This document shows, in pieces, positions 1-64,000 of a DNA stretch of 64,000 nt (the stretch's first letter is position 1; each line of letters opens with the position of its first letter). The translations under genes and the position numbers were made by a program. The DNA is from Podospora anserina. Taxonomy: Eukaryota. The notes under the pieces are model-generated. The model saw nothing but the letters and a program-made list of their open reading frames with translations, did no database searches and was not told the origin of the DNA. The stretch lies in the NCBI GenBank assembly GCA_017654855.1, contig CM030333.1, positions 1,364,001-1,428,000 of the forward strand. The letters are read 5' to 3'.

Positions 1-2
1 CC

Positions 3-800
3 CGCCCGGAAGTCATTGAGGGCAAAACCCGGCCTGTCAACAGGACATACTACTACATCGACTACCAGCAAACCGTCGACGCCATCAAGTGGCGCGTCTA
101 CAAGACAGACAAGGACATGCAGGGCATCGCCAAACCACAGGACGAAAGCAAGGAGTATTCCTGCCCCAGGTGTAAATCCCAGTGGACGCAGCTAGAAGTG
201 CTGGACAGCGTGAGCATAGAGGGGTTCTTGTGTCTACGATGCGAGGCTGTGCTTGAGAGGAGTCAAGAGCAGGAGCAACCCGGTCATCAGCAGTTGTCGA
301 GGATGAATAACCAGTTTAAATTCATGACGGACATGCTGCAGCAGATCGACAAGGGGCTGGTGCCAGAATGCAGTTTTGACAAGGCGATTGCGGTGGCGAG
401 ACCGATTGTACGGGAGGCGATGCATGAGGTTTTGGCGAGCGTGCCGGTGGAGGATGCGGGGGGGATGGGGAAGCCGTCTGCGGTCAAGGGGTTGGCGAAC
501 ATGGGGCCGAAGACGATGCAGGTTACGATCAGTGATGGGAATGAGGAGGCGGAGCTGATTGAGAGTAGGAAGAGGAAGGAGAGGTTTTTGAGGGAGAACG
601 CGCTGCCGAGTTGGATTACGGATAGCTCGGTGCCGGCGCCGGCTGCGACGGCTGCGCCCCCGGTGGTGAGCTTTGAGATGAGGGATGCGGATGGGGGGGA
701 TGGGGGACGGGTTGGGAAGAGGGTGAAGGTGGAGGGGGAGATGAGCTTTAAGATAGAGGAGGATGAGGAGGATGATTTGGAGTTTGAGGATGTGGTTTAG
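3..800 (+). CDS. TFA1: Transcription initiation factor IIE alpha subunit, 3' part (starts before the window)
   Basis: Frame is open from position 3 (RTYYYIDYQQTVDAIKWR), followed by the zinc ribbon YSCPRC...FLCLRC, the NALPSWI motif and an acidic tail ending DLEFEDVV. All are typical of fungal TFIIE-alpha. Confidence 0.9.
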   Translation, partial: RPEVIEGKTRPVNRTYYYIDYQQTVDAIKWRVYKTDKDMQGIAKPQDESKEYSCPRCKSQWTQLEVLDSVSIEGFLCLRCEAVLERSQEQEQPGHQQLSRMNNQFKFMTDMLQQIDKGLVPECSFDKAIAVARPIVREAMHEVLASVPVEDAGGMGKPSAVKGLANMGPKTMQVTISDGNEEAELIESRKRKERFLRENALPSWITDSSVPAPAATAAPPVVSFEMRDADGGDGGRVGKRVKVEGEMSFKIEEDEEDDLEFEDVV

Positions 801-1451
801 GGGGGGTTGCTGGGGTTGTAAAGGATTTCATGGGGGTCGATTCGGAGGCTGCTGGAGCGGTGGCCGTGAAGGATGAGTCTACAGATGATGAAAAGGGTGT
901 GGATTTGGGCAAGGATGAATTGGAGGACGATGATTCGGACGGCTACTATTCCGAAGACGACAAAACTTGGTTGGCTATTATAGGTCATGGTGGGAAAGAG
1001 ACCGGCCATGCTGAACGAGAATGCCATCTGGGGAAGTCGCAGGGGTGGCCTCTGCTTTGAGAGAAGTGGTAGGGGAAGATGGGGATTTGGAGGCGTGGAC
1101 ATGGCTCGCGTTGCTGGATGTGAGCGGGGAGCGCAGCGATGGTGTGGCTGATGGGGCGCTGAAGGAGATGTCATAAACCTTCAGTCTGAAACACTCCCCT
1201 ATGGCACCAGCGTTTTTCATTCTTTTTAATCTTTTGGACAGGTTATAACAAAAAGCGGAAGGTAGGCGGCATCAGCATGTGTTCTTTGCATTTTCCCATA
1301 CCCAACTGACGGGGGATTCGGTTTGGGTTGTTTGGCGTTTTGGGGGGTCTAGTCTGGTCTGGTATATACCGGTTTTTTTTTCATGTTTTTTTTTCACACA
1401 CCTGGAAAGCTATAATTTGACGACGAGCTGTTGTGGAGCGGAAAACCAAAG

Positions 1452-1452
<1 letters not shown>

Positions 1453-1538
<86 letters not shown>
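1453..1538. repeat. (TG)43 microsatellite
   Basis: Perfect TG dinucleotide run between convergent TFA1 and SMC1. Confidence 0.98.
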
Positions 1539-1539
<1 letters not shown>

Positions 1540-1941
1540 ACAACAACGGCCAAATAGAGTGTGGTATTTGTATTTAGACAATAGGAAGGAAAGAAAAGAG
1601 AGAACAAGAACTGAGAGGAGCTCCCATTAGCTCTGATATCATCATCAACAATCCCTATCGCTCGTGCGCCTTCGCTCAAAAGCAAGCAACATTTGGAAAA
1701 AGTGTGATGAACAAGAAATGAAAACAAGCAAAAAGTAGTATTTCCTTGAAAAAGAAAAAAAAGATATCGCCTCCCTTGATACCTGAGAACCCTGCCACGC
1801 AAATAAACATAAAACAAAGAGGTAGCAACAACACCCCCAACACCTCCGCCAACCAACCAACCGAACCCCGACCAAGCCATAGTCCCCCTTATTTACTTAC
1901 TTCCCTTCCCATTCCCACCCTACACCTTTTAGCCATGTTGT

Positions 1942-4900
1942 TTATACATACTTCCTCAACTGCAGTCCACACGTCAGCAAACCTGTCTCAATGTTTTCAG
2001 ATAAAAGCAAAAAGAGGTACTCACATCCAGCGTCAACGTCTCCGAACTATTCGCAGCCTGGTCCCTATACACCCCCACAAGACTCTCGCTGTGCTGAAAC
2101 AGCGTCGGCTTCAAGCTGATCACAATAAACTGCATCCCCGGCCCGGCATGCTCCCGGATGTACTTTGTGATCTTTTCCACATTCGCATTATCCAGCGCGG
2201 CGTCCACCTCGTCCAGCACAAAGAACGGGCTGGGCTGGTAGCTATGAATCGCAAACAACAGCGCCAGCGCCGCCATCGTCTTTTCGCCGCCCGACAGGTG
2301 CTCCATGTCCCGGAAGCGCTTGAGCGGCGGCATGGCGTGGTACTTGATCCCGGATAGGTACGGCGTCTCCGTGTCCTCCTCGATGTCGAGATAGGCTTGC
2401 CCACCCAAGGGGTACGCATCACTCCGCGTGAGATCCTTGTACACGTGTGTGATCTGCTCTTGGATGTGGCTGAAGGCCTTGTTAAAGAGCTCGAACCGCT
2501 GCTGTTTGACTCTAGAAAACGCGTCGCGGGCTTCTTTGAGGGCGGTTTTGCTGTCTTCCCAGTCCTTGTCAGTTGACTGGAGCCGGGTCTTGACCGACTC
2601 GAGACGCTCCATGGCGCGCATGTTGGGGTTGAGCTTCTCGAGCTCGGTCGTGAGGGAAGATATGCGCTCTTGGAGCTTATCTTCAAAGTCATCGTCCGAG
2701 TCTTTGAGGTCGTCGTCGAGGTTGTCAAAGTCGATTTCGATGCCGTAGTCGTCCATGGCCGCCTCGAGGACCTCGTCCGCCTCGGCGTCTTCGTCCATGT
2801 CGACGTCCATGGCGTCTTGGTCTTTCTGGAGGAGGACGTCTTCGTTGGGGATGTCGTCTAGAGAACCCTGCTTAAGGGGGATCTGGATCTGCTCCAACTT
2901 GCAGCGGCGCAGGAGGGCGAACTTGCCGGCGCTGTTCTTTTGGACGACGGACTCGAGGTTGGAGATTTCTTTTAGTCGGGCGTCGATGTCTTTGCTTCTC
3001 CTTTGGAGGTCGGCCTTGGCTTCCGAGACCTTCTTGGTCTTTTCGGCGTGTCTGGTCCGGACAACCTCTAGGCTTTCGGAGAGGGCTTCGAGCTCGTCTT
3101 GGTCTTGGCCCATGGCTTCCTCAATGTTGCTCTTTTCCTCCTGGTATGACTGGACTTCCTGTTGGTGCCGCTTGAGTTGTTGCTCCATGTTCTTTACTCG
3201 TTCAGTGCTGGAGCTGAGCTGTGACGTCTCCCAGCTCAAGCTGTTTTGAATGCTCTTCTTCTGGATGTCAAATGCCTGGCGCTTCTGGGCAGCCTCCTGC
3301 TCCAAAGTCCCTTGCTGGGCCTCGTAGTCACGAATGTTCTCATATCCAAGCCTCTTGCAGAAGTCGGCGTAGATCCTATCTTCGACGCCCTGAATGGCCT
3401 TTTCGAACTTCTCCACGGTTGCCCGGGTACGCTCCAGCTCGCCCTTCTTGTCGTCGAATTTGGGCTGGAAGCTCGCCAGTTCCTGCTTCGCGTTGTCGAG
3501 CTCCTTTAGCTTACTCTTAAGATTCTTTTCAAAGGCAGCCAACTCGCTCTTTTGCAGGCGAAGACGCTGCTCCAGAGAGGCAATCTCGTTCTGGAGGTTA
3601 TCCTCAGTGCCTCGCCGTCCCGCTCGTGGCAACTTGGCAATGTCGTCCTTGAACTTCTCAGCCAAACGCGTGAGATTCTCAACATCAACCTGCTCGAACC
3701 GGCGCTTATTGCCCTTGTCCTCATTCAAGCGACCACCCGTCATGGTACCGGCCTTGTGAATCACGTAGCCTTGCAGTGTCACAGCCTTGACCTGGATCTT
3801 CTTGCCATAGACAATCTCCTTGGCCACCTCGAGGTTGTCACAGACCACGGACCCGCCGCAGGCATAGGCAATCGCCCGCTCCAGCGTTGGATCAAAGTCG
3901 ATGGTGTCAATGGTCAATCTGGCACCCGCAATGCCCTTGACGGCAGAGTTTGAGGTGTTTACCTTGATGTTGTCCAACGGAATGAAGGTCATGGAGGGGA
4001 GCCGACCGTCCTTGAGAAACTGGATGCAGTCAACAGCTGTCTTCTCGGTGTCGACAATCACCCCGTCGAATTCGCGACCAAGGGCAGTGATGACCGCCTC
4101 GTCGTACTTCTTCTGTTTCGGCTTGCAAAGCTCACCAACTCGCCCGCGAACACCAGGGTAGATGCGTTTGAGGTCACTGATAATGTTGCGCGTCCTTGTC
4201 TCCCTCTCATTCTGCCGCCTGCCCATGTCCGCATCTTCGAGTTTCCTCAGGACGTCGCGGAGCTTCTCCTCGAGTTCAGTGTGGGTGTTATTGATCCTAA
4301 TACGCTCCGACTGAACACTATTGTACTCCTTTTTCTTGGCGTCGATCTCCGTTGTAATCTGCCTGATGAAGTCTTGACAAGCATCCCGGCGTTCTGTGAT
4401 GACCCGGACCTCACCCTGCAGTTTGTCGATGCTGGCTTCAAAGTTGTCTATCCTGCCACCAAGACTGTTGAATGTCGCCTCGTCGCTCTTCAATTGTCGT
4501 CGCAGATTATCCAGCTTTTGTCGATTGTCTGTTGACTTCTTCATCGCCTCTGCTTGCAGCTTGTCGTATTCTTTCCTGTCCGCATCGCTGAGCTCCTTGC
4601 CCTGCTTCTTCAGCGTTTCGGCCCATTGCTTCTCAAACTGTCGGTGCGCTTTTTCCACTTGTGACAAGTCCTTTGTGTACTTTTGCACAGCCGCCGTCTT
4701 CTCGTCGCGGAGTTTCTTGAGATCGGCAATCCTCTTTCGTAGCATTTCCATATCCCGGGAGCTCTGTGTGATCTTCTCATCAATTGGTACCAGGCTGTTT
4801 TCTCTTTCCTCAATGCTCTTTTCCTTGGCCTTGATCGTCTTCTCGATCTTGTGGACCTCACGGGCAACGCTGGTTTGTTCCTTGCGCGCAGCCTCCAGCC

Positions 4901-5851
4901 TCTTTTCGAATGTCTCAACGTTTCGGCGGAACTCCTTGAGATTCTCCTGGTGCTCTTGAATCTGGGCGCTTGACTCGTCCATCACCCGTTGAAAGTGGTA
5001 CAGCTTCCACAGAATGTGAGTGATAACGGCCTCGTCCCTTTCCTCTGTCTTCTTCTGGAAGTTCTCGGCCTCCTTCTTTTGCTCCTGATACTGCTTGATC
5101 TCGCCATTGATGCCTCTTCTTCTGATGAGTTGAAAGTTTTGGTTTTCGAGAGCCTGCTCTTCCTCGGCCTGGAGTTTCTCGTACTCGGCCTTGTATTCCA
5201 AACTACCCGAGATCTGCTCGATCAAGCGTGTGAGGTCCTGTGGTGACTGCGCAGCGATGGCCTCGACATCACCTTGGAACACCAAAAAGTTGCGCGCCTT
5301 GATCAGGATGTTCTCCGTCTCGAGGGCCTCGTTGTACTGCTGGGCGGTAACCACGCGGTCGTTGATTCGGTACTCGCTAGAACCGTTGCTCGTGATCGTG
5401 CGCTTCCAACTTTGCTCATCACCGGCATCATCTTCGTACACGGCCATTACCCAGGCGGATTTGGGGTCGTTTCTCGTCGCTCTTTGCGAAGAGCCATCGT
5501 CATCGCCATTCTCGACGCCGTTGGTGTGGCCATTGGTGGCTGGTGCAGCTGTGCCGTCGTCTTGGATCTTCGAAGTTTTCATGACCCGGCCGCGATAAAC
5601 CAGGTCGCGAAGGTGCGACGATCGCAGATGTGACGACTTGATGCCAAGGACGAAGGAGATGGCGTCCATCGAGTTGGATTTACCAGAGCCATTGGGACCG
5701 ATGATGGAGGTGAAGTAGGAGTCGCCAAACAAGAGTGTGTGGTGGCCCTTGTAGGACTTGAAGTCTTTGAAAGCACTGTTAGCTTTAACCTACAAGACAT
5801 GGCCAGCAGGTATCACGTACTGAAAAGCTCGAGGCGGAGGAGCTTCCCCAT
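1942..5851 (-). CDS. SMC1: Cohesin subunit SMC1; exons 5851-5821, 5764-2025, 1959-1942
   Basis: Spliced start MGKLLRLELFN/FKSYKG, Walker A GPNGSGKSN, long coiled coils, hinge, signature LSGGEK and Walker B FFVLDEVDAALD. GT-AG introns at 5765-5820 and 1960-2024 give the C-terminus TLDLRKYV*. Confidence 0.96.
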
Positions 5852-5895
5852 GGTCGCGGTGGCCCCGACACGCGGAGCGGGATGTTGTCGAAGAG

Positions 5896-5985
5896 TCGCG
5901 TCAAATGGAGGGGATTCGCAAGGGCAATTGCGCGGTCAAAGGGCCCGTAAAAATAGTGGCGCGACGGTCGGGACGAAAACGCGCG
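5896..5985 (-). promoter_or_regulatory. Candidate MCB-like (ACGCG) cell-cycle elements upstream of SMC1
   Basis: TCGCGT at 5896-5901 and AACGCGCG at 5978-5985. MBF control of cohesin genes is established in yeasts; its use here is inferred. Confidence 0.4.
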
Positions 5986-6184
5986 CAGAAATAGATACGA
6001 GAAGAAAAAGAAGTGTTGGTGAAGCAGTCTTCAATCGCGCCAGGACCATAACCGAACGGCCTGAATTTACCATCGCGACGGGAAGGGCGCCGTTATGGTG
6101 GGGGAGCGGGTGCACGTGCCATATCTGCCTAAAGGGTTAGGGTTGGTTGGCGCTCTGTAGCCATGTGTAAGATGACGGTCTGCT

Positions 6185-6260
6185 TGAAGAGCGAGTGTAG
6201 CTCAAGAGCTATTCTAGTTGCTTAAGAGCTATGCTAGTTTCTCAAGAGCTATGTTAGTTG
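6185..6260. repeat. Tandem array of ~21-bp units (CT(C/T)AAGAGCTAT..TAGTT), three clear copies plus one degenerate
   Basis: ctcaagagctattctagttg / cttaagagctatgctagttt / ctcaagagctatgttagttg. Confidence 0.8.
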
Positions 6261-6298
6261 ATATTGCTTTGGACTATGGTTGGCGCATTCGTGAGCAC

Positions 6299-6524
6299 TA
6301 CGCTGTAGACAAGTAAGGCAACGCACATTGTATTCTGAACCATAGGTACCTGACAAAAAAGTTAATCTGCCTCGAAAGATAGTTCGTAATATGCCTTGAA
6401 AGATAGTCAGTATGCCTTCAGAGATAGTCAAGAGGCCTATCAACTATCTTCCCCAGCATAGCTCAGAATATGGATATTTGTTGATTTGATACTTTTGCAG
6501 TGCCAATTATTTGTCCACAGCATA
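6299..6524. mobile_element. Degenerate MITE-like element related to 30674-30865
   Basis: Imperfect inverted ends (TACGCTGTAGACAAGTAA ... TTATTTGTCCACAGCATA). Internal ~19-20-bp repeats GCCT..AA.GATAGT; gtaatatgccttgaaagatagtc here matches gtaatatgccttcaaggatagtc at ~30710. Confidence 0.6.
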
Positions 6525-7222
6525 CACTCATGAAGTTGCTGTTTCACGGAGATGATTGACATGTGAAAGGTAAACATCCGACTATTAATGCAAAGCTGCC
6601 TTTTACTTCCAAATGGGCACTCATGTCTGGCTACCTGAATATGGAGTCATCTGATCGAAGCAGAGCTGCGATGCAACCGGCAGGCAATTTGAGGTCGAAA
6701 TGGAGGTCCACCTCGTCAAAGGACGGGACCGAAGCCAAGTCCTGTTCCATGATGGTGGGTGCCGTTTCAAGCCTTCTGGCCACTGAGCGAAGCCCCTCAG
6801 AACACGCCCAGCGCTGCAGCCAGTGAGGGCAGGGGTCTGGGGGCCTGGGGCAGACGCTAAATATGCAGCAACAACGTCAACACCACCTTTCTCCTCCGCT
6901 TTCTTGGTTGTCCAAGTCAGGTCTGGTGGTTGCATCACAAGCTGCCAACTCTGCCCACGACGGTGTCACCCTCACCCTCACCTTCACCTTCTTAACTCAT
7001 GTCTGACTGATTTGTTGTCCACCTGCCCCTCTCTGACGTTGCTCCATCTATTCACTTCAGGCAGCGCACCAGGCACCAAAGCTGTTCCACTTTCTTTTAG
7101 ACCCAACCTCTGCGACAAAGAGGCCACCGGCCACATATCTCCCCTCCACTCCTCGACTGAAATATTGGACACGGTCCGCGTTTAAGGATACTTTACAGAC
7201 ATTCGAGATCAAGACCGCAATC

Positions 7223-8854
7223 ATGGCCGAACCAGAAGTCGCATCAACTGACAGCGAAGCTGTCCCTACACCAGAAAACAGCACCCCCCTCGATGATGCC
7301 TCTCCTCTCGAAGAACATGTCCCCTCCATCGATACGCCAACCCTCGCGCCCACCTCCCCCGAGTCCCGTCTCTCTCGAAACCCTTCATTCTCCGGCAGCA
7401 GCAGCACCTACCAAGAAGACTGGGACTCCAACTTCCCCCCTCTGGACCGCCTAACTGTCTTGGAGCTGCTCGATAACTTCACCCTCCCGCAACAGCTTGA
7501 GAAACTCCAGAAGGGCATCTCAGCCCAGACTGAGAAAGTGCGCAAGTCCCGCGAAGCCTTCAACACCAAATCCCGCCAAGCCCGCGAGCGCATGGTAGAC
7601 GAATGGCGCCGTCGTGTCCCCTCCGCTGAAGAGCAGCTCGACCGGTACCGCAAGCGCATGAGGAACTCGGTCGACAAACTCGGGAAACGATGGAACGACA
7701 CCAAAGCTATCACCCTCCGCGAGAAGATCTCGTTCATCTTCGGTGTCATGAACATTTTTGTCTCGGGGTATCTAATCGGCGGCTGGCCAGAGTACATGCA
7801 CTGGTGGTACACCATCCAGATCCTGTACTTTATGCCTATTCGCTTCTACACCTACCACAAGCGGGGATACCACTACTTTCTCGCCGACCTCTGCTACTTT
7901 GTCAACTTTCTCCTGTTGTTATCCGTTTGGGTCTTTCCAAAGAGTAAACGGCTGTTTACAGCCGTGTACTGCCTCGCATTTGGAAACAACGCCGTGGCAA
8001 TCATCATGTGGCGCAACTCGCTGGTCTTCCACTCGTTTGATAAAGTCACCTCGCTCTTCATCCACATCATGCCCTGCGCGACGTTGCACTGCATCGTTCA
8101 CTTAATCTCCCCCCAACACCAAGCCTCTCGCTTCCCAGCAATTTACACAATCAAGCACTCTCCCGCTGGCTCGCCAACCGCTTACGCCAACGTCCTGAGC
8201 ATGCTAGCCTGGTCCACAATCCCGTACGCGATCTGGCAGTTGAGTTACTACTTTTTTATCACCGTCCGCCGGAGAGACAAAATCGCCGCCGGCCGCCCGA
8301 CATCCTTCACCTGGCTCAGGCAATCGTATTCCAAAGTCTGGATCGGAAAGTTTGTGTTGGGGCTCCCGGAGGCGTTGCAGGAGCCAGCGTTCATGTTTAT
8401 ACAATATGCATACGCGGTCCTGACGATGCTACCGTGCAGCCTGTGGTTTTACTACAGGTGGGCGAGTGCGGGTTTTTTGGGAGTGGTTTTTGTTTGGTCG
8501 GTGTACAACGGGGCGACGTATTATATTGACGTTTTTGGAAAGAGGTTTCAGAAGGAGCTGGAGGCGATGAGGAAGGAGGTGGAGAGGTGGCAGGGTGAGC
8601 ATGAGGGGTTGGTTGGTGGCGGCGGGGGGAGTGGTCATGGGGAGGAGAAGAAGGTTGGGCTTGGGGAGGGGATTAGTGGGAAGGTGCTGGATGAAAGGAG
8701 GGAGGGGGATGAGGATGGGGGGAGTGGGTTGGATAATATTCCGCTGTTGAATGATGAACGGCCGGCGGCGGCGATGGTTACGGGGTTGGAGGTTGATGAT
8801 GGGGGGGCGAGGGATGTGGCTAGGGAGAGGAGGCAGGGGAGGGGGGGGATTTAA
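7223..8854 (+). CDS. GPC1: Glycerophosphocholine acyltransferase Gpc1 (DUF2838 family), multi-pass membrane protein
   Basis: 543-aa intronless ORF with REKISF, HYFLADLCYFVN, WRNSLVFHSFDKVTSLFIH, GRPTSFTWL and NGATYYIDVFG motifs. Confidence 0.88.
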   Translation: MAEPEVASTDSEAVPTPENSTPLDDASPLEEHVPSIDTPTLAPTSPESRLSRNPSFSGSSSTYQEDWDSNFPPLDRLTVLELLDNFTLPQQLEKLQKGISAQTEKVRKSREAFNTKSRQARERMVDEWRRRVPSAEEQLDRYRKRMRNSVDKLGKRWNDTKAITLREKISFIFGVMNIFVSGYLIGGWPEYMHWWYTIQILYFMPIRFYTYHKRGYHYFLADLCYFVNFLLLLSVWVFPKSKRLFTAVYCLAFGNNAVAIIMWRNSLVFHSFDKVTSLFIHIMPCATLHCIVHLISPQHQASRFPAIYTIKHSPAGSPTAYANVLSMLAWSTIPYAIWQLSYYFFITVRRRDKIAAGRPTSFTWLRQSYSKVWIGKFVLGLPEALQEPAFMFIQYAYAVLTMLPCSLWFYYRWASAGFLGVVFVWSVYNGATYYIDVFGKRFQKELEAMRKEVERWQGEHEGLVGGGGGSGHGEEKKVGLGEGISGKVLDERREGDEDGGSGLDNIPLLNDERPAAAMVTGLEVDDGGARDVARERRQGRGGI

Positions 8855-8930
8855 TTTTGTTTTTTGAGGAGGGAAGGGATGGATGGGTTTTTTTGTTTTT
8901 CATTTGTGGTCTCGCGTGTGTGTGTCTGGC

Positions 8931-9000
8931 GTTGTTGTTGTTGTTGTTGTTGTTGTTGTGGTGGTGGTGGTGGTGGTGGTTGTTGTGGTTGTTGTTGTGG
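8931..9000. repeat. Compound (GTT)n/(GGT)n microsatellite
   Basis: Directly visible in the 3' flank of GPC1. Confidence 0.95.
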
Positions 9001-9149
9001 GAATAGGTTAGATTGTGGATTTTGGTTCGGATATATACCCCCGCTTCTTTTTTATTGACATGAGAGAATAATGAGTCTGTTGCAAAATTATGTTTGACTT
9101 TCGATGAGAATGTGGCATCTTTTGTGAGTTTGCACGTCATGGGAAGTGA

Positions 9150-9395
9150 AATTAAGACCTTAAATAGTAGTTAATGGAGCGTAAAAGAAAGTTGTAGGCC
9201 TTGAAAAGGATCTAACAGGACTTGAAAAGAACCAACAGACTTTAAAAGATGGTCGACAGGGCTTAGAAGATAGTAAAAAGGCCTACTGCTTCTTGGTCTT
9301 TTTGGTTTTCTTTTTTTCTTTTTTTTTTTTGGGAGAGATAGGTTACAATATGATATGCGTTGACTTGCATTGCCCACTATTGTATCCAGACCGTG
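9150..9395. repeat. Degenerate internal-repeat array of the same short element family
   Basis: Several ~19-20-bp units (aggccttgaaaaggatct / aggacttgaaaagaacc / agactttaaaagatggtc / agggcttagaagatagt) resemble those at 6370-6440 and 30715-30785. Ends are unclear. Confidence 0.45.
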
Positions 9396-10432
9396 ACTGG
9401 GTAAGGATTTAGGAGAAGATCATTTGGATGAGCGAGGTTGCCCTCGACATAAAAGAGCAACAACAGGCCAGGTTCATTTCAAGCTCAGTAAAAACTCGGG
9501 ATAAAAGCATCTGATCATGGAAACTAGCAAGATACCCTTTCACTTCGAGCCGAATAAAGACTCCTGCCGCAATCACACACACCGACTCCATAATAAAGCA
9601 GAGATGAGAAGCAAATCCATTTCATGCAACCACACCACCTACCACCATCAACACCACCCACCCACCCAGCTACAAAGCGCAATCATGACCTGGTTTCCAA
9701 TAATGTACAACAAACAAGCCCCGCTTATTCCCCCCCCCCCAAAAAAAAATAATGAACCAATCGCCATAACAATTTAAAAAAAGTCAATTAATAAACAACC
9801 CATGAATCCCGCTTTCATACTCTAGCAAGAAAGAAAAGAAAAGAAGACATAACCCAACACCTCCTCCCACCAACCAAACCATGATAAACAAATTCCGCTT
9901 TGTTGAAAGAAAGATGGCAAAAAGAGCCCCGGGTATTGACCACCACCTCCCATCCAGATGTCCCATGTTACCCAGCCAGCTCCATTCCATCCATCAATCC
10001 CCCCTTCCATATCCATGATGATCGATTGATCCCTTTAACCCCAACCGACCCACCGACCCAAAGCCAAACCAGAGACACCATCATCATCAACACCACCACC
10101 ACCACCACCAAACACCCAACACCTTTGCTTTTGATTGAAAGAGTTCCGTTTCTCCCCCAAGTGTTGTCGTCGTCGTGTGTCATCCACCTCGTAAGTTTCG
10201 TGTCATGGTGTACACTAAAAAAAACCTGTCAGTCGCTTGCCCCTTCCATATATGGAAAAAGGGGAGGAGAAACTAACAAATCTCAATTGAGAGAAAAAGA
10301 GAGAAAAATCCATCTCCTGCTCGCTGCAAGCAAAGATAAACACTTTCTTCCCGCTGATTCCCCCGCCCCCAACTCCAAAAGCCACTTGCTCGTCGTCTGG
10401 CTCAAGAAAGCATGTGAAAGTCACTAACCCTT

Positions 10433-12341
10433 TCACCTAATTACCCCCCACTCCTGCAACCTTATACTTCCCCCGCCCCCCTCCCCATCCTCCCCCATCC
10501 TCCCACCCCTCTTCCCAAACACGTTCCAAAACCTCAACGTCTCGTCCCCCGCCCCCGTGACCACCACCCTCCCGTCCGGGCTCATAGCCAGGTACAGCAC
10601 CCGATAAGTGTGCCCCGTCAAACTCGCCACCTGCGTCATGCTCGGGTACTTCCACACCACAATCTGGTTCTGGCTGTACCCATGCGTCGAGACAATCTCG
10701 TTTGAGTTCTTGCTCCACGCCAAGTTGCAAACCTGGCTCCCCGTGTCAATCTCATTGACAACGGTCCCCCTCACCGTATCGTGGAAAATGATCCGGCGGT
10801 CGGCCGTACCGCCACCGGAAGCCAACAGTCCACGTTGGTGAGGGCTCCAAGCAATCGCCTTCACCGCGGCGGTGTGGTCCGAAAACTTCCACAGTGGCGA
10901 GTCCGAGAGCTTATCCCAGACCATTAGTTTGTTGTCGTTCCCTCCACTCGCCAGCTGCCCATCCTCGCAATTCCATTTTAGTCCGCACACTTCCTGCTTG
11001 TGCCCGACTAGCTTCCTCATCCACGGATCTGGGGCTCGCACATCACGGTGGTATATGGACCGATCCCGCGAGCCAGAGGTGAGGATGTGCGTGTTCCAGG
11101 CCAGAGCACCCACACGGTTAGTGTGGCCTACCATAGTCCTCAACCTTCGCTGCCGCTCCGCATCCCAGATTTGCACTAGGCCCTTTCCAGTTCCGATGGC
11201 AATGTGTGTGCCCTTTTGTATCCACGACACGCTCGTAACGGTGTCGTCTTCTAACGTGCAGAGCTTGTTGACGCGACTGGTCTGGGCGTTCCACATGTAC
11301 ACGCTCGATCCCAGGCCGACGCCTAATACATTTGCGTTGCCCCAGTCAACGAGGTTGAGGTAAAAGTCATCTGCGAGCTCGGGAGCATCCAACACCTTAT
11401 ACGGAACCTTGCTCACGGCACGCGGTTGTCGCCGTGGGCTGAGGAGCAGTTGCTGACTCCCATATCTCACTGGCGATAAGCTGTACACTTCGGACCGGGT
11501 GTCCAAGTTGGGCCCGTGTCGACTTTGTGGCGTCCTTGAAGGTGTTGGATGGCCTGCAATGCTGTGACGAGGCGACATGTAGGAGAACAGATTCTTGTGT
11601 GGTGTGGATGGTGTCAAATTTGATGGCAAAGATGATGGTGGTGGCCCGTTTGGTGGGGTGTGTGATCTGGTGGCATGGCCGTGGGAGAGCCTGTTGTGCT
11701 CTGGTGACATGGAAGGCGGTGACACCTGTGGTATCGAATTCTCAAACAACTCTGTCCGCAGCAGGCGGGAGAATGTCCGATTTGCCTCCTCAGCTGCATT
11801 CGAGGATTAGCTACATGGCACACCCAGTTGAGTTCACGGGACTCACTTCTCTGATAGTGAAGCTCCCCATGCGGGGTCCGCTTCTTTTGTCTTGATGGGG
11901 TCGCGGGCGACCCATCTTCATGCAAGAGACTGAAACTTGCCTGGAGGTCTTGGCCAGACCGCGTGGGAATAAAGCTATGAGCGACCAGTCAGCAACAAGA
12001 ACAGATGAAAAAAAAGTCAAAAAATCAACATACCGGTCACCGTTGATCCTTTGCCGTTTCCTACTCGGACTAGCTCCAGGTGTGCTTTCTCGGTGCTGCC
12101 GACCGATTTCCCGCCGCAGCGCGTGGTCGACGGCATCCAGTCCAATGTCGGTGGATCTTGAACTCGACCGTCCATTTCTCGAGCTTCCGGCATGCGACGG
12201 TTCCACCTTTAGACGTTCCCCTGGCGGGGGAGGCGTCGACAACCTTGGACTGGCGGCGGCCGAACTGTGTGACTCCTGGATTGGCCTCTTCATGGTGGGA
12301 GATAATGCAGCGCCGTTTGAAACGTCGCCGTTGATACCCAT
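10433..12341 (-). CDS. CDH1: APC/C co-activator Cdh1/Fizzy-related (WD40); introns 11975-12033 and 11794-11846
   Basis: Splicing restores the C-box DRFIPTR. Also KVLDAPELADDFYLNLVDW, WD40 repeats with GHKQEVCGLKW and ASGGGTADR, and a C-terminal IR tail. Confidence 0.93.
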
Positions 12342-15201
12342 GCTTCTCTTGTTTTGATCCTCAGCGCCCCTTTTCCAAATTCACAGAAATTGATTGCCGC
12401 GCGGGTTTGGCGACAGGCGCGCTTTGCATAGGCTGGATTGGAGTCGGACGAGAGGCGGGTGTGGTGAGAGGTGAAGTCGGAAGAGTCGGTCGCAGGACAA
12501 AGAACGCGCGATTGTTGCGGGATAGCGATGAAATGCGGGGGAAACAGTTTTCGCAAAAAGTGAATAGTCGCATAGACAGCTTTTGTGGGGCGAGCGATGG
12601 TATTGTTGTGCTGCTGTGGGAGAAGTCGCGATCTCGTCTCTTTGCTTGTCTTGGGGAACAACAATCGCAAGGAGCGGCGGGGCGACTGGGCAACGGGAGC
12701 TCTCTTAATAGGAGACAACAGCGGGTCCTCGTGTCCGATAGACTCGAATAAGTGGCAGCGCTACAACCACAATCTCGCAAACTCTAAAGTCGACAGACAA
12801 TCCTCTGCAAAGGTAGGGCTACCGGAATAATGCTAGGCATTCGTCAGGCCGTGAGGTTGGGAGGGATGGCGTCGACAGCTCGAGGTGTGTGTGGTGATGG
12901 AAGTTGGCGAAGCACAGAAGGCCAACCCTCTGAAGGCAGAGACGGAAGCCCTCTGAAGCGGGAGAGCGCGGGCAACAGGCGACGGGCGACAGTCGCGCTA
13001 AGCCGTTGATTAGCCGATTCCAAACAAGCGAGACCCTTGCTCGAATGCTCGAGGGGCACGGACCATCCAAACACAGCAGTGACCTCGCTGGGCTGCCTGT
13101 GGCTGTCTCTACGCTGTGAAACTTGGCGGCGCCTAAAACAACATCTCCAGCTTCCTCTCCTCCCTGGAATTGCCAGCCGACGCCAGGAATGCATACAGCT
13201 CACCCAAATCTTTACCGTTTCCACATGGCCATTCACGTGCTTTCCTCTAAAAACAAGCCCCAGCCCTTGATTCCCCATTGTCTCCCCGTCCCTATAGAAC
13301 TTTTGGAAGCTCTCGTCTGGCATGTTGTCCCATGATGTAGGTAGACCCCACACTCAGCTACTAGGTCCTATTCATATCCTTCACATAGTCCGTGGAGGTT
13401 GGGATAGCAGTGGATGGCTATTAGTATCAACCTGGTCTGGTTTAGCAAGGTATGATTGTATGCTATCGTCAACGCAGCAGCACAACCCCTCATCTCGACC
13501 TCACACTCAACGGGTCCGAGTGCCCCTCTGTGAGCGCACACTCAAATGATACCAACCCCTCCCTATAATCTTTGCGATGGTGGAGTGGGGCACTGGAGAT
13601 GAGGTCTTCTGACGGTAAACACGGAGAGGGGAGGTACGGTGAGAGAAAATATTGTTGAGTCTTTCGCGATGACTGTTTTGCGTTTCTCTCTCGATTGGGC
13701 ATGTTGTTGTTGTTGTTTCTGCCCAGCTTTCACGATGGGGGGAATCCTCCGACTGAGTGGCTGAGGCCGTTCGCGGGAGGGGTGGGCCGGCCACTCACAA
13801 CCCCGCCTCCAAGCTTGGCCGACGTTGGACGTGTCGTGGACGGGCATCCGCGCGTCTGGTTCGTGTCGTGCTCATTAAACCCCTGCATCCATCTTGTTAT
13901 CAAACCGTCAACACCATCGAGTGGATCGTCGTAAAGGGAGGTCGCAGACGGGCCAGGAGGGAGGTATGAACCGTTTGGTGTTCTGTTTGTTTCCAGTCGA
14001 GTGGGGCTAGGTATACTCTGGATGTTGTGCAGCCACTAAAACGGGAGTGTTCACATGTTATACAGTGAGACTGGACCTGATCAACGTCGCAGCATAGGCT
14101 TATACTTACTCTGTACCTTCTGCCGCTTGCTGCCAGGTCCCATGGGCCCAGAGGATTCCGAGTCATCATCGTACATATAGAGATCCCGAAAAGAGGTTCT
14201 GTTGGCTGATGGGAGATGCAGCCCCTCCAGCGTTTCCATCGGTCAATTCCATCTGCCGAGCAAGCGCTCTCGACGTTTGTACCCGCATCCATGTTCCCAG
14301 CCGTTGAACCTTATTTCGCTAGTGCCTGTCAAACAGTTAGAATCGAGTCATTGGCTTTCGTTCTTGCCTCTTTTTCGCAACAACAGAGAGAAGGGGCGTT
14401 CGTTCCGTTATGCAGGCAGATACATCTATCAGCCTGAGGTAGGTGGTTCAGCGGGAAGGAGCACTGAGCATGGAATATTGGTCGTAATGAAACTGCCTGA
14501 CTTTGCGCAACTGGCGATTTCCCTTCACGTGCGAGGCTGTGCCCAGCGAAGCCAATTCATTCTCATGTCGAGAGCATGTAGGTTTGAACTAACCAACGTC
14601 AGTAAATTGAAATCGTCGACATGAAACGGCAGCTATATGCTGCTACGCTCTCTAGCCTGTGTGTGCCTTCAATAGCGATCGAGAGTTTAAGATTTTGATT
14701 AAAGACCAGTTCCAGCCGGTTGCCTTTACCATGTGGCTCTGGCCCGGTTCGGCGGGCTTTACCATCTGGGCGGATTCAACGGTTGTTCTAAGAGTTTCAT
14801 TACGAACAGCCCGACTGCCGACAGGACAGGGGACAGCATCTCGGAAGTCTCTCTCTCGCGATGTGCCGGAAATTCCACCCAGAAGCTCCTCTCGATTCTT
14901 GACCACCTCGCGAGAATATACGGGCCCATTTCCGATGGCACCCGCCATCTCCAGGAAACAAACTTGGGCGCTTCCTTCTTTCCAGACACAACAATGATTC
15001 TCCAGACTTTGTGGGCAACCTGGAAGGTTCAGTCCCATTCCCAGTAGGCTGAGGGGCCTAAACAGGTAAACATCCACACTCCTTATTTCGGTTTCTCTTC
15101 CATAATGTGGTTCCTAACCTGGCACAACCAGTCAAGAATGGGAGGCGGATTCAGGGCACATCGTATCTCCCCAGTCTCATGTGTTTTCCTTGACACAAAC
15201 A

Positions 15202-16073
15202 GACTCCTCGAAAACTGCCGCTTTCTCCAAGGGCCGAAAACAAACCCTGCCAGTATCGACAGGATTCGTGACAAGCTAGCAGCGGGCAAGGAGCATCACG
15301 AAACCATTCTCAACTACAGACGGAGACGGCTTCCCGTTCATGAACCTCCTCATGTGCGCCCCGTTGCTCGACAGCCAAGGGGTAACGCGGTACAGGATTG
15401 GCGCCCAGATTCTGACAACAGCCCAGAAACCAACCCTTTTTCACCCCAGCTTGCCCTCCGTCACCTCGCCGAGGTGTTGACCGCCCCAGAAATCGAAATT
15501 GTCCGCAACCACGGCGGCGGCCGTCACTCCCCCGCCCACGAGGACGAAACATCCAACTGGGCCAAACCCGACGACAACCCCATCCCCCGACCCCTCTTCC
15601 AATCCCCCCTCTCAGCCGACATGGAAGAGCTGTCTGACCTGTCGGGGGGTAAGCTAACGGGGATCTACTCCAACTGCCTCCTCCTCCGCCCCTACCCCTC
15701 CCTCCGCACTCTTTTCGCGTCACCTTCCCTCCGTCTCCCAGGGATCCTCCAAACACCTGTTCTCTCTTGCATTGGCGGGTCTGACAGGGTAAGGCAGGAG
15801 TTGGAGCAAGGGTTTAAGGAGGGGGGGGTTGTTGTCACGGCAAAGGTGAGGTGGTTGACGAGGTCAGCGGAGGGGAGGACGAGGTGGGTACATTGTACGC
15901 CGCTGGTGGGGAGTAATGGGAGGGTGGGGGTTTGGATGGTGGTTCTTGTGGATGATCAGGAGATGGGGGTTGGGGATAGGGAAGGGAGGGGGAGGGTGGC
16001 GCCGGTGGTTGAGCCGGGGTTTTTGAGGGGGATGACAACAAGAGGTGAGAGGGGGGCGGGAGGGGGGGTATGA
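15202..16073 (+). pseudogene. Decayed LOV/PAS photoreceptor (C-terminal region resembles fungal RGS-LOV/phototropin-like proteins)
   Basis: NCRFLQGP LOV motif. The second half of the LOV domain (DGFPFMNLLMCAPLLDSQGVTRYRIGAQI) lies in the +1 frame at 15325-15411. The conserved downstream domain (RPYPSLR.LFASPSLR.PGILQ...TAKVRW...RWVHCTPLVGSNG.VGVWMVVLVD) is back in the first frame. No N-terminal half of the LOV domain was found. Confidence 0.75.
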
Positions 16074-16715
16074 TGCGATTAGTTTGGCGAGTTTGAGTCA
16101 TTTGGATTTGAGCTTGCCGCCTGGTCATCATGGGGAGAATGGGGGGGTATCACGGGGAGTTGAGATGGGTGGGGCTGAGGGGTGTCGTTGTCATGATGGG
16201 GCTGTCCTGTTTTGTAGGAGGTGGGGGGTTGAGTCAGTCTCTTTGGGGCTTGGGATGAAATGATATCAATGTGTTCAAGGTAGGATTTGAATTTAACTGA
16301 GAAAAACATCTTTGTCAATGAGGTTCTGAAACGGTATATGCGTTTACAAAAGGATAGTGTAGCAGTGTATGCACAGTTGGTGATTGGTCCAGATATTTTT
16401 CAGTAAGACAAGTGAGCAGTGGTTAGGTGTTTACCAAACGACCGACATTCAAGGGTTTATTTCATATCCAATCATGTCAGGCAAGATCTAACAACCCTAC
16501 CCCCAGCCATATAATCTGCAGACAATCATGTGTGTGTAATGATTTGTATATTCTCTCCCCATCACATGTTAAAAAACCATTCGAACTCCCCAGTCCAGCT
16601 AGAAAGCCCAACCCATCCCATTCTTGACCCAATTCCATAACCTGGCCTTGAACGCCCTACCAACCTTGTCCAACCATTTACCCTTTACAAAAGAAATTTC
16701 ATGATGAGAGAAAAA

Positions 16716-17840
16716 CTACCAAATATCACTCCCCCTCCCAATCTCAATCTCGGCATAATGTCTATTCCCCCTTTGCTGCTGTGCCGGCTGCTGTGCCGGC
16801 TGAGACGATGATCCGCCCGAGAAGCGTTTTCTTCTGCTCTTCTTCCCCTGTTCGTGTGGTGGTAACCCCCCCGAGCTGGGCTGCGATCCTCCCCCTGAAC
16901 CAGACAACGACCTCTCCCTAAAAGTCCGTTTTTCTTGGTGGTGGTAGTGGTGATGCTGGTGGTAATACTGGATGTCGCTCTCCTCGTAACTTTCCATTTC
17001 TTTGGGGTGGATATTGTCGTCTTCACCTGATGAGGAATCATCGTCGTAGATTTGATCGTGGGGGTTGCGGATCCTCTTGGGTTTGGGGTGTTTTTGCGGG
17101 GGAGAGGGGAGGTTAGGAGGGGGTTGGTAGTGGGAGGGAAATGCCAAGGGGCCGGAGATGGTGGCGTTTTGTTTTCCGGGGAGGGGGTTGGAGTTGGAGG
17201 TGGAGAGGAGCAGTTTGGGGGGTTGTTTACGGGTTGACGGCAAGGAGGGGGAGGTGGTGTTGAGGTTTAAAGGGGAGGGGCGTTGGGATCGGGGGGTTGG
17301 GTTTTCGGGTTCTTTGGGGAAGGTGAAATGGGGAAGGGGTTCTTGTTGAGGAGGGTTGGACGGTGGTGTTGGTTGGGGAGAAGAATTGCTTGATACTGGC
17401 ATGCCGCGGACCATAGCCCTAGGGATGTAGGCTGGGTGAGTGGGCATTGCGCTGCCGGGTCCGGAGCTGGAGTTGGTGCTTAACGGGGAGAAAGGGTAGG
17501 CGGCCTTTTCGGGGGAGTAGCTGTGAGAGCTGCTGGCTTTGTGATGTTGGTGTTGTTGTTGTTTTTGTTGTTGTTGTTGTTGGGGGCTGTGGATTTTGTA
17601 GTCGAGTGTATATGACACCGCGGGGATGGCACCACCGCGGGAGACATCCTCATCGGAGTCGGTTCGGTAGAGGTCGTCTTCTCGGTCATATTGGCGGTTT
17701 CGTCTCCAGTAGAGAATGAAGAGGCCGGCCGCGCCGATAAAGATGGCTCCGGATCCGCAGGCGATTCCTGCTATGGCTCCAGGAGTGAGGCTGGTACTGG
17801 GCTCGGCGTCCCGTTGCCGGATATGGGACGCCATATTCAT
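16716..17840 (-). CDS. Single-pass membrane protein with very short ectodomain and Pro/Ser/Gln-rich tail
   Basis: ATG at 17840; TM segment LTPGAIAGIACGSGAIFIGAAGLFILYW followed by RRNR. Upstream exons cannot be excluded. Confidence 0.75.
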   Translation of the reverse strand: MNMASHIRQRDAEPSTSLTPGAIAGIACGSGAIFIGAAGLFILYWRRNRQYDREDDLYRTDSDEDVSRGGAIPAVSYTLDYKIHSPQQQQQQKQQQHQHHKASSSHSYSPEKAAYPFSPLSTNSSSGPGSAMPTHPAYIPRAMVRGMPVSSNSSPQPTPPSNPPQQEPLPHFTFPKEPENPTPRSQRPSPLNLNTTSPSLPSTRKQPPKLLLSTSNSNPLPGKQNATISGPLAFPSHYQPPPNLPSPPQKHPKPKRIRNPHDQIYDDDSSSGEDDNIHPKEMESYEESDIQYYHQHHHYHHQEKRTFRERSLSGSGGGSQPSSGGLPPHEQGKKSRRKRFSGGSSSQPAQQPAQQQRGNRHYAEIEIGRGSDIW

Positions 17841-20800
17841 AGAATAAACTGCTCGTGACCAAGCAGCCTGTTCTATTCGTAGAGGCAACTAACTCAACTC
17901 TCCTTCACCCGGCAGTCCCAAAATAGAGGACATAGGATCGGGGATATATCAGGCGTGAATCCTGCAAGAGAGAGGAAGAAAGCAAGGCTTGAAAAGAAAA
18001 GCAGCCACTGGGCTGGACATGGTTAGTATACCTCACTTGAGATGGTGGGGGAGATGGCCAATACAGATTACCTAGCCCTGCTCATGCAGTTGGTCTTTGC
18101 TCGCCACCGATTGTAGGCCTGGTCGGTAGCACAGTACAATTACTTGACAGTGAGTAAACACCAGAAAGTAGCACCGTCCAACTTACACGCAGGCGACTGG
18201 CCATCCACAGACCTTACAGCGGTTCCATCACTCAACATGAGCCAGAGAGAAGCTCGCTGAACATGCCATCTCTGACCTTGTTCCTCATCCTGAATTGCTC
18301 ACCTTTTCCTTGGATTGTACCCAGATGAGACCTCACACTCGACGCACTGGGTCGTTGGCAGCCTCGAGGACCTCGCTCGGAAAGCTGTGTCGTCCGTCTA
18401 TCGGGCTTGGGGGCCAGGGCGACGACCCAATCACGACAAGCACAGGGAGGAGGAAACCGACAGGCAGTGTGGGAGGGTCGATGCAACCACCGACTGGCCA
18501 ATGGCGCCACGGTCAGATTTGTTTCACGGGCGCGTAAAACTGCTGACGGATAGTCCCGGACAATGCTGAATGGCCAGACAAGCGAAACATTTCTTGTCGT
18601 CCTGCGAGGATCTACCGGTGTTTTTCCCCAGGCTCGAAGAAGAGGGAGGGTAGCCGTCGGACCTGGCAGTCCAATGACAGCCAGTGGAAGCCAGAGCTGG
18701 GGAGAGAGGGCGAGGTTGACCAACCGGGAGAGATAGTTGAGTGGTACTGGGAAACAAGCTTCCAAACTGTTGAGCTGGTCTTCTCCCGCGGAAAATCATC
18801 CCATGTTGTTGGACTCGTTGAACGGCCGAGAAGAGCTAGGAAGAGGAGCAAGAGAGCTAGCAACGGGAGGCATCGCTTGGCTTTGCCCAAGACAAAGCTT
18901 GGCAGGTGTGTACACCCCCGGTGATCACCAACCTTATCGTACGCTAGGCTTTTTCCAATCTTTTTCCAACCAGGGGCATATTTTGATGCAGGACATTCAC
19001 CCACCCACTCACAAGACCCGAAGCAAACAACATCAGGACCAACAGCATAAAGCAATATAGTACTCATTCCCAGCGACGTGGGTTGAATATGGCCAGTCCC
19101 TACCAGGATTCTCCGCATGACAAAATGAAAATGGAGGGGCAGGTGGTGTCGACTGGAGTGTGATGATCGCTTCGCCCAGCAGCAGAGAGGTGGCCCTCCG
19201 GCGCTTGGAACCGCCGTGCCGGGTCCGCGCAGTTCTCCCGACGGGGGAGGATTGCCGAAACCGTTCAGAGGCGCACCCGTCCTGGAAGAGAGGGCCACCA
19301 CCACGAGAACGCCATGCGGCCGCCGTCGGTCTTGTCGAGAACATTAACGACACACCGAATGTTGAAAAGATCACCTGGCAGACTCACAACTGTTGAAGGT
19401 TGCCACTTGGCTAGATGATAGCCGCTAGAAGGGAAGCTGACTGACCATGATTTTGGAGGAGCAATTCTTCTCCCGTAGGTCTAGAACCTGAAGCTGCCAC
19501 TGATCATCATGCCAGATTCCAAGCCACCACTCTGAAAGGACCCTTGCAGCTGCACTCAGAGGTGTCAACACCGTGTGCGACGCCATCCAAGACCTGACTT
19601 TCTCTTCTCTGCCGAAGGAGAAAAGGGGATCAGCAGGTTTCCTGGCGGGGGATTCTATCTGCCACAGACTGAGGAGCGCAGACTGAGTCAGTGATACTGC
19701 GCATCCGGACCTAAAGCAAATTGCTGCTGTGTTTCCTGCAGTGCAGTCAGCCTCCCAGCAATTTCGAGCATCTACTCCTATTGATGGCCGTTTGCTGTTC
19801 AGAAATGATCACCAGGTCTGTTGACTGCGGTCCTTATACGACTACAGATGGCAGCAAACTTGGTATGTGAACGCAAACAGTGCCATGACAGCCACGTCAA
19901 GCCACAAACAGGTTATTTTCTCCGTTTGTAATGCGGTCTGGAGCCTTGCCGGTGAGGAGAAGTGCCAGGCGTACGTAATCTGGAGATATAAACATCGTGA
20001 TACGCCGCCCGGCAACCAGAAGTTTCGCGAATGTCAAAGTTTCCAGCTGACCGGTCACAACGACACCGATTGTTAACAAGATTACACAGCCATTGTCGTC
20101 CTACTGACTCTGAACAGGATCACGATCACAGCAATATCAATCAGACTTGGCGAGACGAACTATCATCTACCAGGCTAGGATTCGAGAGCAAACATTTTGA
20201 CAATGAAGGCATAAGCCTTGTACACAGCAGACGGCTTGAAGCCTCGCCACGAGTCTCTACCCAAAACGCGGGTAGCCACGAGCTGATCAACACCCTGACT
20301 TGGATCGAGACAGCCGAATCAAGAATCTACAGTATACCATTTGGTCTCACCGCTGGGATTACGTGTATTTTGAAAAGCGGGCCAGATAGGCTTGGACACG
20401 GTTACAGACAGTCAGGAGAAATAAGACAAGACAATGAATCAGATCTTGTACCATGGGAGAACTGGCATACTTCTCCACTGTCTTGGATGGAAGGCCTATA
20501 TCGTCACTATTTTGCCACACTCAATATCACATCATCGAGGACACAGAGCGGCAGAGGCAACCAACAAAGGGGTTCCTGTTCTTGGACAGCACGCGAGACA
20601 TTCCAACGGTTCTACGTCTGACCAGGCCCATGAGAAAAGTCAGCCGAGCTTCAACAATCACACTACATGATGCAAGGATGCGATCCAAACTAAAGGCAGT
20701 GTGCCTGTTTGCTCCACCAGGGCCGTTACATCCGTTGTCGACACGAGAATATCTCCGGCGCTGAGGAAGACTATGACGGCCTCAACGTGGTAAATCAGTC

Positions 20801-20907
20801 TCTTCTGTCGTCGACGATGGGTATAAAATGCCCGTTGCTAACATGTCTCCCACAGTAAATCAACACCGCACTCAGATCACCAACAAGAAAAGCAACACCA
20901 CAGCACC

Positions 20908-22091
20908 ATGCGTCACAGCAAAGCTTTCCTTCCCCTCTCTCTAGCCTCCCTAGGAGCAGCAGAGATAGTCGGCCAGTGGACAGCCTGGTCCCTCGCCCGC
21001 ACCTGTACCCCTGAAGGCAGCTCCTGCACCTACCACCTCGTCCTCGTCCCAGGTCCGGAATCCGATTTCATCACCTGCAACTGGACCGTCGACTCTACCA
21101 GTAACTTCAAACCCGCGTACCAAACCGACTTTGCCGAAGCAAAATGCGGAGACAACCTTTCCCTAAACGGGGGCTGGAGCAACATGGGGTTCATCACCAT
21201 CGTGCCCACCGACAAAGCAGCCAACGTCTACGCCTTCTTCGGCTTCACCGACGCCGAGCTCGCAGACGGGCAGGTTGCGTCATCAAGACAAAGACCTGCC
21301 TACCGAGTCGGCACTTTTGGCGAGAAGGAGCACCCTGACCTGGGGCTGGGTATGTCGAAAAAGATGGTGAGGAGACTAAGCCGTGGTGTTGTCCAGCAGC
21401 ACGGCGGCTCCTTGTCATCATCCAAACCGACAAAGGAAAAGAGGCGGGATATAACCATGAGTGATCAACTGCGAAAGCACATCTCGGTGACGTATGCCTC
21501 CAGCCAGCAGCAACAATCCTCTTCCGAGATCGACACCTGCAGCCAAAACTGCCAGCCTAGCGGGGATGACTACGACGCTCTTGCGTGTGTCGAGACTTGT
21601 CGTCAGCAGCTTCACGGGCCAAAGATCAACAAAGGCCAGGAGAGACACCGCCTCGGCACCCGTAACGACAACCCAGAAACATGGCAAATCCATTCCCTCA
21701 CCCGCCGTAAACCCTCCCACCCCCAAGTTTCCTCCCCCTAAGCTAACCCTGTTGCTTGTTCGCAGTAACCAACCACCTCCTCAACCGAACCCTGTTCACC
21801 TTCTCCCTTTACTCCAGCACCACCCTCCAGCTAGCAAACTGCAGCATCTCAATCCCGTCCGTAGAGCCAACCCACAGCTGGTACGGACAGCGCTGTGACA
21901 AGGATGGGAAGTTCAGTGTTGGGTGGGGATACAAAGCAGATACAGACTCGGCCGTGATGACGGTTTGCGAGAGGGGACGGGGGATGGCTTGGTTCGGGTG
22001 GGATGGTGTTGCTGAGAGGGACCTAGACCTGGTGGAGGTCAGGTTTGGGGATTCGAGGGGGGAGGTGGTGCATGAGACGGTTTGTACTTGA
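20908..22091 (+). CDS. Secreted Cys-containing protein with two related domains; intron 21707-21765
   Basis: Signal peptide MRHSKAFLPLSLASLGAA and TATAAAA at ~20822. Intron GTAAAC...CTAAC...CAG joins the 20908 and 21756 ORFs. Both halves show a W-x3-L-x-R...C...C...GW...A(F/W)FG(F/W) pattern. Confidence 0.8.
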
Positions 22092-22449
22092 TTTTTTTGG
22101 GGGGGGGGGAATGGCTTTGGGGGAAGGGGGTGGTAATGTCTTCGCTGGGGGGGTTTGTCGGGGCTGGGAATAATGATAATTAGTTGCCTTGAGATATTGT
22201 TTTAGCAAACAACACACTTGCTTGTTGACATTTATAAAGTGAAAAGAAGGAGGTTGTTGTTGTTGTCTGCTCAGGTTGTACACCTGTACTTACAAAATTA
22301 CACATCATCCCATTTTGTTCGCCTTCCAAAGTAGGTACATCAAGTGTAATAAAACCACCCACCAAACATGCCCCCCTTGCCGTGCGCCAAATTTTCCACG
22401 CCCCAAAACTCCATGGAACAAATAAATCTCGGGTATCTATCTACCTCCC

Positions 22450-23583
22450 CTACCTACGCTCAAACCTCTTCGGATCCATATTCAACCTACACAACCTCAC
22501 CACACATCCACTCAACTGCAGCAACGTCTGCACCCCCTCCAAAACCTTCATATGCGTAAACCCAATCTCCTTGATAAACTCCAACTTGCTATGCTCGCTC
22601 AACGTCTCGATTGTCTTGGTCACCCTAAACATCGTCGAGATAATATCATGACTGCTGTACCCCAAATCCCACAGCTCCCTCAACGTGTCAAGCGCCGAGT
22701 CCACATTCCCCTCATAACAAGCCTTGAGCATAGCCTGCACTTTGATCGGGTGAGGACTGTCGACAACCTTGAAGACATTGTCCCCCGAGACAAACCCGAA
22801 CCCAGCCCACGTCGACTGCAGGTTGTTGATCGCCTGGCGCATATCCCCTTCCGCACTAAACACCAACGCCGCGAGCCCATCCTCGCTGAACTTGACACCC
22901 TCCGCATCGATGATTTGCAAGAGGCGTTTGACGACTTGCTCGTCTGTTAATTTCGCATAGCGGAGAATGGCGCAGCGCGACTGGAGGGGTTCGATGATTT
23001 TGTTGCTTTGGTTGCAGGCGAAGGCGAACCTCGTCGTATTGCTGTAAATCTCCATCGTCCGTCTCAACGCCTGCTGGGCACCGCTCGTCATGCTATCCGC
23101 TTCGTCCAAGATGACAAGTTTATGTCTCCCTTGCGGGAGGGTCACCTTCTTCTGTGCAAACCCCTTGATACGCTGCCTCACAACATCAATACCTCTCTCG
23201 TCAGAGGCGTTGAGTTCAAGCACGGCTTCTTTGTAGGCGTCCCCGAGGAGTTGGCGGGCTAGACACAAGACGGAGGTGGTCTTGCCAATGCCGGGCATGC
23301 CAGAGATGATTACGTGGGGCATGTTGCCGTCGCGGGCGATGATCTTGAGGCGCTCGATGGTTTCGGTGTTGCCTACTACGTCGTCGAGGAAAACGGGGCG
23401 GTATTTTTCGACCCTGGGGGGTTAGCATGTTAGCCATTTGGAAGAATAGAGAAGGGAGAATTCGGAGACATACCATGGGAGCTCGTAGGTTGGGTTGCCA
23501 CTGGGGTTGGCTGTCTGGGCTTTGTAGGCTGCGGTGGAGGACTCGCCGTTGGCTTCCGGCTTTTTTGTCATTGCGGCTGGCAT
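22450..23583 (-). CDS. RFC4: Replication factor C small subunit (yeast Rfc4 / human RFC2 type); intron 23414-23473
   Basis: [50 protein letters not shown] and SRC motifs. Confidence 0.95.
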
Positions 23584-23751
23584 TTTGGCTGTGGTATTTT
23601 TGTTGGTCTCGACTTGCTGGACTTTCGGTGAGCTCTTGAGTTTTTCGGCAGTTGTGTAGCAGGTGATTTGTGCTGAAAAGTCAAGGGTTGTCGGCGACGT
23701 TCGACTTTTGGAGGTTGAAGCCAGCTGTGGGATCGAATTGCTGATTGGGAG

Positions 23752-23773
23752 ACGCGACGCGTTTGAACCGCGT
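23752..23773 (-). promoter_or_regulatory. MCB element cluster upstream of RFC4
   Basis: ACGCGACGCGT plus CCGCGT about 170 bp upstream of a DNA-replication gene. Confidence 0.6.
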
Positions 23774-23946
23774 TAGCTTAAAGTGGTTTTTCAAGACGCA
23801 GGTAAACCCTAACCCTTGACCCCTTAGTTCACCACCAGGCAGCAACAATGGACAATAGATCTTGGAAGCAGTCACGGTATGTTCATTCTCATTTATTTAC
23901 ATTATATGGTATAGGTCTAGATTTCCAGATGTCTAGGTTCTTGCAT

Positions 23947-25508
23947 TTATGTGCGGTAGTCACCGTTGATGGTGCTATCCAGGTCAGCTGATATCAGTGC
24001 CTGAGAAGACAAGGGAAACTCACATGTACTCATGACTGTAGTCGCAGGTCCAGTAAGTGGCTTGCTTGTCGCCAGTTCCGAGCCTGACCAAAATCTCAAG
24101 ATCCTCGAGCTCCAAAATCTCAGCAGCTCTCGCCTGTAAATTGTTAGTGAGCCCTTCCCAATTCATGAACTCACTCAACTCACCTCATCAACCTGCTCAG
24201 GCTCTCCGTTCACCAACAGCTTGAGCTCAGCAGTGCCATCAGTGGGCACGAACGAGACATTAGTATTCTCAGGGACAATCTCAGGAACATCGTTGATGGG
24301 CTCGCTAGGCTCGGAAATCAGGGAGTAGCCGGTGGCGCACAGAATGCGGCCCCTATCAATGTTTGTCAAGTCTCGTCGTCACATTCCAAACAGACCGAGG
24401 AAACGTACCAGTTTGCGTCCTTGCCATACAAGGCAGTCTTGACAAGTGGCGATCTCGCAATGGTGCTCGCAATCTTCCGAGCAGCCTCCTCGCTAGCGGA
24501 ATCCACCACCTTGATTGTCACAAACTTGGTAGCACCCTCACCATCACGCACAATCAACTGCGCCAACTCTGTAGAGAACTTGGTGAGAACCTCACGGAAG
24601 GCCTCATAATCAGGTGTGCCCTCCACTACCTCCTTTCCTCCAGCCATACCGTTGGCCAACAGCGCAACAGTGTCGTTGGTCGACGTGTCACCGTCAATGG
24701 TGATGCTGTTGAAGGAACGGTCGACGGCGTGCTTGAGAACCGATGGAAGAGCCGACGACGAGATAGGGGCATCCGTGGCAATAACACCCAAAAGGGTGGC
24801 CATGTTGGGGTGAATCATGCCCGCTCCCTTGGTGGTACCCGCTATCCTATACTCCACGCCTGGCGAGGAGGGCAAAGTAAAAGTGCGGGAGATGAGCTTG
24901 GGGAAGGTATCAGTGGTGCAGATGGCCTTGGCCATGGTGAGCCAGTGCTCGTGGGACCCGCCCAAAGCACTGTGGGCCTTTGGCACGTTGTTGATGATCT
25001 TGTCGATGGGCAGCCTCTGTCCGATGACACCAGTGCTCATGACAATGATGCTATCACTCTGACCGAGGCACTTGTCAGCCGCCTGAGCCATCTTGGCGGC
25101 ATCCTCCAAACCACCCTTTCCAGTGACGGCATTGGCGCATCCCGAGTTGATGACCACCCCCTGGATGCCCTTATTTCCCTTCTTTTGCAACAGAGCACGG
25201 CTGAAAGTGACGGGGGCGGCCTGAAACTTGTTCTTGGTGAAGACGGCGGCGGCAGCACATGGTACTTCGGATGTCAAGAGAGCGAGATCTGGTTTTGTTG
25301 TGTTGCTGGGCTTAACTCCAACGATGGTGCCTGACACCTGGAAGCCGAGGGGGTATGTGCCTGAGGTTGGGATGTACTTCTTCTTGGCCGCGGGGATGGA
25401 GCTGGACGGGGCAGAATAAGCTCGGGATGGGATGTGAGAAAAGGACCGAACCAATTGAGCTTTAGGTTGCCTCAATTGGCTCAACGCACATCGACTGAAG
25501 CCCACCAT
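23947..25508 (-). CDS. ARG7: Ornithine acetyltransferase / arginine biosynthesis bifunctional protein ArgJ, mitochondrial; introns 24353-24408, 24134-24183, 23975-24023
   Basis: Mitochondrial-type leader [27 protein letters not shown], autocleavage motif [34 protein letters not shown] and C-terminal [18 protein letters not shown]. Confidence 0.95.
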
Positions 25509-25810
25509 GACTGTTTCCGGTTTCAAAATGAAGGGGTACGGAGGGGGGATGTGAAGAGCCGGGCACCTGTGGTCGATGGGGTTGCGTGAGATCTTATCAA
25601 AGCAGTGAGAGCCCACCGCCGAGGTTTGGAAAATATCTAGGGCGGCGGTACCGGAGCTGGGTCCAGACAGCACAACAAGATGGAATTACCGCAAGAACGA
25701 TGATGCCAGTCTCTAGTATAACACCAGAAACATAAGATAGTTGAGAAAAACAATGAGATACTCTGAGTTTTGGACAGCAGCCATGAAAATCTCTTATACC
25801 ACCCCTCAAT

Positions 25811-25817
25811 TGAGTCA
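25811..25817. promoter_or_regulatory. Gcn4/CPC-1 site TGAGTCA upstream of ARG7
   Basis: Perfect TGA(C/G)TCA about 300 bp upstream of an amino-acid biosynthesis gene. Confidence 0.55.
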
Positions 25818-26298
25818 CTCTTTCAAGACCCTGACGACCAGAGCTCCGGTCTGGAAAATGTTTATCGATAACTGCACCGTCGCTTCAGTGCTCTAGCCAC
25901 AGCGCCCTCCACGTGGCTGGGCCCCCACCAAACGGGTGCCGAGCCGGGCCGGGCTGTGGCTCCAGCTCTCGTTCCCCACCAAAGCCAACGACCTCCATAA
26001 AAGGATTTCAGATTGGTGCAACTTTCCTCCATCTTCCATTCCCTCTCAAGCTCCAAAAAAGACACGAATCACATTTCGTGCCTTGTTGGAGCCGCATCAT
26101 CACTTTCCCAGCCCGCTGGGGGCTTTCTTTCCTTTCTCCTCCCTCTTCCCATTCACAACCTCCTCCCTCCCCCACCACCTGCAGATCATGCCCCTTGCTT
26201 TTTGAGTTTACGACCCGGAGAGCTTCATTTGAAAATTTGAAGTCGCTCTTCTTTTCTTTGTTCACACATCACTTCTCACACACCACACCACCGCCACC

Positions 26299-27401
26299 AT
26301 GTCGGACGCGATGGATGCCTACTGGCAGTTACAGCCATTGGCGCGAACACTCGCGACCGCCATCTTCGTCACGTCGATTGGAGGGCATCTGGGATTGATC
26401 CCAACGGGCTGGTTGTTCTTCCACTCCTCGCTGGCCATCTTCCATATGCCACCTCAAATTTGGCGGTTCCTCACCACCTTTCTGTTGAGTGGTCCCCAGC
26501 TGGGCATCATCTTGGATCCCTACTTCGTCTACCAGTATCTCAGCCAGATTGAGTCCGGGAACCCCAAATTCCAACGGAAGGAGGATGTTCTCTGGTATCT
26601 CATAACGGTCAGCGGCTTCATCTTGGTAGGTCCCTCTCTTTGCGCATTCTGCTCTCTTCACACAACACACAACGCAAAACACCCTCGAATTATCTGCCCG
26701 CATAGTGCTATCTCCCCCAACTATAGCGGTTCCTGGAATCGAGGAAGATCACCCTCGTATCTCGGCCGGCCCTCTTTCGCTTTACGGGTCGGTTCGCGGT
26801 GCGGGCATGGTGGGATGCCATGGATGACCCGAGCATACTCAATATGTTCGGTGTGGTTTTTACGGCGCCCTACATTTTCTCACCTGGGGAAATTCGACTT
26901 TTGTTGCCCGACATCGTAAACGGACAGCTAACCGTAAACACATAATAGCTGTTCACTCAGTGTTTCCTGGGCTTCCAGCCTTTTCTCATCAGCGCCTTGA
27001 TTATTGCTCTATGCTACACGGCCTCGCAAGATTCGCGCGGCATGAAGGCCAACTTTTTCTTTTTCACCGTGCCAGCCCAGCTTGTTCCGTATTGCATGCT
27101 CGGCATGTCCGTCATCATGAACCCTGCTGCTCTGCCCCAACAGATTTGTGGTATCTTGGCCGCCCATCTTCACGACTTCTTAGTACGCACCTGGCCCGAG
27201 TTTGGAGGCGGTAGAAATTGGTTGGCCACTCCAGCATTCGTGTCTCGACTCGTCACCACGCCGAGAATTCTCCAACGCGAGTACGGCACCGGATTTCGCC
27301 CACGGACCCAGACGTCGGGCAGTTCTACGGGGGCCTCCGCCGGCTCCGGGCCACTTCCCGACTCCTGGAAGACAAGGGGAACTGGCCATCGGCTGGGTTA
27401 A
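26299..27401 (+). CDS. Derlin (DER1-like ERAD membrane protein); intron 26626-26948
   Basis: PQIWRFLTTFLLSGP, DPYFVYQYLSQIE, GILAAHLHDFLVRTWPEFGGG and an SHP-box-like tail GTGHRLG. The intron GTAGGT...GCTAAC...TAG keeps the frame. Confidence 0.9.
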
Positions 27402-28526
27402 TGGATAGAAGACGGGGAATGTACGAATACAAAATAATATTAGACCAGTTCATGTCCTGTGGCTTATTCAGGGGTGTTATCATGTCCGTTGTTTGAGTGC
27501 CGATAGTAGTGCCGATAGTCGTGCCTGTGTTCCTTGATACTCGAGAGATGAAGCCCGAGTTATGGCTGATACCTGCTTTTCTAAAGACGTGGCAGCGCAG
27601 GCTCGGCTGTATGTCGAGACACTCAGACTTGATGGAGTCTTTTTTTGTTCTGAGACAAGGACGCCTGTTGGTTTTCAAAAAACCAAAAAAAAAAAATACA
27701 ATAATAGTTAAAATCACTTAGCATGCCCACGGTAGAGAACTTGCTTGTGTGAGGCCGTCAACCGGAGATTTCGTGATAGACTTGCTGCCAAAGACCGGTC
27801 TTGGGCTGTTCTCATTGGCAAAAAGGAGGGAATGAGTGGGTGGTGATGTCAGGTTGTAAAAGCAAAAGGCACGAAAAAAGTGAAGCGAAGCTTGGGACCC
27901 TTCTTGCCCATACGACTAATGACCCCGGTGAGCTGTGCCTGCTCGGGCCTTCCCAGGTCGGCTTGCCAAACACAGCCACCATGGGTGCTTCCCATCACCC
28001 AGTCGCACCCTTGGGGAGCACCGACCCGGCCGGACGTTTCACTGTTAACTCCATTTGAGCTACTTCGCTGGAACAAGGGGGGAGGGCGGATGTATATATG
28101 GTGTGGATGTTTGTTGGTGACTGTGGGGGGGGGGGGGTTGGGGTTGAGTGTTTGCTTGGATCAAGGCAAACAGATGATGGTTAGATATGAGAGATGATTC
28201 TGTGGGTGGTTCTTGGGCGTGTCTCTTGTGAGGATAACGTCTTCAAGTCAGGTATTATTTCTCAATACAAGACAGGCATATATACACCTTCCCTGAGATC
28301 TCCATTCATACATACTCAGCAAAGTAAAAAGACGACCGCACTCTTGCCATTCTTCCATCCATTGGTATCTCTCAATAGTCAACGAAAACTTCAAAAATGC
28401 ATCCCGATTTTGTCCACCCCTTGTCTCTCCCCGCCCAAAGAAAAAAAACGCCATCATAACGCCCGCCATATAATTCCCATCCATATGCCGATAAAAGAAA
28501 CACAGCCCCCTCCATCATTACCCCCC

Positions 28527-29215
28527 CTACTCGGCCGCAAAAGAAACACTCTTCTTCTTCGTCCTCCCCGCCTTGGTACCCCTCAAAACAGCCTCCTTGA
28601 CAATCTTATCCCCCTCCTCATCCTCCTTTTTCGTCTTCTCCCCATCACCCCTCTTCCTCTTCTTCCTCATCAACTCCTTCGTCTCATCCAGCTTAGCCTT
28701 CCTCTCCTGCTCCTTCTTCTCCGCCTCTGCTTTGCGCGCCTCGCGAATCTCCTCCATTTGGCGGGCCTTGATTAACTTGGACTCGATCTGGCCTTCTTTC
28801 TCGGCTTGGACTATGGCTAGGATTGTCGACATTGATTCCTACATGTTTTTTTTTTCATTAGCCCGGTGGGGGATAGGGGAGGGGGATTGGGGAGGAAGGG
28901 GGAACGCACCCTATCATCAACAAAAACCTTCCCCTTCTTCTTCCCTTTGGGCTTGGTCACCCCAACGGGGGTGATCATATTCAGCTCTGGGATCCCTAGC
29001 TCTTTTTCGGTGTAGACGCGGGGTTTCTTTTTGCGGTCTTGGCCGAAGTTGGGTTTGGACTTTTGTTCTTTGGGGGGGATTTTGCCTTTGGGGGCACCCT
29101 TGCCGCCTGAGGGTTTCTTCACGCCGGATGAAGAGGATCGTTTTGGGCCGGAGGAGGAGGAGGAGGATTTGGAGCCGGCGGCGTGTTTGTTTTTTATTGT
29201 TCGGGTTGGTGCCAT
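28527..29215 (-). CDS. LOC1: 60S ribosomal subunit assembly/export protein Loc1; intron 28839-28909
   Basis: Lys-rich protein with [31 protein letters not shown] and [19 protein letters not shown]. Confidence 0.85.
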
Positions 29216-29323
29216 TGTTATTGTCGGGGGGTTGGTAAATTGGGGGGGGTTGGTTGGTAGGGAATGGATTTGTCGGTGGTGCTGGTGGTGGTGATGATGC
29301 GCGCAGGGCGCAAAGCTGGTCTG

Positions 29324-29505
29324 GAAATTTTTGGAATTGAGAGCATGGGCAGGGCCTTATCGGAGCTGGGGGAGGTTGCTTATCGGTTTGATTGGGTGGA
29401 GAACAGGGGGGTGTTCCGGCAGGCAAAAATGGGTGAAAAAGTGGCGGGAAGTTCGTCCGTTGGATTTTTTGGCGGGGTTAATTTATCTGGGATTTATCTT
29501 ATCGG
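29324..29505. promoter_or_regulatory. RRPE-like AAATTTTT and three CTTATCGG (CCGATAAG) sites in the LOC1/HIS3 divergent promoter
   Basis: CTTATCGG at 29356, 29379 and 29498; GAAATTTTTG at 29324. Confidence 0.5.
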
Positions 29506-29636
29506 TTTGTTGGTCAGTCATTGACTTGGTGTCGCCGATTGCGCTCGCGGAAGTTGAAGGTATTCGCGGCAACACTTGAAAGTAGGCATTTACAAGGGTC
29601 TTTTTTCGAGTAAGAAAGTATACAACCGATCACAAA

Positions 29637-30384
29637 ATGGCTACTGCTGAACACCCTCCCCGCTGGGCCGCTTTTGCGCGCGACACCAACGAGACCAAGA
29701 TCCAGCTTTCGCTGAATCTCGACGGCGGGCGCTTCCACCCAGACACCGACGCCCGTCTCTTCAAGGGCCAGGACCACGCCAGCCAGACGAGCAAGTCGCA
29801 GACCATCAGCATCAACACCGGCATTGGTTTCTTGGACCACATGCTTCACGCCCTGTCCAAGCATGCGGGCTGGAGTCTGGCGCTGAACTGCAAGGGTGAT
29901 TTGCACAGTTAGTCACCCCCCCTCCCCTACTCAAAGGGAACTTTTTCTGATTTTAAAATGTTTCAAAACAGTCGATGACCACCACACGGCCGAAGACGTC
30001 TGCATCGCCCTCGGATACGCCTTTTCCCAAGCCCTCGGCACCCCCGTCGGCATCAAGCGCTTCGGCTTCGCCTACTGCCCCCTCGACGAGGCCCTCAGCA
30101 GAGCCGTGGTCGACATCTCCAACAGACCGCACAGCGTTATCGACTTGGGACTCAAGCGCGAGAAGATTGGGGATCTGAGCACCGAGATGATCCCTCACTG
30201 CATGCAAAGCTTCGCGCAGGCGGCGCGCATCACGCTGCATGTGGATGTGATTAGGGGGGATAATGACCACCACAGGGCCGAGAGCGCGTTCAAGGCGCTG
30301 GCGGTGGCGATTAGGGAGGCTATTTCGAGGGTTGCTGGGAAGGAGGGGGAGGTGCCTAGTACTAAGGGGACGTTGAGTGTTTAA
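29637..30384 (+). CDS. HIS3: Imidazoleglycerol-phosphate dehydratase; intron 29908-29971
   Basis: [49 protein letters not shown] and VPSTKG motifs. Confidence 0.97.
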
Positions 30385-30673
30385 ATTCGGGTGTATATCA
30401 TGTTATAAAAGCGAGCATAAGAAATGGAGTTTTTTGTTCTTGGTTTCGAAAGGGCTGGCAGCTGGGAACTGCGCAGACAAAGAAGGACAGGGAGGAAACC
30501 AAAAAATGTGCAGAAACAATAAGTAGAATTGAACAAGATTCTCCATTCAAAAAATGCCTTGAAAAAAAAAAGGTCGTCCTGAATTTCACACGATTTTAGC
30601 TCTTCGACGGTTGCGACGGCCTTGGGCCCCACCATTTGGCGGGAGTGGTGTGATGGATTGATGTTGGACCAAA

Positions 30674-30865
30674 CACCCTGCCCACAAAATAATTGGGACA
30701 CTAAAGTAGGTAATATGCCTTCAAGGATAGTCCATAGGCCTTTAAAGATAGTTAACAGGCCTTAAAGGATCACTTAAAAGCCTATTACTTACGTTTAAGG
30801 TATAGTTCAGAGTATAATATGGGTTAACTTTACTGTAGTGTCTCAATTATTTTGTGGGCAGGGTG
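30674..30865. mobile_element. 192-bp MITE with 35-bp terminal inverted repeats and CCAAA target-site duplication
   Basis: Left end CACCCTGCCCACAAAATAATTGGGACACTAAAGTA versus reverse complement of right end CACCCTGCCCACAAAATAATTGAGACACTACAGTA (33/35 identical). CCAAA at 30669-30673 and 30866-30870. Confidence 0.88.
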
Positions 30866-31270
30866 CCAAACTGCCGGGAATAGTTCGAACCAATCCTCCT
30901 CGCCATCCTTGCATCGGAAACGCAGCAGCCTTACGAGCTTATGACGCAGCGTGATCGAGGTACACCGTGCTTGTTTGGTTGCAGCTCGTGATATTGAAGC
31001 TCCTGTTTGGTCATTAACAGAAGTTCAATTTTGGGAAGTGGTCTTTCAACACGCTGGTCAGGGTTTAAGCTCACATATCACCAACGACATCATCACTCAC
31101 GGACAAGTTCAGTTTCACCAAACAGCAGCCAAGACACAACACACTCTTGATACCACCTATCCCCATTCTTGAAGACCGATTATCTACCCACCACGCGATC
31201 TCAAAAACTGAGATCATTTCCATCCAACGCAAGAGCAACAATTAGAAGCTAAAGACCTCTCTGGCGACCA

Positions 31271-31666
31271 ATGATGCCCACCTCCCTCAACAACGCCAAA
31301 CACGAAGAAGCGGTCGACGCCTCCTGGGCCGCGACACGGGGTGCGGTCTCTGGCGCGCTGAAGTGGGGGGTTGCGACGGCGGTGCTGGGCGGGTTGGGGT
31401 ATGCTTTCTCGCCGGTGTACAGGGGTTTGACTATTCAGTTCAAGGTGTAAGGTGTCCCCTCCAACCTGGTGTGGAATATGGAAGTGCTGATGTGAGGAAA
31501 TAGGTACATCCAAATGTCGGGCATGGTCCTAGGCAGCATGCTCGAAGCGGATGCTAGGCTGAGGGAGTATGAAGCCCAAATGAGGCTGCGGAGGAGGCTG
31601 ATGAAGGAGCAGGCCATGTGGGCTAGTTTTGAGGAGAGGTATGGGAAGGAGGAGGAGGATGATTGA
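31271..31666 (+). CDS. Small two-exon membrane protein (~112 aa), possibly mitochondrial HIG1/Rcf-like; intron 31447-31503
   Basis: Reads MMPTSLNNAKHEEAVDASWAATRGAVSGALKWGVATAVLGGLGYAFSPVYRGLTIQFKV/YIQMSGMVLGSMLEADARLREYEAQMRLRRR...EEEDD*. The intron GTAAGG...CTGAT...TAG is in frame. Absent from the ORF track. Confidence 0.8.
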
Positions 31667-32393
31667 TTTTTTTCAGGGGGGGGGGCGGGAAAGTGTATAT
31701 AGGATAGGCGGTGTAAGATAATAAAGTGGTGGTTCTTCTTCTCTATGTGTCTTTTGTTGCGGAACTGCGGTGGTCAATCAACTGTACGATTTCTGTTGTT
31801 GGTTGTAGGGTGCAGGTGAATTAATTGTAGGGAAACACCTGAACTCAAAAACCGATTATAAAAAAAAGGGTGAGGTAAGGGTGTGCTTTTCATAGGGATA
31901 TTTGTGTATAGCGATCTGTTCGGTTGATGATAGAAATGCTGTTCAAATACAGTTGGCCTCCTGACTTGGATCTGTGCCCCCGATCCGGTTATGTTATGAT
32001 TATGCTCCTGCCCCTAATGCCCTGGTCCCAAAACCCAATATTCATGCTACTGTCTCCATGCTCCTTAAACCAATGCCCCCCCCCCATGTTCATCCCCATG
32101 TATCTTATGCAGAACGACCGTACGCGCCTCTCTTTCCCATAATCCAAAGACAAAAATCATGAAACTAAACGACTGACAACTGCCACCATGAACGCCCCCC
32201 CTTTTTCCATGCTTTCCATCGTTTACCTATAGGTACAGCCGTAATACATGATATTATACAGTCCGTTAATATACAATAGTTACACCAAAGAAGAGAAAAA
32301 ACTAAAATCTGGTCGTTACGGTGAGAAAATGCGAGATCTATCTCATAACAAAGATAAAGTCGTAAGTGAGGACAACAAGAGAGTGAAAACAAA

Positions 32394-34418
32394 TCAAGAT
32401 ATATACTTTGGACTCCTCCACCCCCCAAACCCGCTAAACCACCTGCTCCCGCTCGTCCCAGGAAGTGACCTCCTAGTCTTGTGACCCGCTCCCGGCGGAG
32501 GAGGGAATGCCCCTTGGCCCATAGGAGGCGTCAGCAAGCTCTCGTTGAATCTTGTCGAGGTAGCGGGAGCGGTGCCAGGAGTGCGAGGTCTGGTTGTTGT
32601 GCCTAGCGACGTACCGGGTCGGGGTGCTTCCTGGGCTTGTTGTTGTCTTCCCCCACCAAACGGGCAGGAAGAAAGTGATGTTCCTGGCCGACGGCTGGAC
32701 GGACTGGGGTTGTTGAGTGGGATGTTGACCATGCCTTCTGTTTGAAGGCCAAGCTCGACTCGTCCAAGACGGGATTGGGAAGACCGGGCGCGGGGTCGGT
32801 GTTGGGGTTGGGGAGGTCTGGTTTCTGAGGTGATGGGGGGTGATAGAGGGAGGGGTTTGTTGGAGGGGAGGAGGGCGGATTTCATGCCTGTTGAGGGGGC
32901 TCGGGGTCTCGTTTCTGGTTGCTTTTGTTGTGCTTGTGGTTGAGGTTCAGATCTTTGTGTTCGTAGAGGGTGGTTTGTCAGGGATGTTATCTTCAATGGG
33001 GCGGGGATTGGTGACCGGCTTGAGTTGATGTTCCTCATGATGTTCTTCGGGGGTGGCTTTGGTGGGGCTGGAAAGAGGGAGAACCGGGGGTTGGATGTTT
33101 TCCTTGGGGCTGGTGAGGTTGAGGGAGCCGAGACCGGTGGCGGAGGGGGAAGGGGTGCTTTGGGGGGCTTGCTAGGTTCCCATGGTGTACCAGCAGGGGT
33201 GAGGTATGTTCTTCGTGCTTTGGAGGAGCGTTTGGTACTGGCTGTATCTGGATTTGAAGCTGGGACGGGTGGCGGTGGTGATGCTGGCAAGGCTGGTACC
33301 GGTGGAGAAGGAGCAGAAGGGAGTTCGGCGAGATTGGAAGAACCCTTTGATCGTCGACGGTCAAGCTCCGTGGTGGCATAGAACCACAGGGCGAAGACTG
33401 TGTCGACACTCCGGCGGTCCACGGCTCTAGGGGAGGGCGTTGCCTTTCTAATTTGTACCATTTCGTGCTCCACGTGTTGGGGTTGGGGAGGTGTTACTGG
33501 CCCGTACGTGTATTCATTGGCGTCGTCGCTTTCGTATAGTCCCAAGTCGAGTAGTGCTTCGGTAGCCACGGAGGAATTGGAAGGAGAGTGTGATGGTGAT
33601 GATCTCGGTTGGTTGACCGGGACGGTCTGATATTCCTGAAAGTGATACATGGGTGCCTCTCTTGCTGTCCCTGAATCCCGCCGACGTTGTTTCCTGCGAC
33701 GGCAGAGGAAGAATATAAAGGCAGCACCGGCGAGAACCAGGAGGATTCCCACAACAATGCCTGCAATGGCAAACCCTGGCAGGGCCCCCACAGTAGTCGG
33801 TGGCGAGAGAGAGGGAGGGCTGGTATTGGATGGACCTCGGACTCCCGTGGTGACCGAAGTGGCAGTAACAGTAGAAAGTGTCGTTCTAGGTCCAAAGTCG
33901 ACCGGCGGCGTTCGAGACTCGCAGCACTCGCTCAGGGGAATAACCAATGTCGTCGTAGTAGGTGCCGGTCGCAAAGCTCTGACCACACGAGTTGTATGGG
34001 ATAGGTCAGAACAGGACGTTGATTCAGGACTTAGACGAGACGCCACATGCATCTTAGACGCTCCATGAGATCGGAACAAAAGAAACACGGTCCATCTTTG
34101 GCTGTTGGTGGAGAACTGGGGGAACAACAGGAGATATAGAAAAGCAGAGCAGGCAACCGGCAGCTCATATACTTGTCCGAGTGTTCTACAAAGGAGACTC
34201 GGTCCTGCAACTGTGAGGGACAGGAATTCTGCCTTTGCCCTCCAAGCTGCCGCATAAGGTACGCGGCATGGCAGTGGGCAAAGAGAGGCAGTGCCATTGC
34301 GGGTGGTCCATGACACCGGGGCCAAAGTGGGAATAGGGAACAGGGTGGTACCACAGCTGACTACATCCAGCGGCGTAGACGCTTTGGGTGTGTCCGATGT
34401 CAGTTGCTGTAAAAACAC
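32394..34418 (-). CDS. Single-pass membrane protein with Ser/Thr-rich stalk and long Pro-rich cytoplasmic tail; 5' end uncertain
   Basis: TM segment FAIAGIVVGILLVLAGAAFIFFLC followed by RRRKQRRR. The ORF has no clear ATG or signal peptide at its start. Confidence 0.7.
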   Translation of the reverse strand: MFLQQLTSDTPKASTPLDVVSCGTTLFPIPTLAPVSWTTRNGTASLCPLPCRVPYAAAWRAKAEFLSLTVAGPSLLCRTLGQVYELPVACSAFLYLLLFPQFSTNSQRWTVFLLFRSHGASKMHVASRLSPESTSCSDLSHTTRVVRALRPAPTTTTLVIPLSECCESRTPPVDFGPRTTLSTVTATSVTTGVRGPSNTSPPSLSPPTTVGALPGFAIAGIVVGILLVLAGAAFIFFLCRRRKQRRRDSGTAREAPMYHFQEYQTVPVNQPRSSPSHSPSNSSVATEALLDLGLYESDDANEYTYGPVTPPQPQHVEHEMVQIRKATPSPRAVDRRSVDTVFALWFYATTELDRRRSKGSSNLAELPSAPSPPVPALPASPPPPVPASNPDTASTKRSSKARRTYLTPAGTPWEPSKPPKAPLPPPPPVSAPSTSPAPRKTSNPRFSLFPAPPKPPPKNIMRNINSSRSPIPAPLKITSLTNHPLRTQRSEPQPQAQQKQPETRPRAPSTGMKSALLPSNKPLPLSPPITSETRPPQPQHRPRARSSQSRLGRVELGLQTEGMVNIPLNNPSPSSRRPGTSLSSCPFGGGRQQQAQEAPRPGTSLGTTTRPRTPGTAPATSTRFNESLLTPPMGQGAFPPPPGAGHKTRRSLPGTSGSRWFSGFGGWRSPKYIS

Positions 34419-35913
34419 GGTGGAAGCAGTCTTTGCTGATATGTGTTTGCGGCAAACTCTAAGCGCCTGGCGCGCGCACCTTTAATGATGGAGGTGGGCA
34501 GACAAGAGTTATTGGACTCGTGCTTCGGACTAGATGTCCTCCAAAAATCAATATTTCAAACTGGTTGTACAACACCATAACGCGTCAATCGCCTACTTAA
34601 GCGCGCTTCTAGAAGCCGCCCATCGCTTGATGAGGGGAAATCAGAAGACTATTGAGGTTGTGCCGCAAAAGATCCTGCCTCGTATGTTGGATGTCCGAAT
34701 CTCTCCACAAAGATGATGCTGTTGACTGCAGACTCTGACATCTAACCCTGAGAGAGTTGGAAGATTTTCATGCGGCACAGAAGATGTAGCGTGAAAATCC
34801 GGAGGTTCGCCGCCGCCCGAGTTGGTGATGAGTGAGTTCATGGGGCAGATGTGGAGAGACGACCCCTGACGCCATCTCCGGTGTTACTCTGTACTTGGTT
34901 TCTGAAGGTATGACGCAGAGGCTGAAGATTTTAGAACAGGCGATGATGCCTCTCTCAGAATATCCTCGCTCGGTACCGGCAAAAGGGTAATCCACAAAAA
35001 GATCAACGGAACTCTGGAGTGTTCTAGAGATCCCAAGATATCTGGGGAGAGTGGGGGGTTCGACGCCTTGATTTGCCGGCAGCACCTATTTTGGCATGCA
35101 GAAAGGGGGCCACTCGGCGCTTATTCAGAGCCAACACCACCCAAGATCTCGTGGCAGCCCTGTCCCTATTGTCCTTTCTTGCGTGCTTTGGAATGCAAGA
35201 AATCTGTAGCCGCGGGAAACACTGCAGTTGGTTGCGCCAAAGTCGGTAGACGGCCCGTTCGGGAAGGGCTTGTGTGTGTTGGCCTCAGTTCGTCCAGGTT
35301 TTCGGGGTTGTGTTGCCAAGTCGTGCCCGTGATGTTCTGGGTGAAGAGCAAACTGCGCCTGGTTGTTGTGGGCAGTGTTAGCTTTGTGGTGTCTTGGTGA
35401 TCAGTTCTGAAATCAACACTGTCTATCTAGTGCTTGTGTAACTGGGAACCACGCCGAGGGGGGGCGCACAGGTTTAGTTTGCCTGCACGTTTTGGTGATG
35501 CCGAGCTGTTTAAGTCGGTGCCTGACACAGTATGACAAAGCCTTACGGTGACGATATGCGATCGACGCAGTTTCAACTCTGATGATGGAATCAACACCGA
35601 GAGGACCTTGCCTACGGAGTTTAATGCCATCGGTGTGTTTTGTGAAGCGCACCTATATGGCAACGCAAATGAGAAGTTGACACTAGTTCATGACATGGTG
35701 AACACGAGAGAAGCAGGACGTCGAGAGATTGCGAAACATATAAAAAGAACAGCAGATGAGCTGTCGAGCGAGGGATGATGAATTTATCGCCAAATCGGTA
35801 GGTGTTTGCTCGTTGCCATGGCGGCGTGGGATGAAGTCGAGATTGCCTCGTGTGCCTGAGCTGAGATCCTTCGGCGGGATCCCCTAGCTGTTTCGTCTTC
35901 AACTGCCGGCTGC

Positions 35914-35931
35914 GACAAGCAGGAGACAGGG

Positions 35932-35962
<31 letters not shown>
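35914..35962. repeat. (GACAGGA)n heptamer minisatellite, ~5-6 units
   Basis: gacaggg gacagga gacagga gacagga gacagga gac. Confidence 0.85.
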
Positions 35963-35964
<2 letters not shown>

Positions 35965-37632
35965 AAGTCAATCAGCCTGGCCCCTCTGAAAGGCTGGCCT
36001 TGCTTTGACTTTGGAAGCACCGCGCATTGCTGGGTGATGCTGTGCCTCACACTCGGCTATCTGGCTGTCTTTGGTAGGGCAGACAGTTTGTGGCTCCCGC
36101 GACTCCTTACTGCACCACACGCGGCAAAAGCCACCAGTTCGAGGATCTGGGTCGAGAGGGTGTTCTGTCATCCAGAGTGTCTGTTGAAGATGACGGCTTG
36201 GCCGGGTTGGTGATCATGAACGTCTCGTCTCGATGCGGGCCAGAGGTTGGTGCAAGATTCGCGTGCTCCCGTCTGACCAGATCTTTTGTGTGGCATGACA
36301 CAGACCCCAATTAAAGTGCTATCTATATCCGGTCAGCTATAGGTTGCTGTCTGCAGCAGGATAAAAATGACACTTCCCCTCCTGTTTCTTGCAGACTGGA
36401 TTGACACGATGCCTGAAGCTGTAAAGTGCTGGCCAGGTAGAGACCCATTGCCAAGATGGTTGCTGTTTGAGGTTGTCGAAATGCATTCAGCTGAAAACGA
36501 GAGAGAAAGCGACGGCGTCGGCACCGGGGGACGGGACCCACCAAGGGCTTCCGAGCCGAGCGGCCCCGCCGAGGCCGGTGGTCTCGGGCTGCCAAGGACC
36601 GAATCACTCGCATCAACAGCACTGGCGTTTGACGGGCATCGGTCCGTCAATTTGCGACCAACCAATGGGGTATCGAATCATGAAAGAAACGGAAAACCTA
36701 GCCCCACTTGATCTGCCCAGATTCCACCACGGCGCGTAGCCGAATTTAGCGTCCGCTGTCCTGATCGCAGAATGCACGTCGGGAGGGAACGCCGAGACCC
36801 CGCTGAATGTTTCTTCCATCATCACCTGCACTATCACCAGCAGCTACTTGGATTCATCACAGCGTCTTTTGAGTTTTTTTCTTTGGATGAACGGCAGGTC
36901 ATGATGGACTCGAATCCCCGCAATGTGGTACAAGATGTCGTGGCCTGTAGGACATGGACAGATACGCTGCATACGTTTCATGTACCGTTCCTACATTAGG
37001 GCCGGGTCCATGGCGTCTTCCTCCGGCAATTGCGAGATACCAAGAAGCAAAACGAATCCTTCAGCTTGGGTGATTCTTCCCCGCAACTCGACATCTTGGG
37101 CAAGACATAAACGGACTCCTCTTTGTGTCACACCGTTTCCTTCAAACAGAACAACAGCAGTAGCCAGCAGCATGCTTTGAACCAAGGTCAAAGGTCACAT
37201 CTGCAAAACACCGAGCTGCTCGGCAGGTTGGCGGCGCTTAGGGAAGCCATCCCGTTGGCTACCCTCTTTCCATCAGCCTATTCCACCGTTTTCCCCAGCT
37301 CGGAACGGTCGCCCAGAATAGCTCACGTCCGCAGCAACCATATATCCCCACGTGGTGAACGGCAACCCCCTGCGCCTTTGGGGCACTGCTGCTGTTCCCC
37401 TCTCCGTTGAGATCTTGCTGGACTGAATCTGCTTCCCGTCTTGGTGCTTGTGATTTGGAAAGGAGTTGGGATATTCTTCCATTTGCGACAGATTCCACAA
37501 TACAATGATTGACGACGCCGGACTGCAATGATCTTGTTTGGTTGTTTAAAAACACAGTATTCGAAGTGACCACCAGGTCGACTTGGGCTTTCCAATTTGA
37601 GAGGAGGGGCATAGCGGCGCAGGTTGCCCACC

Positions 37633-40600
37633 ATGAAGATTGCCTGTTTACAGTTTGCGCCTCAGGTCGGGGATGTCGACAACAACCTCAACCGGGCTGA
37701 TGCCGTACTGAACAAGGCGCGCACGGGGGATCTTGATGATTTGGACTTGCTTGTACTGCCGGAACTTGCCTTTACAGGTACGTTTATTGCAGATTATTTA
37801 CTCGGGGGGCGGAGAATGCTGATGGGCAAATCCAGGTTACAACTTCAAGTCGCTACAACACATCTCTCCCTGTTTGGAACGTCGTGACTCTGGAATCAGC
37901 TCTCTCTGGGCTCGAACTACCGCCCTGAAACACGATTGCGCCGTTGTAGTAGGGTATCCGGAGAAGGTGGACGTGAGCGCAAGATGGCCAGCGAACCCAG
38001 AGCACTACAACTCAGCTCTCATCGTAAACCGAGATGGCGATACTGTTGGCAACTACCGGAAGCTACACCTATTTTTTACCGATGAGACCTGGGCACTCCA
38101 AGGGCGGGATGGTTTCTTTCGGGGCAATGTCGAAGGCTTGGGGAACGTTGCTTTGGGTATTTGCACTGACATAAAGTAAGCCTGCTGTCTTTAGTGAGTT
38201 CTCCCTAGACATTTCTAACAATGTCTAGTCCATACGAGTTGGAAACACCATGGGAAGCTTTCGAATTCGGATTTCACGTCATGGAAGCACACGCAAATGT
38301 GGTCATAATCAGCATGGCCTGGCAATCTCAACAGGATCCCGGCCAATACACCCGTCGGCCTCACGAGCCGGATCTCGAGGCCCTGGTGTACTGGGTTCAG
38401 CGTCTTGAGCCTCTGATCCGGGAGGATAGTGAGGAGGAGATTATCGTCGTCTTTTGCAACCGGACTGGTGCTGAAGACGATGTGATGTACTCGGGAACAA
38501 GTGCCGTCTTGGGCATCAGAGGAGGGGAAGTTTACGTGTATGGGGTCCTCGGACGTGGAGTGAAGGAGTTACTTGTGGTCGACACGGACCAGCCTCCACT
38601 CAGCAAGTTGACCGATGCCTCAGGGGTCGAGGCCGAGAATCCTTACGCCGAGGAAACCGACGTCGAGACTGAGCCCATCAAGCGCCGTGCGCAGGCCCTC
38701 GAGATCCAGATACCGGCCAAGGAGACGCCCAAAGAGCCACCAACATCGCATCCGATCAGCAGTCGCATAGAGGCTGTGTCAGCAACCCCCAAGTCTGCAT
38801 CTTCTGCTCGGTTACCCTGGCTTGCACCAGCTGAGCCTGATGCCCAGAGTCCCGGCAACCCCCGATCACCTACTCGACTGCAGATACCTGTAACACCAGT
38901 GCGACCGAGTGCGGAAGAATTCACTCTCATCGACAGCGCCATTGCCGAAGACATTGCCATTCCCACAGCAAGATCATCGCGGACTCCAAGCCCGGACCTG
39001 AAGGCAGCATCGCGTCCCTCGAGGCTATCAATACCAACGACCCCGTGGAAGTTTCGAGACAAGGCCAGCCCTTACCCATGGCAATACCGAGATGGGTCGC
39101 AGTCAGCTCTTTTTGGTGGGGGAGCTTGCATGACGCCAATAACACCGTTCGAAGTTGAGGAGGGCTGGTTGGGGACACCCATTGATGCTAAGCCACCAAA
39201 CTGGTACTGGAAGCACGATCACTCACTCTCCGCCGTCAAAGAGGCGATACAAGAGGAGGAAGAGGTGTCGCCGGGGAGCTCCTCAAAGCCAACCCAGAAG
39301 GTGGGAGGGCTTGAACCAGCAAAGACACAGCAAGACGCCTCTAAAGTCCGAGATGCCACACCGATCGACACAGAACCGCCAAATTGGTACTGGAAGCACG
39401 AGCCACAGTTGTCTTCTCTTGACGAGATACTCCACGAGGAAGCAGAAGGTGAACAAACCGAGACAGGAGAGAGCCCCAGACCGGAACAAGCCGCACCGTC
39501 AAAACCCACTAGTACCACCGTGGCAGAGGATGTCTGGGTAGCCACACCCATCGACAATGAAGTTCCAGATTGGTACTGGAAACACGAGCAAACGCTACCC
39601 TCCCTCAACGAAACAGCACAAGAGGAGCCTGAAGAGGACGAGCCAGAAGCAAAACAACAAGAATCATCCAGACCACGCCAAGTCTCAGCAGAAGACGTCT
39701 GGGTAGCAACCCCAATCGACAACGAGGTCCCAGACTGGTACTGGAAACACGAACAAACACTGCCCTCCCTTGACGAGACAGAAGACGACCCGCCACAGAA
39801 TGCCCCCCAACCAGCCACCATCACCACCACCACCACCACCCCAGCAGAAGAAGAAGAAGAAGAAGAAGAAGACCACACCCCCACCCCCATGGACGAAGAA
39901 CCCCCCGATTGGCACTGGAAACACGAACAGACCCTCCCTCCCCTCAACGAGGAACACCCATCCCCTTCCCACTCCCAAGACTGGGCAGACCTCTCCTCTG
40001 TGTTGACTAGTTTCAAGATACACCCAAAGTCAGTGTTGAGCAACTCCAGTGCTGCGCAGGATATTGGTGCGGAGAGGCCTAGCTCGCCCAAATCGCGGAA
40101 TGCGAGTCGGTCGAGGCAGATTTATAGCTCGATGGAGAATTATGATTGGGAGCAGGGGCAGCAGCAGGCGAGGGGGGGTGGTATGCAGGTCCTTGGTAGT
40201 GGTGGTGGTGGGGTGAGGAGGCAGTCGTCGCGGTTGAGGAATGTTGTGATGATAGGGGATGGTGTTTCTGATGTTGAGGACGAGGAAGAGCAAGCTCACG
40301 CCCGAGGGAGGGTTGGGTCCAGATACCGGAGTGTAAGCCGTGGTCGCCAACCTGGGCGGGTGAGGGGGGCAGGGATGGAGGTTGAGAGGTCGGGTTCGAG
40401 GCATAGGGTTTTGCTACAGCAGAACAGTCTACGAGATGGCATATCCCTACCGCGACAAAGTTGCCAAACTTTGCAAGACAAGCGGCCAGAACAGCAACAG
40501 GACGACAGTTATCGACAGCACAAACCAAGCATAGATTACGCCGCGCTGCCTAACTGGCCTTTTCCCCCTTCGCCGGAGGATATCATTAAACCGGCTGGGA

Positions 40601-40818
40601 CTTTGTCGAATCTGTCCGTGGTGACGGTGGACGATGATCACAGTCCGGAGACGCCCAAGATGATGGGGATGGGGATGGCGATTTCGCCGGTGGGGGAGGA
40701 GTATGAGGAGTTTGAGTATGGGTATCGTCATGGGGAGTGGGACGGTTGGGAGGGGAGTAAGAGGAGTTTGTTGAATGAGGAGTGGGAGGGGAGGAGGGGG
40801 AGGAGGGGGAGGGTTTGA
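37633..40818 (+). CDS. NTA1: Protein N-terminal amidase (nitrilase/carbon-nitrogen hydrolase fold) with long repeat-containing C-terminal extension; introns 37778-37835 and 38176-38228
   Basis: MKIACLQFAPQVGDV; catalytic triad E (LPELAFTGYNF), K (NYRKLHL) and C (GICTDINPY); also FCNRTG and YSGTSAV. Confidence 0.88.
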
Positions 40819-43154
40819 GGATGATTTATGAAATTATTTTTGAGGGGTTGATACCATGGGAGAGATAGCGCTGGATTTGTTTGCAGATTATGTAGCCTTG
40901 AAGTGTTTTAGCATCGAGTTTAGGTGATTTCGAGCTGTCTTTGCCAGAAATGTGAATTGTTTGAAGAACGTCCATTCATCCATCAAATTCTCCAGATCGA
41001 GATGCGACCACTGGTAAAAATGGCAAGTAAGGCAATGTCAAACTTGAGTTTCGACAACTATGTCCTTGATAGCAAATGCCGGCAAGGCTCTGCCCTTCAT
41101 CACGACAATACCACTTTTATAGTGCTTGTGCAACACCCAACAAAAAGCAAAGTCAGCATCATCTTGTTTATGTCACCCTCTCTCGGTTTGGCAAAAAAAA
41201 AGACAGCTCCAGACCACAGATAAGAAGGATCCAGTGGCGTGCCCTGGCCCCCTCCTTCAGCAACAGCGGGCCGAAAGAATGGGTGTGGTGGGCTGCAAAA
41301 AGGGGGTCTCTATGGCTTGCTATGTAGGTTGGCAAGCACATCATAGGTACATCGGATACCAACCAACCAGGTCTTATCATCAACGTGGGAGAAAGAGCGA
41401 TAAGTGTAAACAGCCAACCGCACCGAGGCCAAGTAATGTTCGGCAGTTTTTGAAGCAAGCAGCGTCCTGTGATCTTGTTGCATACAATACCTATCTGATC
41501 TTGAGCAGTTGTTGACAAACTAAGATCTTGTTTACTTGACCGCTGACATGAGGACTAAGTATCACCAAGGAAGGTCGAAACTGCCGAGATCTCTCAACAT
41601 TCTCACCTACCTAATGTACAGACCTTCACACTGCATTGTGCTGTAGTTATGGGAATGTGTTGTGTCGCTTTCAAGCGCCATCCCCTCATTTGTCTGATCT
41701 GTCTCATGACCGTCACCGTCACAGCCATCACACAGAAATCCAGCCTCGTTTTCCCCTGAAAAGAGCACAGACGGAAGTTCGGCAGCGAGAAGAAAAGGGG
41801 GGGGAAACCCGACAGTTTGGTTTTGCCGCTTTGATTGGGAATTTCCCCAAGGTGGTGCATGTTCTATTGGGCGGGATGGGGGGATTGGGGAGGGGGGAAC
41901 CAACAGATGGATAACCAAGGAAAATCAATCTATTTGACAGTGTGCGGTGGTTGATGCGCTGCATGCATGATGATGGAGCTGCGGATGATGAATGGCTTGC
42001 TTTGGTGGGGATGGGATAGGTACTGTAGGGAAAGGTGAGATGATGCACAAGAGGAGACGGAGACACAGATTGTCATTACCAGCACAACACAGCAGATGTC
42101 AGTTGATGTCATGTTGCTGGGCCCGAGAGATGCGCGGGCCCAAGAGATGCACGGGCCTGCCAGTGGGTGAATGGATGGCCAAGTGGATTGGTGGTGAAGT
42201 GCTCACCGGATTGAGAGAATGTGTGAGAGAGATGGTTGGGTTCTTGGGGGCCAAAGTTTATCAAGAGAGAACAACTTTCAGCTGGTTCCCTATCGGGAAA
42301 AGAGTGGGCCACGGGTAAAAGAGCGGTTTGCCAATCACGACGGGCGGGTTGGTTGAACTCGCAGGGGCCCTTGCATGGGCAGTGACCACTTCTGGGCTGT
42401 GAATGGTCAATGCTGCTGAGCACATGCATTGCTAGCGTGCGACCTTGGGACGGCACAGCGGCTTTGGCATTTCTGAGAGAGTGACGATCACTCTGTGAGC
42501 ATTTTCAAACGGTGCAAGACAACCCCCAATCACACCAACCATGGAGGTTGAACCCCCGCCCGCCACCATGGGCCACCCTTTTAATGCGTTGAACAGGACC
42601 CCGGAGGTGGTTGACGGCTGAGTCTGATGAGTGGGAGGTGTGTCCAGCTCGGTGGCTGCTGTCTGTGTTTGTGCTCTTGTTTCCCTTCACCAACAACAAT
42701 CCAAGTCTCGTCACTGTCACATCTGCAAAAGCACAAGCTTCCAGTCTCTTTTCCTCCAGGGACCCATCCAGACAAAAGTGCGCGCTTAACCTGACATCCC
42801 GAAGATCGAAGCGCGTTTCTCCTCTGTTTTACTCTATAATACCGTCATCGTGCCACCAGGAAAGAAGAGAGGCAGGTCGGAATGTCACACAGAAAATCTG
42901 GCCGGCAATAAACGTCTATTCTTCCCGTTCCTAGCTGCTGCTGCATCCTCCCCGCACAGCACCGCATAATACCCAGTACCCGAAAGGAATAACGAAGGAC
43001 GAAAGACGGCAGAACCCAGCGAGCGGTTCATTTCTGCAACTGCAACCAAACCACATAAACCACATAAACTCAGACGCCACGCATCACCACAGGTCAGAGA
43101 TCATCCTCACTGCTCCTCCAACCGTGCGCGTGGAGGAGGGCTACCAGAGGCAGG

Positions 43155-44823
43155 ATGCCGTCCACTGCTGCTCGCCTTGCCCTCGCGGCTCTGGTGACAG
43201 CAACGACCTCACCGCTGGCCGCCAACGCTCTGCTGGGCACACCTGGATCACCATGCGAGAAGCACTGCAGCAACCAGCAGGACCACACGGCGCGGGATGA
43301 GATTGTTTGTGATAGGGGCAGCATAGGGAAGACAGCGGCTGGGATAGTATGGGAGAACTGCATCAATTGTCAGCTGAGGAGCAACTACACATCTGGGACC
43401 ATGTCGGATCAGGCTGCTTTGCTTTGTACGTCTCCTCCGTTTTCCTTCTCACCAACATGCCTATATGGCAAGACTGATATTAACAAATCTTAGACAACCT
43501 TCGATTTGCCATGGACACCTGCCTATGGCATAGTGGCGACAGCACACCATGCACCGGATCGTAAGTCAACAACCCCCCTCCCCCCTAAGTGTGCCTGGGC
43601 TTTGCCCGGCAGCCACGCCGCAATCCTCCCGTATGCCTCCGTGCTGACAGCGCCTCAGGACAGCATGTGGTCCGCTGGAAGATGCCGTGGAGTTTCGCAG
43701 GAATGACACTTCCGGCCGAACCCCACACGGCTTCTGTGACCTATGGGAAGAGAACTTTATTCCTCGATGCTCACCATGCCTAGTTGGTGAACAGCGAGGT
43801 CGCGGCCTCTTCCTCAACAACTACCTCTGGATCCTCGAGGCTGCTTGCGAACAGAAACCAGATCCAGGATATACCATCGCCATCCAAGGCGAAGTCTTTG
43901 GTGAAAACACCGTCACCATCGTTCCACCAGAAACCACCCTCGTCGGCGTCCCAACACCAGATTATGGCCCTGTCTCCCTCGGCGCTAGGGTGGGCATCGC
44001 CTTTGGTGGCATTGCGCTTCTTCTTGTTCTGGCCGGCTTCTTCATTGTCTGCAATGGCAAGAGAAGAAGACGGGCTTTTTTAAGGGAGCTGGAAAAGCGC
44101 CACGCGCAAGCAAACCACAGGTATGGTGGCGGAGGAGGTGACATGTTTGAGACACCGGTTAGTCAGCGACCACTTAGGGGGTGGGAGAATGAGAGCCCTG
44201 TCTCTGCAGCCACCGAGGCGACGGAACGGACACTACCGCGATATATCTCGCCATACACGAGCACCTACAACAGCCCCGTTTCTGGACCAGGAGGGTCGGC
44301 GACGGTAGCGGCAAACTGGCCGTCGTTGTCACCACAGCAGATGCACAGCCAACGACTGGATCAATTATTACAGCAGCAGTCACCTGCGCACGGGTCCCCG
44401 CCACCGGCTTTTACACAATGGCCTTCGGTTGGGCAGGAGAAGATGGTTATGCAGACGTATACGCAGCACGAGAAGCGACAGAATGAGATTGCCATCGGGC
44501 TTGCGCTGGGAGGGGATGAGGCGAGCTTGAGGAGCAAGCCGTCGAATGGGACGATGAATAATGATCGGTATGGGTACCCGGTGGAGGACAAGGGGAAGCA
44601 GAGGGATGAGGTGTATGAGTTGAAGGAGGTGGAAAGTCCGTATAATGGGCAGGGTGGGGAGGGGATGGTGCATGGGAGTAATAATCCTTATTATCAGATG
44701 CCGAGCCCACCACAGGCACCGGTGCTGCACCACCCTGGTTATGGGAGAGCACATGGGAGTCGGCCTGGGTCAGGGGATAAGGGGGCGACAGGCTTGGGGT
44801 TGCAGAGTGTGCCTGTCTCATGA
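43155..44823 (+). CDS. Type I membrane protein with 12-Cys ectodomain (paralog A); introns 43426-43493 and 43561-43658
   Basis: Signal peptide, TPGSPC..HC, spliced LLY/NLRF, TACGPL, NYLWILEAACEQKP, TM segment VGIAFGGIALLLVLAGFFIVC and NGKRRRR. Confidence 0.85.
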
Positions 44824-45744
44824 TGGAGAGAGCGGGGGTGTTTTTGTTGGTTTTGGTTTTGAACTGCTTTGAGCTATAATACCCGCCCCCTGAGACGATA
44901 GGGTGCATTTGGAGTTGGGTTTTGAGATGACGGGTTTTTTGTTGGGGTCTTGGATAGTGTATAAGGTTGGATATGGGTATATATTTGCAAGAAAGGGGTC
45001 GGTACCTCTTCCCTGGGATGAGTAGACAGGAGATACTACCAGGTATTATGAAGGTGCTCCAGATGATGCTGTCTGTAGAGTTTAGCCACGATATTATCAC
45101 ATCACAGTTGCCACTTCTCAACCAAACTGCCCATCTTCATGCACCCACAGGATGTGATTAGACTGGTAGTCACACAGAGGTCTTCAGGGGGTGTCAAGAC
45201 AAGGCCATGCTCCAGATGCCGGATTCTGTTGTCGAGTCGCTGGCCAGTGTCTAACAACAGTGACAATTGATGGGCCCGAGCTTCTCTCAACACCGGATAT
45301 CTGCATATCTACTCACGATAACAGGGCTCGAAGCCACGCCATGCCTCATCAAGTTAGCGCACTCCCGCCAAGCCAGACAGTTCCCCACATTATCTTTTTT
45401 GGCCTTCGTAAGAAAAATTTTGGAGAGCTTCACTCTGAGCTGCTTGCTTTCTCTCGATCGCTTCATCTCGACCAACACCACGGTGGACAAATCGTGCGGC
45501 TCCTGAAGACCCTCCCTCTACCAGACAGCCGTCCGAATCGTGAGCCCTTTTATTCACGGACCACCCATATCACCACTGTTTTCTTTTTCTCAATTCACCT
45601 GTCCCCAAGTCGCAAATCCAGCGCGTCAAGAAAACAGATACCCGACTGACATTAGTCCCCGCTACTTCGTCACCAACAACAACAACCAAAACAACAACAA
45701 CACCGATCGCGAGTTGAATATATCGAATTGCGATATCATTTACG

Positions 45745-47298
45745 ATGTCCGTCTCCAAGGATGTCATCATGCCCTCGTCGGCTCCCGCTCCCCCTGTGAA
45801 CGACAATGAGCTCCCCCTCCTTCTGAAGGGCTACAACGACATGCTCGTCCGCACCAACCATTGGACTCCCATCCCCTATGGTTGTGCCCCCCACAAGCGC
45901 GATATCAAGTCCTACATCTCCAGCGGTGTCATCAACCTTGACAAGCCTTCCAACCCTTCCTCCCACGAGGTTGTCGCCTGGCTCAAGCGCATGCTTCGGT
46001 ACGTCGTGTGTAAAATCGAGAAGAGAGATGGTTGGAAAAAGCGGCTAATGGAAAATATGTTGTAGCGTTGAGAAGACTGGTCACTCCGGTACCCTTGATC
46101 CCAAGGTCACTGGCTGCTTGAGTAAGTTGGAGAAAAAAGCCCTGTGCGATTGGATCGGTGGGGGCAAAGTTACTAACATGGTGGGAAAACAGTTGTCTGC
46201 GTTGATCGCGCTACTCGTCTCGTCAAGGCCCAGCAGGGCGCTGGTAAGGAGTACGTTTGCGTGATCCGTCTCCACGACAAGGTCCCTGGTGGCGAGGCTG
46301 CCTTCGCTCAGGCCCTCGAGACCCTCACTGGTGCTCTTTTCCAGCGGCCCCCTCTTATTTCGGCCGTCAAGCGTCAGCTCCGTATCCGTACCATCCACGA
46401 GAGCAAGCTCATTGAGTTCGACAATGACCGCCACCTTGGTGTCTTCTGGGTGTCTTGCGAGGCCGGCACCTACATCCGTACTCTCTGCGTTCACCTTGGT
46501 CTTCTCCTCGGTGTTGGCGCTCACATGCAGGAGCTTCGCCGTGTCCGCTCCGGTGTCATGTCTGAGGACGATGGCAAGCTTGTCACGCTTCACGATGTTC
46601 TCGATGCCCAGTGGGCCTACGACAACGGCGGTGACGAAACCCTCCTTCGCAAGGTCATCCACCCCCTGGAGACTCTCTTGTGCACTTACAAGCGTCTCGT
46701 TGTTAAGGATACCGCTGTCAACGCCATCTGCTACGGTGCCAAGCTCACGTTGCCCGGTCTGTTGAGATACTCCAAGGACATTGATGTGCACGAGGAGGTT
46801 GTTCTCATCACCACCAAGGGTGAGGCTATTGCTATTGGTATTGCGCAGATGAGCACTGTCGAGATGTCGACCTGCGACCACGGCGTCGTCGCCAAGGTCA
46901 AGCGCTGCATCATGGAGCGCGACCTTTACCCCCGCCGCTGGGGTCTCGGCCCTACTGCCATTGAGAAGAAGAAGTTGAAGTCCGATGGCAAGCTTGACAA
47001 GTATGGCCGCGCCAATGAGAACACCCCCGCTGCCTGGAAGGCCAGCTACCAGGATTACTCTGAGTCCCAGCAGGGCGCTGAGGCTGCCACCCAGGAGGCT
47101 GCCGCCCCTCCCACCCCTGTCAAGGCTGCTGAGCCCGCTGCTGCTCCCGCCGCTTCCTCTCCTGTTAGGGAGGAGAAGGAAAAGAAGCGCAAGAGCAAGC
47201 ACGAGGGCGAGACCGCCGAGGAGAAGGCGGAGCGCAAGAAGGCCAAGAAGGAAAAGAAGGAGAAGAAGTCCAAGAAGGATGCTGAGGATAGCGAGTAA
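45745..47298 (+). CDS. CBF5: H/ACA snoRNP pseudouridine synthase Cbf5/dyskerin; introns 45999-46065 and 46122-46192
   Basis: [40 protein letters not shown] domain and KKE-rich tail. Confidence 0.97.
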
Positions 47299-47791
47299 TG
47301 GATTTTTGAGATGCTCTGATCTTCTTTTTTTCTCTGTCGGTTTGCACACACAACCTCTGGGCGTTTTTATTTGGGGGCTGGTCAAGGGGAAAATCGGAGG
47401 GCGTTTTGGGAGTTTTTGTCCTGTCTGATTATCATGGCATACAGCTTGTTGGGGTAGCACGTTATGCATTATACCTGGAGCTTTGCGAGTTTTGTGTCGG
47501 GGGTGGCGGTGGATGTCTATATAGCTGTATGTAGTAAGAATGGAGAGTTGTACGATATATTTTGGGTGTGATGGGAATGGTTGTGGCTTTGACATGAGTG
47601 ATTGTTTGTGGTGTCTTGACAGCATCTCCAACACCTTGAAGTTCTCAACTCCAAGCATAACCATGATTTTGTATGCTCCATGCTGAATATCTTCTTGGAG
47701 ATTTGCAGCCACATGATTTACGATTGTTGACTATGAATTGAGAATGGCTTCATATACTTTGAATGCGGCTTGACGGAACATCAAACAAACA

Positions 47792-47924
47792 GCGGGTTTA
47801 GCTCAGTTGGGAGAGCGTCAGACTGAAGTCAAAACTTCATTTGTATCGGTTAAAATGATATCCCGAGAAATTGGGTATCAGAAAGACAATCTGAAGGTCG
47901 TGTGTTCGATCCACACAAACCGCA
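47792..47924 (+). tRNA. tRNA-Phe(GAA) with 60-nt intron (47829-47888)
   Basis: Acceptor stem GCGGGTT/AAACCGC-A, D arm TAGCTCAGTTGGGAGAGC, anticodon GAA at 47825-47827, T arm GTGTGTTCGATCCACAC. Spliced length is 73 nt and T-runs follow. Confidence 0.95.
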
Positions 47925-49065
47925 CTGTTTTCCTTTTGGGCATTTTCACTTCCCAAGGCATGTTTGACTTTTTGTCTTTGGGAGGTCTTCAGTCTATATG
48001 TTGAGCTCTTTAGCTCAACATGTCAACTTCTGGCTCGGCAACTCTTACCTGCCCGCTGGGATTCGGAAAGAGAGGTCGGGGTTTCATCACGGCATCATGC
48101 CGATGGGTCTTTTTGACTTTGGAGGCGTCACAATACTCATGAGGCGTGAGCCGACCGAGCTGTGCAGTTGACGACGGGTGAGCTAGGTTGATTAGGGGGA
48201 GGGCAATGGTGTTGAGATCAGCACGAGCTATGGGGTTGTTAGTGGGTTTTTGGTGTAAAGTTTGGATCATGGGGGGGAGGGGGAGTGGTATTCTTGAGCT
48301 TGAGGGAAAGGTCATGAAAGTACTATGCTTTCCAGGCTTACAGAGGCTTGATGGCATTTTTTCCAGTGAAGAGGGATTTTCACTGAGCACTGAAGATCCT
48401 GCACAATCGATTGGGCGACTACGACACGACAGACGCTTCCTCATCTCAACCGTCCCCATCTGTGCGGTTGCCGAAGAGTACAGCTTCTCACTTTGGTAAG
48501 TTGCAGCTCCCTAGCGCGCATATACGCAATCCCCAATACGATTTCGGACAGTAGATACAGTCCAGATTGGGCAAGCAAACAGAAGAAGAACAATGGAAGT
48601 TCTTGTCCTTCTGAAAGGACTTTGATCTTATCAAGATACCTTACCTACTTTTCTGGCACCTGGCTTTTCTTGCTTTGACCTCCGATTCTGACTGACAATA
48701 ATCACAACCCCTTTCCAGCCTCTTTTTTTTTTTTTTTTTTTCTTGACACAGGCATCAAGTGACAAAGACCCTCTGTGCGGCCGCGCAGATTTTTACGAGA
48801 GGATAGGGAGAGGGTTTTGTGATGATGTCAATCTTTTGAGAATTTCTCTCTTGTTTCTTGAAACTTTTGGATATTGTTTTCTTTCCTCGCTGTCGGCTTC
48901 TGACGATCTTGTCTGATTGCTAGGCCTCCTCTATCGGGAGAGCTGAGAGACGGCTGCTCTGCTTGAACTATAGCCAGCCATCAACCGGTTTGGGTCCGAA
49001 CTCAACCCTTTTTCGCCACACACCTCTTTTATTAGGTTTCTAGAGGGTAAACAAACAAGAGCATC

Positions 49066-50137
49066 ATGCTCCCCACGCTCGTTACCCTCCTCCTCCTCCT
49101 CCACCTCTCGCTTCTCCCCCTCGTCACCGCGACCGCATCCCCGTTATTAAACCGTGATTTTCCCGTAAGTTGAACCCCCTTCCCCTTAAACCCCCTGTTC
49201 TTCTATAGGTAGGTAGACCATCCTAACCCCCTCCTAGGACCCCTCCATCCTCCACGACTCCTCAGGAACCTACTACGCCTTCGCCACCTCCCTCCTCACC
49301 GGCCCCTCCCCAAAAAACATCCAAGTCGCCTCCGCCCCTTCCCCGTTGGGACCGTGGACCTACCTCGACATCGACCCCCTCCCCAACCCGGGCTCCTGGA
49401 CCTCGGGCCCCGGCTCTTTGACCTGGGCCCCCTCGGTGGTCCGGCTATCAGACAACTCCTACGTGATGTACTACTCTGGCCAGCTCTCCGGCAACAACAG
49501 CGCATACCACTGCATCGGCGCCGCCAAGTCAACCTCCTCCGTCACAGGTCCGTACACACCCCTATCCCAGCCAATCGCTTGTCCCCTTTCCCAAGGCGGG
49601 GCGATCGACCCGGCCGGGTTCCTGGACCCCTTGACAGGGAAACGGTATCTGGTTTACAAGGTTGATGGGAACTCCCTCGGGAATGGGGGTTCGTGTGGGA
49701 ACAGTGTTGCTCCTCAGGTTCCGACCCCGATAGTACTGCAGCCGGTGGCGGATGATGGGATCACTTTCGTTGGGGAGAGGGTCACGATACTGGATCGGAC
49801 GGAGGAGGATGGGCCGTTGGTGGAGGCGCCGGATTTGTGGTTTGACTGGGGGACGGGGACGTATGTGCTTTTTTATAGTAATCATTGTTGGAGCGAGGAG
49901 GGGTACTCGGTGAATTATGCCACGAGCGGGGAGGTAACGGGGGTGTACAAGAGGGCGAGTAAGGGGAGTTTGGTTGCTACGGGGGATGGGTTGGGGGTTG
50001 TCGCGCCGGGGGGCGCGAGCGCGGTGGGGACGGTGGATGGGGACGGTGGGGGGAACAGGACGAGTATTGTTTTTCATGGGAACTGTGGGGAGGGGAGGTG
50101 TTTGTTCGGGGTTGATGTTAGTATCGGGCTTTCGTGA
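49066..50137 (+). CDS. Secreted glycoside hydrolase family 43 (arabinanase/xylosidase-like); intron 49165-49237
   Basis: Signal peptide, DFP/DPSI (catalytic base), TWAPSV, CIGAA, GAIDP, VYKVDGN, LVEAP (catalytic acid) and APGG. Confidence 0.9.
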
Positions 50138-51955
50138 GGGATACAGGGATATAAGTTTGGGTATGAGGTAAGGAGAGATCTCATGATGGATATGAAAGTA
50201 CATGGTTGGATGGTGGTTCGAGATGGGGACAGTGCTATAGTAAGCGAGGCGAAGAGATATGGCGGGATGGATATCAAAAGGCGTACATAGATGAATTAAT
50301 GTGTAATACGATTTTCATACTTGAAGTCGCTTTCTTTGCCATGCTTCAGAGCTTCTTCAAACAATCCATGCACGGCTCAACAAGTGGTAGCAGAGACGAA
50401 ACGCACAACCCTCCAGATGGGACGAACCAGATCCGCAGACGAGATGGTCGTTTGGTCTCAAGATTGGGTCTCGAGATCTGTGGGTGGTGGCCTATAAAGT
50501 GGCCGATATAACGGCCATGCCGCACCTCCATGGCCACATGGGGAGCCGCCCACCACCCCCTGGAAAGGGGAATCCGTTGTGATTGTGCTCTTTACGTGCG
50601 TCTTCAGTTACAAGTTGCAAGATGGTGTTTTTGAGACAAGTCATGTTTTCGAAGACTTGGTAATGAAGCTTCAGGAATTGGCATCGTTGTGAGGCACTCG
50701 AAGAAGACAAAGATAGAGGCTGTGGTGATGGAAATAGAAGCAGTACCAGAGCTGAGGAGCCCTCGGTTAGTCTGTGCTCTATAGGATCGTCGATGCCCCA
50801 CGCTGGTACCACCATCCATCTCTTGACTGTCTTAGTTGCTGTGTCTGCGTTCACGGGACGAGATGGACGGGAAGATGGGAAAGAGTCTGTTTGAGGGCGG
50901 TAGCTGGATCCCTCGAGGTGAGATCCGAGCGCGAGACTCACAGAAAAAGACAAGAGATCACAGTGACGGGAAGAGCGCTCGCAGCGGGTAAACGGCGCTG
51001 TAAAGTCACAGCAGGTATGTGACCCTCCCAGTGTCGTGCAGGCGCAGTTGGTGCAAGAAGCGAATGAGCTTGGGGCAGCGCCGGATGTTCGTTTAAGCTT
51101 CCAACGCCCCCATTCCCAAAGGGGATTAGCCCATGATCTTGGTGATCTCCAAGCGCCCGCCAAGACACCCTTTCCCAGATTTCTCACTCTGAACCTGAAC
51201 CTCGCCGACACTCGGCATGGGCCTGGGCAGTGGGCGAAGCGCTGCGGCCGCAGATATTGACGATTCCAGAATGCCGGGTTTGGGTATTTTCCGATGTGTC
51301 TTGAAGACCATCACCGTCACGGTCACTCACCATCACTGTCACCATCACCGCCACGCTGCAGGGCTGGATTGACGAGCCAAGTGCTGGGAAGAGAGGAACA
51401 CCGACGATGGAAACCATCTCCTTCTGTCAACACACCACCACACACCACTTCTCCTCCATCAGCAGAGCAACGACACAACGGTTTTGGGTTGATGATGGTT
51501 TCTAAGAATTGACTGCAGCATGCACATCTCCATTGGCCAATCCGTCCGAGAGCGTTGCTGCCGACCAGACGAGCTCAGGTACGGTCCATCTGCCGACTGT
51601 CAGCCCTGATTGGACTGGCTGGCATGGGGACCTGGCCGGGGGTTCACCAGCGGCACATTGACAAGACTATCAGCTCCCATCACACCCTCAATGCAGGTTG
51701 GCACACCATCTGAATGCCTCCCCACTTGCCTGTTCTGGCCCCCGTCACGTCCACATTCCCCTTGACGGCGGCTCCAGAATCGATACTTGTACTGGAGTGA
51801 ATCCACCTCCTCCATGTTCTTGGGTTCTTGTTGCCACTCTCGCTCGCTTGGTCCATCGACAACCACCCTTCTTTCTTCTTCAGTCCGTCCTTTTCATCAT
51901 ATAGTTAATTTACCTAATTCTCCCAGGCTGGATCCTGGTTCTTTACCGCTTTACA

Positions 51956-53635
51956 ATGCTTCTCCTACCGGTTGTTCTCCTTATCCCACAGCTTGTGTCG
52001 GCCCTCCAAGTAACACCAAACTCGCCATGCGCCTCGAAATGCCTAGACTCAGACGACCTCGATGCCTCAGATCCCAATTCGTCACACACAAGAAATTCAG
52101 ATGTTGTTTGCGAGGACAACAAGTTCTCGTCGGCAAAGGGACAAAAGTGGCAGACATGCATGTCATGTCTAGAGACGAGCACCTTTTCGCAAGGGGGGGA
52201 GAGCGACACCATGTGGTTCTTGTGTTAGTCATCCCTGATTCTGTATATGGAAGAGCGTTCTCACTAACAGTGTGTCCCAGATAACCTTCGATATGCTACT
52301 GCATTGTGCGTTTTTGGGTATCCCAATGGGACAAGTATCGGGCTAGATGTTTGCACCACAACCAAGGCCTGTGGACCATTACGAGACGGCGTCGAACACG
52401 GTCTTCTCGACCAAAAGAACATGACGGCGTACTCATACTGCAAAGCCGGCGCAGGAGGTGCCAACGACCTTTCCCATTATGAAGGCTGCTTGTCTTGTGT
52501 TGCCCCCCATGGCTCGACAGACTACCTGACCAACTACTTCAAGGCGATGGAGGCCGGATGTGCCCAGCAACCGGCACCGGGTGTGCCTCTTGGCCTCAAC
52601 GAGACTGTGTTCTCTAACAACCGAATCACCCTTGTCGATCCATCAGCACCCAAGGACGATGGCGACAGCGCGCCGGCCGTTGGCACAACCACCATCATTG
52701 GTATCGTGGCTGGAGCGGTGGTGTTGCTTCTAGTTGGCGGAGGATTCGCTTTCGTCTGCCTTCGCAAGAGGAAGAACAAGACCAGACGTGCCAGCGCCGA
52801 AGCCGACTTCTACAGCAACTTTGGTGTCGGCGGTCATGGCCACCGTCCCAAGTCATCTATCTCCTTCCAATGCCAGACACACATGATGTCCCCTCGCTTC
52901 TGGCCCGGAGCGGAAGAGGGCATCTCCCCTGCCACCGAGCAGAGCCCAACGGACACCCAACTCCAGAGGTCATCTATCTACAAGCCCCCCATGGGCGGCA
53001 TCGACGCCATCTCTTCCTACCCCACCAAAGAAAACCGTTACAGTGTGCAACAGAAACAACAAGACGATTCCATCGCCACCGCTCCCCACAAGATGGGCAT
53101 GCCCCTCCACCAAATCACCACCACCCTTCCCCCCGCCTCTCCTCCCCAGGTGTACACGGCCTCCTCCGAAAAAGTCTACTACTCCCCCTCAGACTTCAAG
53201 TCCCCCCTATCAGCCGACTCGGTCCGCAGCACCGCTGCTCTTTTACCGGCTATCAAGCCCTACATCCCAGCTGAATACGGCGTCGTTGGTCAAGCGCAGC
53301 CCTACCCCCAACCTCAAGTTCCCAGCCCAGCTCCCACCGTCACATCTTTTGGTCAAAGCCCAACGTCTGCCGTGTCAGCTCCAGGAACGGGGATGACGCC
53401 GCTGCTGAGGGGCAACCCTTGGTCCGCCGCTCTAGAGAAGCCCCAGCGTCCAGTTATTAATGTACCGCCGCCTCCGCCGCAGCAGAAGAAGGGGAGGGAG
53501 AGCGTGATGATGGTTGGGTTGGGGATTGATGCCGGGGCGGTGCCGCCCAAAAGGAAGGGGACGCCGACGCCGACGGGGAGTCCGGTGGAGAGTGTGGAGA
53601 TCAAGACTGCTTTTAAGGCGCCGCCGAGGAGGTGA
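51956..53635 (+). CDS. Type I membrane protein with 12-Cys ectodomain (paralog B); intron 52224-52280
   Basis: Signal peptide, ALQVTPNSPCASKC, spliced FLY/NLRY, KACGPL, NYFKAMEAGCAQQP, TM segment IIGIVAGAVVLLLVGGGFAFVCL and RKRKNK. Confidence 0.87.
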
Positions 53636-54214
53636 TTTTTTTTTTTTTGTTCCCGAATATACCTATGAGCATACCATACCCTATTGCACCACCAGGTGCT
53701 TTTCTTTGAATGTATTATTTATGGAATTAAGTGGATGGGTGGGGTGGTGTATGTTAGCGAGCATGGGATATATGGACTAAGTAAGGTATTGGTGTTTTGG
53801 GCGTTTGTCTATTTGAGATGTACGCATATCATATCACATCATCTGCCTGTCCACCTATCTACCTTACCTACCTACCTACCAAAGAGGAAAATATAACTTG
53901 TATATCACATCTTTCTCTGTTTCATTCTATCAACTTCCTCTCCTCGCTTCACTGTAGCATACCGTCAAAACCACAAATGTCGAAGATATCTACCGCAGCG
54001 GGAGGAGGGGGAGGACATGATAGTAAATAAGAGAGCAAAAAAATATAAGCAAAGTCTCCGGTTCTGGCTGGCCTGTAACCTCCTGCTTGCTACGACCACC
54101 ACAACCCTGCTTTTTTTCACCACGCCCTTGTGACATTCGTTCCATTTACTGAGATGAAGCTACTTCGCTGGGGAAGTGGGAGTCGGGGGAGGTATATATT
54201 GAGTGGGTGTTTGC

Positions 54215-55700
54215 TTATGAGTCGGTTAGGTAGATAACTGGTGGGTGGGTGGGTGTTTCGGTGTTTGACTTTTTGTTTGTGTGGGCTGGGTTAGGCTGAT
54301 AATAAGAGTAGGTAGAACTGTAGCATCGATGGCGCGATATACCACGTCGGATATTTTGTAGGTGGACAGACAGCCATCTAGGCATTGTCACGTCTTTCTT
54401 CACAGAGACCTGGTAATCATGTAAATCAGCGAAACTTTTTATTGAGCCCTCGCTACCTGAGTAGGAAAATAGGACGGAACCATGGGTGAGACGTCTCATA
54501 AGAGTCCCCTAATACCCATCCGAAATCAGCTTCCTCCCCTTCTTCACCGTGTCAAATGAGGCGCATAACCATCCAAACTCCAGCTTGAAGACTCCTCTCC
54601 GGCTCCCTTCCATCATTTTTGATGCCAGAAGTCCTCAAAGCAGACCCCTTTGATAGCCATGTTGATGATCCCCAGCGCCTTTTCCTCTTGTCTAAACACC
54701 ATTTTCCTCCTGTTCCGAGACCATTTCCCTCCCACTTGAGACCCTTCCCCCCCTCAAGTAAGCCTCGTCCAGGTCAAACTCATTATCTCCTGAAATGAAG
54801 TCCTCAAATTCGAGATCCACCAGCAACGCTTGAACTCCAATTGCGTCTCCAGATCTCTCCCACCGGTCGGCGGGCATAGGACCCGGCTCTTTCATGCACT
54901 CCTTGAAAGCATAGATGCTTGCCACACCAGCATCAAGAAACTCGAGGACTTCGGGAAACAGTCTCAGGGTCTTCTCCAGATGCATAACACTCCGGCAGCC
55001 CCTTTCAATCTCCTGTAATGCCTGGCTGAGACAGACGAGCGGATAATGATCAGTGTCGGTAAGATAGGCTGTAATGCGCGCCTTCAGCGCTGTGAAAGCC
55101 TGACTAGCCTTGACTTGTGTGGTGATGCTGGCTACGGCGTCTGCGAACTCCTTCTTCATCCAACCACTCTTTTGCCCCGACCTATTGATCGTCAGCAAGC
55201 CATCATGGTCAATGCAGAGATCCTCTATCGCGAAGGTCTTTTTGATGTGCTTATGGAGACCGATCTGTTGCAGGGAGCGAATAGATCCATGCATGTTCAA
55301 TGCCACCTGCGCAGCTGTGCACTTGCCGCCGCATCGACGTTGGCTGACGAGGGGGCGCCTCGTTCAAATCTTCAAAAATCTTCAGCAACTTGGAACTATG
55401 TGCCAAAGAGCGAATGCTGTCCTGCCGTGACCTGGTTACTTTATTGAACAACCACATCCAGTCGGTGTTGGAATCGATTTCGACGAAGTCGTCCGGCTGA
55501 GGGTTCATGATGGTCGACATCTCCTTGGGGTCGAAGATGATATTCGAGAGCCGAGAAATTCGCTGAAACATGGACAGGAAAGATAGTTGAAGGCGCAAGT
55601 AAGTGAGGTCGAGCCGTCTGAAGATAGCTCGAAGGCGTTCAGTGATTGATTGAAGGCCTCAAGTAACTGGTTGAAGGTATCAAGAGACTCCGTTCAGAAG
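54215..55700 (-). pseudogene. Fragmented coding relic of unknown family
   Basis: Consecutive minus-strand protein-like segments (55251-55598, 54692-55306, 54215-54499) in shifting frames with internal TAG/TGA stops. No recognisable domain. Confidence 0.5.
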
Positions 55701-56261
55701 GGGTAGAGGACGAAGTTGTTGGGTGGAAGAAGAAGACATCCAAAATCCTCAAGCAGGAAAAGAAGGGGGCATTCCTACCTGTCCCTCCACCTCTCTGCCG
55801 AAGCTTCTCCCCTCTCAACAAGGCAGGAGCACCCTTCGGCAAACGTCACCAGATCCTTCTCTAGAGGTCCTCATCTCTACCGTAGGCTTCCAATCTTGCG
55901 GTTCACCTGAACTTTGACCCCCAAGAGATCTCGATTAGCTACAAGAGCGCAGATAATCTAACAGATAAGATATTGGGTGACACTGTGTAGAGCAGAGATG
56001 ACAATGGAATCTTCTGCTGTGGCTTGACCCACGACACTGAACTGGCCCGATTGATAGCTACAACCAGCCTCTCCAATCGCTATCTTCCACAGACACAAGC
56101 TCCAAACACAGCAGGGGGCCCTACTCTTCATTACCCCTTTCGAAATCAGCGCACAACCCATCCCCAAGCCTCATAGGAAGCCCTCTCTGCTATCAACCCT
56201 GCCATAACCGTCCGACTCCCCTAATTCCCCAGCTCGAAGACAGAATGCCCAGATGCGCCCG

Positions 56262-56991
56262 TCATACCGGAGCATCCCACTGATCAGCGCAAAACGAAAA
56301 CTCGCCATTCAAAGAAGCGACGTGACCGATGTGAATGTGGTAGTTCCAGAGCGAACGATTCACCATTGCCAGCAGCCTCTCCGGATCCTGCAGTAGCAAC
56401 TCATCCCAGTCCTCTTCCGCGCGGCTCTCAATCTCGGCTGTCTGCTTTGAATCGTGTCCAGTGGTCCATGGTCAGCGAACCTGGCCCCTCGAGCCCAAGC
56501 GTGACAGCAGAAACGATGGCTGCATCAGACTCGAGCTGCTTGAGCGCTTTCGCACACATATCCCAAGTATTGTGCAGCTGTTCGAGAGTCGGGAATTCCC
56601 TAGTCTCTCCTGAACGCTCGTACTGATTGACATCTTCAGCCAAATCCTTCGCACATTCGATATTATTGTCGAGGACCCCAAGATTCGCAATAGAGCTGTA
56701 TCCGACCAAGAGTTTTCCGCAGCTCAAGGAACGCAGTGTGATGAGAGGACTTTGCTCTGAACTTCTGTGAAAGCCTCCTGGATGTTGATCTTGACGTGTC
56801 TTTGGGAAAGCTCGACGGACCAGAGCGACTCAGGATCAAGATCAACGAGCATCTCAAGTAAATTCCCTGACCGGCTCGTCCTCACGGCGTCGCTTGCGGG
56901 AAGATGAAGACGCAGTCGTGGTCTGGTTGTCCGAGGAGTTACCGGAGGTGGGTTGATCACCTAGAGACACGCCTTGATCGGATCTAGCCAT
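56262..56991 (-). pseudogene. Frameshifted coding relic of unknown family
   Basis: ATG at 56991 (MARSDQ...RKRRREDEPV), then three further helical-looking segments, each in a shifted frame. Confidence 0.5.
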
Positions 56992-57570
56992 GACGAAGGC
57001 CGAATGACTGCCCAAGGGAGGAGAAGTGGTTGTTTAGAGGAAGAAGAATCAGAGGCCTGTAGCAAAGAAGAAGAGAGTACTTATACCTGACCCTGCCCTC
57101 TCAAGCAGGCAAGAGCAGGCAAAGAGCCACCTCCAACGCCCTACGTCAACCTCAACCTCCCCGAGATGCCAGATCTATCTGTAGGCAGCCAGATAGGTAT
57201 CATACTAGAATCTCCCGCTGACCTCCTGTACGACGTGATTGCACATACCTACAAGACGTGACATCTATCTGGCATGGCAGCACACATCTTGCTCATGTCC
57301 GAGCTGTCAAGGTCGCCGCAAAACAAACCACACAGCAACCATATACAGCTTGATAAACCTCATAATAAGACTCGGTAAACATCACACCCCAAAGGCGCCC
57401 TAGCCTGATAACCCTGGGCAGGTGGTCGTCTTATCATCCGACCATTTTCCCCCATCAATTTCAAAATAAAATCTCACAGGGTCACCATCGTGAACCAACA
57501 TGTAAAACCAAAAACCCATGAAATTCTACTCGAGTTTCCACAAGACACCTGTCTGGAACACTTATGAAAA

Positions 57571-59338
57571 TCAAACCTCAAATATCTCCCCCACCCCCAC
57601 CCCCTCCCCCCCTCCCCTTCGATTCTCCACCAAATCCAACCTCCACCCCTCCCAATTCTTCAACCCCCTCTTGATCTCCTTGATCCTCTCCAACCTCTTC
57701 CTCCCCTCCTCCTCCTGCGCCCGCCTAAACGCCTCCTCATCAAACTCCAGTTCATCATCATCATCGTCCAAAAACCCATCATCCTGATGTCCGTGTCCGT
57801 GATGATGCCCATGATGTTGATGGCCACCACCAGTCAGAGCACTCAACCCGCTACTAATCAACTGCCCAAACCCACCCCCCCTGCCCGTGCCCCTGTCCCG
57901 GTCCCGGTCCCCCTCCCCCCAAGTCAACATTCTCATACATCTCCCCCTCAGGCCCAACCTGCATCTCCTTCCTCTTCTCATGCCAAATCCCCCTCCTCAA
58001 ATCCGCATTCTCCCCCTCCAGCTCCCTGATCCTCCTTTCTAATCTGGCTCTCTCCTCATCAATCAGCTCATCAACACCCTCATCATCCCCTCCCCCCTCC
58101 TGCGCGTCCTTTTTCCTCAGCTTCAAATTCTCCGCCTCCACCTTCTCCAATTGCCCCTGAACCTCCCCTAATTCCTTCTCCAATTTCTCCTTCTCCCTCT
58201 TCAACCCCTGCATCCGTGCATCGTGCTCTTTATGCAACGTAGTAAGCGTAACAACCTTCTTCTCCAACCCCTCCACCTTTTTCACCAACCCCTCCTTCTC
58301 TTCCCTCACCTCCTTGGTCTCCTTCTCCAACTGGCTCGCCTTCGTCTCAGCCGACGACCTAGCCGAACCCTCCTTGACAACCTTCTCACTCACCCTCTCG
58401 AGCGCAACCTTCAAATCCCCCACCTCCCTCTGCGCCAACCCCGCCGCCCTCTCCGCCCTACCCAGCTTCTCCTCCAACGCAGCCACCTGCTCGTTCTCCC
58501 CACCCCCCGCGCTCAACCTCTCCACCTGCGCCCTCAACCGTCCCATCTCCAGCTCCATCGTCTGAATCGTCTCCCTCGCCCGCTCCAGCTCAGCAGCTGG
58601 TGGCGGGCTCGCAACAGAAATACTCCCACCCCCACCCCCATGCCCCTTCCTCTGCGCCATGAGCTGCTGATTCTGCCTCTTCAAACCCTCGATTTCATTC
58701 TTGAGCTTTTCCACCTCCCCATCATCATTCTTCCCCCCCTCAGCCTCCCTCAAATCCTCAAGCTCACCCTCCACCCTCCCCAACTTCCTCTCCAACTCTT
58801 TGGCTTCCTTCTCCCACCTCCCCTTTTCCTTTTCCAGTTCCTCAATTTTTGCTTGTTGCTTCCGGTAGATATCCATCGCCGTCTCCCCACCGTCCCCCCC
58901 CAACCCAGGACTGAGAGGCCCTAACCCCCCAGCACCACCCGCACCACTTCCCAGGGAAATCGATCCCTGTCGGAAACTCGTCGAGCGAGCCTTGGACGCC
59001 TGGGCAAGTGACGACGGTGGTGCGCTTAAGGTCGGGGAGCCAGCGCTGTCAACAGCTTCCTCTTCTTCCGCGGGAGGAGGAGGAGGAGGAGCAACAGCAT
59101 CGGCGGTTGGCTCGGGGGTCCCAGTCGCGGGGGTATCAGTCGCGGTGTCTTTCTCGTCGCCAGTGTCCTTTGTTTTCTTGCCCGTCTTTTTGGCCTTCTT
59201 CTTCATTGCCTCGACCTATACCACAACAGGAAACAATTAGAACCTGGGGGTGGGGAGGCAGCAGCACTGTCGGGGAAGACAAACCCTCTTCTTGGCCGCG
59301 GCGAGCTTCTCAGCTCGTTCCTTTTCTTCGTCGGCCAT
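57571..59338 (-). CDS. Coiled-coil protein (fungal 'M protein repeat'/golgin-like); intron 59216-59284; apparent frameshift at 57875-57881
   Basis: MADEEKERAEKLAAAKKR/VEAMKKK, long heptad repeats, and a well-formed C-terminus (FDEEAFRRAQEEE...GLKNWEGWRLDLVE...GEIFEV) in the adjacent frame after a G7 run. Confidence 0.82.
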
Positions 59339-59923
59339 TGTTGCTGTTTTTTTCAATGTCTCAACCGGTTACTGTCCTTGACGTAAGAAAAGATGGCAGG
59401 AAACATCAGAGTTGGACGTGAAAAGAGCTTAGTTGTTGCAAGGTGGGAGCAAGTCGCATGGGCGAAGGTGGCATCAAAGCAACAAGCCACAAAGGCCAAC
59501 CAGTTACCAGGTAAGCTGGGGTGCCCTGAGGGCCCCATAGCGCCCAATGCACACTTCCCTGTCAGTAAGCCACAGGTGTACAGGGGTACATGGGGTATCC
59601 AAAGGTGACGCCATTCTTCTGTCTCAACAACTCCCCCTTTAAAACATCTCTCCCAAAACATACACACATGACAGTCAGGCAAGAGTTAACGTCATAAGCG
59701 GTCTATTGCTTCCATCATCATGCTATACTATTCATAAACGCAGTTATTCCCGCAAAAAACCAAAACCCAACCATACAGCATTTCCACCCGACAGTTTTCC
59801 CATCGGTCCAATCCTTTTAAAATCACCAAATTGACAGGCCTGGTTACCGTCTACCTACATTATTGCAACTTTTTATATTGGATTTTTTGTATCCTCGTCC
59901 CCTCTCGACCTTCGTCTCCCTCT

Positions 59924-62391
59924 TTAGAGGATCTGCTGGAAAGCGCGGTTGATGGGCGAGCGGACGGGGACACCCTTCCAAAAGTCAATGGTCTGGAGGG
60001 CGCGCTTGGCAACACCCTCGGGGGTGAACTCAAACTTGGCATAGACGTCCTTGTAGGGGCCCGAAGCTCCGAAGCGGTTCAGGCCGAACTGCTCGTGAGT
60101 GTACTTCTCCCAGCCCATGGTGGACATGACCTCAATGGACAGAGAGGGGATGCCGTCGGGGAGAACGCTGAGCTGGTAGTCCTTCGGCTGGGTGTCAAAC
60201 ACCTCGAAGCAGGGAAGAGAGACGACACGGGCCTTGATGCTGTGCTTCTCGGCGAGGAGCTTGACGGCGTCAATGGCAATGCAGACCTCGGAACCGGTGG
60301 AGACAAGGGTGATGTCGGCACCCTCCTGCTCGTGGAGGACGTAGCCACCCTTGATCGCCTTCTCGATGGTGGAGCCCTCCAGCTGGGGAAGGTTCTGGCG
60401 GGAGAGAGCGATGATGCTGGGGGTGTGCTTGGAGGTGAGAGCGACGTAGTAGGCAGCCGACGTCTCGTTGCCATCGGCGGGGCGCCAGACCATGCAGTTG
60501 GGAAGGGCGCGGAAGTGAGTGAGGACCTCGATAGGCTGATGGGTGGGACCATCCTCGCCAAGACCAATGGAGTCGTGGGTGGCGACCCAGATGGCGCGGG
60601 CCTGGGACAGGGCGGAGAGACGGACGGCACCGGCGGCATAGGACACGAAGTTGAGGAAAGTACCGCCGTATGGGATGATGGTACCATAGGCAGCGAGACC
60701 GTTCATGATGGCGCCCATGCCGTGCTCACGGACACCATAACGGATGTAGCGGCCGTCGTATGTGCCGAGGCCGGTCGCCGGGGGCTGGAAGTCGATCGAG
60801 CCCTTGGAGCGGGTAAGGTTGGAGCCGGTCAAATCGGCGGAACCACCGACAAGCTCGGGGACGGCATCGAAGATCTTGTTGATGACAATCTCGGAGAGCT
60901 TTCTGGAAGCAACGGCGGCGTCGGCAGGGGTGTAGACGGGGAGGTTCTTCTCCCAGCCCTCGGGAAGGTCACCCTTCTGGCGACGGACGAGGTCGGCGGC
61001 CTCACCCTTGTACTCCTCAGAGTACTTGGCGAACAGCTTGTTCCACTCCTCCTCGGCGGCGGCGCCGGCGTTGGAAGCCTTGCGGCAGTGGTCATAGACC
61101 TCCTGGGGAACGTCGAAGCTCTTCTCGGGGTCGAAGCCGAACTTCTCCTTGAGCTGCTTGATGTCGTCAGCCTTGAGGGGAGCACCGTGGACACCGTGGG
61201 TGCCCTGCTGCTTGGAGCCGAAACCGATGATGGTCTTGAGCTGGATAAGCGTGGGCTTGTCCTTGACCTCCTGGGCCTTCTTGAAGGCGTGGAGGATGCC
61301 CTCGAGGTCGTTGTCACCGTCCTCGACGGTGATGGTATGCCAGCCGTAAGACTCGTATCTCTTGAGGACGTCCTCGGTGAAAGCCTGGTTGGTGTCGCCG
61401 TCGATGGTGATGTGGTTGTCGTCCCAGACGGCAATGAGGTTGCCGAGCTGGAGATGGCCGGCGAGAGAGCAGGCCTCGGAGGAGACACCCTCCATCAAGC
61501 AGCCGTCGCCGAGGAAGGCGTATGTGTAGTTGTCAACGAGGTCGTAGCCGGGCTTGTTGAAGACGGCGGCGGTGTGGGCCTGGGCCATGGCAAGACCAAC
61601 AGCGTTGCTGATACCTTGGCCGAGAGGGCCAGTGGTGACCTCGACACCGGGGGTGTCATGGGCCTCGGGGTGACCGGGGGTGATGCTGTCGACGGTCTAT
61701 AGTTATGGCTGTCAGAATGCTGGCCAACACTGGAAGGCAGAAAATAAGCTCCAACTTACACGGAAGGCCTTGAGATCATCAATGGAGAGGGCATAGCCGT
61801 AAAGGTGGAGGAGGGCATATTGGAGCATGCAGCCGTGGCCGTTACTGTAGGTTCATGCGGTCAGATCATGGCTCACTCATCCCGCGGCAAGCTGTGTGTA
61901 AGCTGGGGGCTCAAGCGAGAGAGGAGCACTTACGAGAGAACAAATCTGTCGCGGTTGAGCCACTTTGGGTTCTTGGGGTTGAATCTCATGATCTTGTTGA
62001 AAAGAACGTGGGCAACTGGTGCCATGCCCCTACACTGGTGTCAATAACCTCAAGCCTTGGTTGCGCCGGCATCGGGCAGTCCGTGTTTTTGACGCCATCG
62101 TCGCGGGGAGCTTACATTGGGGCACCGGGGTGACCGGAGTTGGCATGAGCGGTCGCATCGGCCTGGAGGAGAGAAAATGTGAGTGGCTGGCCATGATGAA
62201 TGCGCTCTCAGCAGTGTTGCCGTCGCCGAATTGGACACATGGTGGAATGCGAACAAGATTGCGATGGCGGGGGCGGGGTTCCCTTTTTTTTTTCTGTTGA
62301 GAGACTCTTTTCGGGATGGAGGGGTCCGTTCACTTACGGCCAGAACACGGATCGTGTTGATGGTCTTGGTGTCAACCTCGGTGAAGCCCAT
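59924..62391 (-). CDS. TKL1: Transketolase; exons 62391-62338, 62162-62116, 62029-61934, 61844-61760, 61696-59924
   Basis: [40 protein letters not shown] motif GDGCLMEG and [16 protein letters not shown]. Confidence 0.97.
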
Positions 62392-62759
62392 CTTTGCGGT
62401 TTGTCTGGATGAATCTGAAGACAATGACAAGATAGGAAGATGTTACGAGGAGAAAGGGGAGGAGGGGGGGAGTCACTGGATATATGAAGAGGGAAGTGGG
62501 AAGAGAGCGAAAGGTTCCTGGTGGGGTGTTTTAACCCAAGGGCTCCAAGGGGCAAGGGGAGGGCGTTGGGGGTCGGGACGGTGGTGTGTGTCGACAGAGT
62601 GGGGTTGTGCCTCTGGGGAGTTCCAGGTAGGAGAGCTTCCCCTGCCCGTGCCTTCTGGAGCTCTGGTTCGCCCGGATGAATGCCAGCTGTGGGACCTTTT
62701 GGGGGAGGCCAGGGACCTCGAGGATCTAATCTCTCACCTCTCTCGTCTCTGCCAGCCAG

Positions 62760-62900
62760 TTTTTGTCTCTCTTTTTATTTTTTTTATTTCTTTTTTCATT
62801 TTTTTATCTATTTTTTTTCTTTTATTTTTTTTATTTTTTATTTATTTTTTTTCCTTTAAATTTTTTTTCTAATTTTTTTTTTGGCCCCAGCCGCGTTGAT
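62760..62900. repeat. Long T-rich low-complexity tract upstream of transketolase
   Basis: About 140 bp of interrupted poly-T. Confidence 0.9.
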
Positions 62901-64000
62901 CTTTTTTCCCAACTTTTTTCTGTAGTCGCCTAGCATCGGAGCTGGCGGAGCTTGGTGACGTCGAGAAGTCTTTGACGTTGCTGGCGTGCTTACCTTAGCT
63001 CCGGCTTGTTCTTAGCTTCCCCATCAAAAAGATACATATCCTCAATAACTTCATCATACTATATACCTTTTACCTAGCTGTACCTCAAGGGAAAAGAGGC
63101 TGTCTAAGGGAATGCTTAGGTGGGAGCGCAATGAAACAACACAGCGGCACATTGGCCATTGCTTGCCCCTCCAAAGCTGCCCCGCGTTTCTCCAGCTTGG
63201 GTGGCTCCAAGAAAGATGATCAATCACGACCAAGATATCACAAAGCCATGCTGCTCACTCAGCGAACCAGAATCTCCGCTCCGCGGTAATGTTATCTTTG
63301 CCTTGGATATTTGGAATTCCTGATTCTCCGGCCGAACAGCTGGCTTTCTATGAACGGCCCTATCTCCGTCAGAAGGAAAGACCCCTGAAGAACGAAATCG
63401 GAGGTTCGCCCGATCTGAATGTCAGTTCACTTCGAGGATGGAAAACAAATGCAGGCACCTCTTCGTGGGGACGGCGGGGTCATCTTTTGCTTGCTGTGCC
63501 CATGAGCTGGTGGAGGCGAGCGTTATTGGCCACAACTTTGCCTCTGGTTGGGCCATGATGAGACGACTTATTCATAGCACAAAGCACCAGACACATAGTG
63601 CTTGCCACGCCATCCTGCTGCTGCTACATGCCGAGAGTCTTTTGGCGTTACGTGATGCCCGGCAGAATACATCCGTTTGATGGGGGTGGACTTACTCAGG
63701 GTGTCAGGGTCTGGTGAGGTGTAAATCCCGATAAGGGTTAGGGTCCAAGCGTAGATAACTTGGAGCTAAAAACTTCAATGGTGGGGGGAGGGGTACGTTC
63801 TTACACGTTTCTGTCTGTCTGTCTCAACACCAAATCTCATCCCGCGAACCGTCCAATTCAGGCTAAAATCTGATAGAGGCATTAAACCCGCCTAGACCCT
63901 GCGTCCCCACACCCCAGCTACCACCGGGCTGAGTGTTAGAGCAAGGCTGAGAAAGTCTCTTACAACAACATCTCCCAAAATAGAAATTACACAACATTCA

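Follow-up and report, generated by a model that had tools for sequence, protein, structure and literature searches.

A repeated tryptophan motif under purifying selection in the disordered tail of an Nta1-type amidase of Podospora anserina, a putative multivalent docking element

The window analyzed here is a 64,000-nucleotide stretch of Podospora anserina DNA (GCA_017654855.1, contig CM030333.1, forward-strand positions 1,364,001 to 1,428,000), and coordinates below are positions within it. A gene on the plus strand consists of three exons (37633-37777, 37836-38175, and 38229-40818), whose splicing gives a 1024-residue product identical to the annotated protein CDP25256.1 of P. anserina S mat+. 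Its parts are as follows.

37633..37777, + strand: exon 1, codons 1-48 plus one base; the CN_hydrolase domain starts here, and E44 lies within LVLPELAFTGY
37778..37835, + strand: intron 1, 58 nt, GT..AG (GTACGT...CAG); absent from the contigs of 4/4 runs
37836..38175, + strand: exon 2, encoding the core of the CN_hydrolase domain; contains K124 (NYRKLHLF) and C158 (LGICTDINP)
38176..38228, + strand: intron 2, 53 nt, GT..AG (GTAAGC...TAG); absent from the contigs of 4/4 runs
38229..40818, + strand: exon 3, end of the catalytic domain (approximately residue 296, window position ~38631), followed by the disordered tail and stop codon

The first-pass annotation had placed the amidase domain and the repeats described below on a single transcript, and the assembled contigs support this. 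The catalytic domain and all five copies were joined in spliced contigs of 4/4 sequencing runs, which were presumed to be RNA because they were tagged "RNA?" by guess among 14 runs, none recorded as RNA. A single spliced contig extended from the 5' UTR to the last of the five copies in three of these four presumed-RNA runs. The domain and the repeats hence most likely lie on one spliced mRNA rather than in a processed DNA copy, and a transcript stopping ahead of the repeats is contradicted by spliced contigs that include all of them. In the neighboring open reading frames, no informative Pfam family was found and the sole match was a 30-bit transmembrane-segment one, so that the genomic context gives no clue. 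Literature searches for Nta1 or N-terminal amidase in filamentous fungi and for the Podospora N-end rule yielded no mention of either tail or motif, and no paper was found for the locus tag Pa_2_2890.

The N-terminal part had been described as an intact Nta1-type catalytic domain, which agrees with our analysis. The family PF00795 was detected in exon 2 alone (E 5.4e-10, 39.5 bits against a cut-off of 23.2), in exon 1 taken alone (E 0.021), and in a full-length ortholog of 95–97% identity (E 2e-17). The residues E44, K124, and C158 are all present, nearly invariant among 91 sequences, and aligned with PEF, YRK, and GIC of yeast Nta1p, positions that we take to be the Glu-Lys-Cys catalytic triad of that enzyme. 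An AlphaFold2 model based on the 91-sequence alignment consisted of alternating strands and helices from residue 1 to approximately 296, with most blocks at a pLDDT of 70–96. Yeast Nta1p was the top match among solved structures (E 2.4e-24 for residues 1-196, and 5.7e-23), followed by other nitrilase-family structures (PH0642, nitrilase) at E 2e-11 or weaker. Several orthologs also carry the source name "Protein N-terminal amidase". Judged by its fold, triad residues, and nearest structure, the Podospora protein is an Nta1-type N-terminal amidase, for which deamidation of N-terminal Asn and Gln in protein substrates is predicted.

Past residue 300, no helix or strand was predicted and the pLDDT was approximately 35–50; almost every residue from 297 to 1024 scored under 50. 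This bears out the earlier statement that several hundred residues of the tail are disordered. No Pfam family was obtained at E ≤ 1 for the 862-residue exon-3 product, four full-length relatives matched PF00795 alone with no tail family, and a protein-atlas search with residues 590-690, from which PF00795 clusters were left out, gave no usable match. Besides the repeats, the tail contains the following features.

38866..38889, + strand: SPTRLQIP island, residues 375-382, invariant in 13/13 proteins of Podosporaceae and Chaetomiaceae
39112..39150, + strand: conserved segment FGGGACMTPITPF, residues 457-469, always upstream of the ancestral motif copy
39810..39872, + strand: (ACC)10 and (AGA)9 microsatellites, which code for poly-Thr and poly-Glu in the spacer that precedes copy 5

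Within the second of these, F457, G460, A461, T464, P465, T467, and P468 are invariant in the same families (13/13). Protein length ranges from 1024 to 1034 residues among Podospora species, and the difference is located at the microsatellite stretch.

The five motif copies reported for this tail were recovered with exactly the peptides listed before. The regular expression TP[IM]D...P[ND]W[YH]WKH[ED] matched the spliced protein five times, at residues 478-492, 539-553, 601-615, 656-670, and 714-728 (39175-39219, 39358-39402, 39544-39588, 39709-39753, and 39883-39927). As also claimed, L..(L/V).E follows the motif in all five copies (L25 and E30 are invariant in the 34-residue unit), so that the full unit reads TP(I/M)D-x3-P(N/D)W(Y/H)WKH(E/D)-x2-L-x2-(L/V)-x-E.

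39175..39243, + strand: copy 1, TPIDAKPPNWYWKHDHSLSAVKE, the ancestral copy and the ortholog of both the single Chaetomiaceae copy and the (S/T)P..[WY][FY]W[RK]P of other Sordariomycetes
39358..39426, + strand: copy 2, TPIDTEPPNWYWKHEPQLSSLDE
39544..39612, + strand: copy 3, TPIDNEVPDWYWKHEQTLPSLNE; a 28-residue identity to copy 4 covers 39523-39606
39709..39777, + strand: copy 4, TPIDNEVPDWYWKHEQTLPSLDE; the 28-residue identity to copy 3 covers 39688-39771
39883..39951, + strand: copy 5, TPMDEEPPDWHWKHEQTLPPLNE, which diverges most among the five

Copy 5 shares 17/23 residues with its ortholog in Cercophora samala, and its TP is lost in P. pseudoanserina. The motif starts are 55–62 residues apart. 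Among the proteins compared, the spacers of 32–47 residues vary in length and sequence, as does the copy number. The spacers of 32–39 residues in this tail are net acidic, with 7–12 acidic against 0–5 basic residues, as had been noted. When the 728-residue tail was shuffled 100,000 times, the full match appeared in none of the shuffles and one W[YH]WKH appeared in 7, compared with five observed here. Tandem Repeats Finder called (ACC)10 and (AGA)9 only and did not see the unit as a DNA repeat, which confines the repetition to the peptide level.

Selection was evaluated by codon comparison of the paralogous copies and by comparing protein identity between cores and spacers. The segments 39523-39606 and 39688-39771 of copies 3 and 4 both encode AEDVWVATPIDNEVPDWYWKHEQTLPSL; their 13 nucleotide differences fall in 13 separate codons and are without exception synonymous, in agreement with the first-pass annotation. 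For the 21-codon core of this pair, pS was 0.77, which is saturated, and pN was 0.00; none of 200,000 simulations placed 13 random substitutions at synonymous sites only. Over the ten copy pairs, pS was 0.61–0.95 (near saturation) and pN 0–0.24. The spacers are divergent, as was stated: 18 of the 20 codons upstream of the identity differ non-synonymously, and downstream the divergence starts from the very next codon. Among 38 units from 10 proteins, T0, P1, P7, W9, W11, H13, L17, and E22 are invariant (38/38), and I2 and K12 are kept in 37. Comparison with 1:1 orthologs of two species gave 105/115 and 101/115 identical residues for the cores and 93/157 and 75/154 for the spacers. The motif is hence more conserved in relatives (88–91%) than its spacers (49–59%), and orthologous copies of different species resemble each other more than paralogous copies within one species. 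The proposal that the peptide is selected was thus supported on both levels: strong purifying selection is seen between copies, as synonymous-only change, and between species, as the difference in identity between core and spacer.

The suggested profile search for copy number and co-occurrence with the CN_hydrolase domain placed the motif in a single gene family. With a 34-position profile, which is blind to single degenerate copies in other proteins, 18 proteins were matched at E ≤ 0.001 in 1.84 billion representatives, and 17 of them are orthologs or paralogs of the Podospora gene, with 3–5 copies in Podosporaceae and one in Chaetomiaceae. No described repeat family matched the motif in this search, in Pfam, or in the literature. 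An older single form, (S/T)P..[WY][FY]W[RK]P, occurs at the same position across Sordariomycetes. In the alignment of 91 Sordariomycete sequences, the column of W489 holds W in 81, that of Y488 F/Y in 82, that of K490 R/K in 66, that of T478 S/T in 76, and that of P479 P in 72. The relatives listed numbered 120 and were drawn from families other than Sordariaceae (Neurospora, Sordaria); among them, 68 of at least 700 residues are without the full motif, of which 34 match a narrow core expression and 47 a broader one. The shared position of the older form leads to the conclusion that Podospora amplified an old single-copy motif. Copy 1 is accordingly the local form of that motif rather than a Podospora invention, and what is specific to Podosporaceae is only the multiplication to 3–5 copies, as read from these alignments. 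Three short paralogs (431–437 residues), in which Gly replaces the catalytic Cys, still end C-terminally in the motif, which suggests that the motif is independent of catalysis.

We interpret the five units as a multivalent short linear docking motif on the disordered amidase tail, a putative ligand for a folded domain, and assign this reading a probability of roughly 0.55. The copies would be arranged like beads along the acidic tail, each presenting a core [T-P]...P.W.W.H followed by L..(L/V).E, to which a folded domain of another protein would bind. An increase from one copy in Chaetomiaceae and other Sordariomycetes to 3–5 in Podosporaceae may raise the avidity or gather several partner molecules, and such multivalent binding would recruit or localize the amidase. 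Proline-directed phosphorylation of the invariant Thr-Pro that shortly precedes the aromatic core may plausibly act as a switch. Nta1 is the entry enzyme of the Asn/Gln N-degrons. Binding, phosphorylation at TP, and the identity of the partner are what we infer from the features above. As yeast Nta1 belongs to the Arg/N-degron targeting complex, the partner that we favor is another member of that complex (Ubr1, Ufd4, or Ate1). The available part of one source describes this yeast complex as Nta1 and Ate1 with Ubr1 and Ufd4 (PMC11441550). Several points weigh against docking. The AlphaFold2 model contains no hint of a bound conformation of the motif, and approximately 23 conserved residues are long for a simple docking motif. 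Since the profile search located the motif in no other protein family, there is no set of proteins with a common reader; moreover, yeast Nta1, which lacks a tail of this kind, still enters its complex, and the tail is thus dispensable for that interaction in yeast. A broader version can be offered as a tentative suggestion, in which a phospho-switchable Trp motif, as the best-conserved element of the long Sordariomycete amidase tail, tethers the enzyme, and in some lineages also its catalytically dead paralogs, to a specific machine such as the Ubr1/Ate1 complex or a vesicle coat, and Podosporaceae multiplied this tether 3–5 fold.

Several classes of motif were considered and rejected. A secreted repeat-peptide precursor (Kex2-processed, fungal RiPP) does not fit a protein whose N-terminus is an amidase domain and which has no KR or RR beside the core in four spacers. 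The Atg8 LIR ([WFY]xx[LIV]) was dismissed on reading the sequence; a PPxY ligand of WW domains would have Trp at its Tyr position, and PP is not retained in Chaetomiaceae; and the Gly/Ala pattern of FGGGA is unsuited to a Cdc48 SHP box.

Other readings of the units were weighed against docking by the same data. The units may be coat-binding di-tryptophan motifs (LIG_deltaCOP1_diTrp_1 or a related appendage type) that tether the amidase to COPI or another coat, with avidity as in Dsl1 or ArfGAP. The core (D/N/E)-W-(Y/H)-W with E/D at +3 and the acidic spacers of predicted disorder are compatible with such a role, and so is the invariance of W9 and W11 as a W-x-W in all 38 units. Tryptophan-based motifs amid negative charges bind the delta-COP mu-homology domain, and a WxW motif is present in the unstructured Dsl1 lasso, as described in the available parts of PMC7145657 and PMC4868844. 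However, the second Trp is immediately followed by basic instead of acidic residues (K in 37/38 and H in 38/38), and the [WY][FY]W[RK]P of other Sordariomycetes is located in an SP-rich rather than acidic context. T-P, P7, L17, and E22 are moreover conserved as strongly as the tryptophans, and the delta-COP di-Trp class is not known to require them. We regard coat binding as unlikely.

Regularly spaced Trp/Tyr clusters separated by acidic low-complexity spacers, in a disordered region whose copy number differs among species, are also what would be expected of aromatic stickers mediating self-association or condensates of the amidase. Generic stickers tolerate substitution, whereas eight positions are invariant here in 38/38 units, with T, P, P, H, L, and E as conserved as Trp, and the single copy of most Sordariomycetes is unable to give multivalent self-association. 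This makes the sticker model rather improbable. We consider it improbable to a further degree that autoregulation or oligomerization results from binding of the motif to the CN_hydrolase domain of its own or a neighboring molecule. Such binding would suit the constant company of motif and domain and the catalytically dead short paralogs, which retain the motif together with the fold. The copies, however, have a pLDDT of approximately 40–50 and no secondary structure in the AlphaFold2 model of the full-length protein, which does not suggest a docked state. A predicted complex of residues 1-296 with one 34-residue unit scored 0.02 against a mark of 0.34, in a calculation whose controls were not folded, and weighs on neither side of the binding question. 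Folding of the units into a compact repeat domain is very unlikely: each has ~23–28 conserved residues with a hydrophobic periodicity (W.W...L..L), but the 91-sequence model shows low confidence and no secondary structure throughout, the spacers are variable in length and sequence, the single copy is the common state, and no Pfam repeat family applies. Finally, a neutral origin of the repeat through gene conversion or recent duplication, with no function of its own, to which the microsatellites, low-complexity runs, and variable copy number among genera might point, is contradicted by the copy and ortholog comparisons, since the peptides were retained between copies with saturated synonymous sites, orthologous copies are closer than paralogous ones, and the unit forms no DNA tandem repeat.

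The repeated Trp motif of this long-tailed amidase is a clean case in which selection acts on a repeated linear motif at the level of the peptide, with saturated synonymous sites and zero amino-acid changes. The sharply defined 23-residue element with invariant positions can be tested for recruitment or regulation of the amidase in filamentous fungi, and the natural copy-number series (1, 3, 4, and 5) together with the natural catalytically dead carriers offers tools for studying its function. These observations extend over a single class of fungi and a single gene family, with docking as the putative function.

To our knowledge, all that is known of Nta1 derives from the tail-less yeast protein, which we take to be 457 residues long when characterized. 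The solved chains of yeast Nta1 have 459 residues without a long tail, whereas the Podospora enzyme adds approximately 730 disordered residues with the repeats and, unlike the yeast enzyme, several other conserved islands. Most catalogued ligand motifs connect several proteins with one reader, while the Podospora motif is located in one gene family. The class LIG_deltaCOP1_diTrp_1 (Dsl1, Gcs1, ArfGAP1) likewise has W-x-W in several copies within disordered, largely acidic sequence; compared by the descriptions in the available parts of PMC7145657 and PMC4868844, the Podospora motif differs in its conserved and much longer flanks and in K-H after the second Trp. The closest systems are the long-tailed amidases of Colletotrichum, Fusarium, Trichoderma, Pyricularia, and Chaetomiaceae, which are orthologs of the same architecture (~850–1100 residues) and contain, in the same alignment columns as Podospora, a TP(I)TPF segment and then an aromatic W-core. 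Outside Sordariales, this core reads SP.SPR[WY][FY]WRP(S/H)D..LL instead of TPID..PP.WYWKHE..L..L.E, and these orthologs carry it as a single copy, compared with five in Podospora.

The amidase gene encodes a member of a known enzyme family that carries an undescribed, lineage-amplified linear motif. The gene model and the repetitive stretch within it are as follows:

37633-37777, forward strand: exon 1
37836-38175, forward strand: exon 2
38229-40818, forward strand: exon 3
39810-39872: (ACC)10 and (AGA)9 microsatellites, encoding a poly-Thr and poly-Glu run between motif copies 4 and 5

Both introns (58 and 53 nt) have canonical GT..AG ends, and the spliced product of 1024 aa is letter-for-letter identical to CDP25256.1, [quoted passage not shown]. 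Both introns were precisely absent in the contigs of all four sequencing runs (four studies), and in three of these a single contig spanned the 5' UTR (37300-37498), the two splice joints and the five motif copies, reaching ~40730-40739 with zero letters different from the window. The contig gap at 39808-39889 is only apparent, being a masked repeat stretch across which the record coordinates run on. The RNA nature of these runs is a guess that is not on record; nevertheless, the spliced form and a word share of 0.87-0.91, versus 0.99 in runs of roughly 36 Mb, fit transcript assemblies, so that the transcript would extend past all five copies rather than end before them.

Exons 1 and 2 matched the Pfam CN_hydrolase model (PF00795), as did full-length orthologs. 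The top solved-structure matches were yeast Nta1p entries (E = 2.4e-24 and 5.7e-23), followed by other nitrilase-superfamily structures at 2e-11 or weaker, and residues E44, K124 and C158 are all in place and almost unchanged across 91 relatives. The catalytic domain is hence assigned by homology to the Nta1 type, as the first-pass annotation had proposed. AlphaFold2, run on the 91-sequence alignment, folded residues ~1-296 with confidence and gave no secondary structure past residue 300. Block-wise pLDDT was about 35-50 along the whole tail, motif copies included, in line with the disorder proposed for it. This prediction, together with variable spacers and variable copy number, speaks against a folded repeat domain and in favour of linear motifs within a disordered stretch. 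Further conserved islands lie along the tail (38809-38826, 38866-38889, 39112-39150, and on to 40815). All 13 Sordariales sequences compared carry LPWLA, SPTRLQIP and F.GGA.MTPITPF unchanged; DWA(D/E)LS.VL, RPSSPKSRNASR, RPPSRLR and SRGRQP recur in Sordariomycetes consensus lines, and a C-terminal LLNEEW..RR recurs in one of two consensus comparisons.

The five motif peptides were found exactly where first reported (starting at 39175, 39358, 39544, 39709 and 39883), each followed by L..(L/V).E. Copies 3 and 4 indeed share the same 28 residues and differ at 13 nucleotides, all synonymous; directly outside this block, the differences are almost entirely non-synonymous. None of 200,000 simulations of 13 random substitutions left the peptide unchanged, and the full pattern arose in none of 100,000 shuffles of the tail. 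Over the 21-codon core (Nei-Gojobori), pS was 0.61-0.95 for all pairs of copies, near saturation, while pN was 0-0.24, and 0.00 for copies 3 versus 4. Tandem Repeats Finder detected no DNA-level tandem repeat of the motif unit, only the two microsatellites. Taken together, these sequence comparisons indicate that the repeat is old and maintained at the peptide level. Since the variation is synonymous-only in the forward frame, it supports this as the coding frame over the repeat region. An antisense ORF overlaps the same region (39219-39890, minus strand; 223 aa, or 300 aa stop to stop), and its translation, rich in Ser, Gly and Val, seems to be a side effect of the acidic composition and codon bias of the sense strand.

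A region-restricted search gave 10 relatives with 3-5 copies each, all Podosporaceae-like fungi (Podospora, Cercophora, Triangularia, Apiosordaria, Cladorrhinum). Across 38 units from 10 proteins, core positions T0, P1, P7, W9, W11, H13, L17 and E22 are invariant, and I2 and K12 are present in 37; P. pseudoanserina is an exception, in which copy 5 has lost the TP and copy 4 reads ...WKHK. Two species have five copies that pair 1:1 in order with those of Podospora; their cores match at 91% and 88% identity, as against 59% and 49% for the spacers, so the motif is more conserved than the spacers. The poly-Glu run before copy 5 is longer in some Podospora species than in others, and this largely accounts for protein lengths of 1024-1034 aa.

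A profile of the five units gave 18 matches at E ≤ 0.001 among 1.84 billion representative proteins, of which 17 belong to the same gene family as the Podospora gene; the remaining match, P0022, is a repetitive sequence with no relation to it. PF00795 is present in six of the 17, the others being gene calls truncated at the N-terminus; alignment with the Podospora protein gave E ≤ 4e-18 for 16 of the 17 and, in the single best-scoring BLAST HSP, 4e-11 for P0016. Three matches hold 3-5 motif stretches; the other fourteen have a single one, and those of named origin are Chaetomiaceae (Thermocarpiscus, Thermochaetoides, Corynascus, Remersonia, Humicola, Mycothermus). A full-length profile (13 sequences) retrieved 649 relatives at E ≤ 1e-10, and the best 120 of these indicate that Nta1-like proteins of roughly 850-1100 aa with long tails occur broadly in the Sordariomycetes, with no Sordariaceae among the matches listed. 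Among the 103 proteins newly listed in these 120, one full copy (29-53 bits) was found in 19 (Chaetomiaceae, Madurella and unnamed contigs), and the full motif was absent from 84.

Many of these 84 have SP.SPR[WY][FY]WRP(S/H)D..LL in the same place, right after a TP(I)TPF(D/E)D segment; a narrow core expression matched 35/84 and a broader one 49/84 (34/68 and 47/68 for those of at least 700 aa). In the 91-sequence Sordariomycete alignment, this element falls on the aromatic core of copy 1: W occupies the W489 column in 81 sequences, F or Y the Y488 column in 82, and R or K the K490 column in 66, and the two TP columns hold S/T in 76 and P in 72. Copy 1 is therefore this lineage's version of an old single-copy element, which is better conserved than any other point of the tail; its amplification we place in the Podosporaceae. 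Three copies are common to the Cladorrhinum/P. fimiseda group, and extra NEVP-type copies are common to the P. anserina, C. samala and Triangularia group.

No Pfam model, other protein family or Atlas neighbour was found for the tail or motif, and the Pfam and 1.84-billion-protein profile searches gave no match to a described repeat family. No description of either was found in the literature on Nta1 or N-terminal amidase in filamentous fungi and Podospora. For TR_121284, an nta1 homolog of T. reesei, expression is reported exclusively in the MAT1-2 mating type (RT-qPCR difference of at least 50,000-fold), and the available part of that paper says nothing about a tail (PMC5952832). A nearby 695-aa frame (32397-34481, minus strand) has only a 30-bit match to the transmembrane-juxtamembrane model PF21314, probably just a single-pass membrane segment; other neighbouring frames have no Pfam match.

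The motif is a strongly selected, disordered, family-specific peptide. It probably serves as a ligand motif for a folded partner protein, and its multiplication would raise avidity or valency. Its invariant Thr-Pro, which is Ser/Thr-Pro in the wider class, suggests regulation by a proline-directed kinase. The catalytic Cys (GICTD; C158, exon 2 near 38160) is retained in Podospora; among the 112 sequences whose equivalent segment could be identified, 7 have another residue, Gly in six and Ser in one (relatives P0068, P0070, P0071, P0049, P0066, P0076 and P0032). Three of these, short Chaetomiaceae paralogs (P0068, P0070, P0071; 431-437 aa), have Gly and end with the Trp motif. They look like pseudo-enzymes that retain the motif, which suggests that the motif has a role independent of catalysis by the same chain.

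Because yeast Nta1 belongs, in the part of the source available, to a Ubr1/Ufd4/Ate1 targeting complex (PMC11441550), these three proteins would by analogy be the first candidate partners. By form, the closest catalogued class in the sources as available is the delta-COP di-tryptophan class, with W-x-W within acidic disordered stretches (PMC7145657, PMC4868844); the fit is poor, however, as the second Trp of the Podospora motif is followed by a basic K-H and the conserved flanks are long.
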